Shown: piece by piece, positions 1 to 64,000 of the stretch
Numbering within the stretch: the first letter of the stretch is position 1
Layout of the letters: every line of letters begins with the position of its first letter
Assembly (NCBI GenBank): GCA_951406725.2
Contig: OX597816.1
Coordinates: 179,676,001-179,740,000 of the forward strand
Direction of reading: 5' to 3'
DNA from: Octopus vulgaris
Lineage: Eukaryota
DNA: 64,000 bases
Program-made: the position numbers and the translations under genes
Notes under the pieces: generated by a model
The model's input: only the letters and a program-made list of their open reading frames with translations
Told to the model about the DNA's origin: nothing
Databases searched by the model: none

Positions 1-848
1 ATAGATACACACCACATACACAAGCCCATAAACGTACACACTTGCAGCCAACGGTGTGTAGTCATGTTTACAACAAGTGATACATGCGGTATATCGACTA
101 TCTAATGAAGAATCTATTTTGCATATAGAAATATCAAGAACAGATGCTCAAACGTTTGCAAATCGACAGACTTAATTTTTATTAAAATACCATTTTAAAA
201 CTAGGACTATTCATCGACTAGAATAATTGTATTCATTGCTTTTTATTGTTATTTAATGTGACATTTTGTCTGCAGTTACGCAATTGTTTACAATAAAATA
301 TTCTTCGTAAATGTATTGACAGTGAAGTATATGTTCCTGATGGGAACCTTTCGGTTTCCTCTACTGAAATCGTCTAAAAGTTCACACAGTTACCGTAACA
401 CTACTGCAGTTCTTCTAACTATGTTTTGGTACCAACCAATATGTTTGAGAACTTAAATGGCGCATAAAACAAACCCACAAATACCAAAAAAACAAGACGA
501 AGATAATTAACTTCATACCAATTTTTAGATGTTTGGATGAGATCGCTACTCCACAAGGTTCCTAGCCTCTAATCTCTGCGAAAAGATTTGAAAAGTTTTG
601 AGACGGAAAACTTTTGAAACCAAGCAAAAATTCTGTATAGTCGAAGCCATTGACTTCATTCATCACGAAATGATAACTAAATGATAACGCAAGCCAGTTT
701 CCTTTTCCGTTTCCTTTATTTAATTTCTCGTTCTTTTATTTATAATGCATTTAACGTCAGTTGCTTGCCCGCCGTTAAATTTAACGGAGGAAGTATACAG
801 ATAGATACATTTACATGCATGTAAGCATGCACATACACAGCATATATA

Positions 849-1609
849 CAGGATGCGATGGGTAAATTGTCGCCATTTTATATTTCCAATTTCGTGCATT
901 GCTTGTTTTTGATTTTGTCGAGTATACAGCATAGTAGGGTCAGTTGGGCACCGTCTGTGAGCAAAACAGCAACATGACGCAATTCACTCTGCCAGAAATT
1001 TGGAAACGTCATGCCGTACAGAGAACAACCGTTGACTTGCCGTGTCCCTAAAACATGTACTGAGAGTGATAAAAATTAAACATCTAGTCAACATGATGGT
1101 GTTTAGAGTGATCACTAGATGAAGTGCCTGGAGGAGGTACCGCTGCTCTGGATCAAGAGGGTGGCTGCGGGAAGACCCTATGTCTGGCAACAAGACTTGC
1201 ACCATGCCGTACAAGCAGAAGAACCCAGTCATGGCTGTCAGACAATTTCTGCGACCACATCACCCCTAACACCTGGCCAGCTAACTCCCTAGATTGAAAC
1301 CCTCTTTATTATGTGTGGGGCGCAGTTGAGAGAGAGAGAGAGAGACCAACAAAACTCTTTGTAAGACCGAAGATGAACTGAAGGCAAGGATTATGGTAGC
1401 GTTCACCAACTTAGATAAGGAGATCGTCCAGAAGATTTTCAGGAGATTCCGAAGTCGTCTGGAGGCCAATGACAATTTTATTGAATAAATTTACTCTTTA
1501 GTATTTCAAGATATTTTTATATAATTTTGATAAATATCAGTTAAAACTAGATGTCAGTGTTATTTTCATTTTTGCATAATTTAGACGACAATATATTCAC
1601 CGCCACCTG
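849..1609 (+). mobile_element. Internally deleted, decayed maT/DD37D-like (Tc1/mariner superfamily) DNA transposon
   Basis: Imperfect TIRs (TA|CAGGATGCGATGGGTAAATTGTCG vs CGACAATATATTCACCGCCACCTG|TA). Broken frames read ...GRPYVWQQD..., ...TWPANSPD*NPL..YVWGAVE...ELKARI...RFRSRLEA. Confidence 0.8.
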
Positions 1610-1611
1610 TA

Positions 1612-1760
1612 TCTTATATATAAATGGCAGTTTCTGTTTGTTTGTTACCAGCGAACCAATATTCACGAAACTTTGCATACATGTTACACTAACATCGAGT
1701 TCAATAATAGGCTCACTGAATTTTAATCAAAATCTATAATGTGCCCCCAGGCTGGATTGG
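1612..1760 (+). mobile_element. 5' portion of a non-autonomous Helitron-like repeat
   Basis: Starts A|TCTTATATATAAATGGCAGTTT, like the 5' end of the Helitron-like copies at 44916 and 48954. No 3' end identified. Confidence 0.4.
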
Positions 1761-2917
1761 GGGGTGAATTATGTGATAAAATGAGAAGGGTGCAAAAAGT
1801 ATAAGTCTGAAGGAAACGCAGTAGCAGAGTGAAGGTGACTTATATCAGGGAAGGCGAGAACAGCATTTTGTAAGCGACAAATATTGAGTAGCAATGGGAT
1901 GAGAGCGTTAATACAGCTGTCATATACACACGGCGCTGCATACATACTTTCGTAAATACACAGATACAACACGCACACATACACACACACGCACACACAC
2001 ACACAGAAACACAGAAACGTGGGTGTGAGGAATACGTAGCTTTAAGGAGAGGGGTGTAGGTGACTCTTCTGATGTCCATCGGAAAGAAACACTCACTATC
2101 ACACACACACACACACACACACATATAAACATGCATACGTACATACATATGTCTACTATACACCATTTTAAACTCGTGATTATCTGTGTGTATGTTTGTA
2201 CATACGCGTGTATGTGTGTGTGTGTGTGTAGGGTCTTTCCTGTTGCTGTAACATATTGCGAGGTTTTAAAATCACACCCAATTTGGTATATTGAAATAAT
2301 TATTTTCCACGTTAAATTCGATTTTGTTATTTACTTGTCCCAGAAAAATTGCAGAACAATGTTACTGAGGTTTAAAGTTTAATCAGTTTTACCTCATCAG
2401 AAAACAGGATTTGGAAGCTAGCAATTTTTACATGATAGATGACATTTTCTGCATGACAACTGTCCATCACAAATGAAAGCAAAATCATTAGAAGGAGGAA
2501 TTTTTATTAAACAAACGAAAGCAAAGCATTACGACGACAAAAGTTGTAAGAACTTTTGAAGTTTAAATGAATAAAGTCACGTGAAACAGTCGAACAGACC
2601 TGTAAATAAATTTAAAAGGAAAAATCCATAACGAAGGTTTTGCGAAAAATTGCACAAATCTGCCCTCATCAAGAGGCCTATCTGTCGGGGAAGGCATGGT
2701 CTGACATGAATAAACAAGAATTACCGTCTGAGGGATAAAAGTATCCAAAATACTACTGGTGTAATATCTATATTTAAACATGAGCAAAAATATGATGCTC
2801 ATAAATTATAGGTAAAGCCAAGGATAAACAGGAATTCATCAGGAATCAAAATTTAAAGAAAACAGAAAATGGTGATAACATTGGTGAACAACAATTGATT
2901 TGCATCAATTATTATTT

Positions 2918-4660
2918 ATTAGTTAGTTAGTTAATTTTTTGGCTCAAAAAGCAAAAAGCAAGGCCATGTAGGGGGACATGGAGTTAAGTACAGGGTGGTG
3001 TTCATGTAAAGAGTTCAGGCCATTTGTAGTCAAGGGAGACTTTGAACCGAGCGGTCGTCGGTATCTTCACTATCTCGTCCGGCAGCTTATTCCACGGATC
3101 CGCAACCCGGACGGAGAAAGCCCCTCTCCTTCGATTGAGATGAAATAATCGCAGATAGAGCTTTTCGGAGTGACCCCGAAGCCGACGCTCTGGAGCAGGA
3201 GTGAAGAACATCTCTTTCGAGAGGTTACACTTTCCGCTTATGATGTTGTGAGCAAGAATGAGATCACCACGGCGTCGTCGTTTTTCTAGAGAATAAAGGT
3301 CGAGCGTCTTCAGCTTTTCTTCATAAGACAAATGCATGAGACCAAGAACCATGCGGGTAGCCAGCTTCTGGACTCTTTCGAGATGCTGTATGTCTTTGAG
3401 GAGATAAGGAGAAGAGGCTTGAATCCCGTACTCCAATATGGGTCTCACCAGCGTGACATAGAGCGGTAGGAATATGGCTGCTGTGAGCATTCCGAATGAC
3501 CGTCGGATCAAAAACAGAACTCCGCGTGCTTTGTTGGCAGCATGGACGCACTGGGCCGAAGGCGAAAAGGAAGAATCCACCAAGATACCCAGGTCCTTTA
3601 CCTGGTCGGTCCTCACCAGCAGCAGACGACCCGGCTCGAAATCAAGTTGAGTTGCAGGAGAAGAGCCAACAGGCAGATGACAGCACTTTGACACGTTCAG
3701 ACACAGGTCCCATTCGTTAGACCATCTCCAAACTTGGTGGAGGCATCGACGAAGATCCACTATATCACCGCGAGGAGCGACCAGTTTGACATCATCGGCA
3801 AATAGAAGGGTGTGTTGCGTGAGGTCGTCGGGCAAGTCATTTATGAAGACTAAGAACAATAAGGGCCCAAGCACTGAACCTTGAGGCACGCCACTGCTCG
3901 CACTGGAGACGTCGGACAGCGAACCATTAACTTGGACTTGGAAGGAGCGATCTGAGAGGAAGGCACCAACCCATCGTACAATATCCGGATGGAAACTATA
4001 TGCTTGAAGCTTGACAAGTAATAGGCGGTGGTTTACCGAGTCAAAAAGCTTTGGCAAAGTCCAATAAAACGATGTCAACAGCATCACCATCATCGAGGAT
4101 GCGCGTGACCAATTCTTCCATTACCAGTAAGTTGGTCAAGCATGATCTCTTCGGCACGAAGCTGTGTTGGGAATCAGAGATAGAGGCTGTGTTTTGGAGG
4201 TGGAGCAACATACTTTTCTTAAGGATGGTTTCGAACATCTTGCTGGGTCTTCGCGGATCCCTTTCTTGAAAATTGGGCAGATTATCGCTGTTCTCCAGTC
4301 CGCAGGTATAACGCCCGTCGCCAATGACATATTGAATAGACGTGTTAAAGGCTCGCAGATGACCGGAGCCAACGCTTTGATAACCTGTGGATGTATGCCA
4401 TCAGGGCCGTGACCCTTGTTGACATCGAGGCCTTGAATAACGCGTTCGACTTCGTCCCGCGTGATGACCAATCTAAGCATTAGAGGTACCGATCTATCAA
4501 ATGGAGGGGGTTCACGACAATCATCTTGTTTGAAAATAATTGAAAAAGCCTCGGCAAATAACTGACTCTGTTGATAAGGGTCCTCAATCGATACGCCTGT
4601 TGAGTCTACTAACGTTGCAATTTGGTTGTTCAAGCGGGAATTCCGTTGGACATGCGCAAA
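2918..4660 (-). mobile_element. 5'-truncated CR1-clade non-LTR retrotransposon (frameshifted RT pseudogene)
   Basis: ORFs 4136-4633, 4041-4238 and 3002-4093 give QHSFVPKRSCLTNLL, DIVLLDFAKAFDSVNH, SGVPQGSVLGPLLFLVFINDLP, LFADDVKL, VRPILEYG and LERVQKLATRM. (TAAC)n 3' tail near 2920. The NYRPVSL motif is deleted. Confidence 0.92.
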
Positions 4661-4965
4661 GAATTAATAATTTACAAAAAGACTGCATCCCATTTAACAG
4701 CTGTTTCTGCTGCCAATGTTCTTTGGAATTACCATTATGATGCTCAGGGAATATTTATCATAGTTGGTAAGAAAATACGATTTGAATCATGGAGCTTCAT
4801 GAGAGTGGAAAATAAATGAATAAAAAGAAGAGACAAGAAAAGAACAGGGAAAGGTTGAATATGATGCGAGTCAGCTGACGGGATGCAGTCTTTTTCTAAA
4901 TTAATAAATAATTGATGCAAATCAATTGTTGTTCATCGATGTTATCTCCATTTTCTGTTTTCTTT

Positions 4966-4980
4966 ATGTATATGTATGTA

Positions 4981-5054
<74 letters not shown>

Positions 5055-5148
5055 TTTGTGTGTGTATGTATATATATATGCATATATATATATATATAAG
5101 TATATATATGTATATATGTCTATATATATGTATATATATGTATATATG

Positions 5149-5181
<33 letters not shown>

Positions 5182-5265
5182 GTATATATGTACATATATG
5201 TATATATGTATTATATGTAAAAATATATATATATATTCATATATATATGTATACATATATGTGTG

Positions 5266-5296
<31 letters not shown>

Positions 5297-5310
5297 TCAT
5301 ATAATATATA
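4966..5310. repeat. (AT)n/(GT)n compound microsatellite (representative of dozens in the window)
   Basis: Visible dinucleotide repeats that generate the YIYI/CVCV ORFs. Confidence 0.95.
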
Positions 5311-5486
5311 TAAATTAGAGAAAAAATACTATTATGTAATTCAAACAATGATAGACATAAACCATATCATATCGAAAAAAATATGATAAAACATATATCT
5401 AGATCACAAAAAGTACAAAAAATGAATAAACAATATATAATAAGTAATAAGTAATAAGGTGTAGTGGTGTGATGGTGTTGGGAGGT

Positions 5487-5655
5487 GGTAATTCCAAAGA
5501 ACATTGGCTACAGAAACAGCTGTTAGACGGGATGCAGTCTTTTTGTAAATTATTAATAAATAATAATTTATGCAAATCAATTGCTGTTCATCAATGTTAT
5601 CACCATTTTCTGTTTTCTTTAAATTTTGATTCCTGATGAACTCCTGTTTATCCTT
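5487..5655 (+). repeat. Short repeat, probably a PLE pseudo-LTR fragment; related copies at 4875-4965 and (inverted, split by the CR1) 2821-2920/4663-4735
   Basis: Direct sequence match between copies. Contains GAAACAGCTGT and CCTGATGA words typical of PLE hammerhead halves. Confidence 0.6.
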
Positions 5656-5891
5656 TTTTATTCATTTTTTGTACTTTTTGCGAACTAGTTATACGTTTTA
5701 TAATATATTTTATTTTTCCTATATGATTTAGTTTATGTCTATCATTGTTTGAATTGCATAATAGTGGTTTTTCTCTAATTCATATTTTATATATTTATAT
5801 TGTGAAATCTGATTTAATACTAAATTGAATTTTTCTCTGTAAGTTTGGAATTATACTCCCTAAAATTATTATTATTATATATTCATATGTA

Positions 5892-5932
<41 letters not shown>

Positions 5933-6599
5933 TATATATATATGTACATATATATATATTCATATATATATGTACATATATATGTATGTATATATGTGTA
6001 TGTATATATATACGTATATATATATGTATATATATATATGTATATATGCATATATATATGTATATATTTACATATGTATATATATATTAAATGTGTGTGT
6101 CTATATATATATATATGTATACATATGTATCTCTCCTTCTCTCTTCTCTTCACTTCACTCCTACCCACCTTCTCCTTCCCCCTTCATCTTCACCCCTCCC
6201 TCTTAAGCCCACCCCACCCCTAAACATTCCACTCCACCTTCCCCATCCTTCTCCATCCTACCTCACCCCATTCCTTACACACACCTCCACATAACCCACC
6301 TGTACCCCCTACCTCCCCCCACCCGTACCCCACCCTCCGCCTACCCACATACCCCACCTCCGCTTTCCCCAGTCTCGCCTCCCCCACCTCCCCCACCATC
6401 ACACCACACCACACACCACTACACCTTACATCACCATACCACACAAAAGATCACATCACACCACACCATCTCGGACACACCAGGACTGACCACTTCCCAG
6501 ATCCACATTTTCACACGTACACATACATACATACATACACACACACGTCAAGATCACCAGCCCTCTTCTACACGCACATACAAACTCTTTTATACACAC

Positions 6600-6880
6600 G
6601 CACGCGCACCCTCGTTTTGGGATCACCAGTACTTTATTATATCCCCTTCTCCCTAGCTCTTCTGCGTGACCCTTCTGTCTGGCATACGCCATGGTAGATC
6701 GCTAGCCACTACACATTCTATATTTTCTCTCCTTGTTTCTTTCTGTGTTCCTTTCTGTGGAAGAGCGTAGGCTCGAAACGTTAAAGACTTTTTCACTTCC
6801 CGAGCGTTATACTAATACATCTGTTTGTTGTCTACACCACCTGTCTTCGTCTTTTGTTTTTTTGTGAGTTCTCCCCATTT
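6600..6880 (+). mobile_element. PLE-type terminal repeat with a degenerate hammerhead motif (6751-6786)
   Basis: CTTT-CTGTGGA-A-GAGC(GTAG)GCTC-GAAA-CGTT-AAAG. Stems I and II pair; the core has A6>U. Confidence 0.55.
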
Positions 6881-7339
6881 GTGTACACAAATACACTGAT
6901 ATACATATATATATATACATACATATATATATATATACATGCATATATACAAACACGCACACAAATAGATGTATATGTATATACATATAAACACACAGAG
7001 AAATAAACAAATATGTAGATATGAATATGCATGTACGTACATACGCGCATACTCGTGTATGAGCAGATACGTACGTGTGTATATGTATACTTTTCACATT
7101 CAAATAGACATGTATTAAAAATTATACATGTATATATACTTATGCGTGTATAGATACACGTGTATATGTTTCGTGAATGTGTGTGCAAGAGTGTAGACAA
7201 ACATGTAGATATGAATCTATATATACATACATAGGCAAACACCCGTGTGTATATGCAGATTCATTTTTGGGTATATGTATAGTTTACACATTCAAGTATA
7301 CATGTATTTAAAAATATACACGTATATATACTTTACAGA

Positions 7340-8150
7340 AGAATATAAACGAGATATAGAATATAAAGGAGGGACAGAATGGAACGCAACTCACCAAGAA
7401 GATTTAGATTACGCAGACGACATTTGTTTGTTCTCTTACACGCTTCAAGAGTTACAAGACAAATCTGATTGATTTAGTCAAATAACCAACATCATGGGTC
7501 TCAAAATCAACGAGAAGAAAAGGTACACTCTTTGTAGAAATATAACAGACATTGACCGACAAACCAATGGCAAACGTTGACGAATTTAACTATCTTGGCA
7601 TCAAAATAACAATGGATGGAAACTGCATTCATGAAATAAATACAAGAATCAGCCGAGCCAACCAATCATTCAGTATACTAAACTCAATATGGAAACGATT
7701 TTACAAAAGCAACATACTTAGCATCCTCCTCAATGGATCCGAATGTTGGAAAATAAACAAAAGTATTGAAAAGAAATTGGAGGTTTCAAAATAAATGTTT
7801 AGGAAAAATTTTGAAGGCCGAATATGAACCTTAATAGCCAACTACACATCAAAGCTGATGTGAAACCAATAAGAGAAACTATTGAAGTAAGGAAACTATT
7901 GAAATGGCTGGGTCGAGTTTGTCGCTAGAAACCGAACTCAGTTGTCAGGAGGATCACTTTGCAATGGGTTCCAGAAGGTAAAAGAAGACATGGCCGACCA
8001 AAGGAAACGTGGCGAGAACAATAACGAAAGATCTTAAAAGCAGAAGGGTTAACAATGGAATAAGCTGGTAAGGATGCCTTCAGTGTTAGAACGTGGAATG
8101 ATCTTGCTGTCGCCTCAAGTGTCACAAAGCGCAATGAGAACCGAATCAAT
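7340..8150 (+). mobile_element. Decayed RTE-clade LINE, RT 3' half
   Basis: DLDYADDICLFS..LQELQDK, VDEFNYLG, LLNGSECW and GKRRHGRPKETW motifs across stops and frameshifts. Confidence 0.85.
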
Positions 8151-9013
8151 AAATGAATATATGCTTATGCGTGTATAGACTTTTGGGTGTGTGTTTCGTG
8201 AATGAGTGTGAATATATGTACATGTTTGTGTATGTGAGTGTGCGTGTGTGTGAGTGTATGTGCAAGATAGATAGAAAGAGTGAGAGAGAAAGAGGAAGAA
8301 AGGAAAAAAGGGAGAGAAAATTGGATTTAAGTATCTTTCGTCATGTTAAAAAAAGTTAAAATTTTTCTAGATTATGATTTTGTCGTCACAATATCATTAA
8401 CGTGAATAACTGGAGCTTTGGCCTCCTTTAACTTTTCGCGGAGTTTAGAGGTTAGGAACTGTGGGCCAGCAGTCTCACCCAAACATCTGAAAACTAGTGC
8501 GAAGTGAGTGTCATCTTCATCTTGCTTTTGATGTTTGTGGGTTTGTTTTATGCACCTTTTGAATTCTCAATCACCCTCTGTAACATGCTGGTTGGTACCA
8601 TAACATAGTTACAAGGTGTGCAGTAGCGTTGCTGTAACCGTATGAAATTTTAGGAACCTGGGGGTTCTAAACGGAAACATATACTTCACTGCCAATACAT
8701 TTACGAAGAATATTTTATTGAAAACAAATGCATGATTGCAAAAAAATAAGTGTGGCATTGAATAACAATAAAAGAAAAATGATGGATACGAAATAACGGT
8801 ACTGAATGAATAGTCATAGTTTTAAGACGGTGAGTATTTTAATGAAAATAAGTTTGTTGCGAATAAAACGTTTGGGCATCTTTTCAAGGTATTTCTTTAT
8901 ACAAAATAGAATCTTCATTAAATGTTCGATATACCGCTTGTATCACTAGTGAAACACAAGACGACACACAGACTTTTGGTTACAAGTGTGTATCTCTATT
9001 GACTTGAGTGTGT

Positions 9014-9049
<36 letters not shown>

Positions 9050-9059
9050 CTGTCTATGT

Positions 9060-9780
9060 TGTGTATCTCTCGGTCTTAATATAAATAATTGCTGTAGGCT
9101 GATGCATCTTCTACCTCTGTTAGGGTACATTCTTAGAAATGATACATTGCCAGATATGTGCTTTTCTCAGCATAAAGCCTCACTGATTGTGAGATCCAAC
9201 AACAGGAGCAATTTTGAGGGCTCTGAGTGCTACTCATAAGTACACAGGAAAATAAGGTGGTGATGTTTCCTTGATATGAGTAGTGTTCATGGTGCCTTGA
9301 TTCTGAAAGACAAAACTCGTATATCACCATTGAAAGAGGTTTTCGAGGTTTTCCGTTCATGGAGTCAGTGTATATTAGATATTTATTTTGAGAGCAGATC
9401 TTGCATGGTTGGAGAATGTCAGGGAAGAGCGAAGGGATGTATAATCTGAGTAAGCCTGGCATTATTGGATATGGTGGAAAGTAATTCATTGATATGTAGA
9501 AGGAAGAGAGTCGCGGACACAACCAAAACCTGGAGCACACCGGAGTCGATAGAATGAGAGATAGGAAGAGTTTTGTCATCACACGGGGTAATAGTGCGAT
9601 CTGATAGGAAGTTACCATTCCAAGAGATGAGTGACTGGTGGAACTCATAGGCAGAAAGTTTAGTTTAGTTTGTGGTGAGGAATTATATATCGGAGAATTG
9701 CGACCGCTCCTGCTTAAACTAATCATTCGGTGTGGAGGAGTATCCTCATCACAATAGCAATGATGCCTCTCCTCTGAACA
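9060..9780 (-). mobile_element. Decayed LINE fragment with an RNase H-like motif (I/Nimb/R1-type)
   Basis: ORF 9133-9726 contains KYLIYTDS (RNase H-type IYTDS); the rest is highly degenerate. Confidence 0.45.
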
Positions 9781-10099
9781 ATAACAAATATCTATGATGA
9801 GTAGGATTGAAAATTATAAACTATGATGAAAACGATTAAAATTTAAAATGATTTTGGGATGCATTTTCTTCGTTATGATAAGATCCTCTTCATCACAGCT
9901 TTATCTTTTCTGAACACAAAACAGGTACAAGTCTCAAAATAGAAATTTTATATTTTAAGTTTCATTCAGTTATCCATAGATGTGTATAATATAGTACACA
10001 AACTGCTATTTGCTTTCCACCATAGAACTTTTCAGTTCAACGTATACCAGTAGAAAACCCGCCCTAACAGTGTTATTTTTTCTTGTTAGGATATGGAGA

Positions 10100-10310
10100 T
10101 TAAAAACCTTTCTAAATACAAACACCTAGAAACTGAAACCATGAAAATGTAGGATATAGACAGACTTATAATCCCAGCCATTACACAAGCGCTTTGAGTT
10201 GTGAAACATGGCACAGAAAGAAAGAATTGAAGAATTACTTAGGAGACCTTTCAAAGGGACGTCCAGAAAATAGCATTCCTAAGAAGTGTTCATGCTCTGA
10301 AGTAAAATAT
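10100..10310 (+). mobile_element. Remnant of the C-terminus of an R4/Dong-type restriction-like-endonuclease LINE
   Basis: KYKHLETE..., IIPAITQAL*V and VQKIAFLRSVHAL resemble the KYxDL / IPxxxGALG / IQKxALLGT motifs also seen at 21760-21960. Confidence 0.55.
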
Positions 10311-13300
10311 CATTTATAAAATTAAAGAAGAATTATAATCAAATTTACTTTTCAGGGTTGCAGAAAGCTTCCAAAAGAGTATAAGTACGTATAAGAGTAT
10401 AAGTTCGTAACAAGACAATAACAGTAGCAATGATAATAATTTATTCATTACAACGGTAACACAGTTAAAACAGTGTATTATTCATCGACATAAAAGTCCT
10501 AAATGTTTATAATGCTGAGCAGAAATTAACTGAAAAGCTAAGGAATTGTACCAGCTTAGTGGCTGAATCAAGAACAGTATGTTTGTTAAGAAATGTGTCT
10601 ACCACCGCACTTGTAACCGACACAACTGATGTGATACACAATTTCTGTAAAGACATTGCCACGTTACAAATAAGACATACGTAGGCACGGCCCAGAAAAT
10701 ACAAAGACAACGATCAGTGAATATTCTCACATGGCAATTGTTAAACATTAAACATCTTTATTAACATCGAATATTTTTATGCATGTTTTCCATGATAAAG
10801 GCAATTCTGATGATAATTATAATGTATTCTAATATTGGCAAAAAGTCACACATTTTGGGAAAGGTTATAATCGATTAAATCGACTCAAGTGTTTAACTGA
10901 TATTAATTTTCTACGCTAGAATGATGCATAGAACGTTGGTGTGGCAGAGATGGTAGATTGCCGATCAGACTATTATTATCCACTGCAAACGCCAAAGGAC
11001 GGCGAAGATGTCTGACACAATTTCCAGTCCATTAAAAACCATTAGAGAACCAATTCCATAGACAGCTTTGACAGTTGGTGGATTTCATCAGGAAGCAAGG
11101 ACGAGTTTATCTTTCATATGACAGTTTCATACCGGAATCGGTAGTAGTTATTGATTGCACACATAAACATGTGCACATTAGCATACGTATGCATACACAT
11201 ACACGTATATACACATACAAATATACAGGCAAACACATTTACAATTGTCTTTTCGACACTACAAAATGGAACTTGTACTTTCACTATCAGACATATAAGC
11301 AGATTATCAGCTCAACATTTTAATATTTCCAGATATAATTTATTGTATCTGCTTCACATTCAATATGTGGCAATTGATTGAAATACGGATCGATATTAAG
11401 GAATAAAATAGATAGTGGAATCCTAATGCGACTCCTGTACAAATATTTCTGTATTCTTGTGGTGAATTAATAAGGTTTGAATTAGTGTTGTTGGAAAGTA
11501 AGAAGCAGGAGATAGACCAAAGTGGTTTGTGGCCGTTGAAGCAACAGATTAAGCAAGAAAGTTTGGGATAAAGATATTAAAAAGAATGATTTATCGGATA
11601 TAAATTTAAGCCAACATAGAACTAGAATTTATAAAATGAAGTAATGTTACTCTGTAAATGATATGGAATTGTATAATAAAGATAGACTAAAACTGGTCAA
11701 CGCCACATGTTTCATTGAGCGTTGACTGCATCGATCTCATCGGTGTCGGAGGGACTGCGAAGGTCATAGACTCAGTTCCTGCTTCTTGGCCAACCCAATA
11801 AAAATAGATGAAAACGGTTATATTATATTGAAACTAATCCTTGTATAATCCTTTTTGTGCGTGTGTATGTGTGTGTGTGTGCGTGCATAAGGGTATGTCC
11901 GTATATGAACGTGGTTTACTCTTTGTATACTTCCTTATGCCTTTTTTCTGTATTGTTGGTTGTGCGTATGTAGACGTATGTTTGAACTTTTACGGTGCGC
12001 GCGTGTGTGTATGAGTTTGTATATATTTATGCATATACATTTGGCGAAATATGCGAGTGAAGATGTGTACGTTGTCATAGTGATGTATGCGTACGCATAT
12101 GGGTGCGCGAGCGCACATGTGTACGTATGAACAGGCACGCTTACGTGTTTACTATGAACTTTTAACCTTATCTTAATTAGCGGTCTTTCGAATTAGCGCT
12201 TTTGTATAATTAGCGGACTATAACAAAGTAATTTCCCTTTGTATAACGGTCTTTTTAATAGCGTTTTGCAGATGGCCAGTTAACCGAAGAGATGGTGTTG
12301 TGGATTTCCACCTCGGCATCCGAAACTCAGAGTTTTATCATGGCTATTGAATAATTGTAACATATTACATTTACAGATAAATTTCCTCTATTTACATAAT
12401 ATTGAGGTCCTTTTCTTTCTTTTGTTATCTTACCATTTTTACCAATATATATATATATATACACACATGTACATTTATGTATGCATATTCCACATACTCT
12501 GAGGTGTCTGTGTGTGAAGTAATTTACATATGCGTGTATGAATATGCAATTTTAATCGACTTCCCTTTATCTCCAATCAAAAATCCTTTGTATTTAACAG
12601 GCAGATCATTTGAGAGATGCGAATTTTTACCCGACTTTCTAATCATTCAATTTTAATCGAATTTTCCAGTAAAACTAGTTGTTCATACTGTTATAAAGAA
12701 GCAGCTTCGCAAACTTGAAGCCAGTTTGAAAATTGCCATGCACAAAACTCGCCTTCAGTGTCACTTTTATAACTTCTGCCGATTAGAAATAATAGAAATC
12801 CTACAAGTTCTCGTGTATTTAGTTCTCTTTCTCTTCTTTGTTCAACCAAACCTACAAACTCACTCACTCTCTCTCTGCTGCTCCCCTCTCTCTCTTTCTC
12901 TTTATCACACACACAAACATAGTTGTCTTTCTGAGAATGAAGCAAAAAAGAAAAAATGAAAAAATAAGAGAGAGAACTAGAGACCGAGAGAGAGATTGAG
13001 GTAGATAGAGAGAGAGATAGAAAAAGAAAGGGAGAAAGTGAGAAAGACAGGAAAAAGACAGAGACAGACATATATACATACGACTCACACACTTATACAT
13101 CCATCACTCTCATAAACACAAACACACATGCAGACAGATACTGTCACACACACACACATACGCACACACACACACGCACACACACGCACACACAAACACG
13201 CACGCGCGCGCGGGCGCACACACACACACGCACACTGGCCATCTTCGTACTCTTCTGTCTCCAAAAAAACAATTTTTCTATCTTTTTCCACTTCCGGTTA

Positions 13301-13431
13301 CTTCAGCAATTTAACTGCACACATCTTTGGATTTTCCGTTTACTTTTCCAGCGTCTAAGTAATACATTCCATGTGCACATCCTCTATTTGTTTGTTATTG
13401 TTATTTTTAATGTTCGTTTATTTTATTTGAT

Positions 13432-13465
<34 letters not shown>

Positions 13466-13468
<3 letters not shown>

Positions 13469-13721
13469 GGTTTGATCAATAAGTATCCGGACCGTTGCCA
13501 TATTAACGAAGCTAAAGCATGCAGAGTGAATCCGCTTGGTAAAGATTGACCTTGAACTCTGTTGTTTTAGCATTCTAGCTTACTTCCGCTGTTTACAGGA
13601 GTGCTTGGAAGGAACGTGTGCAGCGTATTTAAGGTCAATCTGTGCCAAGCGGCGGCCTCCTTCTGCGTGCTTTAGCTTCATTATCATGGCAACAGTCCGG
13701 ATACTTATCGATCAGACCACG
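13466..13721. mobile_element. Mariner-type MITE
   Basis: ~60-bp imperfect TIRs (GATCAATAAGTATCCGGACCGTTGCCAT..GAAGCTAAAGCATGCAGA / TCTGCGTGCTTTAGCTTC..ATGGCAACAGTCCGGATACTTATCGATC), with TA at the right end. Confidence 0.85.
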
Positions 13722-13763
13722 TATATGTGTATGTGTGTGTGTGTTTCAGTCATTTAGGCTGTA

Positions 13764-13834
<71 letters not shown>

Positions 13835-13839
<5 letters not shown>

Positions 13840-14110
13840 ATCGAAATATGAACGAAAAGCAAACACAACAACACGTAGACTGTTATTGGACGCTCAGGAA
13901 AGGAAAGAAAGAAGAAGGATTTAACGTTTCGAGCGGAGCTCTTTGTCAGAAATATAGAAAAAAGGAAAAGTCCAAGGAAGGGAAGACTGAGAAAAAAAAT
14001 CGCCAACGATACACACGCGGTCACATATTGAAATGACCGGAAGGGAATGGGTGAAGAAAAAGTCCTTTCAAAGACAGGAGAGTATACGAGAAGGAGGCAT
14101 GTGTGTACGC
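13835..14110 (-). mobile_element. PLE-type terminal repeat with a degenerate hammerhead motif (13920-13952); related tail at ~48380-48485
   Basis: Minus strand TTT-CTGACAA-A-GAGC(TCC)GCTC-GAAA-CGTT-AAA (G8>A). Abuts an (AT)n tract. Confidence 0.6.
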
Positions 14111-15070
14111 ACGTGCACATACACATACGCACACACACACACACATATATAATGTATATATATATAATGTAAAGAGAGGGAGAGAAAGAGAGAGAGGGAG
14201 AAAGGGCGGAAGAGTGTGAGTTTCGACTTCTGCCAAAAAGAACAATAGTATTTACATTAATTTTGATTTTTACACTGGATTATATTTCAATCATGTCTAT
14301 TATTGTATACATATTTAATAAAGAAGCAAAAAAAGAAGAAAAAAGAAAAAAGAAACGGGAAAAAGAAAAAGAAAATGTTTTTGTGTGTCGATTCCGTAAG
14401 ATTATCGTTCATTCACCAATTTTAGGTGCCACAGTTAGAACAAAACACTTCCGGCATATTTTGTACCCAACTCCCACGGCGACTGCAATACCAACGAGAT
14501 TGTTTTATTTAGACAATCGAGAGTAAACTGAAGAGATTTAGCGAAAATTTTCCGATAGTTCTTCAAAACAGAAAAAGAACTAGACTATTGATCTCAATTA
14601 TTCAAGTATCGCTTTCAAACAGATGTTTCTAGACAATTTTAATAGAAAACTTGTTGATTTTACGCCGTTTTGGTTATGTCCTTTTTCTTCATTTTTTAAA
14701 ACATTTTATTTAGTCTCTTTTGCAAATCAAATTTTATCAGGCGACACACTTGATATGCATTGGTTGCTAGACGGGAATCACTTGTATGATTAGGGAAATG
14801 TTCAGATATTCATGTAGAACTTACGACAGATTCTGCTAAGAATCCTTCACATCAACTGTTTCACTGTTTAATTAGATTATCTGAAAAAGATTTGCGCCAG
14901 AATAGTCGAGAAGAATCTTGAAGAGTTAGTTTGATTGAAATTTAGTCATAGATTTATACAATTAAAAGAATTTATTTACAGTACACACTTCTATTTTTTC
15001 AATGCAAGAGCACAAGCGAGGAGCTGACGTCATTTCCATGGAAACCCATCAGATTGATGCTACAATGTAC

Positions 15071-15101
<31 letters not shown>

Positions 15102-18100
15102 TGTATGTATGTATGTATGTATGTATGTATATATGTGTGTGTGTACATATATATATATGTATACATATATATATAAACATACATATGTGTTTACATATAT
15201 TTATGTACACACACATGCACACACATAAATATATATATTTGTATATATACACACATACATGTACGTATACATTTATGTATATATGTTTGTAGTTTAAGAC
15301 ATAGATTCAGAGAATCGTTTGGCTATCTCAGAAAGCTCTTCTTACGGGCTCGGATAACAGTTCAAATAGTATTCCAATCCAGAGAAGTGTAACATAGAGT
15401 GTCCATGCAACTGAAATCCAGAAATTCCCATCGATAAACTTATTTCATGAGGAGTATATAAACCAAGTCAGGCGGTATGACAGGTGAATATATTTATTCA
15501 TTTCATCACTCGATGTTCTTTGGATTACGACTATTTCGCAAGCTTCTTCATGTAATATTAATTTCAGCGTGGAGGAAATTGTGTTTTCATGTTCGCATCA
15601 GTATGCATGCTCAGCATTATACAATATAATTTTATGTTCACAAATCAATGCAATGTTCTCGTGATCTGATGAACTAGCTTTCTGTAATCATACACACACA
15701 CACACACACACACACGTATGCATATACATACACACATGCATACATACATACATACATACATACATGCATGCATACATACATACATACATACATACATACA
15801 TACATACATACATACATACATACATACATACATACATACGTACGTACGTACATACATACATACATACGTACGTACGTACATACATACATATCTCGATTGC
15901 AGCGTGGAAGACAAAATAAGATATTTCATAATTCAAGAAATATTTATAAGCACATAGGCCATAATAGCTACCGCCACGAAACAGAACGGTTAATTTTTTT
16001 TAATATGAATCAAATTACTTATAGAACGATGAACATACTGACCAACAACCTTGACACCTACTCACATCCTCATCTGAAACTCTTCTGAAAAATAAGCTAA
16101 TTTCTGTACAAACAACAGCACAACACACCAGACTAAAAACTCCCACCTTCCAAATACAAACAGGAAAAACCCTAAATAACAACAACGACAAGTAAAAAAA
16201 AACTGACCAACTAAAACATACTACCAACTTAAATTCTTTTGTGAGCCCTTAAAAGATTCTATTGCAAAACGTTGACACTCCAATTACTAAGTTTTTAAAT
16301 ACTGGACTAAACTTTGAACCATTAACCCTTACAAAGCAAATGATTAACTCCAATAAAACCAAACATAGCTAAAACTACTGGTACATCCTATATCTACCCA
16401 CTTTGTTTTTGTAAATCACTAAGATACAATCCCATGGCCTTACAGTAAATAATAGCTAAAACATTCCTTTATGCTTTGAGGCTAAACCTTGCTGGATCCA
16501 AATTGTTTTTAAATCTATCGAGATAAAGCATTGATAAAGCAAATATTGGAGCAATCATCATTCAGGTGCAACGAGAGATATTATCGCTTTGGTTTCTATT
16601 TTCTCTTCTCTAGAAGAGGAAAAGGTGGGAGGGCTGGAATGTAAAAAGATAAGCTAATTCAAACATAAGCAGAAAAGCAAATAATAATATTAAAACTCCC
16701 ACACAAAAAATATTCAAAATGTAGATTGAACAAAATTTTAACAGCAATAGAAACAACACCAACAACAGCGTCAACAGCATTGACAAGAACAAAATCAGCA
16801 CCAACAACAGAGGATTTAGAAATGCGAATCGAAAATATTAACAGTAGAAAAAAGAAAGAATATTTTTTCATTTCGTCGTAGGATAAATTAGGTTTGACGT
16901 CATCATAATGGCTGAAAATGGAGCAAGTAGAATATGCTAATGATGTTGTCGAGATTGTATTCCTCACAGAAGTTGTGGAATAAACGGTGAAATGTATGGC
17001 ATCGTGTCACTGATAATCTCAGATATCAAAGATTCGAGATGTGGAAAAACAAATTACACAGTGTAACAAAATTGTTTGGTCTTGGTTCCGTGTTTCTATT
17101 TGCTTCTATCTATAAATCAAATGAAATGACTACTATTCCTATCAAACTTTGATTTTGTTACTTGGACATCAATGTTTTGAAACTGACCTATTTTTCGTTA
17201 CGTTTCAGACAGATTCAGTGCTGAGTTGCTGAAATTGAAATATTGTTATAGCAAATATTCTGCTCAGTACCACAGATTTGTCTGTTAGTTGCTTGACCTT
17301 AACCACTTGAGCATGTTCCTTAGTGGCTGACATCCTCATCATGAGCAAGAGTAGTGGGGGAGCTTCATAGCCATGTGTTACCGAGGGATTCTTTGGGATT
17401 TGAAGAAATGTAACAAAAGAAAAGTTTGAAAGAAATATTAGCCATGTTTCGCTCTTTCTAGGGATAAGCAAATAGGAAATAATAGCTGCTACTCATGGAC
17501 AAAAATCGTATTACACAGTGTTATGAGTTAGAAAACTAAGGACCTAAGTTCAAAGTCTGGAAGTCCTCACAAAATACGAAGTTAAAAAATTACTGCTGTT
17601 GTCCGAGTTATAAGCGAATATCTCTGAGTACTTCTGTTAGTGAAGGAAATGATTTGTTGGGGGTCAGGATTATTAAAATATAATTAGAGAAGTACATTAT
17701 CACTTTAGGGTTACCATAAAGAGTTTCTTAGAGTGTTCCTGTCTAAGCATGATTCCTGGGATTTATCTTACCTCTCAGAATTCCTCGGATATTCTTCTAA
17801 AAATAAAAAGGCTCCGGAGCAAGATTGTGAGACCAGGTGGTGAAGGGTAGAAAGTGCAGATGTTTCATTTGTGGTGATGGAAGTCTACTTGAAGGCTTCC
17901 TGCCCACAAATACAGGAACAACTAAATGAATAGATATGAAAAACATAGCAACATAAAAAAGTAAAAACAACCGAAATATAGAAAATAAAAACAAATGAAA
18001 TAAAAAAATTTCTTATTTTGCCTTCTAGAAATGAGAGCACGCTCTCATAAATCCCTCAATGCTAATTTGTGCTGCTTTTGCTTTGTTAATTAAATTAGAT

Positions 18101-18816
18101 TTAATATCTGAAAGGGTCAATGCAATGATGATATTTCACCGTTTGTTCCTTAAATGAGAAATGTGGTCGTAGCTTCAGTGTTTATATAATAATATATTTA
18201 CTGCATCTTCTCATCCGCCACAGTGACGTCAAACTTAATTTATCCTCTGAAACTAAGCTTGTGAAAATATTCTTTTCACTCCTCATTTACTGTTAATATT
18301 TTTCTTCGCATTTTAAAATCCAATTCATTCATCTTGGCTGTTATCGACGTTGGTTACGAGGCTGAGGTTGGAGTTGTCGTCATTGTAGAAGATATCTTTG
18401 TCGCTCATGTGATATTTTTACAATATCTTTACGTGTTGGAAATTTTACTGTCAATTTTCTCATTATTTGTTCCGTTTATATTTGAATTGACTTATATCTT
18501 TTACTTTCTCCTCCTCTTCTTTTTCCTCACCTTCTTCCGTTTCTCCTCCCCCTCCCCTCCTCCTCTTCCACCTGTGCTCTAACTACTACTATTCCTCTTT
18601 CTTTCCCCAAAGAAGATAGCAACCAATATGAAGGGATATACCACTGTAGTTGCTATACTGAAACATCATATCTGTCGTTGAGGTAGAAAGAACAAATAGT
18701 AATAGGCACCTTTCCACCTAAATACACACACACACACACACATATGCACTACGTATATATACAGTCTATTTTTGTCTCTTCCTCACCTCTCTTCTCTCTC
18801 TCTCTTCTCTCTCTCT

Positions 18817-18875
<59 letters not shown>

Positions 18876-19049
18876 CATATATATACTTTACATACGCAAT
18901 ATTTTAAGTCTGTTTATCTTTGATGTAGAATGAGAATAAGCACAACAGACCTAAATTATGTTCGAATAAAAAAGAATAACCAAATCCAACAGAAGCGACT
19001 GTTTGACAGCTAAACCACTACCACCACCACCATCATCACTACTACTACT

Positions 19050-19240
19050 TTCTGCTACAGGTATAAGGGAAGGGACTGGTCGATTACCTCGGATCGATTG
19101 TTCGACTGGTACTTATTCTATCGACCCCGAATGAATGAAAGGCAAAGTCGACCCCGGCGGAATTTGAACTCGGAACGTAGACGGATGAAATGCCGCTAAT
19201 CATTGTGCCCAGAGTGCTAATGATTCTGCCAGCTCTTACC
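19050..19240 (-). mobile_element. tRNA-derived SINE family B copy
   Basis: Matches the copies at 51290-51685 and 57780-58350 (GAGTTCAAATTCCGCC..GTCGACTTTGCCTTTCAT..GGGGTCGATA..AAGTACCAGT). Confidence 0.8.
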
Positions 19241-19257
19241 GTAATAATAATAATGAT

Positions 19258-19320
<63 letters not shown>

Positions 19321-19336
19321 AATAATAATAGTAGTA

Positions 19337-19382
<46 letters not shown>

Positions 19383-19408
19383 TAATAATAATAATAATAA
19401 TAGTAGTA

Positions 19409-19455
<47 letters not shown>

Positions 19456-19471
19456 AATAATAATAGTAGTA

Positions 19472-19541
<70 letters not shown>

Positions 19542-19560
19542 TAATAATAATAATAATAAT
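19241..19560. repeat. (AAT)n compound trinucleotide microsatellite
   Basis: Visible AAT/AAC/GAT/AGT repeats. Confidence 0.95.
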
Positions 19561-22060
19561 AAAGCAGCCACTGCAGCCACAAAAGAAGCTGGATACTCCC
19601 TCAAACCCATCCAGATAGGAGTACCACCACCCAAACAAACCCTGTGGATAAATAATATCCCCCCCCCACAAATAAATAAAACAAGAGAAAAGATCTGTCG
19701 ATTCTTAACGAAATTAGTAGAAACCAAAACTACTAAGCAGTAAGAAGGCAACAAAAATACTGCGCAAATACATTACAGGAAAAGCTAAAGCAGGATATCC
19801 TTGCCAAAGCACAAAGGATCCGCCGTTATGAGAAACGCCAACGTTTCTTTGATCAAAACAAACAGTTCAACTCCAACTCCCCAAAATTCTACAAAGAACT
19901 TGGCAAAAATAAAATAGACATCATTGCAGCACCTGTAGCAGAAGTGGAAGAATTTTGGAAAGAAATATGGTCGGCCAAGGAACAACCACAGAAAAGGACT
20001 ATTAAAAGGACAAATTTTGCCACAAGGGCAGCAATTTTGGGGGAGGGGATGAATCGATGACATCAACCCCAGTGTACAACTGGTACTTATTTTATCGACT
20101 CCGAAAGGAATATGAAAGGTAAAGTCAACCTTGGGAGGCACCTGGACACGACAAGATCCCCAACTTCTGGTTAAAATATCTGACAGCAACACACAAAAAG
20201 CTGGCTGAAAACTTTAGCGTCATACAAGCAGAGCCAGAGACAATTCCTGAATGGCTCACGAGAGGGAAAACTATCCTAATTCCCGTAATCCGCTGAAACG
20301 GTAATCCCACAAAACTACAGACCAATAATCTGTCTCCCTACAATTTACAAAGCCTTTACTGCAATAATATCGCAGAGATTGAGCAAACACCTGGAAGATA
20401 ACAACCTGTTTCCAGAAGAGCAGAAGGGATGCTGCAAGGGCTGATACGTCTGTAAAGATCAACTAATGATCAATAAAGCCATAACTGAAGACAGCCGCAG
20501 AAAGAAGAAAGGCCTAAGTATGGCCTGGATCGACTACCGAAAGGCCTTTGACAGCATCCTCCACACATGGATCCTAGAAATACTAGCCATAAACAAGGTA
20601 GCACTAATAATCATAAAATACATAAGATACTCTATGAAAAAATGGCAGACAGTGCTACATAGCTCCAAACGAAAGAAGGATTCATAAAAACCAAAGCCAT
20701 CCTCATTAGAAGAGGAATATTCCAGAGAGGCACGCTCTCTCCACTTCTTTTCTGCCTGGCACTGCCACCTTTATCTGATATGCTAAACAGAACTGGATGC
20801 GGATACAATTGTCGCTTATATATGGATGACGTAAAACTATACGCTACGAATGATAAACAGCTGGAAACACTACTAAAGACAGTACATGGATTTATCAAAG
20901 AAATAGATATGAAATTTGGATTAGAAAAATGCGCCAAAGTAACCCTGAAAAGAGGAAAACTAGTTAAGAGTAGCAACATCACTCTAGATAAAGCCAATGA
21001 AATAAGAGAATTAGACCAAAGCTAAACTTACAAATATTTAGGAATCCATGAACTAGATAGGAAACAACACGCACAAATGAAAGAAAATAAAGAAAGAATA
21101 CTATAGACGAGTTAGATCAATACCGAAAACAGAGCTTAATGCTAAAATAAGGTAATAGGTATCAACACTCTAGCCGCCCCAATTATAAGTTACAGCTACA
21201 ATATCCTTAACTGGACACTAAATGAACTAACCAAAATAGACAGGAAAACAAGAAAAATAATGATAGGATCTAGGATGCACCACCCAAAATCTGACATAGA
21301 AAGACTATATATACAACGTATAGAAAGTGGTAGATGCCTTATACAGCTGGAAAACTATTATAAAATAACCACCATAGGAATTCAGAAGTAAGGAAAACTC
21401 ATACAAATAGTCACAAAACATGAGCAAATAAAAAAAAAACTGTTTTCAGTATTTAAGGAAGCTGACAAATACAAACAAGAAGTCATACTACCTAACAAAT
21501 ATGAAGAAGAAGAAGAAGAAGAAGAAGAAGAAACAACAAAAGCTATAAAACAAATGAAATCCAAACAAAAACTAGAGCAGCAACGGACCTTGATAAAACG
21601 ATGGCAAGAAAAGCCCCTTCATGGCAAATACTGGGCAAATACTAAACGCAAAAGAAATAGACAGAGGAAAATTCCAGCAATGGATGAGAAGCTCAGGACT
21701 CAAAGGAGACTGATGGAGTTTTAATTGCAGCACAAGAACAAAGCCTTCCCACCAAAAATTACCAAAATACAAAGACCTGGAAATAGAGGTAACTCGAATG
21801 TGGAATCTAAAAACAGAAACACTTCCTATCATAGTGGGCACATTAGGTATGATAAAAAATATTCAGACAAATACATAACAAAAACACCAGGACTTACAAA
21901 TATATATAACATACAGAAAATTGCACTACTGGGCACTGCACACATCCTACATAAAACACTTTCAAACAGTAACCATAAGAGCATCACAGCACATACCCAA
22001 GGCACAAAGAGCTGCGCTCGGTAGTGAGGTGAAAGCACATTATAAAAATAAAACTACTGC
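19561..22060 (+). mobile_element. R4/Dong-clade non-LTR retrotransposon, decayed and internally deleted, interrupted by a SINE B fragment (~20005-20130)
   Basis: NYRPIICLPTIYK, AWIDYRKAFDS, RGIFQRGTLSPLLFCLAL, LYMDDVKLY, MKFGLEKCA, KYKDLEIEVTRMW and IQKIALLGTAHIL. Flanked on both sides by (TAA)n. Confidence 0.9.
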
Positions 22061-22108
22061 ATAATAACAATAATAATAATAATAATAACAATAATAATAA
22101 TAATAATA

Positions 22109-22156
<48 letters not shown>

Positions 22157-22199
22157 ATAATAATAATGAGGAAGAGAAGGAGGGGGAGGAGGAGGAGGA

Positions 22200-22515
22200 G
22201 GGAAAAGAACAGATTGTAGGGGCATAGAATTGCCAAACGGAAAGAGAATGGAAGACCCGGATGATAATGGGTACAAGCACCTTGGGATCCCGGAGCTGGA
22301 CAACATCTTGCACAGAAAAATGAAATCAAGGTCATTTCTGCATATTTAAAGCGCCTCAAACTTCTTTTGAAGTTAAAACTGAACTCAAGGAACCTCGTGA
22401 CTGCCATTAACATATGGGCTGTTGCTATAATGGACCCATCCTGAAATGAACACAAGAGGAGATTAACCAACTCGATCACACTACCTGAAAGACGATGACA
22501 ATGCACGGAGATTTA
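22200..22515 (+). mobile_element. Second R4/Dong-like RT-thumb fragment
   Basis: GIELPNG..GYKHLGIPELDNI..YLKRLKLLLKLKLNSRNLVTAINIWAV. Confidence 0.65.
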
Positions 22516-23636
22516 GTTGCTCTTTCTAGCATATTGAACAATCTCATTGCTATTTAACCACAAGTTAGCCCTAACTGAGAAAACATAGCACCAGAGTCGT
22601 CGTTTCAACAACGATATCCTTTTCTCAGGTTTTGAAATATTTCCTTCCCTATTCAAGTTGGTAGGGTGTAATTTAAAGAATATTTGGTTGCTATTTCCAA
22701 TAGTTTGAGCGACCACGATAACACATATAAGAAGGGAACAGATCTGTCGTGTGGTGAGGTCGAACTATGATATTTCTAGTATTTGCATCAGCGGAAATCA
22801 TTGATATTCTCTAAAATAGATTCACAGTTAATATTTCTGTCAGTTTTCTTTCATTGTTGAGAACAAACAGCGAAAGCAGTTGAAGCTGTTTTAGCTCTCA
22901 ATCGATTAGAATATCAAAATCCTATCACGGCTACAGTGGGATGTTTCCGGAACTCTTTAAAGTCAGCAGGGCGGTGAGCCAAAGAAATAATCTTCTAGAC
23001 GCATTTTCTTTTAATATTAATGAAGCCAATATTGGATGGAGATCTATTGAAAAACTCTTATACTAGAATAATAATAAAAATAATAATTAGTCTTTACATG
23101 ATTTTCATTGTTATTAGTAACATTTCGAAAGCTACTTAGCACTTTTACATAAGATTTCAATTTACCAGTATTTATACTGGCTATAAATTCCATGCGAGCT
23201 ATTGTTTTTACTTCTTAGCCCTTGTAATAGAATATGTTTGACATGACATTTTATTTTCCTGTTAACGAATTCTGAATCTTCATAATTAGCACGTATAGTC
23301 TGGCTTCGTCTTCTCTGAAGTTTTCTAGTACACAACTCTCTACACCATTCAGGAACTACTAATTTAAATATTTTGGTGATCTGAGTAATAAGTAGATCCG
23401 TATCAGGAAGATATGAAGTTATAAATAACAAACACTGGCAGTTTATCCAATGTTCACATAACGAGTAATCATTATGGACACATACATAGAAACACGCGCG
23501 CGTACATACACATGTATATGTGTGTGCGTACGTATATATATATATATATATATAACGGGAAGCTTTATGAAAATAGACATATATATATACATACACACAC
23601 ACACACACACACACCTATATATATATACATATACAT

Positions 23637-23669
<33 letters not shown>

Positions 23670-23754
23670 GGTGTGTGTGTGTGTATGTGGGTGTGTATGT
23701 ATGTGTGTGTGTGTAGAGGGTTGAAAAGTAACACACGAGTTGATATTCTCTTTA

Positions 23755-24160
23755 TTCTTTACTCTTTTACTTGTTTCAGTCATTTGACTGCGACCATGCT
23801 GGAACACCGCCTTTAGTTGAGCAAATCGACCCCAGGACTTATTCTTTGTGAGCCTAGTACTTATTCTATCCGTCTCTTTTGCCGAACCGCTAAGTTACGG
23901 GGACGTAAACACACCACCATCGGTTGTCAAGCGATGTTGGGGGGGGGGGGGCAAACACAGACACACACACATATATATATACATATACATATATACGACA
24001 GGCTTCTTTCAGTTTCCGTCTACCAAATCCGCTCACAAGGCTTTGGTCGTCCCGAGGCTATAGTAGAAGACACTTGCCCAAGGTTCCACGCAGTGGGACT
24101 GAACCAGGAACCATGTGGTTGGTAAGCAAGCTACTTATCACACAGCCACTCCTGTGCCTA
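23755..24160 (-). mobile_element. tRNA-derived SINE family A (full copy)
   Basis: Head GGAGTGGCTGTG..TAAGTAGCTTGC..GGTTCAGTCCCAC (A/B-box-like), internal (CA)/(TA) tract and 3' CAGTCAAATGACTGAAACAAGTAAAA. Multiple near-identical copies in the window. Confidence 0.88.
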
Positions 24161-24162
24161 TA

Positions 24163-24653
<491 letters not shown>

Positions 24654-25046
24654 CGGTGTACATTTAAACACATTAAGAGGTATTCATCATAGGACTCCCT
24701 TATGCTAGAAGGAACGGCTAAAGTCCAGACCACTAATTAGGGATAAATTCTCGAAGGGAATGAAAAACAAAAACATTTATCATCTATTTCCTGGGCCATG
24801 GTTTCTGGCTTTTTTAGCAAATAAAATAATTTACCAGGCGAAGTCTTCGTCAACAGGTACGCCAAGATTAAACATATAAACACGAGGCCAATCCAGCACG
24901 TGCCTCTTGCTTATACATTTTAATTTTTCAAATCCAACTGCGCTTGCGATATGAGGTCGGTATAATCGACTAGCTCTCTTCTCACCATCAAATTTTAGGC
25001 CTTGTGCCCCTATAGTAGAAAGGATTATTATTATACGCATACGTAT

Positions 25047-25124
<78 letters not shown>

Positions 25125-25760
25125 TAACTGCAATTTTATTGCCTAGTATAGGCATAAGACTTGAAATTTAGTGGAAGGTGTTAGCCAATAACTTCAACTC
25201 AAATGCTACACTGATACTTAATATAAAAATAAAGTCAACCAAGCGACATTTGTACTCAGAACATAAAACTGGAAGAAATGCCGTGAAGTGTTTTATCTGG
25301 TGTGAAAAGATCTGCTAGAAATAACAGTTAAATCTCCCTCAAACCACACTTTACCTTTAGATAATATCGTTCTGGGAGCTCTGCACAGTAGGAAAAGACA
25401 GGTTGGTTACAGTTGGAATGATTTCATGATATGTCTGCTCGATTCTGAGCTGAACTGGGGTCTAACAACAACAATATCAACGGCAAATAATGTTGTAGTG
25501 ACCCAACATAAAAGCCTCAAAGCTGTGGCCTGATCTACTGCAATGAGTCCCAAACCACACCCCACTGTCCTTAAAAATGAAAAGAAAGAAAAAACTAACT
25601 GCACAATTGCTGGAACAATGATGGAATGACATCAGCGGAAACAACTTTAATCGTGGTAATCTTACAAATGTAATGTGTTGAGAAGCCCAGACACATCGTC
25701 AGCAGCATTATTTACATTATTTACATTCGATGGATATTTGTCCTCATCTTGTTTGTTGTT

Positions 25761-25806
25761 AACACAACGTTTCGGCTGATGTACCTATCAGCCTTCTTCA
25801 GGTGTC
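25761..25806 (-). ncRNA. Minimal type I hammerhead motif in the inverted PLE pseudo-LTR
   Basis: GACAC-CUGAAGA-A-GGCUGAU(AGGUAC)AUCAGCC-GAAA-C-GUU-GUGUU. Stem I GACAC/GUGUU, 7-bp stem II, palindromic AACGUU at stem III. Confidence 0.65.
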
Positions 25807-27221
25807 TTGGGAAAATTTCGAACCTAGGTTCTCATTCATATCTGCACTTGATCAATTCACAGAATTGATCAAGGATACTCCCATTCAATCCAGCCAGATG
25901 GTGAGTCTTCATATGATAAACCTGTTCACCAAAGTCCCAACTGGTGAAGCACTATCGGTGATACAAGAAAAACTAGTGACAGACACCCATCTAAAAGAAT
26001 GCACTAGTATACTAATAAGAAACTTGATGGAAAATTTTACCTTCTGTGTAGAAACTACCTACTTCAGTATGGACACTGATATATATCGACAAGAGGAGGG
26101 TTTAGCTTTGGGGCCGCCATTATCACCGGTAATAGCCAATATATACATGGGATACTTTGAGAATTTGGCTTTAGGATCAACGCCACTAAAACCAACCCTA
26201 TGGCTGCGATATGTTGATGACACCTTTATACTCTGGCCCCACCAGGAAGATGTCCAAGTGCTGTTAGATCATGTGAACTCAATAAAGCCATCCATATAGT
26301 TTACAATGAAAAAGGAAAAAGACAATCAGCTGGCATTCCTGGACGTATTGATAACACGTACCAAGTATGGATTCAGGACATCCGTATACTGCAAGCCGAC
26401 CTTTACTGGACTATACCTCAGCTTCAATTCTCACCATCCATACAGTGTAAAGAGAGGGATTGCTCAGTGCCTAAAACATCGTGCAAAGAATATAAGTAGC
26501 GATCGTGATACCCACCACAAAGAAATGATCAAACTCAGTAACAATCTATTAAGCAACAGTTACCCCAAAAGTATACTATCCTCTCCAGTTATGAAGAAGA
26601 GAGAGGATGAGGCCAATAAACTGTCCACAGTCTGTCCTGTCTACCCTATGTGAAAGGCCTCTCCGAAAAGATACAAAAGATATGCGGCCCATATGATATC
26701 AGGACAGCATTCAAGAGTAACACAACACTTAGTAAATATCTCCTTCGAGTAAAACCACCAATAGAAGAGAGTATGACGAAAGACTGCATGTACTCCATCC
26801 CATGCAGTTGTGGTAGGTTATACAAAGGCGAAGCATTTCGCCTTCGCAAAATAAGGGTAGACGAACAGCGCAAATCTGTGAAACGAGGAGATATTGATAA
26901 ATCGGGTATAGCTGATCATGTATGGAAAAATGGAGACCACCTCATCCGGGTGGGATGAAGTTTAAATAATAGATAGAAAACACCACTGGAAAATACGAAA
27001 ACAAAAAGAAGCAGCACATATGCTAGGTAACAACAACCTCCTAAGCAGCCCGAGTGCAGACATGAGTAGCATTTGGGAACCGGTATGAAGGAAGGAAAGA
27101 AAAATATTAGATTTATAAGTCCTAAAATTCACCCCATAATTGCCCACGGGCATATGGCGTAGTGGTTAGCAGTTCGATTTCAAGCAGTGACCTGAATAAT
27201 GATAATAATAATAATAACAAT

Positions 27222-27651
27222 ACTCTTTTGCTCTTTACTCTTTTACTTGTTTCAGTCATTTGACGGCGGCCATGCTGGAGCACCGCCTTTAGTCGAGCAA
27301 ATCGACCCCGGGACTTATTCTTTTGTAAGCCCAGTACTTATTCTATCAGTCTCTTTTGCCGAACCGCTAAGTTACGGGGACATAAACATACCACCATCGG
27401 TTGTCAAGCAATGCTAGGGGAATAAACACAGACACACAAACACACACGCACACACACACATATATATATACATATATACATATATACGACGGACTTCTTT
27501 CAGTTTCCGTCTACCAAATCCACTCACAAGGCTTTGGTCGGCCTGAGGCTATAGTAGAAGACACTTGCCCAAGGTGCCACGCAGTGGTACTGAACCCGGA
27601 ACCATGTGGTTGGTAAGCAAGCTACTTACCACACAGCCACTCCTGCGCCTA
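27222..27651 (-). mobile_element. SINE family A (full copy) nested in the (AAT)n tract of the PLE pseudo-LTR
   Basis: Matches 23755-24160; (AAT)n on both sides. Confidence 0.88.
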
Positions 27652-27656
27652 TAGAC

Positions 27657-27705
<49 letters not shown>

Positions 27706-27725
27706 GTAATGACAATAATGACAAC

Positions 27726-27777
<52 letters not shown>

Positions 27778-27797
27778 GTAATGACAATAATGACAAC

Positions 27798-27846
<49 letters not shown>

Positions 27847-27866
27847 GTAATGACAATAATGACAAC

Positions 27867-27906
<40 letters not shown>

Positions 27907-28867
27907 TAGAAAAATACCTTAGGAAATTTCCCCAAGATACCTGAAGAAGGCTGGAGGCTATATCACCCGAAGAGTTGTGTTAACAACAAACAAGAAGAGG
28001 ACAAGTATCCGTCGAATGTAACTAATGTAAATAATGTACATAATCTCTCATCTCTACAATATAGAACTGTAACATCGTTAGCAGACTAGAGTCGTCTAGC
28101 ATGGGCAGCGGATCTGCCAGCTCACGTGAGTTTAGCGCACACGCACTTCATGAGTAGCAGGCGTTTTTTCACAGCATGCCACCCAAATCCTACTGCCAAC
28201 AATGTCTAGAAAAATAGTAAATGTTCAGTCATTGATGTCGAAAATAATCGCCAGACACTTTAAAAAATAAATGTTAGCAACGGAAGCAATATTACTGACG
28301 TGGATGTATTGTTAGAACGCAATATTACTGCAGTGTTCGCCTTGAGAGATCATCTCATATAGACATAAAGTACTAAGAAGCACAGATATATATATATCAC
28401 TAGCAAAGAATCATCCAACATCGGTGGCCATACCAAGGCTGTTCTTTGACTCCACTACTTGTTTCGTTCCAAGCTAAAGAGGAAACTACTTCGTAGTCAT
28501 TCGACCTTTTAACTTAGAAATCAAATTTCCTCAAATTATTACCTTAACAGCTACAATAGCTAGAGATTTCACTGAAGAAAAACATTAATCATATCAAGCT
28601 TCCACCAGTCTAGTTTGTTTCTGTTATTGAAGAATTGCGACCATTTCCTACCTCAATGTGACAATAAACAAAAGAACAAAAACAAAAAACAGTCGCATTG
28701 GTTCTTTTCTCAGCGATAGCAATAAATTAGCAGTAATAAACCGGGGTCTTGTTAGGAGATATATAAACTCGTTCTGGCCGTAATAAACTGATTTCGTGAT
28801 CAGAAAAAGATATATGCATGTATGTACATGCACGTATGTATGTATATGTGTGTGTGTGAGTGTATGG

Positions 28868-28959
<92 letters not shown>

Positions 28960-29003
28960 ATGTTTGTATGCATGTATTTATGTATGTATGTATCTCTCTG
29001 TCT

Positions 29004-29044
<41 letters not shown>

Positions 29045-29939
29045 AATGTGTATATATATATATGTGTGTTGTGTGTATATATACGTGTGCGTATGTATAG
29101 TACTTGCACGCACACATACACACACACACACACACGCACGAACACACCATCGATTTATATCAATACGAAGAATATCAAACATATTTCTTCATGAAAACAA
29201 GATAACAAAGCACTTTCTTTAAGGAAGGATGATCTATAATAAAGAGAAATATTGCACCAGTTCATCAAATATCATAGTGACAGGCGAACAGAAATGATAA
29301 TCGATCTTTTAATCTATTTTAGAAACATATATATTAGGATATTTTGGCAGCTGTAGCATTTCTGAATTATTTTAACGATATGTCATGTTCTCAAAATAAA
29401 AAGCCAACCTACTATTTTATCTGTTGAAACATATTTCAACATTATCCGAGCACTTTCTTCCTAATGGCTTCGTCAGAAAGTGTATTATTATTTCATTACT
29501 AACGATGCAATCATCGTTAAAAATGGACTTTGACTAGAAAACTGCCGTATGCGGTGGAATATGAAATAAGAAGTCGACAAACCGAGACGGAGATGCGATT
29601 TCAATTCCTTGCTGGGTAACTTTCTCTCCACACATTTATCGTTATCTTTTATTTGTTTCAGTCATTGGACTGCGGTCATGCTGGGGCACCGTCGAGAAGA
29701 GTTTTAATCAAACCAATCGACTCTAGTACTTACTTTTATAGACCGAGTACTTTTCTATCGGTATTTTTTACCGAACAGCTAAGTCACGGGTACGTAACCA
29801 AGCCAATATCGTTTGCCAAGTGGTGGGGGTTGGCTAAACAAGCACAAAATCTCAAATACACACGCCCCACCCCACAAAATAGGTTAAATGATGGTGCGAT
29901 GGGATGAAATGAATAGAGAGGAAAGGAGTAGTAAGATGC

Positions 29940-30200
29940 TAATTGCGAAGATTGGCTCTGATTTTGTAGAAGAGGTAGATGTTAGACTGCTCGTGAAAAC
30001 CTCATTACTGATATATATGACGAGGTAATGTGCAGGTCACTTGTGAGCACAACAGTACAATCTGTTGAATGACTGCATCGTTGGCGATTCAATTGGCAAC
30101 CACAGCAGGATCACTTGATCAGGATGGAAATTTTGGACACCCTGAGGATTAGACACAAGACCTGTCAAAGGGCGGATGGGCTCACGGAGTTAAGGGTCAT
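29940..30200 (-). mobile_element. Possible decayed LINE (AP-endonuclease end) fragment
   Basis: GC-richer patch with faint LD..VSNP..SSD-like remnants. Weak. Confidence 0.3.
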
Positions 30201-30564
30201 TCAATAATGTATATATATTTACACTGTGTGTGTGTGTATGATGGGGGTTAATGAGATGTTTGCATTTAATACAAATGAGATAGGAAAGGAAAAAGTTACC
30301 ATAACTTCGAAGTTTGCAGCAGCAGGCCGGTGAGGGCAACCATTGTTATATTAGGTTAGAAGCAATGATGCAGGGTAAAAACCCGGAATGATACTTGATG
30401 CCAGGGCTACAAACCAAGGTAAGATGGTACTGTGGGGTCTTTAAGTCGATTCCTCTAAACACAACGGCAGCTGCAACACCAACAGCAGCTAAAATAGCAA
30501 CCGAAGTAAAAGTAATGAGAGCAACATCGCTAGAAACAACAGTCAGAGTAGCAGCAGCACAAAC

Positions 30565-30775
30565 AAGAAGAAGAAGAAGAAGTAGAAGAAGAAGAAGAAG
30601 AAGAGGAAGAAGAAGAAGAAAAGGAAGAAAAAGAAGAAGAAGGAGAAGGAGAAGAAAAGGAAGAAAAAGAAGAAGAAGGAGAAGGAGAAGGAGAAGGAGA
30701 AGAAGAAGAAGAAGAAGGAGAAGGAGAAGAATAAGAATAAGAATAAGAATAAGAATAAGAATAAGAATAAGAACA
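30565..30775. repeat. (GAA)n/(GAAGGA)n/(GAATAA)n purine microsatellite
   Basis: Visible repeats. Confidence 0.95.
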
Positions 30776-31124
30776 ATATCCCAGTAGCGCCCCCTCTTCA
30801 AACTCAAGCAGACACACATACAGGCGCAAAACATATCTCACTTCCTCAGTCTTTTGCGAAAGGTCTGTGAAAGAAGGTTTCTGTGAGAGAGCGGGAAAGA
30901 AGAGTTAAGAGTAAAAACAAAAGGGTTGCTGCAAGCTGAGAGGCCGGAAGGTACGATGGAGTGGCAGTGAAATTACCACCACCACCACCACCACCACCAC
31001 CACCACCAAAACAACAACAACAACAGCCAAATATGTAACTGCGCCAACAACCAAAGCAGAATTCTAATTCGAACACAAGAAGTCTACAGGAACCGGAAGA
31101 AAGAAAAAGATTCCCGTGTATCTT

Positions 31125-31322
31125 TTATCTTTTCTTTTACCTGCTTCAGTCATTTGTCTGCGCCATGCTGGAGCACCGCATTGAAAGATTTTAATGGAAT
31201 AGGACTTATTTTTTGTAGCCGAATATTATTCTAAATTTTTGTTTGGCTGAACCGCTAAGTTACAGGGACGTAAACGCACTAAAACTAGTTGTCAAGCGGT
31301 AATGGGGGCAAACACAGACGGT

Positions 31323-31403
<81 letters not shown>

Positions 31404-31555
31404 CGGGCTTCGTTGAGTCTCCGTCTTCCAAATCCACATATACGGCTTTGTTCGGCCCGTGGCTATAGTAGACGACACTTGCCCAAGGTGCCAAACAGTG
31501 GGACTGAACCCGGAACCATGTGGTTGAGAAGCGAGCTTCTTAACACACAGCCACC
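31125..31555 (-). mobile_element. SINE family A (older copy)
   Basis: Matches the other family A copies. Confidence 0.82.
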
Positions 31556-31593
31556 CTTGTATATGTATAAATGTGTGTGTATGTGTGTGTATG

Positions 31594-31627
<34 letters not shown>

Positions 31628-32053
31628 AGCACACGCGTAAATACACAAATACATAACATATGTGGAGAGAAACGTAGAAGTAAAGTGATGATAAATGAAT
31701 GAGTTATGAGATGTCAATTTGTCCGCCGCCTCCAATGCAGAAGCTGCGTAACCGAAATGAATTTGTTAGATAAGTCTAAATATCCGAACTAGCTTTCAAA
31801 TGTCATTTAAAAGTTCAAGACGGTTATTGATGGGGCTGGGGCATGTATAAAGGTGTATACAAGTCCACTGAAGATTAAATTATAAAGAAAGCAATGACCT
31901 ATGTAGAAGAATATCAGAATCACTTAGTTATAAAGTTGATGACCTATTTAAGAATGATCTCTCGAGAATGACACCTATACGCGTGTGTGTTAGCGCAACG
32001 GTGTAGTGTCGAGCTATGCTTTAGAGCGACTCTTCATGCTCTACTGTGTAGAG

Positions 32054-32387
32054 CAGTGGTTCTCATCCGGGGTCGATACAAGATTGGGGGAAAGTCACAC
32101 AGCAACAAAATAGTAAATATGGGGTCTACAATAGTAATTTAAGAGCCCCTGAAAAAGTCTTGTTTTAGATGTGTGTATTGGTATGTATTGCAAGAATCAG
32201 CTCGGTTTCCTTTTCTGATGCTTTATATAGTTCAACCTACACAAGTTGAGTGAAAAACAAAATAGGAATTTTGAAAGAAGTTTCTATAAAACTAGTTTTT
32301 AAACATCGAATGGCAACAGGGGTGCACCGGAATAAAACAGTAATCAAAGGGGTCAATAGATGAAAAAAAAATGGTTGAGAACCCCTG
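32054..32387. mobile_element. hAT-superfamily MITE
   Basis: TIRs CAGTGGTTCTCA / TGAGAACCCCTG; 8-bp TSD GTGTAGAG / TTGTAGAG. Confidence 0.85.
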
Positions 32388-32421
32388 TTGTAGAGCATAG
32401 TTTTGCTGTTGCTGCTGCTGT

Positions 32422-32754
32422 TGAGCGGTCCGAAACGTGGTCCTTTGCTATTCGTAAGACCCGCAGAAGAGAAAGCAGGTCAACCCCCGACACCGAGAGC
32501 ATCGACGGATGGATGAATGTGCATCCAGGCTCAGCGGTTGCGTAGAAAGTCGGGGACAAGAAATAGGAAGAAAGAGAGAGAGAAAGTTGGGGCGAAAGAG
32601 TACAACAGGGGTCGCCACCACCCCATGCTGGAGCCTTGTGGAGCTTTAGGTGTTTTCGCTCAATAAGCACACACACAACGCCCGGTCTGGGAATCGAAAC
32701 CGCGATCCTCCGACCGCGAGTCCGCTGCCCTAACCACTGGGCCACTGCGCCTCC
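32422..32754 (-). mobile_element. tRNA-derived SINE (third family, CpG-rich, probably young)
   Basis: Head GGAGGCGCAGTGGCCCAGTGGTTAGGGCAGCGGACTCGCGG..GGTTTCGATTCCC with A and B boxes; (CAG/CAA) tail region. Confidence 0.8.
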
Positions 32755-32944
32755 ACTGCTGTTGCTGTCTTACTCTATGGTTTTCTTTCGTTTAGACATA
32801 ATGTATATAGGACTACATTTTGCAATGTTTCTTTCCTTTTATAGCATGGCAGAGTTTTTTTTAAGGAAATTAAGCTCTCATGTATAGCAGGTCAAGCGAC
32901 GTCACCTGGCCCCCACGTTGACTCATATTCACATACCTGTACTT

Positions 32945-34585
32945 TTATTCTTTATTCTTTTACTTGTTTCAGTCTTCAGACTGCGAACCATGCTGGGGTA
33001 CCACCTTGAACTTTTCGTCGAATGAATCGACCCCAGGATTATTTTCTAAGCCTGGTACTTATTCTATCAGTTCCTTTTGCCGAACCGCTAAGTTACGGGG
33101 ACGCAAACACACCAACACCGTTTGTCAAGCGGTGGGGTACAAACACAAACACAAAGGCACACACACTCACAGATATGCATACATATATACTGGGTCGTCT
33201 GGAAAGTTCGTGCCGATTTTTAAAGGAAAGGAAAAGGTCAATAAATATTTGCCATTACATTTCTAATCAACCAAATATGAACCATTTTGTTGCACAATGC
33301 GTCTCCATCTTTCCTTTAATTTGAAATTACCCTCTTCTCAGAATTGAGGTGGTTTCATGGCAAAGAATTCATCAAGGTATCTTTTTACGTCATCCAAGGA
33401 ATTGAAATTAAGACTATTCTGCAGAGACCCGAATAAGTGAAAATCCGAAGGCGCAATATCTGGTGAATATGGAGGGTGGGGTAACACATCCCAGCCGAGC
33501 TGCAGTAATTTTTATCTGGTTCCCAAAGAAACGTGCGGTCTTGCATTATCATATTGGAAAACAACACCCTTCCTGTTGGCCAATTCTGGACATTTCTCTT
33601 GAATTGCTGCTTTTAACTCGTCCAGTTGTGTGCAATATTTCTCAGAATTTATTGTCTGGTTACTTAGGAGAAGCTCATAGTACAGGATTCCTTTCCAATT
33701 CCCTCAGACACAAAGCAAGACTTTTTTAGGGTGAAGACCCGCTTTTGGGGTGGTTAAAGGTGGCTCATGTCGCTTACTCTAGGATTGCTTTCTCTAAACA
33801 TCTCGGTAGATTATCTATTTCTCATCACCTGTCACAATTTGCTTTAAAAAAGGCGCGTTTTCATTCCGTTTATAAAGTGAATCACAGTTGGAAATGCGAT
33901 CCAAAAGGTTCTTCTCACTCAACTCATGTGGTACCCAAACATTGTAGTGATTTGTGTACCCAAGCTTTACCAGGTGTTCATGAACGACGGATTTTGATAG
34001 GCTGAGGCTTTCTGACAATTCTCGGGTTGTGCAATGTGGGTTATTCGCAATTAATGACTTGATTTGGTCATCATCTGTAGTGGATGGTCTGCCTGATCGC
34101 TCTTTATCAATAAGGCTACAATCTCCAGCTCGGAACCTTGTGAACCACTTCCGTACAGTTCTTTCAGATAAAGAAACATCACCGTAAACTGCGCATATTT
34201 CTTTAATTGCTTGTGAGGCATTTTTTCTTTTACGTAAAAAGAAAAGCATCAAGTGCCGAAAATGAACTTTCTTATCTTCCATTTTAAAGTGTTACAGAAT
34301 TAACACAGGTTATAGGAACATAAACCTTCTTCCAAGAAAAGATAGCTTAAAATGTGCTCTAAATGGAGGTGTAGTGAAATCCTATTTTATGGTCAACCAT
34401 GTTCTAAAATAAGTCGAAAGGTAAGCTACAATAAATTGGCACGAATTTTCCGGACAACCCAGTACATATACAACGGATTTCCGTCGGCCTGAGGCTATAG
34501 TAAGAGACTCTTGCTCAATATGTCAGGCAATAGGGCTGAACTCGGAACCATGTGGTTGCGAAGCAAGCTTCTTACCACACAGGTA
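32945..34585 (-). mobile_element. SINE family A copy split by a mariner insertion
   Basis: 3' half at 32945-33187 and 5' half at ~34470-34585. Confidence 0.75.
33190..34462 (-). mobile_element. Near full-length mariner (DD34D-type) transposon with a disrupted transposase
   Basis: TA|CTGGGTCGTCTGGAAAGTTCGTGCC ... GGCACGAATTTTCCGGACAACCCAG|TA. ORF 33815-34282 has RSGRP, WVPHEL and IVTGDEK; downstream HPPYSPDIAPSD in another frame. Confidence 0.93.
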
Positions 34586-34614
34586 CCCTTGTTGACTATA
34601 TAGTTTATCTCCTT

Positions 34615-35022
34615 TTTAACTTTTACTTGTTTCTGTCACCAATCCGCGGCCATGCTGGGGCACTGCCTTGAGGAATTTTTAGTCGAACTAATCGACCTCA
34701 CTATTTATTTCTTTTTTAAATCTGGTACTTATTCCATCGTTTACTTTGCCGAACCGCAAAGTTACGGAGCCGTAAACACACCAACAGCGGCTGTCAAGCG
34801 GCGGTGGGGGACAAACACAGAAACACTCACACACACACATACATACACAAACAAATACTACAAGCTTCTTCGAATTCCCGTCTACACAATCCACTCACAA
34901 GGCTTTGGTTGGCTTCGTGCCTTAGTAGAAGACACTTTCTTAAGGTGCTAGGTGGTGGAAGCGAGCCCAGAACCATGGGGCTGGGAATCAAACTTCTTAC
35001 CACACAGCTGCACTTGCGTCTA
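34615..35022 (-). mobile_element. SINE family A (diverged full copy)
   Basis: Matches the other family A copies. Confidence 0.8.
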
Positions 35023-36594
35023 CATACATACATATATATATGTATATATATATATGCCTGCGTGTATGTATGTATACACCTATGTATGTACGTATTTATG
35101 TATGTATGCATGCATGTATGTATGTATGTATGTATGTATGTATGTATGTATGTATGTATGTACGTACGTACGTACGTATGTATGTGCGTGTGGAGAGAGA
35201 AAGAGGGAGAAATTGGACACTACCTGACCTTCGCTGTTCAATTGGTGCCACTAGTCCAATCATTGAACGAAAAATCGTTAATTGCGATGCTAAATGCACC
35301 GAAATAACTCTTCATGCGGTGGTTACGTTCTCTGATGAGATTTGACATTGGAAATTGTTTTACAGTTATTAAATAAGAATTAAAACAACAATTTAATCAT
35401 AACCAATTATTTAGTTAAATAAATCATTTTATAAATAATAAGCAATTAAAAATATCTATATTGTTATATACTGTGTATTATATGTTGTGTATATGTTATA
35501 TATTGTGATTTATAGTTATATGTGTATACACGCACACATACACACTCGTGCGTACAAACACACACATTTACTGATTACATACATACAGATACATATGTAT
35601 GTGTATGTGTGTGTAGTAGTGTGTTTGTGTGTGTGTGTGTTTGTGTGTGTAGTAGTGTGTGTGTGTGTTTGTGTGTGTATGTGTATGTAGGAGGCATCCT
35701 ACTAGTTATGTAAGACCATAGATCTGGACCCAGAAATTCTGTCTTGTTGGCAGAGACTGTGACTATAGAGCCCCACATGTGAATGAGAGGCCCAACTTCA
35801 GGGATTGCATTTGACGGCACTGCCCGTCAGTCTTGTCCTGATATCATTTCCCGTCGGTTTGCTTGACTTGATCAGCAAGCTTCCGCTCCTACCTTCATCC
35901 TTTAAATTCCAAATTTAATTCTAGTCTTCAGTGGGAGCTATGACCAATAATGTTCTCCCACATTTCTCTTGCATTATTTCTAATTCAATGGTCCAACAGT
36001 TTGCTTTGACATACACTTACAATGTGACTTCTGCAATGTGGTGTATAAATTGTCAAGTAAATGAGAGGCATCTTTGCCTCCACTGATTCAGTTGCAAAGT
36101 GTTGAGTAAAGCTATTTGATTGCAGACCTCCTTTCAGTCATTTTATTATCACTGGGTCACACATAGTCTCCAGATGGCAACATTGATTTCAAGGCCTTCC
36201 CAGGTAAGTGACTGGTTATTAAAAGACATTTATAGATTGTAAATTTATTCTGTCCAGTATCAGTATAGTGGTCATTTGCAAACTCCAGAGGTGACACTTT
36301 AATTTCTCCTTAGCCCTCATGTCACACAGTTGTTAATGTTTATTTCAGTTGGGTCACGCCCTTTCAATTGCTATAGATTTGTAATGCATCTTACGGCTGT
36401 TCTTGTCACCTGCATGGTGAGGAATCCTACACTGGGAGTGGTAACGACTAGGATAAGGTAACTGACTGCTTATTGTGATCATTCGTGTCTTGGTTTCCTG
36501 TAGCTTTGCTCTCTTTTACAAACCCAGTGAACATATATTTCCTATTTCAAAGAAATTCAAACAAATAGATGTAAGACCCAAGTTAAAAAGATTC

Positions 36595-36642
36595 TTGACA
36601 TTAAGATACCTTGACATTAAGATACCTTGACATTAAGATACC
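36595..36642. repeat. 16-bp tandem repeat x3 (TTGACATTAAGATACC)
   Basis: Exact copies visible. Confidence 0.9.
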
Positions 36643-36799
36643 TACCCACAACAGGGGCCTTAACTCTCACATTTTAGAGCTCCATGACCTTCATTTTTCA
36701 GGAGCAAAATCCTTTTAACAGGTTCAATAAGACTGGAATTTTGGAATATGCGCATAAAAATCAGTAATATAGGATACATGTGGCACGATTACAATTTTC

Positions 36800-36947
36800 T
36801 TTCTATGTGTAAAGACGGGAATAACCCTCATCTGCAACTTTGATGAAATTCGAAACATAGATATTCCAGTTCATTACAGAAAATATAACAGAAAATTCTA
36901 ATTCTTCAATTGAATGTAACACGAGCAACGCCGGGTATCTCTGCTAA
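36800..36947 (+). mobile_element. Short Helitron-like remnant
   Basis: 3' end CGAGCAACGCCGGG..CTGCTA matches the end of the 44916-45288 element. Confidence 0.55.
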
Positions 36948-39900
36948 TATATATATATATGTATGTATCGCATTTATACACATACCTATGATATAATACA
37001 TCTTATCTCCTCGTATGCAATAGGAAAACAATATTGTTTTCCTAATGGGAAATCATAGTGTGTGATAGAACAAAAAAGCATTCGTACATAGGGCTATGCG
37101 GGAAAAAACATAAGCGGTAAGTATTCAATAGTCGGTTACGTTTTTATACGTTTGTTTCCTTCAGTATGACACTTTACCACTTGCTTTGCAATTGAGTTTC
37201 GAAGAGCAACACAGTATTCTCATCAACTCGGTTGGAATTTGTCAGAGCGTATGAATTATTAAATAAACCTTCAATTCGCTTAAGAGAAATTAGCAACATT
37301 GACCAAGCGATCTTAATCAATTCGAAGAACTCTAAGTATTGCATGTGATCTCAACTTTCAGCATCTAGTCGATGTTCATGAATGATTAAGCAGTTAACAA
37401 GACCCTTGCTAATTGTAATCATGTGAAATTAGCTGAAGAAAGAATAATCAGTCAATAACGTGATCCGGAGTGATATTATAGGTGACCTTTCGTCGTTTCT
37501 AGATAGTAAAGTATTTAGAACAATTAACATTTCTATTATATCAGCACAGTATGAACCTTGATAGTTACAACAACTATTATGAGTGGTCTTTTCTGGACAT
37601 CATTATAATTATACGCCATGATGATAAACAGACGTTCTACTGACAACAGGGAGTGGTGGACATAGAAAGATAACTACGAATGCGTCAGTCCTATGTTTAT
37701 ACCAAAGCTGTGAATATGCACATAGTGTTAAACATTGAATTAAAATTCTACACATTCGTGCAACTGAAATTGTATGTTCTGCATTTCTGGACTCGATTTG
37801 TTATAACAGTGTGGTGGGGGTGGGGATGATTATCGTCGTCATCATTGTTGTCGCTCTTGTTGTTGTTTAATACAGGATCGTCTTTGATAGTCAGAACTAT
37901 GACTATGGTTAAACGCATTGCAATCGTGACCATTCCATCTGTTTTGGTCTATAACTGACTATATTATCTAATGTGGCATATTCTTATTTAAGATCGGATG
38001 GTGTTACTCGAGGAAGATTTGGCAGCTATTTCAAGTAGACTGACTGATAAAGTGCAGGCTCTCTCTTAGGTTGAAAAATACTGTTGCACTTTCTTACAGA
38101 TGTAGGAGAATGATTCTTTTTATTAGCGTCAGGATCAAATAGTGGCGGATTGGCGTCGGACAAAACGCCTTGTTATATTTGCTTCTGGGTCATTGTATTC
38201 TGAGTTCAAATATCATCGAAGCCAGCATTACCCTTCATCCTTTGTGGTTAATAAAGCAAGGTACCAGTCAAATCCTGGAGCTGATTTAACCAATTAACTC
38301 TTTCCCAAATATTTGACTTTATGCTTAGTTTAAAAACACTTAGATAAGTAAGGAACCTAAGGACCAGAGTTATGGACCTGATATTTTGCTTTTATTAAAC
38401 GTTATACTTATATTTAACATATACCAGCACGAGCTCATTAAAATCTCAGAAGCTGACGAAAGTTCTTTTTTTTTTCATGGAATATAAAAACACAATTTAT
38501 GAGTGAGAGAAATATTACGAGCCATATTAACTGACTTTCAAAAGATCAATTAAAATATTAACCAGTTTGTTTTCATAGTTTTCGAATTCTAAGCTAATAA
38601 AACAGGAATTTGTTTGCCAATGCGATACTGGACACCTGTTAGAATATTTATTCGCTAGTCTGGTAAATATTCCGTTACTTTAGCAATAATGGAACTGAAC
38701 GTCAAACTGCACGAAATTTGATGTATATTTACTGTTTTTTTTTTATGACTTTGAAACACAAATAATTGTTGATGAAGGAGTTAAAATATTCGAATATTAT
38801 AATGCCTTATAGCAATAGAAGGGAAGATGTTGAGCTGACAGGGTGTCAACACATCGTGAAAAATGTTTTGCGGTATTTCTTCAGATTCATTACATTCTGA
38901 GTTCAAATTCTATCGCACTCAACTCTACCTTTCATCGTTACGGGGTCATTAAAATAAGTATCAGTTGCGCAGTGGGGTCGATGAAATTACCTTGCACCTT
39001 CCTTAAAAGTGCTGACCTTGTGCCCAAATTTTAAACTGTTATAATAACAGATGTGATCAGCAAGACCCTCATCATACTTTATTTAGTATTTTGTCTTGAA
39101 ACGTTCGTGTCATCAATGACATTGCTACTTCATATGAACACATACATGACTTCATAGTAGCGAACATGTAATAATCTGACTTCCTTTTTACCCTTTGTTT
39201 CCACCTCATCCAATGACTTCTCTCGTATGAGCTAGCGAAGAAGCTTCAACTCCGATGCGCCATCTGCTAGAAATAGCAACCTAATCTATAGCCATTTACT
39301 TCCTCCAGGATACATTGGATAGAAACACTACATCAGAATAAACGATGGGACGGTAAATGGCATTCCCCTTGAATCTAAGCTTGTTCAATCAGAGCTGACC
39401 TCGAGGCTAAACAACAGCAACAGCAACAAAAAAAAAATCTTCGCTTGTAATTTTGATATCACTCCAAAGTAAACTTTCGGAATCTTTAACACAAAATGTG
39501 TAATTCGTTCTATATCACTGTAAATAGTGGAATATAATGTAACGCGAAGGAAAAAAATTGGTTGTTTTGAGACAATGTTTACCTAAAACTATGCATGAGA
39601 AACAAAAATGAGTCTCCAGAATCCAAATGCATAACAGATAAAGTATATAAAACCACGTCAGGCCTAAAAACAAAGATGAAGAGTTAATTTTAAATATTAT
39701 TTTAAAAGAATCACTAGCAAAATTGAGACGTTCATATTTTTCTAAAGTGGAATATAAATTGAAAAGCAGTTTCAATGTGCCCTATCTTTACGATTATTCT
39801 TTAAAATGCTAGCAGATCCATATCTTAGTTTAATCACACACACAAAAGAAGCACCGAATGTCTCGAGCCAATAAAAAAAAAAAAAATAGTGGAAATAGCA

Positions 39901-40065
39901 GCCAAATCTCCTTCCTATCACACTCAATCGTATTAAAAACGGAATAATAATGTAGTCTGGGTTCAAAGATGTTTATAACGGTTTTGATAAGAAGTTTTAT
40001 CGCTCGGGGCAGGTGTAGAACTAATCAACAACAAAGAACACTTATAATTTTTGTACCTATAATTA

Positions 40066-40206
40066 CAGGTATGGATAACCTTTTTCAAGAAGTGGGCCTC
40101 ATGAGACATGGTTCATCATCAGGAAGGCCACACTACCAAATATATAAGATAATTTTTTCACTAGGCTACCATTCAGAAAATCTTGCGGGCCGCAGTTTCC
40201 CCCCTG
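40066..40206. mobile_element. Possible decayed hAT MITE
   Basis: CAGGTATGGATAAC ... GCGGGCCGCAGTTTCCCCCCTG termini; TSD unclear. Confidence 0.4.
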
Positions 40207-42645
40207 TAACTTATGCATAGACACATCATTATCGATTAAATGCCAATTAGCTTTATTGGTTTCAATGGAGGGGAATGGATATTGTAATCATTTCTATCAC
40301 TTCACGTTAGTTATGGGAATGAAATGGTCCCATTCGCGAATAGAAACTGGTTTTAGCTATCTGCCGATTTCTTGTCTTCTAGACCGTTCTAGTATTGTTT
40401 GGTGCAGAAAAATGATTAATCGGAGACAGAAAAGTCTGTAATAAGTGTTTCAAATTTCCTTAGGGATTCGAATCCTTTTGATTAAATCTGTTTAAATCTT
40501 GTCCGTTATTCTTATAAACTTATCTTAATAATTATAAAGACTCTTAGCATAATTTCAAAGACTAATTAAATATGCCGAAGAAATCGCTATCTGTATCTTA
40601 AAATATATCTCAGATATTCGTAGAAATTTTCACTTTCATGATTAATTACATTTAGCTTTGCTTGTGTGTATTTCTTAGAGTCGATTTACAATATATTCAG
40701 AAAATATAGCTCTGAAATAGTTAATTAAATGCCGATATTTATTTAAGTGATTCTCCAGAGATAAAAGGCAAAGTCATTCATGTCGAATTTTAAGCTTTAA
40801 ATATAAAGGAATGGAATTACATTCCGCGTGACATTTAATCTTATGCTCTCTCATATGGTCTTGATACGCCATCGTTCTCTCCCTAATCTCTGTTATGTAA
40901 GAACATTTTTTCCACCATTCTTTCATACAATACAGCTTTCTTACAACTCATTAAGGTGACTAAGTGTCAGTTATATTACACTTCAAGTTATTACACTGTC
41001 CTTATCAACAGAAGTGTCAAGTTGAAATGTCAAACTGAAGATGAACACTGAAAAAGCTTTACAAAATCTCATAAAACATTAAGCAGCATTAACTTCCTGG
41101 GAAAACAAAACAAAACAAAATGTCACAAAAAACAACAACAGGGAAGAGGTGCTGTATGAAGTCACTGGATTTGCTAGAAACAGCATGTATAGTTTTCCTC
41201 AAATCATATCGGATAATCTTTAAAAGAAGATGCATTAGATAATGTAGTCCTTGATACAAAATATGACAGATAATCATGATTAGGATCCTTTGATCAATGA
41301 TCTGATCGATTCAGACTGACCTAAGGTTAAGCGACAAAAAGCAAAACAAAACAACAAACTCAGTGAAGCAAATTAACTTTTTTTATATTTGTTGTCTTAC
41401 TTTGAATTTCACTGATCTTAAGGTTCAACAAATGCTACTAATTCAATAAATGTTATTTCATATGCTACTTGTACCCTGTTGGGTTAAAGAGTTGGATAGT
41501 CGAGAGGGAGACAGTGTCTGCTCGCAACTACATACTCAGCTAAAACAATTAGCGAATGCATGATATCACTGTATGTTACCAAGCCATACTCGTTCACGGT
41601 TGACGGTTGGCTCTTTATACGAGTGGACAACGCACTCACACCGAAGGAATCACTTGTACGCCTGCTGTCCTCAAATTTTCTGTTTTGTAAAACCTTAACA
41701 TTTAGAGACATTTAATATCCGTTTTTGTGGTCAGGCATTACATATCTGTTTAGGTCTAAATATTTTTAATAGCAAAACACCATCATTAAGAGCGTCGGAT
41801 AAAATGCCTTTTAGTATTTGTCCGGCTCTTTACACTTTCAGTTCAAACATCACTAAGGTTAACTTTGTCCTTCATCCAATCAATAGAAATAAAATGCCAG
41901 TCAAGAACCGCTGCCGATTTAATCGACTAACCCCTCTCCCTTTTTAGCCTTGCTCCTCCAAGAATTCATAACCAAGTATTGGAAGTTAAGAAAGGGGACA
42001 AAGAAAGGGAACACAGAATGCAATGCACCAGAAGAAAATATCACAAGGCATTTTACCAATCCTCTAACGATTCTACCAACCCGCTTACATTTGATATTCG
42101 CTAATATAATGACGGTAGTAAAAAGAATCATCCCCCTGCATCTGCTGTAAGAAAGTGCAACAGTATTTTTCAACCTAAGAGAGCGCCTGCTCTTGACCAC
42201 TCGATCTACTTGAAATAGCTGCCAAATCTTCCTCAATAAGCACCATCCGATCTTAAATAAGGATGTCATATTAGATAATGTGGTCCGTTTTATACCTAAA
42301 TAGATGGGATGGTCACGATTGCAATGCGTTTAGTGATAGTCATAGTCCTGCTTATCAAAGACGATCTTGTATTAATCAAGAATAACAACGATGACAACGA
42401 TGACTAATGAACCCGATTCACCAGTCAAAACGAGGCAAGTAAGGCATCTTGGTCATTCACTGCATCCATCTCCATTCACATTCTTCTTGATATTGTCTTG
42501 CCACTGTATTGAAGATGATCACTTACGAGAGAGTTAGGTTGATGGTGCACAACTCCTCACTTTAAAGGAAGTCACCGCTCAAGTCATCAGTCATTAAATA
42601 AGACTAACTCGAAGTTCCATGTCACTTCGACGGACGAACATGATA

Positions 42646-43529
42646 CAAGGTGATCTCAGAACGTCTCGCACTAGTTCTATAGCACGCCAACAGATGGCGC
42701 AATGAGAACTAGCAGTGATCTTCATATGGCAGTGTACCCAGTGACATCGCTGTGTTTACTTCGAAAGTTGTGAGAGTTGTTTTTGTGATCACGTGTTTGC
42801 TGTAGTCTGCGATTTTTGCCATGGTCTGGAAACTGGAACAAAGATCCAACGTGAAATTTTGAGTTAAACTTGGGAAGTCTGCTATAGAGACATTGAATAT
42901 GTTTCGGCAAGATTACGGCGACGAGGCTATGTTTCAAGTGGCACGAGCGCTTCAAAAGGCATGACTGAGCCGGAGCTCATCGTTCTTTTCGATGCGGTAT
43001 TCTGCATTGAGAATCGAGAGTTCTTCTGCGACGTTTTGAAGCGTTTGAGAAGGGACTTTCGGCGAAAATGACCGGATCCATGGAGTGCGAAGTATTGGAT
43101 TCTTCATGACGACAATGCACTATGTTACCGGGCTATCCTCACTCGTGAGTTACTCGCCAAAAACAACATGGCATCGCTTCCACACCGACCCCTTTCGCCT
43201 GATTTAGTACCTGTGAGCTCCCATTTCTTTCTCGAGATGAAAATGCAGCTCAAGGATGGCCTTTTTTTTTTACACCGTTGTCGAGAATCAGAGAGAATCG
43301 CCGAGGGTCCTCGATTCCCTTACAAAAAACGACTTCCAGGCCGGGTTCCAAAATTGGCAGGAACGCTGGGGCCGGTGTATTCCTGAGCAATGTGATTTTT
43401 TCAAAGGAAATGATGTTAAAATTCAGGTAAATAAGTTAATTTTTAATAAACATAACTAGTCTGGGATATGTTTTATTATTACCCACAAGGGAAACATAAC
43501 TAGTCTGGGATAGTGTTGATGTCACCTCG
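42646..43529 (+). mobile_element. Internally deleted mariner transposon
   Basis: TA-flanked degenerate TIRs. Remnants LEQRSNVKF*VKLGKS, WILHDDNA, PHRPLSPDL and FQNWQERWGRCI. Confidence 0.85.
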
Positions 43530-43890
43530 TATGTGTGTGCGTACGTATGGTGGTTCGTGAGTGTGTACCATTATGGTTTCTTGAAATGTGGATTGCATGT
43601 TTAACAGCATAAGGGTCTTATACTATCATCCGTTTCTACGTAGTTATTAGAACTGCAAGAAACAGCAGTTAGACCTCTTTACAAATGTGTCTTCTATGGC
43701 AAAGATTGTAATAAAGAAAAAAATATATATTCGATAATTGAAACCTAGTTATCTCTGGAAAACGCTGACGGAATAGTCACAACTGGAATGTCTTTGGCGA
43801 CAAGCCTGCACAATCAGCACTGCCATATAACAAAAACACTATCATCATCAACAACCACAACAACAACAACGACGACGACGACGACAACAA

Positions 43891-43922
<32 letters not shown>

Positions 43923-43940
43923 ACAACAACAACAACAACA

Positions 43941-43981
<41 letters not shown>

Positions 43982-44223
43982 AGCAACTGTTATATCAATT
44001 AACTGTCAGAAACGTCATTCCAACAGTATTAAAAATAAACTGCTTATAACAGCTTCGGCCTCCAAATAAAACAGTCATGTTTTTAACATAGCACTTCATG
44101 CTTCAATGAATAAAAATCAATCGATGAATTACATTATGCAATAAAATTATCCGATTGATTAAGCCACATTTAGAAATTCTGTTACAATTTCACACACCAT
44201 ACATACATACATACGTACATACA

Positions 44224-44287
<64 letters not shown>

Positions 44288-44292
44288 TATGT

Positions 44293-44349
<57 letters not shown>

Positions 44350-44613
44350 TATGTGTATATATATATATGTATGTATCTGTATATCTACGTGCCTTATGTG
44401 TGTGTGTATGTGAGTGTGTGTGCGTGTGTGTGTTATTGATCAATGTGTGATAAATTTATTTCTTCTGCTCATCTGCTATTAAAAGATTTGAATAGATGCC
44501 AGCACTATTTTAGCGTATTTGATTCCTAAATTGTATTAGGCCTATCAAGTTTTACGAATGCCCTGCACACATACGCACGCACACACCGCAAGCGCGCGCG
44601 CACACACCGCAAG

Positions 44614-44665
<52 letters not shown>

Positions 44666-44915
44666 GCGTAAATGGAATGACTTGCGAACAATAAATCACG
44701 CTGCATGCATTAAAGTAAGTGCATGCATATTCTATAAACCGTTTCCCTAGACGTATCCGTGTTTCTAATGAAAAAAATAATATAAATATTTTGCCGAATA
44801 TAATTACTGGTGTTTGACTGTGAAATTTGAGCCCTTTCAGATGAATAGCTTTTACGCATATGCAATTCTTAATTCACTTTCAGTTGTTATATCGAACTTC
44901 TGTTGCTTCGGTAAA

Positions 44916-45288
44916 TCTCTCTATATATAAAAGGCAGTTTGTCTGTGTGTGTTTCTGTGTGTCTGTTAGGTTGTACCCTCACCCTGACCAAGGCTTTCAA
45001 CCGATTCTGATGAAACTTGACACACTCACAGCCCAATGTCATAATTCAAAACTAACGCAGCGAAAATTTTGAAAAGTTCCCCCAGGTCTGAAAAAAATCG
45101 ATAAATTCGACATGGGGTCGAGAATCAGAAACCCAAACCACAGACTGTCTAGGAGACGCAACTCGACCTTTTTAACTAAAAAAAAAAAATTTACCATCAT
45201 TTTTTTCCATTTTTTGGCTATAACTCTCTAAAAATGCTTTATAGTTACTTCCCTTACAAACCCGAGCAACGCCGGGCGATACTGCTAG
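44916..45288 (+). mobile_element. Non-autonomous Helitron
   Basis: 5' TC, 3' CTAG preceded by the GC hairpin CCCGAGCAACGCCGGG; inserted between A and T. Confidence 0.85.
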
Positions 45289-45510
45289 TTGGTTATAAAA
45301 ACAGCGGTTATTCTGTCACCTTGCTAATGAAAGTGAGGTGTATACATATTATTCATTTTTCTAGGTGTGCGTGTGTGGTTGTGAAACTTGTTTCCCACCA
45401 TGTGGTCCTGTGTTCAGTCCCACTGCACGGCTTCTTCTAATATAGGCCTAGGCCAACCAAAGCCTTGAGAGTGGATTTGGTAGACAGAAAATAAGTAGTG
45501 GCGTTGATTT

Positions 45511-45756
45511 CAGTTCTATATTTAAGAGATGAGGAATTATGTACATTATTTACATTGTTTTTACATTTGACAGATATTTGTCCTCGTCTTGTTTGTTGAT
45601 AATACAACATTTCGGTTGATATACCCTCCAGCCTTCATCAGGTGTCTTGGGGAAATTTTGAACCTGGGTTCTCATTCCCAAGGTATTTTTCGATGTTGTT
45701 GTTGTCATCATCATCATCATCATCATCATCATTATCATCATCATCAGCATCATTAC

Positions 45757-45849
<93 letters not shown>

Positions 45850-45862
45850 TCTTCTTCTTCTT

Positions 45863-45941
<79 letters not shown>

Positions 45942-46010
45942 TCACTGCCTGGAATCGAACTCGGTATCTTGGGGCTAGTAGCCCGCGCTCTTAACCACTA
46001 CGGGCATATA
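45511..46010 (-). mobile_element. Solo PLE pseudo-LTR / SINE-like unit: tRNA-like head, trinucleotide tract and hammerhead motif
   Basis: Head GTAGTGGTTAAGAGCGCGGGCTAC..GAGTTCGATTCCAGGCAGTGACCTGAAT matches 27150-27197. Tail 45511-45695 matches 27905-28070. HHR GACAC-CUGAUGA-A-GGCUG..CAACC-GAAA at 45601-45646. Confidence 0.8.
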
Positions 46011-46224
46011 GCGTTGTGTAAATATTGTAAATAATGGGGTTGATTTGTTCGACTAAATCCTTCAAAGTGGTGGTCCCAGTATGTCTACAGTCCAATGACT
46101 GAAACGAGTATACAAGATACAGAAATTCAGAATTTGTTTATATGTTTACGTTTTCGACAAAGTTTGTGAAAAACAGTCCATTCTACCACAAAAATGTTTC
46201 GGCTCATGCGCTCTTAAATTTACG

Positions 46225-46548
46225 GCAAAGGCTGCCTTCGGTCATGACTGCCCATGGGATTGCACCTAAACAGTTACTCTCCAAGGCACAAGTCTGGACA
46301 AAGTTGCTTTATGGAAGACCAGCAGTCACCCATGCATACTAGTCTCTTTCTTTACGCCACCGAAGTTATCGAAGGAGAAGGCAAAGGCCGATACAGCTTG
46401 GCACCAGTGACATTGCAACTCACTTCTACAGTTGAGTGAAGTGGAGCAGCGTGAAATAAAGCATTTTCCTCAAGAAAACAACACATTTCGGTCCGAGAAT
46501 CGAATTCACTACCTTCTACATTCTAACCTCTGAGCCATGCGCCTTCAA
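46225..46548 (-). mobile_element. Diverged tRNA-derived SINE (fourth family)
   Basis: Head GAAGGCGCATGGCTCAGAGGTTAG..GAATTCGATTCTCGG, followed by a CORE/V-like central block (CTTGAGGAAAATGCTTTATTTCACGCTGCTCCACTTCACTCAACTG). Confidence 0.6.
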
Positions 46549-47129
46549 CACTGAGCCATGCGCTTTTAAACTTAAAGCTTTCACTATGAAATATTTTGTA
46601 CCCTTCTGAGCTCCGAAACTCTGAAAGCTGAATAACGTCTTTGCTTATTTGATCAAAACAGAAAGAAATTTCCAGGTATGGCTGTGTGGTTAAGAAACTC
46701 GCATCACTACCATCTGGTTTCAGGTTCAGTCTCAGTCCGTGTCACATTGATGAAGTGTCTTCTGTTACAGTGCCGGACTGATCAGTGTCTTGTGAGTGAG
46801 TTTGGTTGAAGGAAACAGAGAGGAAGCCCATGGGTATATCTTTTACCACTTACTTGCTTCAGTCACTAGACTGATGTACCGCCTTGAAGAATTTTGGTCT
46901 AACAAATAACAAATCGATTCCAGTACTTGTGTTTGTAAGCGTGGTATTTATTCCATCAATCTCTTTTGCTAAACCGCTAACTTACGGGGGACGTAAACAC
47001 ACCAACACCGACCGTCAGGTTGCGCGTGGGGGTTACAAACATACACTGACACATACGTGCAGGTGCAAACTTATGCGCTGCCGAAAAAGACATTTTTTTC
47101 CAAATACGCCAGCTAAGCTAAGTTGTACT

Positions 47130-47460
47130 GTCTATAGTCGTAAGACACCCGGTATTTTTGTCCTGCTATTACTATTATTGTTTTTTGTATTTATATTCGT
47201 GTGGCATCGTCCGTTTTTCTGTCCTTATTTCGTATACATTCGATCCTTTTTCCAAGAAATCTAATGCTCGTAGCTTAGTTTTTCCTTGGGGCTGGCCGGA
47301 TCGGAGCGATCTCAAGATTAATCAGCCGAAATTGCAAGGATGATCCGGTTCTTGACTGAAGATTGAAGGCTTCGAATGTCCCGTCCGTGTTTTTTGTATC
47401 GTCTTCTAAATGTTTTGCGTTCTTGTCCAAGTTTGTATATTTTACATATAACATATATAT

Positions 47461-47526
<66 letters not shown>

Positions 47527-47920
47527 GTATATGTCTGTGTACACACACACATATACATAAAAATGGAACAAAAACGCAATAGAGGACAGTAAAACATTCG
47601 GACAGATAGACGATACAAAGGCAAACAAGAGAAACAACAATTAGAAGGATAGGCAAAAAAGACGGGTCATTCGTGGCCTTCTTTCTTCAGTCAAGTACTA
47701 GAAGTTACGACCGTTTCGGGCAGTTACACTTGAGACGGTTCGATCTGATTGCCCCCACCAAAAGTCTAAGCTAAGAGCATTAGACCCCTTAGTAAGAAAG
47801 CTAGCGAATGTGTGCGGTAACAAAGACAAAAAAAAAAAACGAACATGGTACACAAAAAGACAAAAAAAAAACGGTACACAATTACGAATACAAACAGCAG
47901 GTGTCTTTCGACTGAGAACG
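47130..47920. mobile_element. Two diverged, inverted copies of a PLE-like terminal repeat around an (AT)n tract
   Basis: 47130-47410 vs reverse complement of 47655-47915 (CTTGACTGAAGA..AAGGC..CGAATG.CCCGTC, TCTAATGCTC.TAGCTTAG). Confidence 0.55.
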
Positions 47921-48484
47921 AATCCAATTGAGCTGGTGTGTATGAAGTGAAAGTCTAAAGGCAGGAACATAGGAGATGGACATAAGAGATGTTGGCAGTC
48001 GGCGATCAGGTCAAGAAAGAAAGATCATGGCTGACCGGACACCAGTTACCAGGAGGAGAGATGGATAAGAGGCAGAGGGCTCGAAGGATTAGAAAAAAAA
48101 TCAGAGACAAAGAGAAAGGTACAGGGGAGATAAACGAGTGGGAAATAGTGGGAATTAAAGAAAGAGTGGACCAAGAAATGTGAGACAGAGGGGGAGGGAG
48201 AAAAAGAAAAAGGAAGAAAGTAAGAGGGGGACTAAAAGATAGAGTAAGAGTCGTACAAAATTTAGATACACACCTACTATAAGGAGAGCACAAGTGTGTA
48301 CGTACGCCGCTATATGTATATATAATATAAAAATGGAACAAAAACGCAATAGAGGATAACACACACATACACACATATAAGTTAAACCCTCCTTCTTTCC
48401 TTCTTTCCTGAGCGTCCACTAATACTATATTTGTTCCACGTCCTCGCGTTATTGTGTTTTTTTGTGATTTCTTGTTTGGATTAG

Positions 48485-48571
<87 letters not shown>

Positions 48572-48572
<1 letters not shown>

Positions 48573-48954
48573 TAGCAGTATCGCCCGGCGTTGCTCAGGT
48601 TTGTAAGGAAATAACTATAAAGCATTTTTAGAGAGTTATAGCCAAAAAATAGCAAAAAAATGGAAAAAAATGATGGTAAATTTTTTTTGAGAGTTAAAAA
48701 AGGTGTAGTTGCGTCTCCTAGACAGTTTGTGGTCTGTGTTTCTGATTCTCGACCCCATGTCGAATTTATCGATTTTTTTCAGAACTGGGGGAACTTTTCA
48801 AAATTTTCGCTGCGTTAGTTTTGAATTATGACATTGGGCTATGTGTGTGTCAAGTTTCATCAGAATCGGTTGAAAGCCGTGGTCAGGGTGAGGGTACAAC
48901 CTGACAGACACACAGAAACACACACAGACAAACTGCCGTTTATATAGAGAGAGA
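48572..48954 (-). mobile_element. Non-autonomous Helitron (same family as 44916-45288)
   Basis: Near-identical reverse complement with TC...CTAG termini. Confidence 0.87.
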
Positions 48955-50026
48955 TACATAGATATATAAATATACGATGGTCTTCTCATGGTTTCCGACT
49001 ACCAAATCAGCAAAGAATCCAATAGAATAAGTATGAAACTTAAAAAACCATTAATAAGAACGGTGTGGGATGGAGAGGGGTAGATTTGTTTGACTGAGCC
49101 CTTGAAGGTGGAGCCTCAGTATGGCCACAGTCCGATAATTGAAACAAGCGAGAGAATAAAAGAATATTGATAAAAAGGAGACAATTCACAGAAGTGTCTG
49201 GGAAAGTGAGAATGGGAAAGAAAGTGAATTGAAAGCCAGTAAGAAGTATATAAGAAAGCGTGTGTGCACTGAAGAAAGTTAGGTGTTGTCGAAAGAAATC
49301 TGTTTTAAAAATCCAAAGAAGCAAGAGAAAAAATAGTTGATAAAAAAGGAAAATAGAGAGTGAAAAATAAAAATAAGAGAGAGAGAGAGAGAGAGAGGTG
49401 GGAATATGAGAAGAGACAGATAGATAGAGATAAAGAGTGGTGGGGAGAAGAGGCGAGAAGAGATAGATATATAGAGATAGAGAGAGAGAGGGAGTGAGTG
49501 AGAGAGAGAGAGAGAGAGAGAGGAGAGTGAGGAGGGTGAGTGTTCTATATGAAACGGTAATGTCATTCCGTTATGAGTCTTTGACGAAGTGAAGACCTAA
49601 AAAAACTTATCTCGGCAGGATTGCATAATTATGTAATTATATTCACTGAAACATGTGTCAGATAACGTAATTAAACAATTTATGTACCGGCTCCCCTATT
49701 TTGTTGCTTTCTAAATGTAGCCGTTGATCTTACTGGAAACAAGTGAAAGGAAACTTGAACTATAATACATAAGTTCTCCTAGTTTTTTTTTCGATTTATA
49801 AAGATTCATATGCAGTTGTATGTCTTGCAATTTAAATCGCTTTATAAAATTATGTGTATGTGTGTAACTTACATACATACAACATATATATAGTATGAAA
49901 TAACGGGCTATATAACTGACATGATATACATGGATTCTATTTATACATGTATTCACATATTTAGTTTTATATACATAATTGCTTTTAAAATAAGCAAATG
50001 CAGCACTTCTAGTTGATAGCATCCTC

Positions 50027-50255
50027 AGTTCAAGACTTAGGGCATACCTGTAAGTTCAAGACTTAGGGCATACCTGTAAGTTCAAGACTTAGGGCATACC
50101 TGTAAGTTCAAGACTTAGGGCATACCTGTAAGTTCAAGACTTAGGGCATACCTGTAAGTTCAAGACTTAGGGCATACCTGTAAGTTCAAGGCTTAGGGCA
50201 TACCTGTAAGTTCAAGACTTAGGGCATACCTGTAAGTTCAAGACTTAGGGCATAC
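50027..50255. repeat. 26-bp minisatellite, ~8.8 copies (AGTTCAAGACTTAGGGCATACCTGTA)
   Basis: Head-to-tail exact copies with one A>G variant and no spacers. Confidence 0.95.
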
Positions 50256-51002
50256 ATATATTCAGGCACTTTTCTCCATGAGCTGAGTGAATATTTCGAG
50301 TGGCTTCAGCTGCAGAGTTCCTTTTTTTAAAACTCATAAAGCATTATGTGCCTCAAATGCGACTTAGACGCTACCATGTTCGAAGTGAAATTTCGATTAG
50401 ATTATCCTGCAAAAGGAGATTTAATTTCTTTAAATATGTCTAAATACATATAAATATTACTTGATGCCATTAGACATTATAAAATATTGTTAAATAGTTT
50501 ACAAATTGAAAATATAGAAGTCTAGACATTACGTATGGGATGACCTGATTTGTCTCTTCTCAAAGCTCGTTTTTCCAGTGTTCAGCATTTCACATCGTCT
50601 TGGCTCAACAGCCCTCACCGTTTGTTTCTACTGTTTTGTTCTCACTGTCCTGTTTTTGTTACCACTTTCACCCTCCGCAAAAAATCCCAAATTTGATTTA
50701 ATTTGCTTTGCAGGAAGGATTGTTTTAACGAAATCGCATCTTGTCCTTACCTTCGTAACGCGGAGTAGATGAAACAGAGGACAACTGATGAAGGGAATGT
50801 TCTTTATGTTGCATGTTTCGTTTCTCTGTCTTTTCGTTATTCGAAAAAAGTTCGTTTTCTATGTTTTTGTTTTTTATATTCTTGTTTCTCATTCTGTCCA
50901 CTTTTTTTTTTACGCATATATGCATGTATATATACACATATATGTAGGTATGTACATATAAGTATGTATATATGCACATATTTATATATATATATATATA
51001 TA

Positions 51003-51057
<55 letters not shown>

Positions 51058-51289
51058 GCAGACAGATAGACAGACAGACGGATAGATAGACAGAGGGAGA
51101 TATAACATTACAGCAGAGTATTATGGATAGGTAGAATCGATAAAATAAAGTATCATTCGAATACTAAAATCGTTATAATCGATGATACACATCCGCGTAA
51201 ATCTGAAGCATTGTGACTATTTTAGGAAATAATATTGTTTTTACTATAAGTTCTTGATACTATCTGCAAATATTGATTTCAAATTTTTG

Positions 51290-51685
51290 GTAGAAGGCCA
51301 GCAGTTTTGGGGGAGAGAGAAGTCAATTATATCGACCCCAGTGTTCAAATGGTACTTATTTTATCGACCCCGAAAGGATGAAAGGCAAAATCGACCTCCG
51401 CGAAACTTGAACTCAGAACGTAAAGACGAACGGAATGCCACTAAGCATTTTTCCCGGCGTGCTAACGATTCTTTTCTTCTCTAGTCACAAGGCCAGAAAA
51501 TTTTGGGGAGGGGGCCAGTCGATTAGATCGACCCCAGTACGCAACTGGTACTTAATTTATCGACCCCGAAAAGATGAAAGGCAAAGTCGACCTTGGCGGA
51601 ACTTGAACTTAGAACGTAAAGACGGACGAAATGCCATTAAGCATTTTTCCCGGCGTGCTAACGATTCTGCCAACTCGCCGCCGTT
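51290..51685 (-). mobile_element. Two tandem SINE family B copies
   Basis: Duplicated CGACCCCGAAA.GATGAAAGGCAAA.TCGACC..GAACGTAAAGACG..CCGGCGTGCTAACGATTCT blocks. Confidence 0.85.
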
Positions 51686-51946
51686 TGCTACAATCATTAT
51701 TTCTCTTGCAACACCCCTCTCTCTTTTTCTAGTCATTACTCTACCGTCCCACTGCTTTTCTCTCACACACAGTCTTTCGTTTGTCTATATTCTTTCTCAG
51801 CACCCATGTTCCTTCTACTATCACTTTAATATCCTTTGTCTTTGTGACATACGTAGCTACCACACGTCTTTCTTGCTATTCGGTCTTGCCTGTTTAAAAC
51901 TAACATCAAAAGAATTACATTTCAAACTTTTTCTCTCACGTCAGAC

Positions 51947-52114
51947 CAATGCTCCGCAACTTTTTTTCACTTGCGGTAACCTTATATTCTTTTCGAAATT
52001 CGGCGGCACACCTGAATTAAATATATAACTAAGAGTATAGTGAAAAAATTATTCTCAGGTTACACTGCGGCACACCTAGTATCGTCATATCGGAATACCG
52101 GTTGCGGAGCACTG
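51947..52114. mobile_element. hAT-superfamily MITE
   Basis: TIRs CAATGCTCCGCAAC / GTTGCGGAGCACTG; 8-bp TSD CGTCAGAC / GGTCAGAC. Confidence 0.85.
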
Positions 52115-53206
52115 GGTCAGACACACACACTTTGGTTTCGTTTTGTTTCATATTGTTTCGGTCAAGGAAAACGAATGTATTTTCTGTACTTCCTTCCTCC
52201 CTTATCCATGTTCTTTATGGAGTTTCTGTTCAAGTCGTTTGGACCTACACTTTACATTTTTCATGTCTTGTGAGTCTCGTATTCACTGTCTGTTATATCG
52301 AAAAATACTTAATTATATATCCTCGACGCTTTTGCATCTCTTCCTCTCCAGATCGATCTTCGACAGATGTTTCTAGAAGTGTTGATGAAGTTAGAGACAT
52401 GAAGTACTGATTTAAGTATCAAAACTGCAAAAATTCGTTATTACGAATTTGAATATTAAAATTATTTGATTTTAATTTACAAAGTAACATTGTTATTAAA
52501 AAAGGTTCCATCATTTTGTTAAAATTTTGACATACTAGAAGACTTAAAAAATGAAAGCCAGAAGTACCAATATAGCTAAAGTTTTATGCAAAGTAGAATA
52601 GTATATCTGGTAGGCAAATTCATTATGTAAAAAATAGGCATTGGGTCAAGACTAAAAATGTGAAGACTTGGCAATATTTTAGGCAATAACTCAAGCAAAT
52701 TTTTCTGTGAATTATTTGTTATAGGTAGCTTTTATTGTAATATATAACTAATTTTTGTATTATTCTATTTATTGTACTAATTATGTACTACTATTACTTT
52801 TTATGACGTATTTTCAAATTTCTAATTATTAATTAATTATTAAAAAATGAATTTTTTCAAAGTGCAAAAAATATTTTGAATTATTTTTTATTTTTAATAG
52901 AAGAAACAAGTAATGACAAATAGAAGTAATAACTTGTAATAACATTTTTTAGTTTTAATATTTTCTAAATCTGAATATTTTATCTGAAATTTTATCTGAA
53001 ATTTTATCTGAAATTTTATCCTTAGCTGCAAATATTTTAAGTAAAAATTTTCTTGTTCTGTACTTTACCAGATGTAATAATTTGTCCTGAACTTTTCCAA
53101 GCGTAATAACTTGTCCTGTACTTTTTTCCAGGTTTATAATCTTAAGAATATTATTTCTCTTGCTCGCATTTTTCCATGTAATTAATATATGGGCCTAGAT
53201 GATCTA

Positions 53207-54090
53207 TTATTTTCCACCTGATATCATATGGAGTCCCTTTGGATCTTTGAGGTGCTCCACATGGCGGACCAGGGACTTGACAAGCAGTCTTTCTTGGACT
53301 CTGAAGGTCGACTGGTGGTTGCGGAAGCGACGTTTAAAACATGTACTGGCTGGTCCGATATAATTACAAACTTGGGATGTGGCCATATTCGCACTCCTGG
53401 TATATGTCTGATAGGCTCCGGACCTGGGGATGCTGTTGGTGACACCGTTGCTGAGGCAGTCGATATGGCGCAATGATTCGGCAGTCTTGTCGCCGTGATC
53501 ATCACTACTGGTCCAATGGTTGGCGATGCAGCTGCCGACGCTAGTGCGGGTGCTGCCGGTGGTAACATATGGTGTGGGGCTGGTTACCCCATCGGTGTTG
53601 ATAATTGTTTGGTCATCATCTGTGGTAGTGGTACTGGGAACGCAGGATACCTCCTCTGTGTCGCTGGTCCTGGATTGGTCATCATCTCTAGGTGTAGCGA
53701 TTGTACTGGTGGTCACTTTCGGTGCAGGGCTGGTCACTCTATCTGTGTCTATGATAATGATTTGTTCATCATCTGTGGTGGTGGTGGTATTGGGGACGTT
53801 GGCTACGTCCTTTATCACGCTGGTCTCGGACTGGTCATCATCTCTGGCTGTGGCGATTGTACTGGAGTGAGATCTGCTAATATTGCACCTAATATAAAAA
53901 GCATTTTTAACAAATACCCACAATACAAGGGAGGAGGCAGGTTGTTGTTGCAGGGTATATAATAACTTTCCAGTAGGAGGCCGATGCGAGGCTGAAGGAG
54001 TCATCTATGAAGCTACGGTGACACCTAGACTTGCTATCCGCATTACCAGCAATGTACCATCCAACAGCAATATTAGCAGATTAACCAGAT
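53207..54090. mobile_element. Rearranged PLE GIY-YIG endonuclease remnant (two halves on opposite strands)
   Basis: Plus strand ~53870-54030: PNIKSIF and, in another frame, GCCCRVYNNFPVGGRCEAEGVIYEATVT. Minus strand (ORF 53207-54004): Thr/Asp-rich repeats, then NYIGPASTCFKRRFRNHQSTFR..LVRHVEHLKD. Confidence 0.7.
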
Positions 54091-54119
54091 TTCACGCTAT
54101 ACATAAAAGTTCTGAACCT

Positions 54120-55184
54120 TTCACGCAACACCACCCTATCTTGTAGCCCATGGCCCAACAGGTGATTTTTAATTTTAAGAAATTATGCGCCAAACACCTA
54201 TTTCGTCGATGTTTTGAAGCCACCGAAAACACAAATTTAACCTTTCGTGAGTTTTGGAAGGAGCACTGCAACATTGTCAACTGCTTGAAAATCATTGATA
54301 TGGCCTGGCAGAGTGTAACAAGGAGAACTCTAAATTCCGCATGGAAGAAACCGTGACTGACTGCGTATCCGAAAGAGTCTGAGACATCTGTAGTCGAGGA
54401 GATAGTGTATCCTGGCAAGTCTATGGGCAATGAGGTTGATGATGGGGATGTTAACGATTACGACGAGGAACACTCAGAGGGGTTGACCACAGATGAACTC
54501 CTGCAGCTTCAGGAGCAGCAGCATTTGGATGCGGTGGAAGAGATTGGTTTCAAGGAAGAGGACAGTATAACAGAGAATGCAATCTCTTGGCAAAGTGGCA
54601 GTATGTTTTCTAAATTTGTAGAAAAATATCATCTTGAAAAAGTCGGTAGAGGTGGTGCAGTTGCTTTATTTAATGACTCTGCTCTGGCGGCGCATTTTCG
54701 CAACATTTTGAAAGGCGGGAAAAAACAGACTTCTCTCGATATGTTTCTAAGGAAACGACCTGCAAGTGTTAAAAGTGAAGTGCGCCCAAAATGCCTAAAT
54801 TAAACGGAGAGAGAAAAGGCCAGAAACTGTTCTTCCTGAAGTCTTAATGGAAGGGGAATCTCCTTCCAAGCAGTAATCCTTCTTCTCCCCGTTCAATCGT
54901 CTTCCTCGCGCACAAATAGTGCCATCTTTAACTTAATTCAGTTAATAAATCCTGTTTACATATTTCTTTTGCATTCTCTTTTTTGTAATTGTCATTTTAC
55001 TTGTAGCTACACCTTCTCGGTTTTAAAGCTCATAAAAAATTATTTTTGTCTGGTTTTGGGAGGCTGGAACGGATTAATTATACTTTAGTTAATTTCAGTG
55101 GGGAAAATTGATTTGTAAAATGAGTAAATCGTAAGACGAGCTCGGCCATGGAACGAATTAAATTCGTACAGCGAGGTATCACTC
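54120..55184 (+). mobile_element. 3' part of a pogo/Tigger transposon
   Basis: PMAQQVIFNFKKL (QPMDQ-like), AWQSVTRRTLNSAWKK and HFRNILK..KKQTSLD motifs; 3' TIR-like CGAGGTATCACTC-TA. Confidence 0.85.
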
Positions 55185-55861
55185 TATTGAATATATAAAA
55201 ACCTAATTTCATTTTCAAATGCTCTTAATTTGGCTCGGCATACACATCCTTATCGATCTAAACTCGAAAATGTTCGTCTTAATCGAGAATTTTGCTAAAC
55301 GCTCTGCACATATTAATATTCATTTTTTTGTATGTGAACATTTTATATTTGTAATTACTATGTATTTATAACGTGAGAAAATAATTTAATCGTTATCATT
55401 CAGACGAAATATCGATATAAGTTTATTAATATATACATTAGCGTATAAATGCATGCACACACACAGACATAGCTCCATATAGAAAACAGTAACACCAAGA
55501 ATCAATTTATATTGAATGAAAGGCAATGGCGTTTATTGGCTGTTACTAAAAGCCTTATAGTTGTAGGTCAGAAATACTTGAATATTTATGGAAAACGAGT
55601 TCTGCTTGGTATTATGCACGTACGTACATACTAACATATGTACACGTACATAGATAATATGTACGTTATACACCTTTCGTATGAACGTACATAGGTAAAC
55701 GTACATACATTGCATTTATCTTTATTTTCATATATTTAATACACACACACACACACACGTATATTTCACATACATGTTCATATATATATATTACATATAT
55801 AATACATGTATGTATAATATGAATATATATGTGCGTTACATAAATATTGCATATATACAAT

Positions 55862-55935
<74 letters not shown>

Positions 55936-55950
55936 GTATATATATATATA

Positions 55951-56203
55951 TCGTGACGTATTTTTGCCATTTCAATATGGCTAACCCCTAAGGGTGGATG
56001 CTACTGTAGCTTTTAGCCCCAGGAGGACACACTCCTCCAGCTGGCCATAGACACACTTTCTGTGTCCTGTCAGTATTTGCAAAGGGAAGTCATCCTTCCC
56101 GTCTTCAACTTATGATACACACGGACTCGAGTTTCGAGGTATTGACCTCTCGTCAGCGTGTGACAATCATAGTTGTCGGCGAGAATTAGATTTCCTTCAC
56201 AAA
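55951..56203 (-). mobile_element. ~255-bp structured non-coding element carrying a hammerhead ribozyme (retrozyme-like or solo PLE pseudo-LTR)
   Basis: Flanked by (TA)n-rich tracts. Hairpins GGAGGA/TCCTCC, GACACA/TGTGTC, GGGAAG/CTTCCC and GGCTAA/TTAGCC, plus the HHR. Confidence 0.7.
56118..56162 (-). ncRNA. Canonical type I hammerhead ribozyme
   Basis: CACACG-CUGACGA-GAGGU(CAAU)ACCUC-GAAA-C(UCGA)G-UC^CGUGUG. All core nucleotides present, 6-bp stem I, 5-bp stem II, GUC cleavage triplet. Confidence 0.88.
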
Positions 56204-56266
56204 TATATATATATACATATACATAAATATATGTATACATTTACATACATATATACATACATACGT

Positions 56267-56311
<45 letters not shown>

Positions 56312-56662
56312 CAAAGGGTCGTACCTCTAATTTCTTTTTTCTATTCCCTTCCATTTTGCGTTTTTGTTCATTCCACTTTTTGAGCCAACCCGTGTTTTCT
56401 CATGTACCAGCATCCTGATTTTCTTATAGAAGAAACCATGTGACCGGAGCCTGTAGATGGCTTGGAGACACCAAACCACGCGTGTCAATGTTAGGAAACT
56501 AATGGTAGCTCATATTTTAATACAGTGTGCATTAAACGATGTTTATCTCTCATTGGATAGAGTACTCTTTTTGTTGATCCAACTTTAACAGAACAGCAAG
56601 ATATATAAATATATATATATATTATATATCATATACAGATATACCGTATATTCGCGCCCAAA

Positions 56663-56737
<75 letters not shown>

Positions 56738-56841
56738 GGCACACGTCCAAGGTGCCACGCAGTGGAACTGAACCCGGAACCATGTGGTTGGGAAGCAAGC
56801 TTCTTAGTACGCAGCCACGCCTGCGCCTATACGTATATACA

Positions 56842-56900
<59 letters not shown>

Positions 56901-57779
56901 TTGTGTGTGTTTAATCGTATGATGCATGCAAAGAACAAATTCAGATACGAGACTTACAATGTCCTCGCTGGCACGTTGCAGTAGGTTATGTCGGTTTTCT
57001 CCTATGCGATGGTTCCTCAATCATTTTGTCTTCAAATATCAATAACGGCTTAAGACACAACGTGGAGTTATGTAGATAAATCTCACTGAAAGTCGTTCTC
57101 ATTTCCTTAACTTAATGTGTCGTCGCTAATTATGAATTGCTGTGATTTTATCCGTATATCAGCGTATTGCAGCGATCAAATCTTTCTGATTCGATAAGTC
57201 TCAAATATTATTATTTATTTAACTGCTGTAAAAAAAAAAAAAAGAAGTATATATTATCATTAGGCGTAGGCATGGTTGGGTAGAGAGAGGTTTGCTTCTC
57301 AACCATATGTTTTCGGGTCCCTGATATTCCTGGCTAAATGAACAGAATGAAAAAGTATAGTCAATTTAGAGTGATTTTGAAAATTGAACAAGCAGTACAC
57401 AAACATTGTTTATCGTTGATTATACCTTTAAGAACAACATCACGACCATACTAAAAATGCTTAATTTTGCTAAAGGCTTTTCGCACAATATTTTCGTTAT
57501 ATTTGTGAGGGTATATACTTCTAAAATTACTACATATTAATACGAAAGGAAAATAATTTAATCGTTTTCTTTCGATATCGATATAATCTAAATATCGATA
57601 TAATCTTATTAGTATACATTAAAATTCACATACACACATACATATATACATACATATGCAGGCATCTTACGAAAATGGTAAAATGACGAAAAAGGCAATA
57701 GTTTTCACTGATTATAACCACAAATACTTGTAGGAATAGTTTTAAAATACTTGGATGTGTAATGTTATTACTTTTTCTA

Positions 57780-58350
57780 AAAAGCAGCGAGCTGGCAGAA
57801 TCGTTACTGCGTCGGGTAAAATGCGTAGAGGTATTTTGTCCGTCTTTACCTTCTGAGTTCAAATTCTGCCGGGTCAACATTTTCTTTCATCCTTTCGGCG
57901 TCGATAAAATGAATACATGTCGAGTACTGGGGCCAATGTAATAGACTATCCCCTTCCCCAAATTTTCAGGCCTTGTGCCTATAATAGAAAGGATTACCTT
58001 TCTAAAAGGCGGTGAGCTGGCACGCGCTGGACATTTCGTCCATCTTTACGTTCTGACGTAAAGACGGGACGACTTTGCCTTTCATCTTTTCGGAGTCGAT
58101 AAAATAAATAGCAGTTGAACACTGGGGTCGATTTAATCGACTCAGTGCCTCCTCCGAAATTGCTGGTCTTGTACCAAAATTTGAAGCCATTTTCACCTTT
58201 CTAAAATTGGCGAGTTGGCTGAATCGTTACCACACCGGATAAAATACTTACCGACATTTCCTGTCTTTACGTTCTGTGTTCAAATTCCACCGAGGTCGGT
58301 TTTGCCTTTCATGTAATCGCCTAACCCTTCTTCCAAAATTTTAAGTCTTT
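57780..58350 (+). mobile_element. Three tandem SINE family B copies
   Basis: Repeated AAGGCGGCGAGCTGGC..CTGAGTTCAAATTC..GCCTTTCATC blocks starting near 57780, 58005 and 58205. Confidence 0.85.
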
Positions 58351-60431
58351 CTTGATACTTGAACTAAGGAACTAGGGAACTACGAGCTCGTTCACCCTGC
58401 TAGAAATAGCAGCCAAATCTATCTCAAGTCACAAGATGCCGTTTTAAAATATGGAGAAAGAATTGGAAAATGTATCTATAAATACACTCTGCTTGAAGAA
58501 GAAACCGGTTCCACACGGCTGTAGATTTTCTGATTCAAGGATAAGCATGGATTAAACAACGAAACAAGTCAATATATGAAATTGATATACTGTATGCGTA
58601 AGAACGTGACGAGAATAATTTTTTTTTAAATCTCATATTGAATAATACTTAGAAATTAGTAATTGTAATACAAGAATCTGAAAGTGTTGCATTCCTGAAG
58701 GTATTGCCGTAACATGAAACGACTTCTAAGTTCATTGACTTTCTTGTAATGTGAAAGTGAATGAAAACAGCATTTGAGTTACGGAATTCTACATTATGGC
58801 AAGCGTTTTGGGGAACGCAAAGCTTCTATAATGCACTGGAAATCTTTAGTTCCGTTTGCGTATGAAACCCTACTGCGGCTAGCTGGAGGAGAATTAAGGG
58901 TAATTATATACGAAGTTGCATGCTGAGACTTATTATGTAATGAGATGACAAATTTCATGATTAATTCTGCTCGAGTAAGGTAAAGCAAATCGTTACAGCA
59001 ATGAAGAGGAGGAAGGAAGAATACTTTCACATCTCATCTTGGGGTAAATTAGGTTTGGCGTCGTCATGGTGACTGAAAGAGATAGACTAAGTATACAATA
59101 TTGAGTGCTACTAATAGCTAGGGATTAACCTTACGGTGGGCTGGCATCCCATCAGAAAAAGCTCTGACCTAAGCAGCCTAAAAGTTCTCCAGGCAAGCTT
59201 TAGGTTAATGACGGTATCCCAGCGTGGTAATAGCTCATGGGATGGAACCAGTGTGAATATGCTTCGCTGAAGAATTCTGTTAATACTGCAACATATCCAC
59301 AAGTGTCCCCCTCTCCACTGCATTTCATTTTAAATAAGATTTAATAGAATCTATATTCCAGGATTATCTCCAATGGCTTTTCAAGATAGAAATATTCATT
59401 AAGAAAATAATTTCTTTCCTCCGCAATACATTTGTAATTAACATTGTTATGACGCATTATTATAATTAATCACTTACATTTTCTTGTAGGGGACGTTCCT
59501 GGATATTTTTATCATACCCTTCAGTGGTTCTTTTGAGAATTATAATAAGTGTATTTACTTTTAATGTTGTGAATTCAAATTATTTTTAAAGGACAGACTT
59601 AGAAATTAAGAACAAAAATGAATGTTTAAATATAAATTTGCAATTACACGTTGTATGATATATTAAATATATATATTCCAAGATTGAAACGTGCGGTAGA
59701 AAGAATATGTTTCACAGATATGAATTTAACTCTGTTACAAGCCATTTTTGTATATCTCAATATTTATTTATTTAGTGATTTAAATTTTATATCGTATTTT
59801 AACGAAAAACAGTGTTGTTATTTATAAGTTTATAAGAGACCGATCAATGGCTCACGAAATTTCTGGCGGAGAAAGTGACACCTGTTGAAGCAGAAATAGA
59901 CGTCGCAGTTTTCGTTTTGTTTACAGACGATTAGGCCGTATTTTCCTCAATGGCATGTTAAATTTAGAGAAATTTTTGAGTTTTGAAATTACACCCCTCC
60001 CCTCGCATTTGGAGTGGTATTAGTTGCCAATAAGCGATTATTCTACTTCTCTTAGCTATTTGATCAATCCTCAGAGAACAAGGACCACACATCCTTCCAC
60101 CCACGAAAATAACATTATAGTAAATGTTATTTAAATCAGCCACAAATCAGTAGCTCGATAAAGTGGTTAGATTAATTTGCATATAGTACATGACGTGGTT
60201 AGGTTAATTTGCATATGATAAATAGGTTAGCGGTGTGATGAAATATTCAGTAAATAACTTTAACCATGAAATTCATGTAGTAGAGTTCAATGTAGTTAGA
60301 CTACAGTTAGGAACGGCTGTACTTCTAGAAATATAGAAAAGTGAATGCTGCTTGTTAGTCTCTTAGCAAAGAGAAAATTAAAGAGATTACTCTTATTTGT
60401 TTCACATTATTTATGTGCCAATTAAATAAGT

Positions 60432-60790
60432 TTGGCCGAAATGAGAACACAACCAAGATACAAGCTTAGAAATACATCGGGTCAGCCAGGACTGTCTTCA
60501 AGGATTCCGGAAAGACGATTCGTCACATTCCTGGCAAGTCACGCGTGGTGCCTCAGAGACGAAGAGCCCCCGTACGATGATATCAAGTGGAGGATCATAG
60601 AGCAGCCGGGATTCTACATTAACGGGAGCAGGTACAGCAAACTTTGCATCGCTCCCTGAAACCAGAGGTACCGAACTCTCACCAGGAAATTTATAGTCCC
60701 TCCATCTATTTCAAACGCTATCTCCTGCAAGCAGATTAGATCCGGAAATGTCCTGACGAACTAAAAGCAGCCTAAGGGCGAAATACCCCA
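60432..60790 (+). mobile_element. PLE GIY-YIG C-terminal remnant (same general type as 53207-54090)
   Basis: LASHAWCLRDEEPPYDDIKWRIIEQPGFYINGSRYSKLC resembles the LSxHIWxLK..I.W.I...Y..G...C.LC tail of some PLE endonucleases. Confidence 0.6.
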
Positions 60791-61033
60791 TTTCCTCTCT
60801 TATTCTCCAGATGAATTAATCTAAGGGAGATAACCCGTCCTCGCCGACCTAGATTGTTTATTCGCTAGTTACTTACTAAGTAAGGAACCGTAACAAATTC
60901 CTGCCTCCCAGAGTTGAAGAGTTATATATGCCTGCAGTTTTAGAGTCTGACGAGTCGTCCATGTGGCTGGGCACTTTATGGATGGGTAACCATTGGTCAC
61001 TTTATGACCGGACATGGATGTAACTGCATATAA

Positions 61034-61072
<39 letters not shown>

Positions 61073-61161
61073 TGTGTGTATGTTTGTGTGTATGTTTGTG
61101 TGTGTGCGTGCGCGGAGTATGCGTAAATGCTTTCCCAAATAAAAATGCATTACATTTTTAA

Positions 61162-61238
61162 AGCTCCGATGAAGCTAGAAAGTGATACACAAGCACTCAA
61201 CTATCCATTGTATCTTATAGCGGAAACAGCTGTAAGCT
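61162..61238 (+). ncRNA. Type I hammerhead-like motif with long stem II (U4>C variant)
   Basis: AGCU-CCGAUGA-A-GCUA..GAUACA..UGUAUC..UAGC-G-GAAA-C(AGCU)G-UA^AGCU. Confidence 0.6.
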
Positions 61239-61322
61239 AATGAAGTTCTGTCATTTATATATATATATATATATATATAAAATGACAGAACTTCATTAGC
61301 TTACAGCTGTTTCCGCTATAAG

Positions 61323-61398
<76 letters not shown>

Positions 61399-61574
61399 GT
61401 GAATATATATATACACTTGCGTCAGAAATTAATTAGCACTTCTCAAATTTCTACATTTTCTTACATTTTCTTAATTTAATTAACTTATTATCAGAAACGA
61501 ACTCGTTTTTAATCAAAAATTTATTAAAACATATCCCAGCATACCACATAATTGTTATTAATCGTGAAATTTAG

Positions 61575-62572
61575 TCAATATCTTGTTGCTCCTCCTTTGG
61601 CAGCAATGACAGCTGCTACGCGGGCCGGCATGCTGTCTATGAGTGCCTGCAGGTACTGTGCAGGGATGGCCCTCCATGCAGCAAGAAGTGCCCCAAACAG
61701 CTCGTGTCGGTTCCTGTATTGCTGCACATTCAAATCCCTACCCAATCGACTCCAGAGGTTCTCAATAGGGTTCAGATCATGACCGTCACCCCATGGTCCT
61801 TGAAGAAACCGGTTGTGAGCTTGGCTGTGTGGGGAGGCGCATTGTCCTGCTGGAGCACGTACTCTTCGCCACCAAAGAGGTATCCCGCAGAGGGTATGGC
61901 AGCATTCCATACTATCTCAACGTACTTTGTGGCGTTGATGTTGCCTTCGATGGCATAGAGCCGCCCAACACCACTGTAGCTGAACGCCCCCCACACCATC
62001 AGACCACCCCCACCATGCTTCATGGTGGGAGCAATGCAGACTTTGTTGAAGCGCTCACCCCTGCGGCGTCGCACATGGACAAGCTTGTCACTGACGAGAC
62101 TGAATCGCGACTCGTCAGTGAACATCACTGTCCGCCACTGCTGCACGGTCCATGTCTTGTGTGCACGGGCCCAGAGCAGCCGCCTCTTCCGGTTTTGGGC
62201 TGTAAAGAGCGGCTTACGGGCGGCCCTACAGGATTTTAGACCAGCTTCCAGTAATCTGGTCTTGACGGTGGTTGTAGACAACTGCTTCCCTGTCACCTTT
62301 TGCATCTCCTCCGCCAGTTGCCGGCTTGTTGCCCTTCGGTCGTTCAGTGACTTTCGGATCAGCATCCGGTCCTCCCGTTGGGTCGTCAGCCTCTTCCGCC
62401 CCCTACCCTTTTTGTCAGCTGCTGATCCGGTTTCCTCGTATTTCTTAAATAAGCACTGAATTGTGCGCCTGGCTACACCAAGTTTTCTGGCTATTGCAGC
62501 CTCCGACAGCTTCCCACGCCACGAGAGAGCCTCGTACCGTCTCTCCAAGGTCATGCGAGGTCTTGGGCCCAT
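61575..62572 (-). pseudogene. Tc1 transposase with a single frameshifting deletion just before DLNPIEN
   Basis: ORF 61772-62572: HTH, GRGRKR, ARKP, VMFTDESRF, HGGGGLMVWG, QQDNAPPH. Continues in ORF 61575-61910 as DLNPIENLW..SMPARVAAVIAAKGGATRY. WPxxSP is missing. Confidence 0.92.
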
Positions 62573-62730
62573 CTAGGAATGAACGATAAAAACCAGTTAT
62601 TTTCATTAAAACTATTCATTTGAATAATGTTATGCTATAACAAAACTGCTATGAGTTATTATTCATTAAACAAAAAAGAAAGAAAGCAGAATTTCTCACC
62701 CTATTTGATGTATAACAGAAAGTTTTGTGA

Positions 62731-62746
62731 ACCGGAAGTGACGTCA
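62731..62746. promoter_or_regulatory. Overlapping ETS-CRE motif in the Tc1 5' region
   Basis: ACCGGAAGTGACGTCA, ~160 bp upstream of the transposase ATG. Confidence 0.5.
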
Positions 62747-63395
62747 CGAAGCAGAGTGTAGGAGAATTTGTGAGGAAAAAATGTCTTGCAAATACACAGA
62801 TCAATTAACCTACGAGCTGTTCAAAACGTCTTACGCGATGAGAAAACTTAGTACGGTGTGATTTCGGTCCTTGCGAGGCGCTACCTATATCTATTAAACA
62901 AAGGAAGATTTGTCTGCATCCGCACTCCAAGTTGTTGCACTGCTATGTCAACATCATTAGGCTGTAGACTCTCAAACCGCTCTGCAAACAAAGTTCCGTC
63001 ATCGTTCTGCGCAACAGTGAACTCGCAACAAAGCAATAGTTCGAGATATGGCCACTAGGTGACAGCACATACCTTGAGTGAAGAGCAAATCAAGGGTGCT
63101 AATTAATTTCTGACGGTAGTGTATATATATATATATATATATATATATCACAAGCATGCACATACACATACATACATACCTACATATTTACATATATACA
63201 TACACACACATACATACGTACGTACACACGTACATACATAATACATAATACATACATGCATACGTACGAACACAAGTACATACTTACGTATGTACACACG
63301 TACGTAGGTACATACATGCATACAGACATACATACATAATGCATACATAGATACACACATACATACATGCATACATACATACATACATACATACA

Positions 63396-63427
<32 letters not shown>

Positions 63428-64000
63428 GATGAGTGATAGAAAATGGAATTAACAACAGTATTTAAAAATCATTACAATTGTTTCAACACCTTCTTATACC
63501 ATTTGTACATTGGTAAGATATTGAGTAATCATTATTAGAAATCCAAGGTGTAAACTGCGCTTCCTCAGGCGATTGTTAAATGATTCTCCCGTTAGATTCT
63601 CTCACCATTTTACAGTGTGATAATGCATACCTAAAGTGACGTGTCATTCCCAGCAGTTTACAGACAAAGATAAAACCATAGATATAATGACAGACCAAAT
63701 ACAATTATAATCAAAAGCAAAAGGCTTAAATAGAGAAAAATATTCGAAGGAAAAGAAAAGGCTCTGATTGATTATAAATTACCATTCTTTTAAATTCATT
63801 TTAAATGAATAACGTCACCAGTTCCATTTTCTACCATTTATCTGCTTGTATAAATTCTACTATGGAATTCCTGATATATATCCAGCAGCAGGAGCATTTC
63901 TACTGTATGATGACATCAGATAGCCAATATCTGTGGACAAGCTTTGCATAGCATTCTACAAGGTTTTTACCCGAATCTTATATTATTGTATGTATGTATG

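Follow-up and report, generated by a model that had tools for sequence, protein, structure and literature searches.

Truncated copy of an octopus hammerhead retrozyme family and the Penelope-like footprint at its insertion ends

The non-LTR retrozymes of metazoans (Cervera and de la Pena 2020, PMC7229834), such as the 350-390-bp repeats of mussel, are described as tandem, non-coding units of 150-450 bp with less than 50% GC, carrying a canonical type I hammerhead with a short palindromic stem III and residing in genomes that also contain Penelope-like elements (PLEs). The octopus family reported here is alike in all of these respects. In the account of PMC7761336, no motif points to the mobilising element of retrozymes, and a partnership with PLEs is proposed. 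In vitro, a PLE was shown to start reverse transcription at two internal sites of the RNA, on both DNA strands, and the genomic tail represents the stretch in between (PMC11167929). Such a tail, inversion and a bias towards microsatellite or (TA)n targets are given as marks of PLEs (PMC8557442, PMC3846280). Dimeric hammerhead cleavage by means of a short stem III has equally been described (PMC4209133). As to the movement of retrozymes in animals, both mobilisation by PLEs and circular templates have so far been proposals made from co-occurrence and homology.

The window copy and its ribozyme

The window, meaning the whole analysed stretch of 64,000 nucleotides, corresponds to G000:C3:179676001-179740000 in a 2.8-Gb animal genome. 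At 55950-56205 on its minus strand, it carries a 256-nt copy consisting of positions 272-353 followed by positions 1-174 of a 353-bp unit, which differs at 2 of 256 bases from the reference unit (L028:968-1320) and belongs to the youngest subfamily, A. One ribozyme is present and unit positions 175-271 (97 bases) are missing. The locus is a 5'-truncated, permuted, single-ribozyme insertion of a tandem 353-bp unit and not a monomer, as the first-pass annotation had proposed. Because of the single ribozyme and the 97 missing bases, release of a unit-length RNA from this copy is impossible; the locus itself is a dead end, with no sign of a host function. Both flanks are rich in TA, as had been noted before. 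The (TA)n target tract at the 3' junction covers 55880-55951, and a TA-rich tract adjoins the truncated 5' junction at 56203-56263, with a few bases of microhomology.

The minus strand from 56162 to 56118 reads as a complete type I hammerhead, in agreement with the annotation made from the letters alone. All core bases are present, together with a stem I of 6 bp, a stem II of 4-5 bp and a stem III of 2 bp with a palindrome ACUCGAGU. The features of the type (conserved core, three helices, open end in stem I) were all found. Cleavage after GUC, positioned by the hammerhead consensus, is predicted between 56124 and 56123, the latter being unit position 1. Comparison with Rfam Hammerhead_1 (RF00163) aligned all 45 model positions with 32.2 bits and an E-value of 5.2e-6; a scan of the window at Rfam gathering thresholds returned no match, this score lying under the gathering score of 34. 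Rfam matches to microRNA families were rejected as noise from TA and CA repeats. The 45-mer core occurs in 407 exact copies genome-wide and its reversed control in 0, hence the motif is not due to chance. A relaxed core pattern gave 471 matches genome-wide. In the window, a loose hammerhead pattern gave 28 overlapping matches, which are not informative alone; among the places it matched, 60753-60805 (+) and 29432-29476 (-) have unconvincing stems.

Stem I extends past an internal bulge (56106-56175), as claimed earlier. A tertiary contact is predicted between the unpaired U1.7 (56117) and the last A of loop II (56140), corresponding to the contact described for the Schistosoma ribozyme (PMC11875169). 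Searching 51 loci yielded 39 ribozymes, of which 36 were aligned to assess conservation; the other 3 were left out because a junction or an indel shifted them. The rows were picked for a recognisable core, so that core invariance is partly due to selection. U1.7 and the loop II A, neither of which was selected for, are invariant in 36/36 rows from subfamilies A, B and C. Compensatory changes were seen in the stem I extension (one change, 14 rows) and in stem II (10 rows), and stem cells were paired in 84% compared to 23-46% for slid partners, a difference that reflects few inherited events. As aligned, roughly half of the rows leave the distal helix of stem I unpaired, owing to the shift of subfamily C.

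Median nearest-neighbour differences were 0.0% for A (40 copies), 1.6% for B (39) and 6.7% for C (30, chosen by likeness to one copy), and B and C are approximately 89% and 77% identical to A, respectively. With 407 exact cores, a 353-bp tandem period at related loci and up to 6 ribozymes in one arm, the earlier reading of a young multi-copy family with tandem arrays holds. The G10.1-C11.1 pair is found only in A. It is replaced by C-A in C and by C-U, U-U or C-A in B, where core position 4 is often a C as well. Despite the mismatch at this pair, B (419 B-type cores) and C are widely spread, and B has formed a nine-unit array, which shows that a canonical core is not required for spread. In folding predictions, the lone A or B core is mostly mis-paired (~0.78), and for A the inactive pairing reaches -14.5 kcal/mol against -8.7 kcal/mol for the active fold. 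The stem III palindrome is predicted to form an 8-bp duplex (-10.7 kcal/mol). Taken together, predicted inactive pairing and duplex are in line with dimeric cleavage; the mis-pairing of the lone motif fits a need for a dimer or helper and also counts against fast cleavage as a monomer.

The 253-nt stretch initially annotated folds better than 200/200 shuffles (z -4.9). The whole unit also folds far better than its shuffles (z -6.5, 0/100), with the cleavage-defined ends joined by stem I and positions 117-124 paired with 183-190. In 31 copies, pairing reaches 92-95% for this closing stem and for two hairpins near the first start site (see below), and one compensatory change is seen (14 rows). 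The window holds the 5' part of this domain at 55966-56007 on the minus strand (unit 117-158, left closing strand and two hairpins) and is without the right closing strand. The string of hairpins noted before is thus in part family fold and in part a product of truncation, by which 117-124 lost its partner. At the two start sites proper, the hairpins of the predicted fold lack conservation (64-66% paired), and RNAalifold returned a weak consensus only (-4.1 kcal/mol).

GC content of the unit is 42.5%. Over four natural units the longest stop-free frame is 66 codons, in agreement with the reported lack of an ORF. No ORF with reverse transcriptase (RT) and GIY-YIG domains was found within the unit element, no tRNA module was seen in 3 loci examined, and no LTR-body-LTR layout in 93 insertions; target-site duplications are masked by the (TA)n target. 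By its testable sequence features, the family is a non-LTR retrozyme, the class that had been suggested. It does not qualify as an autonomous PLE or, against the PLE families compared, as a pseudo-LTR, yet works like a PLE insertion. Identical insertions with shared flanks (L032/L037, L023/L024 and L367; 1 Mb, 11 kb and 4 kb apart) are segmental or assembly duplicates.

Elsewhere in the window, a 26-bp minisatellite (8.8 copies, 99% identity) is located at 50027-50255, and one RT fragment and two Tc1/mariner transposase pieces at 3002-4120, 33815-34291 and 61772-62572, all on the minus strand. A short GC-richer stretch between microsatellites at 56735-56830 resembles a tRNA-derived SINE. A broken PLE at 25760-27100 (relic 25832-27100, RT piece 25763-26299 on the plus strand) belongs to the very abundant P0001 family of mostly broken copies, with 23,243 first-look candidates. 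A motif resembling a minimal hammerhead lies opposite this element at ~25801, and a related motif at 45600-45641 (-).

Insertion ends and candidate partner elements

Junctions of the unit with (TA)n were counted genome-wide using exact patterns, so that the numbers are lower bounds. Unit positions 171-174 are joined to (TA)n in 494 cases (site 1) and position 217 in 383 cases (the exact form of site 2), while 0 junctions were found at the cleavage site. The 3' junction in the window (unit 172-174, 55950-55952 on the minus strand) is of the site-1 form and would mark the first of two fixed start sites for reverse transcription. Overall, site 1 is located at ~174 and site 2 at 216-221, mostly in two junction forms each and with a modal spacing of 43 nt. 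The same two sites are used in subfamilies B and C.

Whole insertions were followed from 93 of the 95 site-1 junctions listed on contigs C1-C3, picked by that junction alone. A second, inverted arm was joined head to head in 52/93, which is again a lower bound as arms under the BLAST limit are missed; 48/52 of these arms end at 213-221 and 51/52 have TA outside. The 5' ends are scattered over the whole unit and are not enriched at the cleavage site (4/93 within positions 1-7). These ends match the footprint of a PLE tail: two fixed internal 3' ends, 5' truncation, an inverted truncated copy and a microsatellite target. The spacing of 43 nt counts against this match, as PLE tails are quoted at 30-40 nt, slightly less. 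That PLEs mobilise the unit in trans, as suggested at first reading, is in this way backed by the insertions themselves. The RNA 3' of each start site contains a GU-rich tract, with which a (TA)n primer is likely to pair through G-T wobbles.

Autonomous PLEs are present in the same genome. From a GIY-YIG search, in which 150 of 6136 candidates were scored, three families were obtained (N1, N2 and N3), each with an RT and a C-terminal endonuclease region of GIY-YIG type preceded by a CxxxxCxxC linker. As this linker is assigned to Neptune/Nematis (PMC8557442), N1-N3 would be PLEs of Neptune type. The ORFs of N1 and N2 comprise 781 and 775 codons, and N3 has one open frame of 850 codons among 150 matches. 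Each family has two end sites that abut (TA)n, separated by 38 nt in N1, 32 nt in N2 and 42 nt in N3, and inverted arms were seen in N2 and N3. Past their start sites, the RNA reads TAT(AT), which corresponds to the (TA)n target. No hammerhead was detected in single copies of N1 and N2 using Rfam or in one of N3 using the pattern (L205, L225 and L343), although the Neptune clade is described as carrying one. N2 looks active at present: each of the 76 matches scored shows 100% identity across 573 residues, implying at least 76 copies (L225, L220 and L231; e.g. G000:C1:183176500-183186000). Among 20 N2 loci examined, six begin precisely 1227 bases ahead of the ORF and a seventh 1224 bases ahead; the element there adjoins (TA)n directly, and no terminal repeat lies upstream. 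The open N3 copy (L343/L363, G000:C3:86384400-86389100) is a partial tandem with an inverted, tail-bearing arm; the full N3 unit measures 3991 bp.

Which of the three could act on the retrozyme depends on the measure used. Site spacing favours N3 (42 nt) and age favours N1 or N2: divergence is 0.9-4% among sampled N3 copies, older than A, as against 0.15% for intact N1 and 0.0% for N2, which both match the age of A in sets that are biased young. As candidate partners, the families were ranked N3, then N1, then N2.

If the 353-bp unit were itself the pseudo-LTR of an autonomous PLE and its copies truncated 3' ends thereof, every end feature listed above would be expected, as each is a feature of PLE insertion. 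N3 sequence moreover touches the unit directly at three loci (L082, L144 and L165) among 220 partly redundant loci screened. This contact can be explained by shared TA targets, and at L082 and L144 the touching N3 pieces are older (3.2% and 3.7% from the column majority) than the A units. The suggestion that N3 ends in the unit was rejected: N1, N2 and N3 have own, unrelated ends that share no sequence with the unit, and 0 of 29 other N3 loci hold it. Short words common to the unit and the N1 and N3 ends, seen by eye, are likely chance. A chimera suspected at the intact N3 copy (L363) turned out to be two separate insertions, with 0/20 loci chimeric, and at L220 the unit was inserted separately and long ago, 600 bp beyond the (TA)n end of the PLE. 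Unit homology was absent from 40 other GIY-YIG loci, which cover part of the PLE diversity of the genome. Finally, pure unit repeats make up entire arms, the longest measuring 1.8 kb in A and 3.1 kb in B. The pseudo-LTR origin is largely refuted and was left with hardly any probability. In none of the three (TA)n-targeting PLE families does the unit serve as the 3' repeat. The annotation's caveat, by which an element occurring only on PLE ORFs would be an ordinary pseudo-LTR, accordingly did not overturn its reading.

Template of the arrays

Of 145 arms, 88 cross the cleavage junction and 52 exceed one unit in length, from which it follows that the template was not a cleaved linear monomer. 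The origin of the units within arrays was followed in 82 subfamily-A insertions, a non-random set from which two segmental duplicates had been dropped. Uniformity at 7 lineage sites was observed in 60 of the 67 testable insertions, whereas 2000 random draws gave 14 on average and never more than 25; the other 7 are mosaic. Among 57 multi-piece insertions, 13 have a variant in at least two pieces that is absent from the other insertions of the set, none of them at CpG and 10 with the variant on both arms. Private is here relative to the analysed set, which is only part of subfamily A. In L134 and L117 such a variant is present in 5/5 and 6/6 pieces, respectively. Since the units share one haplotype and private variants occur on both arms, the arrays were likely made in one reverse-transcription event and not by local expansion.

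It has been proposed that arrays derive from local expansion of single inserted PLE terminal repeats (bioRxiv 10.64898/2026.07.22.740005). Unequal crossover of this kind would also homogenise units within one arm, and the sharing among subsets of units in the nine-unit B array (L273, G000:C2:14086400-14089550) suggests later exchange. Against it, arrays and short copies share their two fixed end sites, the PLE-type inverted arms are themselves multi-unit, the private variants stand on both arms in the 10 insertions just mentioned, and arrays are as young as single copies. Local expansion was consequently given very little probability. The nine-unit array has a non-canonical core, ends at unit 174 and has no flanking (TA)n; it is a candidate source locus, and its existence rules out that subfamily B never forms arrays.

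Within copying in a single event, the template was probably a circle, judged from the unit sequences; a circle explains array-wide variants directly. Of 24 sequencing runs, five were compared. In one of them (X19), the unit was recovered as a single 383-nt contig, which runs from unit position 4 round to 33 with one difference and continues without a break across the cleavage site and the two start sites. With the 31-letter words presumably used for these assemblies, 383 nt (353 + 30) is the length expected from a closed cycle, and the contig fits a circle or a perfect multimer. The RNA status of this run is a guess, and it is labelled with another organism code. In runs X1, X8 and X17, only short pieces on the unit were found. 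Contig depth of the unit is higher than that of N2 (a 1462-nt contig in X19) in X19 and not in X8, a weak hint in that contig depth cannot rank sequences; X8 looks like DNA, with one flat contig over the 5' half of N2.

Alternatively, PLE-driven mobilisation might proceed from an uncleaved linear multimer transcript, leaving circles unneeded and the ribozyme mostly silent or a passenger. At L117, the unit variants follow one another identically on the two arms, a pattern that calls for a template of several units instead of a monomer circle, and the mosaic arrays and in-register variants on both arms point in the same direction. The predicted mis-pairing of the core, the success of the non-canonical subfamilies B and C, the dispensability of the ribozyme for PLE insertion in vitro (PMC11167929) and cleavage in only 1/9 frog dimers (bioRxiv 10.64898/2026.07.22.740005) would all be accommodated. 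However, linear copying with 5' truncation only shortens arrays, and a private change of one unit cannot reach all units, as in L134 and L117, without an amplifying step. No large source array is apparent, with 95/407 exact cores on C1-C3 (~22% of the genome), and subfamilies A, B and C have all retained the bases of the tertiary contact and the stem pairs. A linear multimer template was for these reasons considered unlikely.

The preferred reading, to which we assign a probability of about 0.6, is that the window locus represents a truncated single-ribozyme copy of a retrozyme family that is mobilised in trans by a (TA)n-targeting PLE of Neptune type copying a multi-unit template, most probably a circular RNA released by the ribozyme. 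In short, read-through transcripts of arrays with at least two ribozymes would self-cleave, probably as dimers via the stem III palindrome, yielding 353-nt units of which the ends, held by stem I, would be ligatable. A PLE protein, the presumed agent behind the observed footprint, would then nick (TA)n and start reverse transcription at unit ~174, the other strand being started at ~217. As the arms record directly, copying passes the cleavage junction, for up to several units and with variable stop points, after which two products are joined head to head or one arm only is kept, as in the window.

Array length differs between subfamilies. Arms with at least two ribozymes make up 17/69 in A and 1/76 in B (p 1.4e-5; 45 A and 48 B insertions, assigned by base 151), the median arm is 387 nt in A versus 174 nt in B, and B arms are shorter at all lengths. 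This contrast is a correlation and may reflect the partner enzyme rather than the ribozyme. More tentatively, the insertions could be read as a record of rolling-circle copying, in which a hammerhead-free PLE of Neptune type, with (TA)n as a primer held by G-T wobbles, starts copying at two fixed internal sites of the 353-nt ribozyme circle and thereby passes the mutations of one unit to all units and both arms. In this extended form, the regained G10.1-C11.1 pair and the longer arrays of the youngest subfamily would suggest selection on the ribozyme for circle production; we regard it as possible but doubtful.

Comparison with known systems

A search of the open literature, with subscription journals, Repbase/Dfam and supplements (e.g. 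the model figure of PMC7229834) outside its scope, returned no report of this family or of retrozymes ending in PLE tails. Both the class and the proposal of a PLE partnership predate this analysis; added here are footprint evidence for the class of enzyme and arrays made in one event, against local amplification. For the metazoan non-LTR retrozymes (PMC7229834), circles and cleavage were demonstrated, whereas both are predictions for the octopus family. The insertion ends, on the other hand, were mapped in the octopus family, with two fixed internal sites, head-to-head inversion and (TA)n. Li, Clavereau and Pollet (bioRxiv 10.64898/2026.07.22.740005) likewise conclude that PLEs are the partners of retrozymes, on the evidence of co-occurrence and homology to PLE pseudo-LTRs (pLTRs) and with local amplification to account for arrays; in octopus, the unit matched no pLTR of the PLE families compared, and its arrays have the look of single insertion events.

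With endonuclease-bearing PLEs (Poseidon PAc, PMC11167929; Neptune/Naiad, PMC8557442; Adineta Penelope, PMC3846280), as these sources describe them, the octopus family shares two internal start sites giving a tail, 5' truncation, an inverted truncated copy and an AT-rich or (TA)n target, and PLEs act in trans on pLTR-flanked cargo. The octopus unit differs from them in having no ORF, a canonical instead of a minimal hammerhead and start sites 174 and 217 nt past the cleavage site. Its junctions suggest pairing of the primer, while PAc is reported to start without homology (PMC11167929). With the Schistosoma-type model RF00163, the window ribozyme shares the 45 model positions, a 6-nt loop II ending in A and the unpaired U1.7; it departs from the model by its score below the gathering score, and the older subfamilies by having no G10.1-C11.1 pair in the usual register.

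What the octopus family offers beside these systems is a set of insertion ends in agreement with the one PLE mechanism that has been mapped biochemically. The sites at which copying should start are predicted exactly, three PLE families with intact ORFs are at hand as candidate enzymes, and the ribozyme exists in three versions that differ in age. The family thereby makes testable in vitro which enzyme copies the RNA, whether a circle gives rise to multi-unit cDNA and how ribozyme quality relates to array length.
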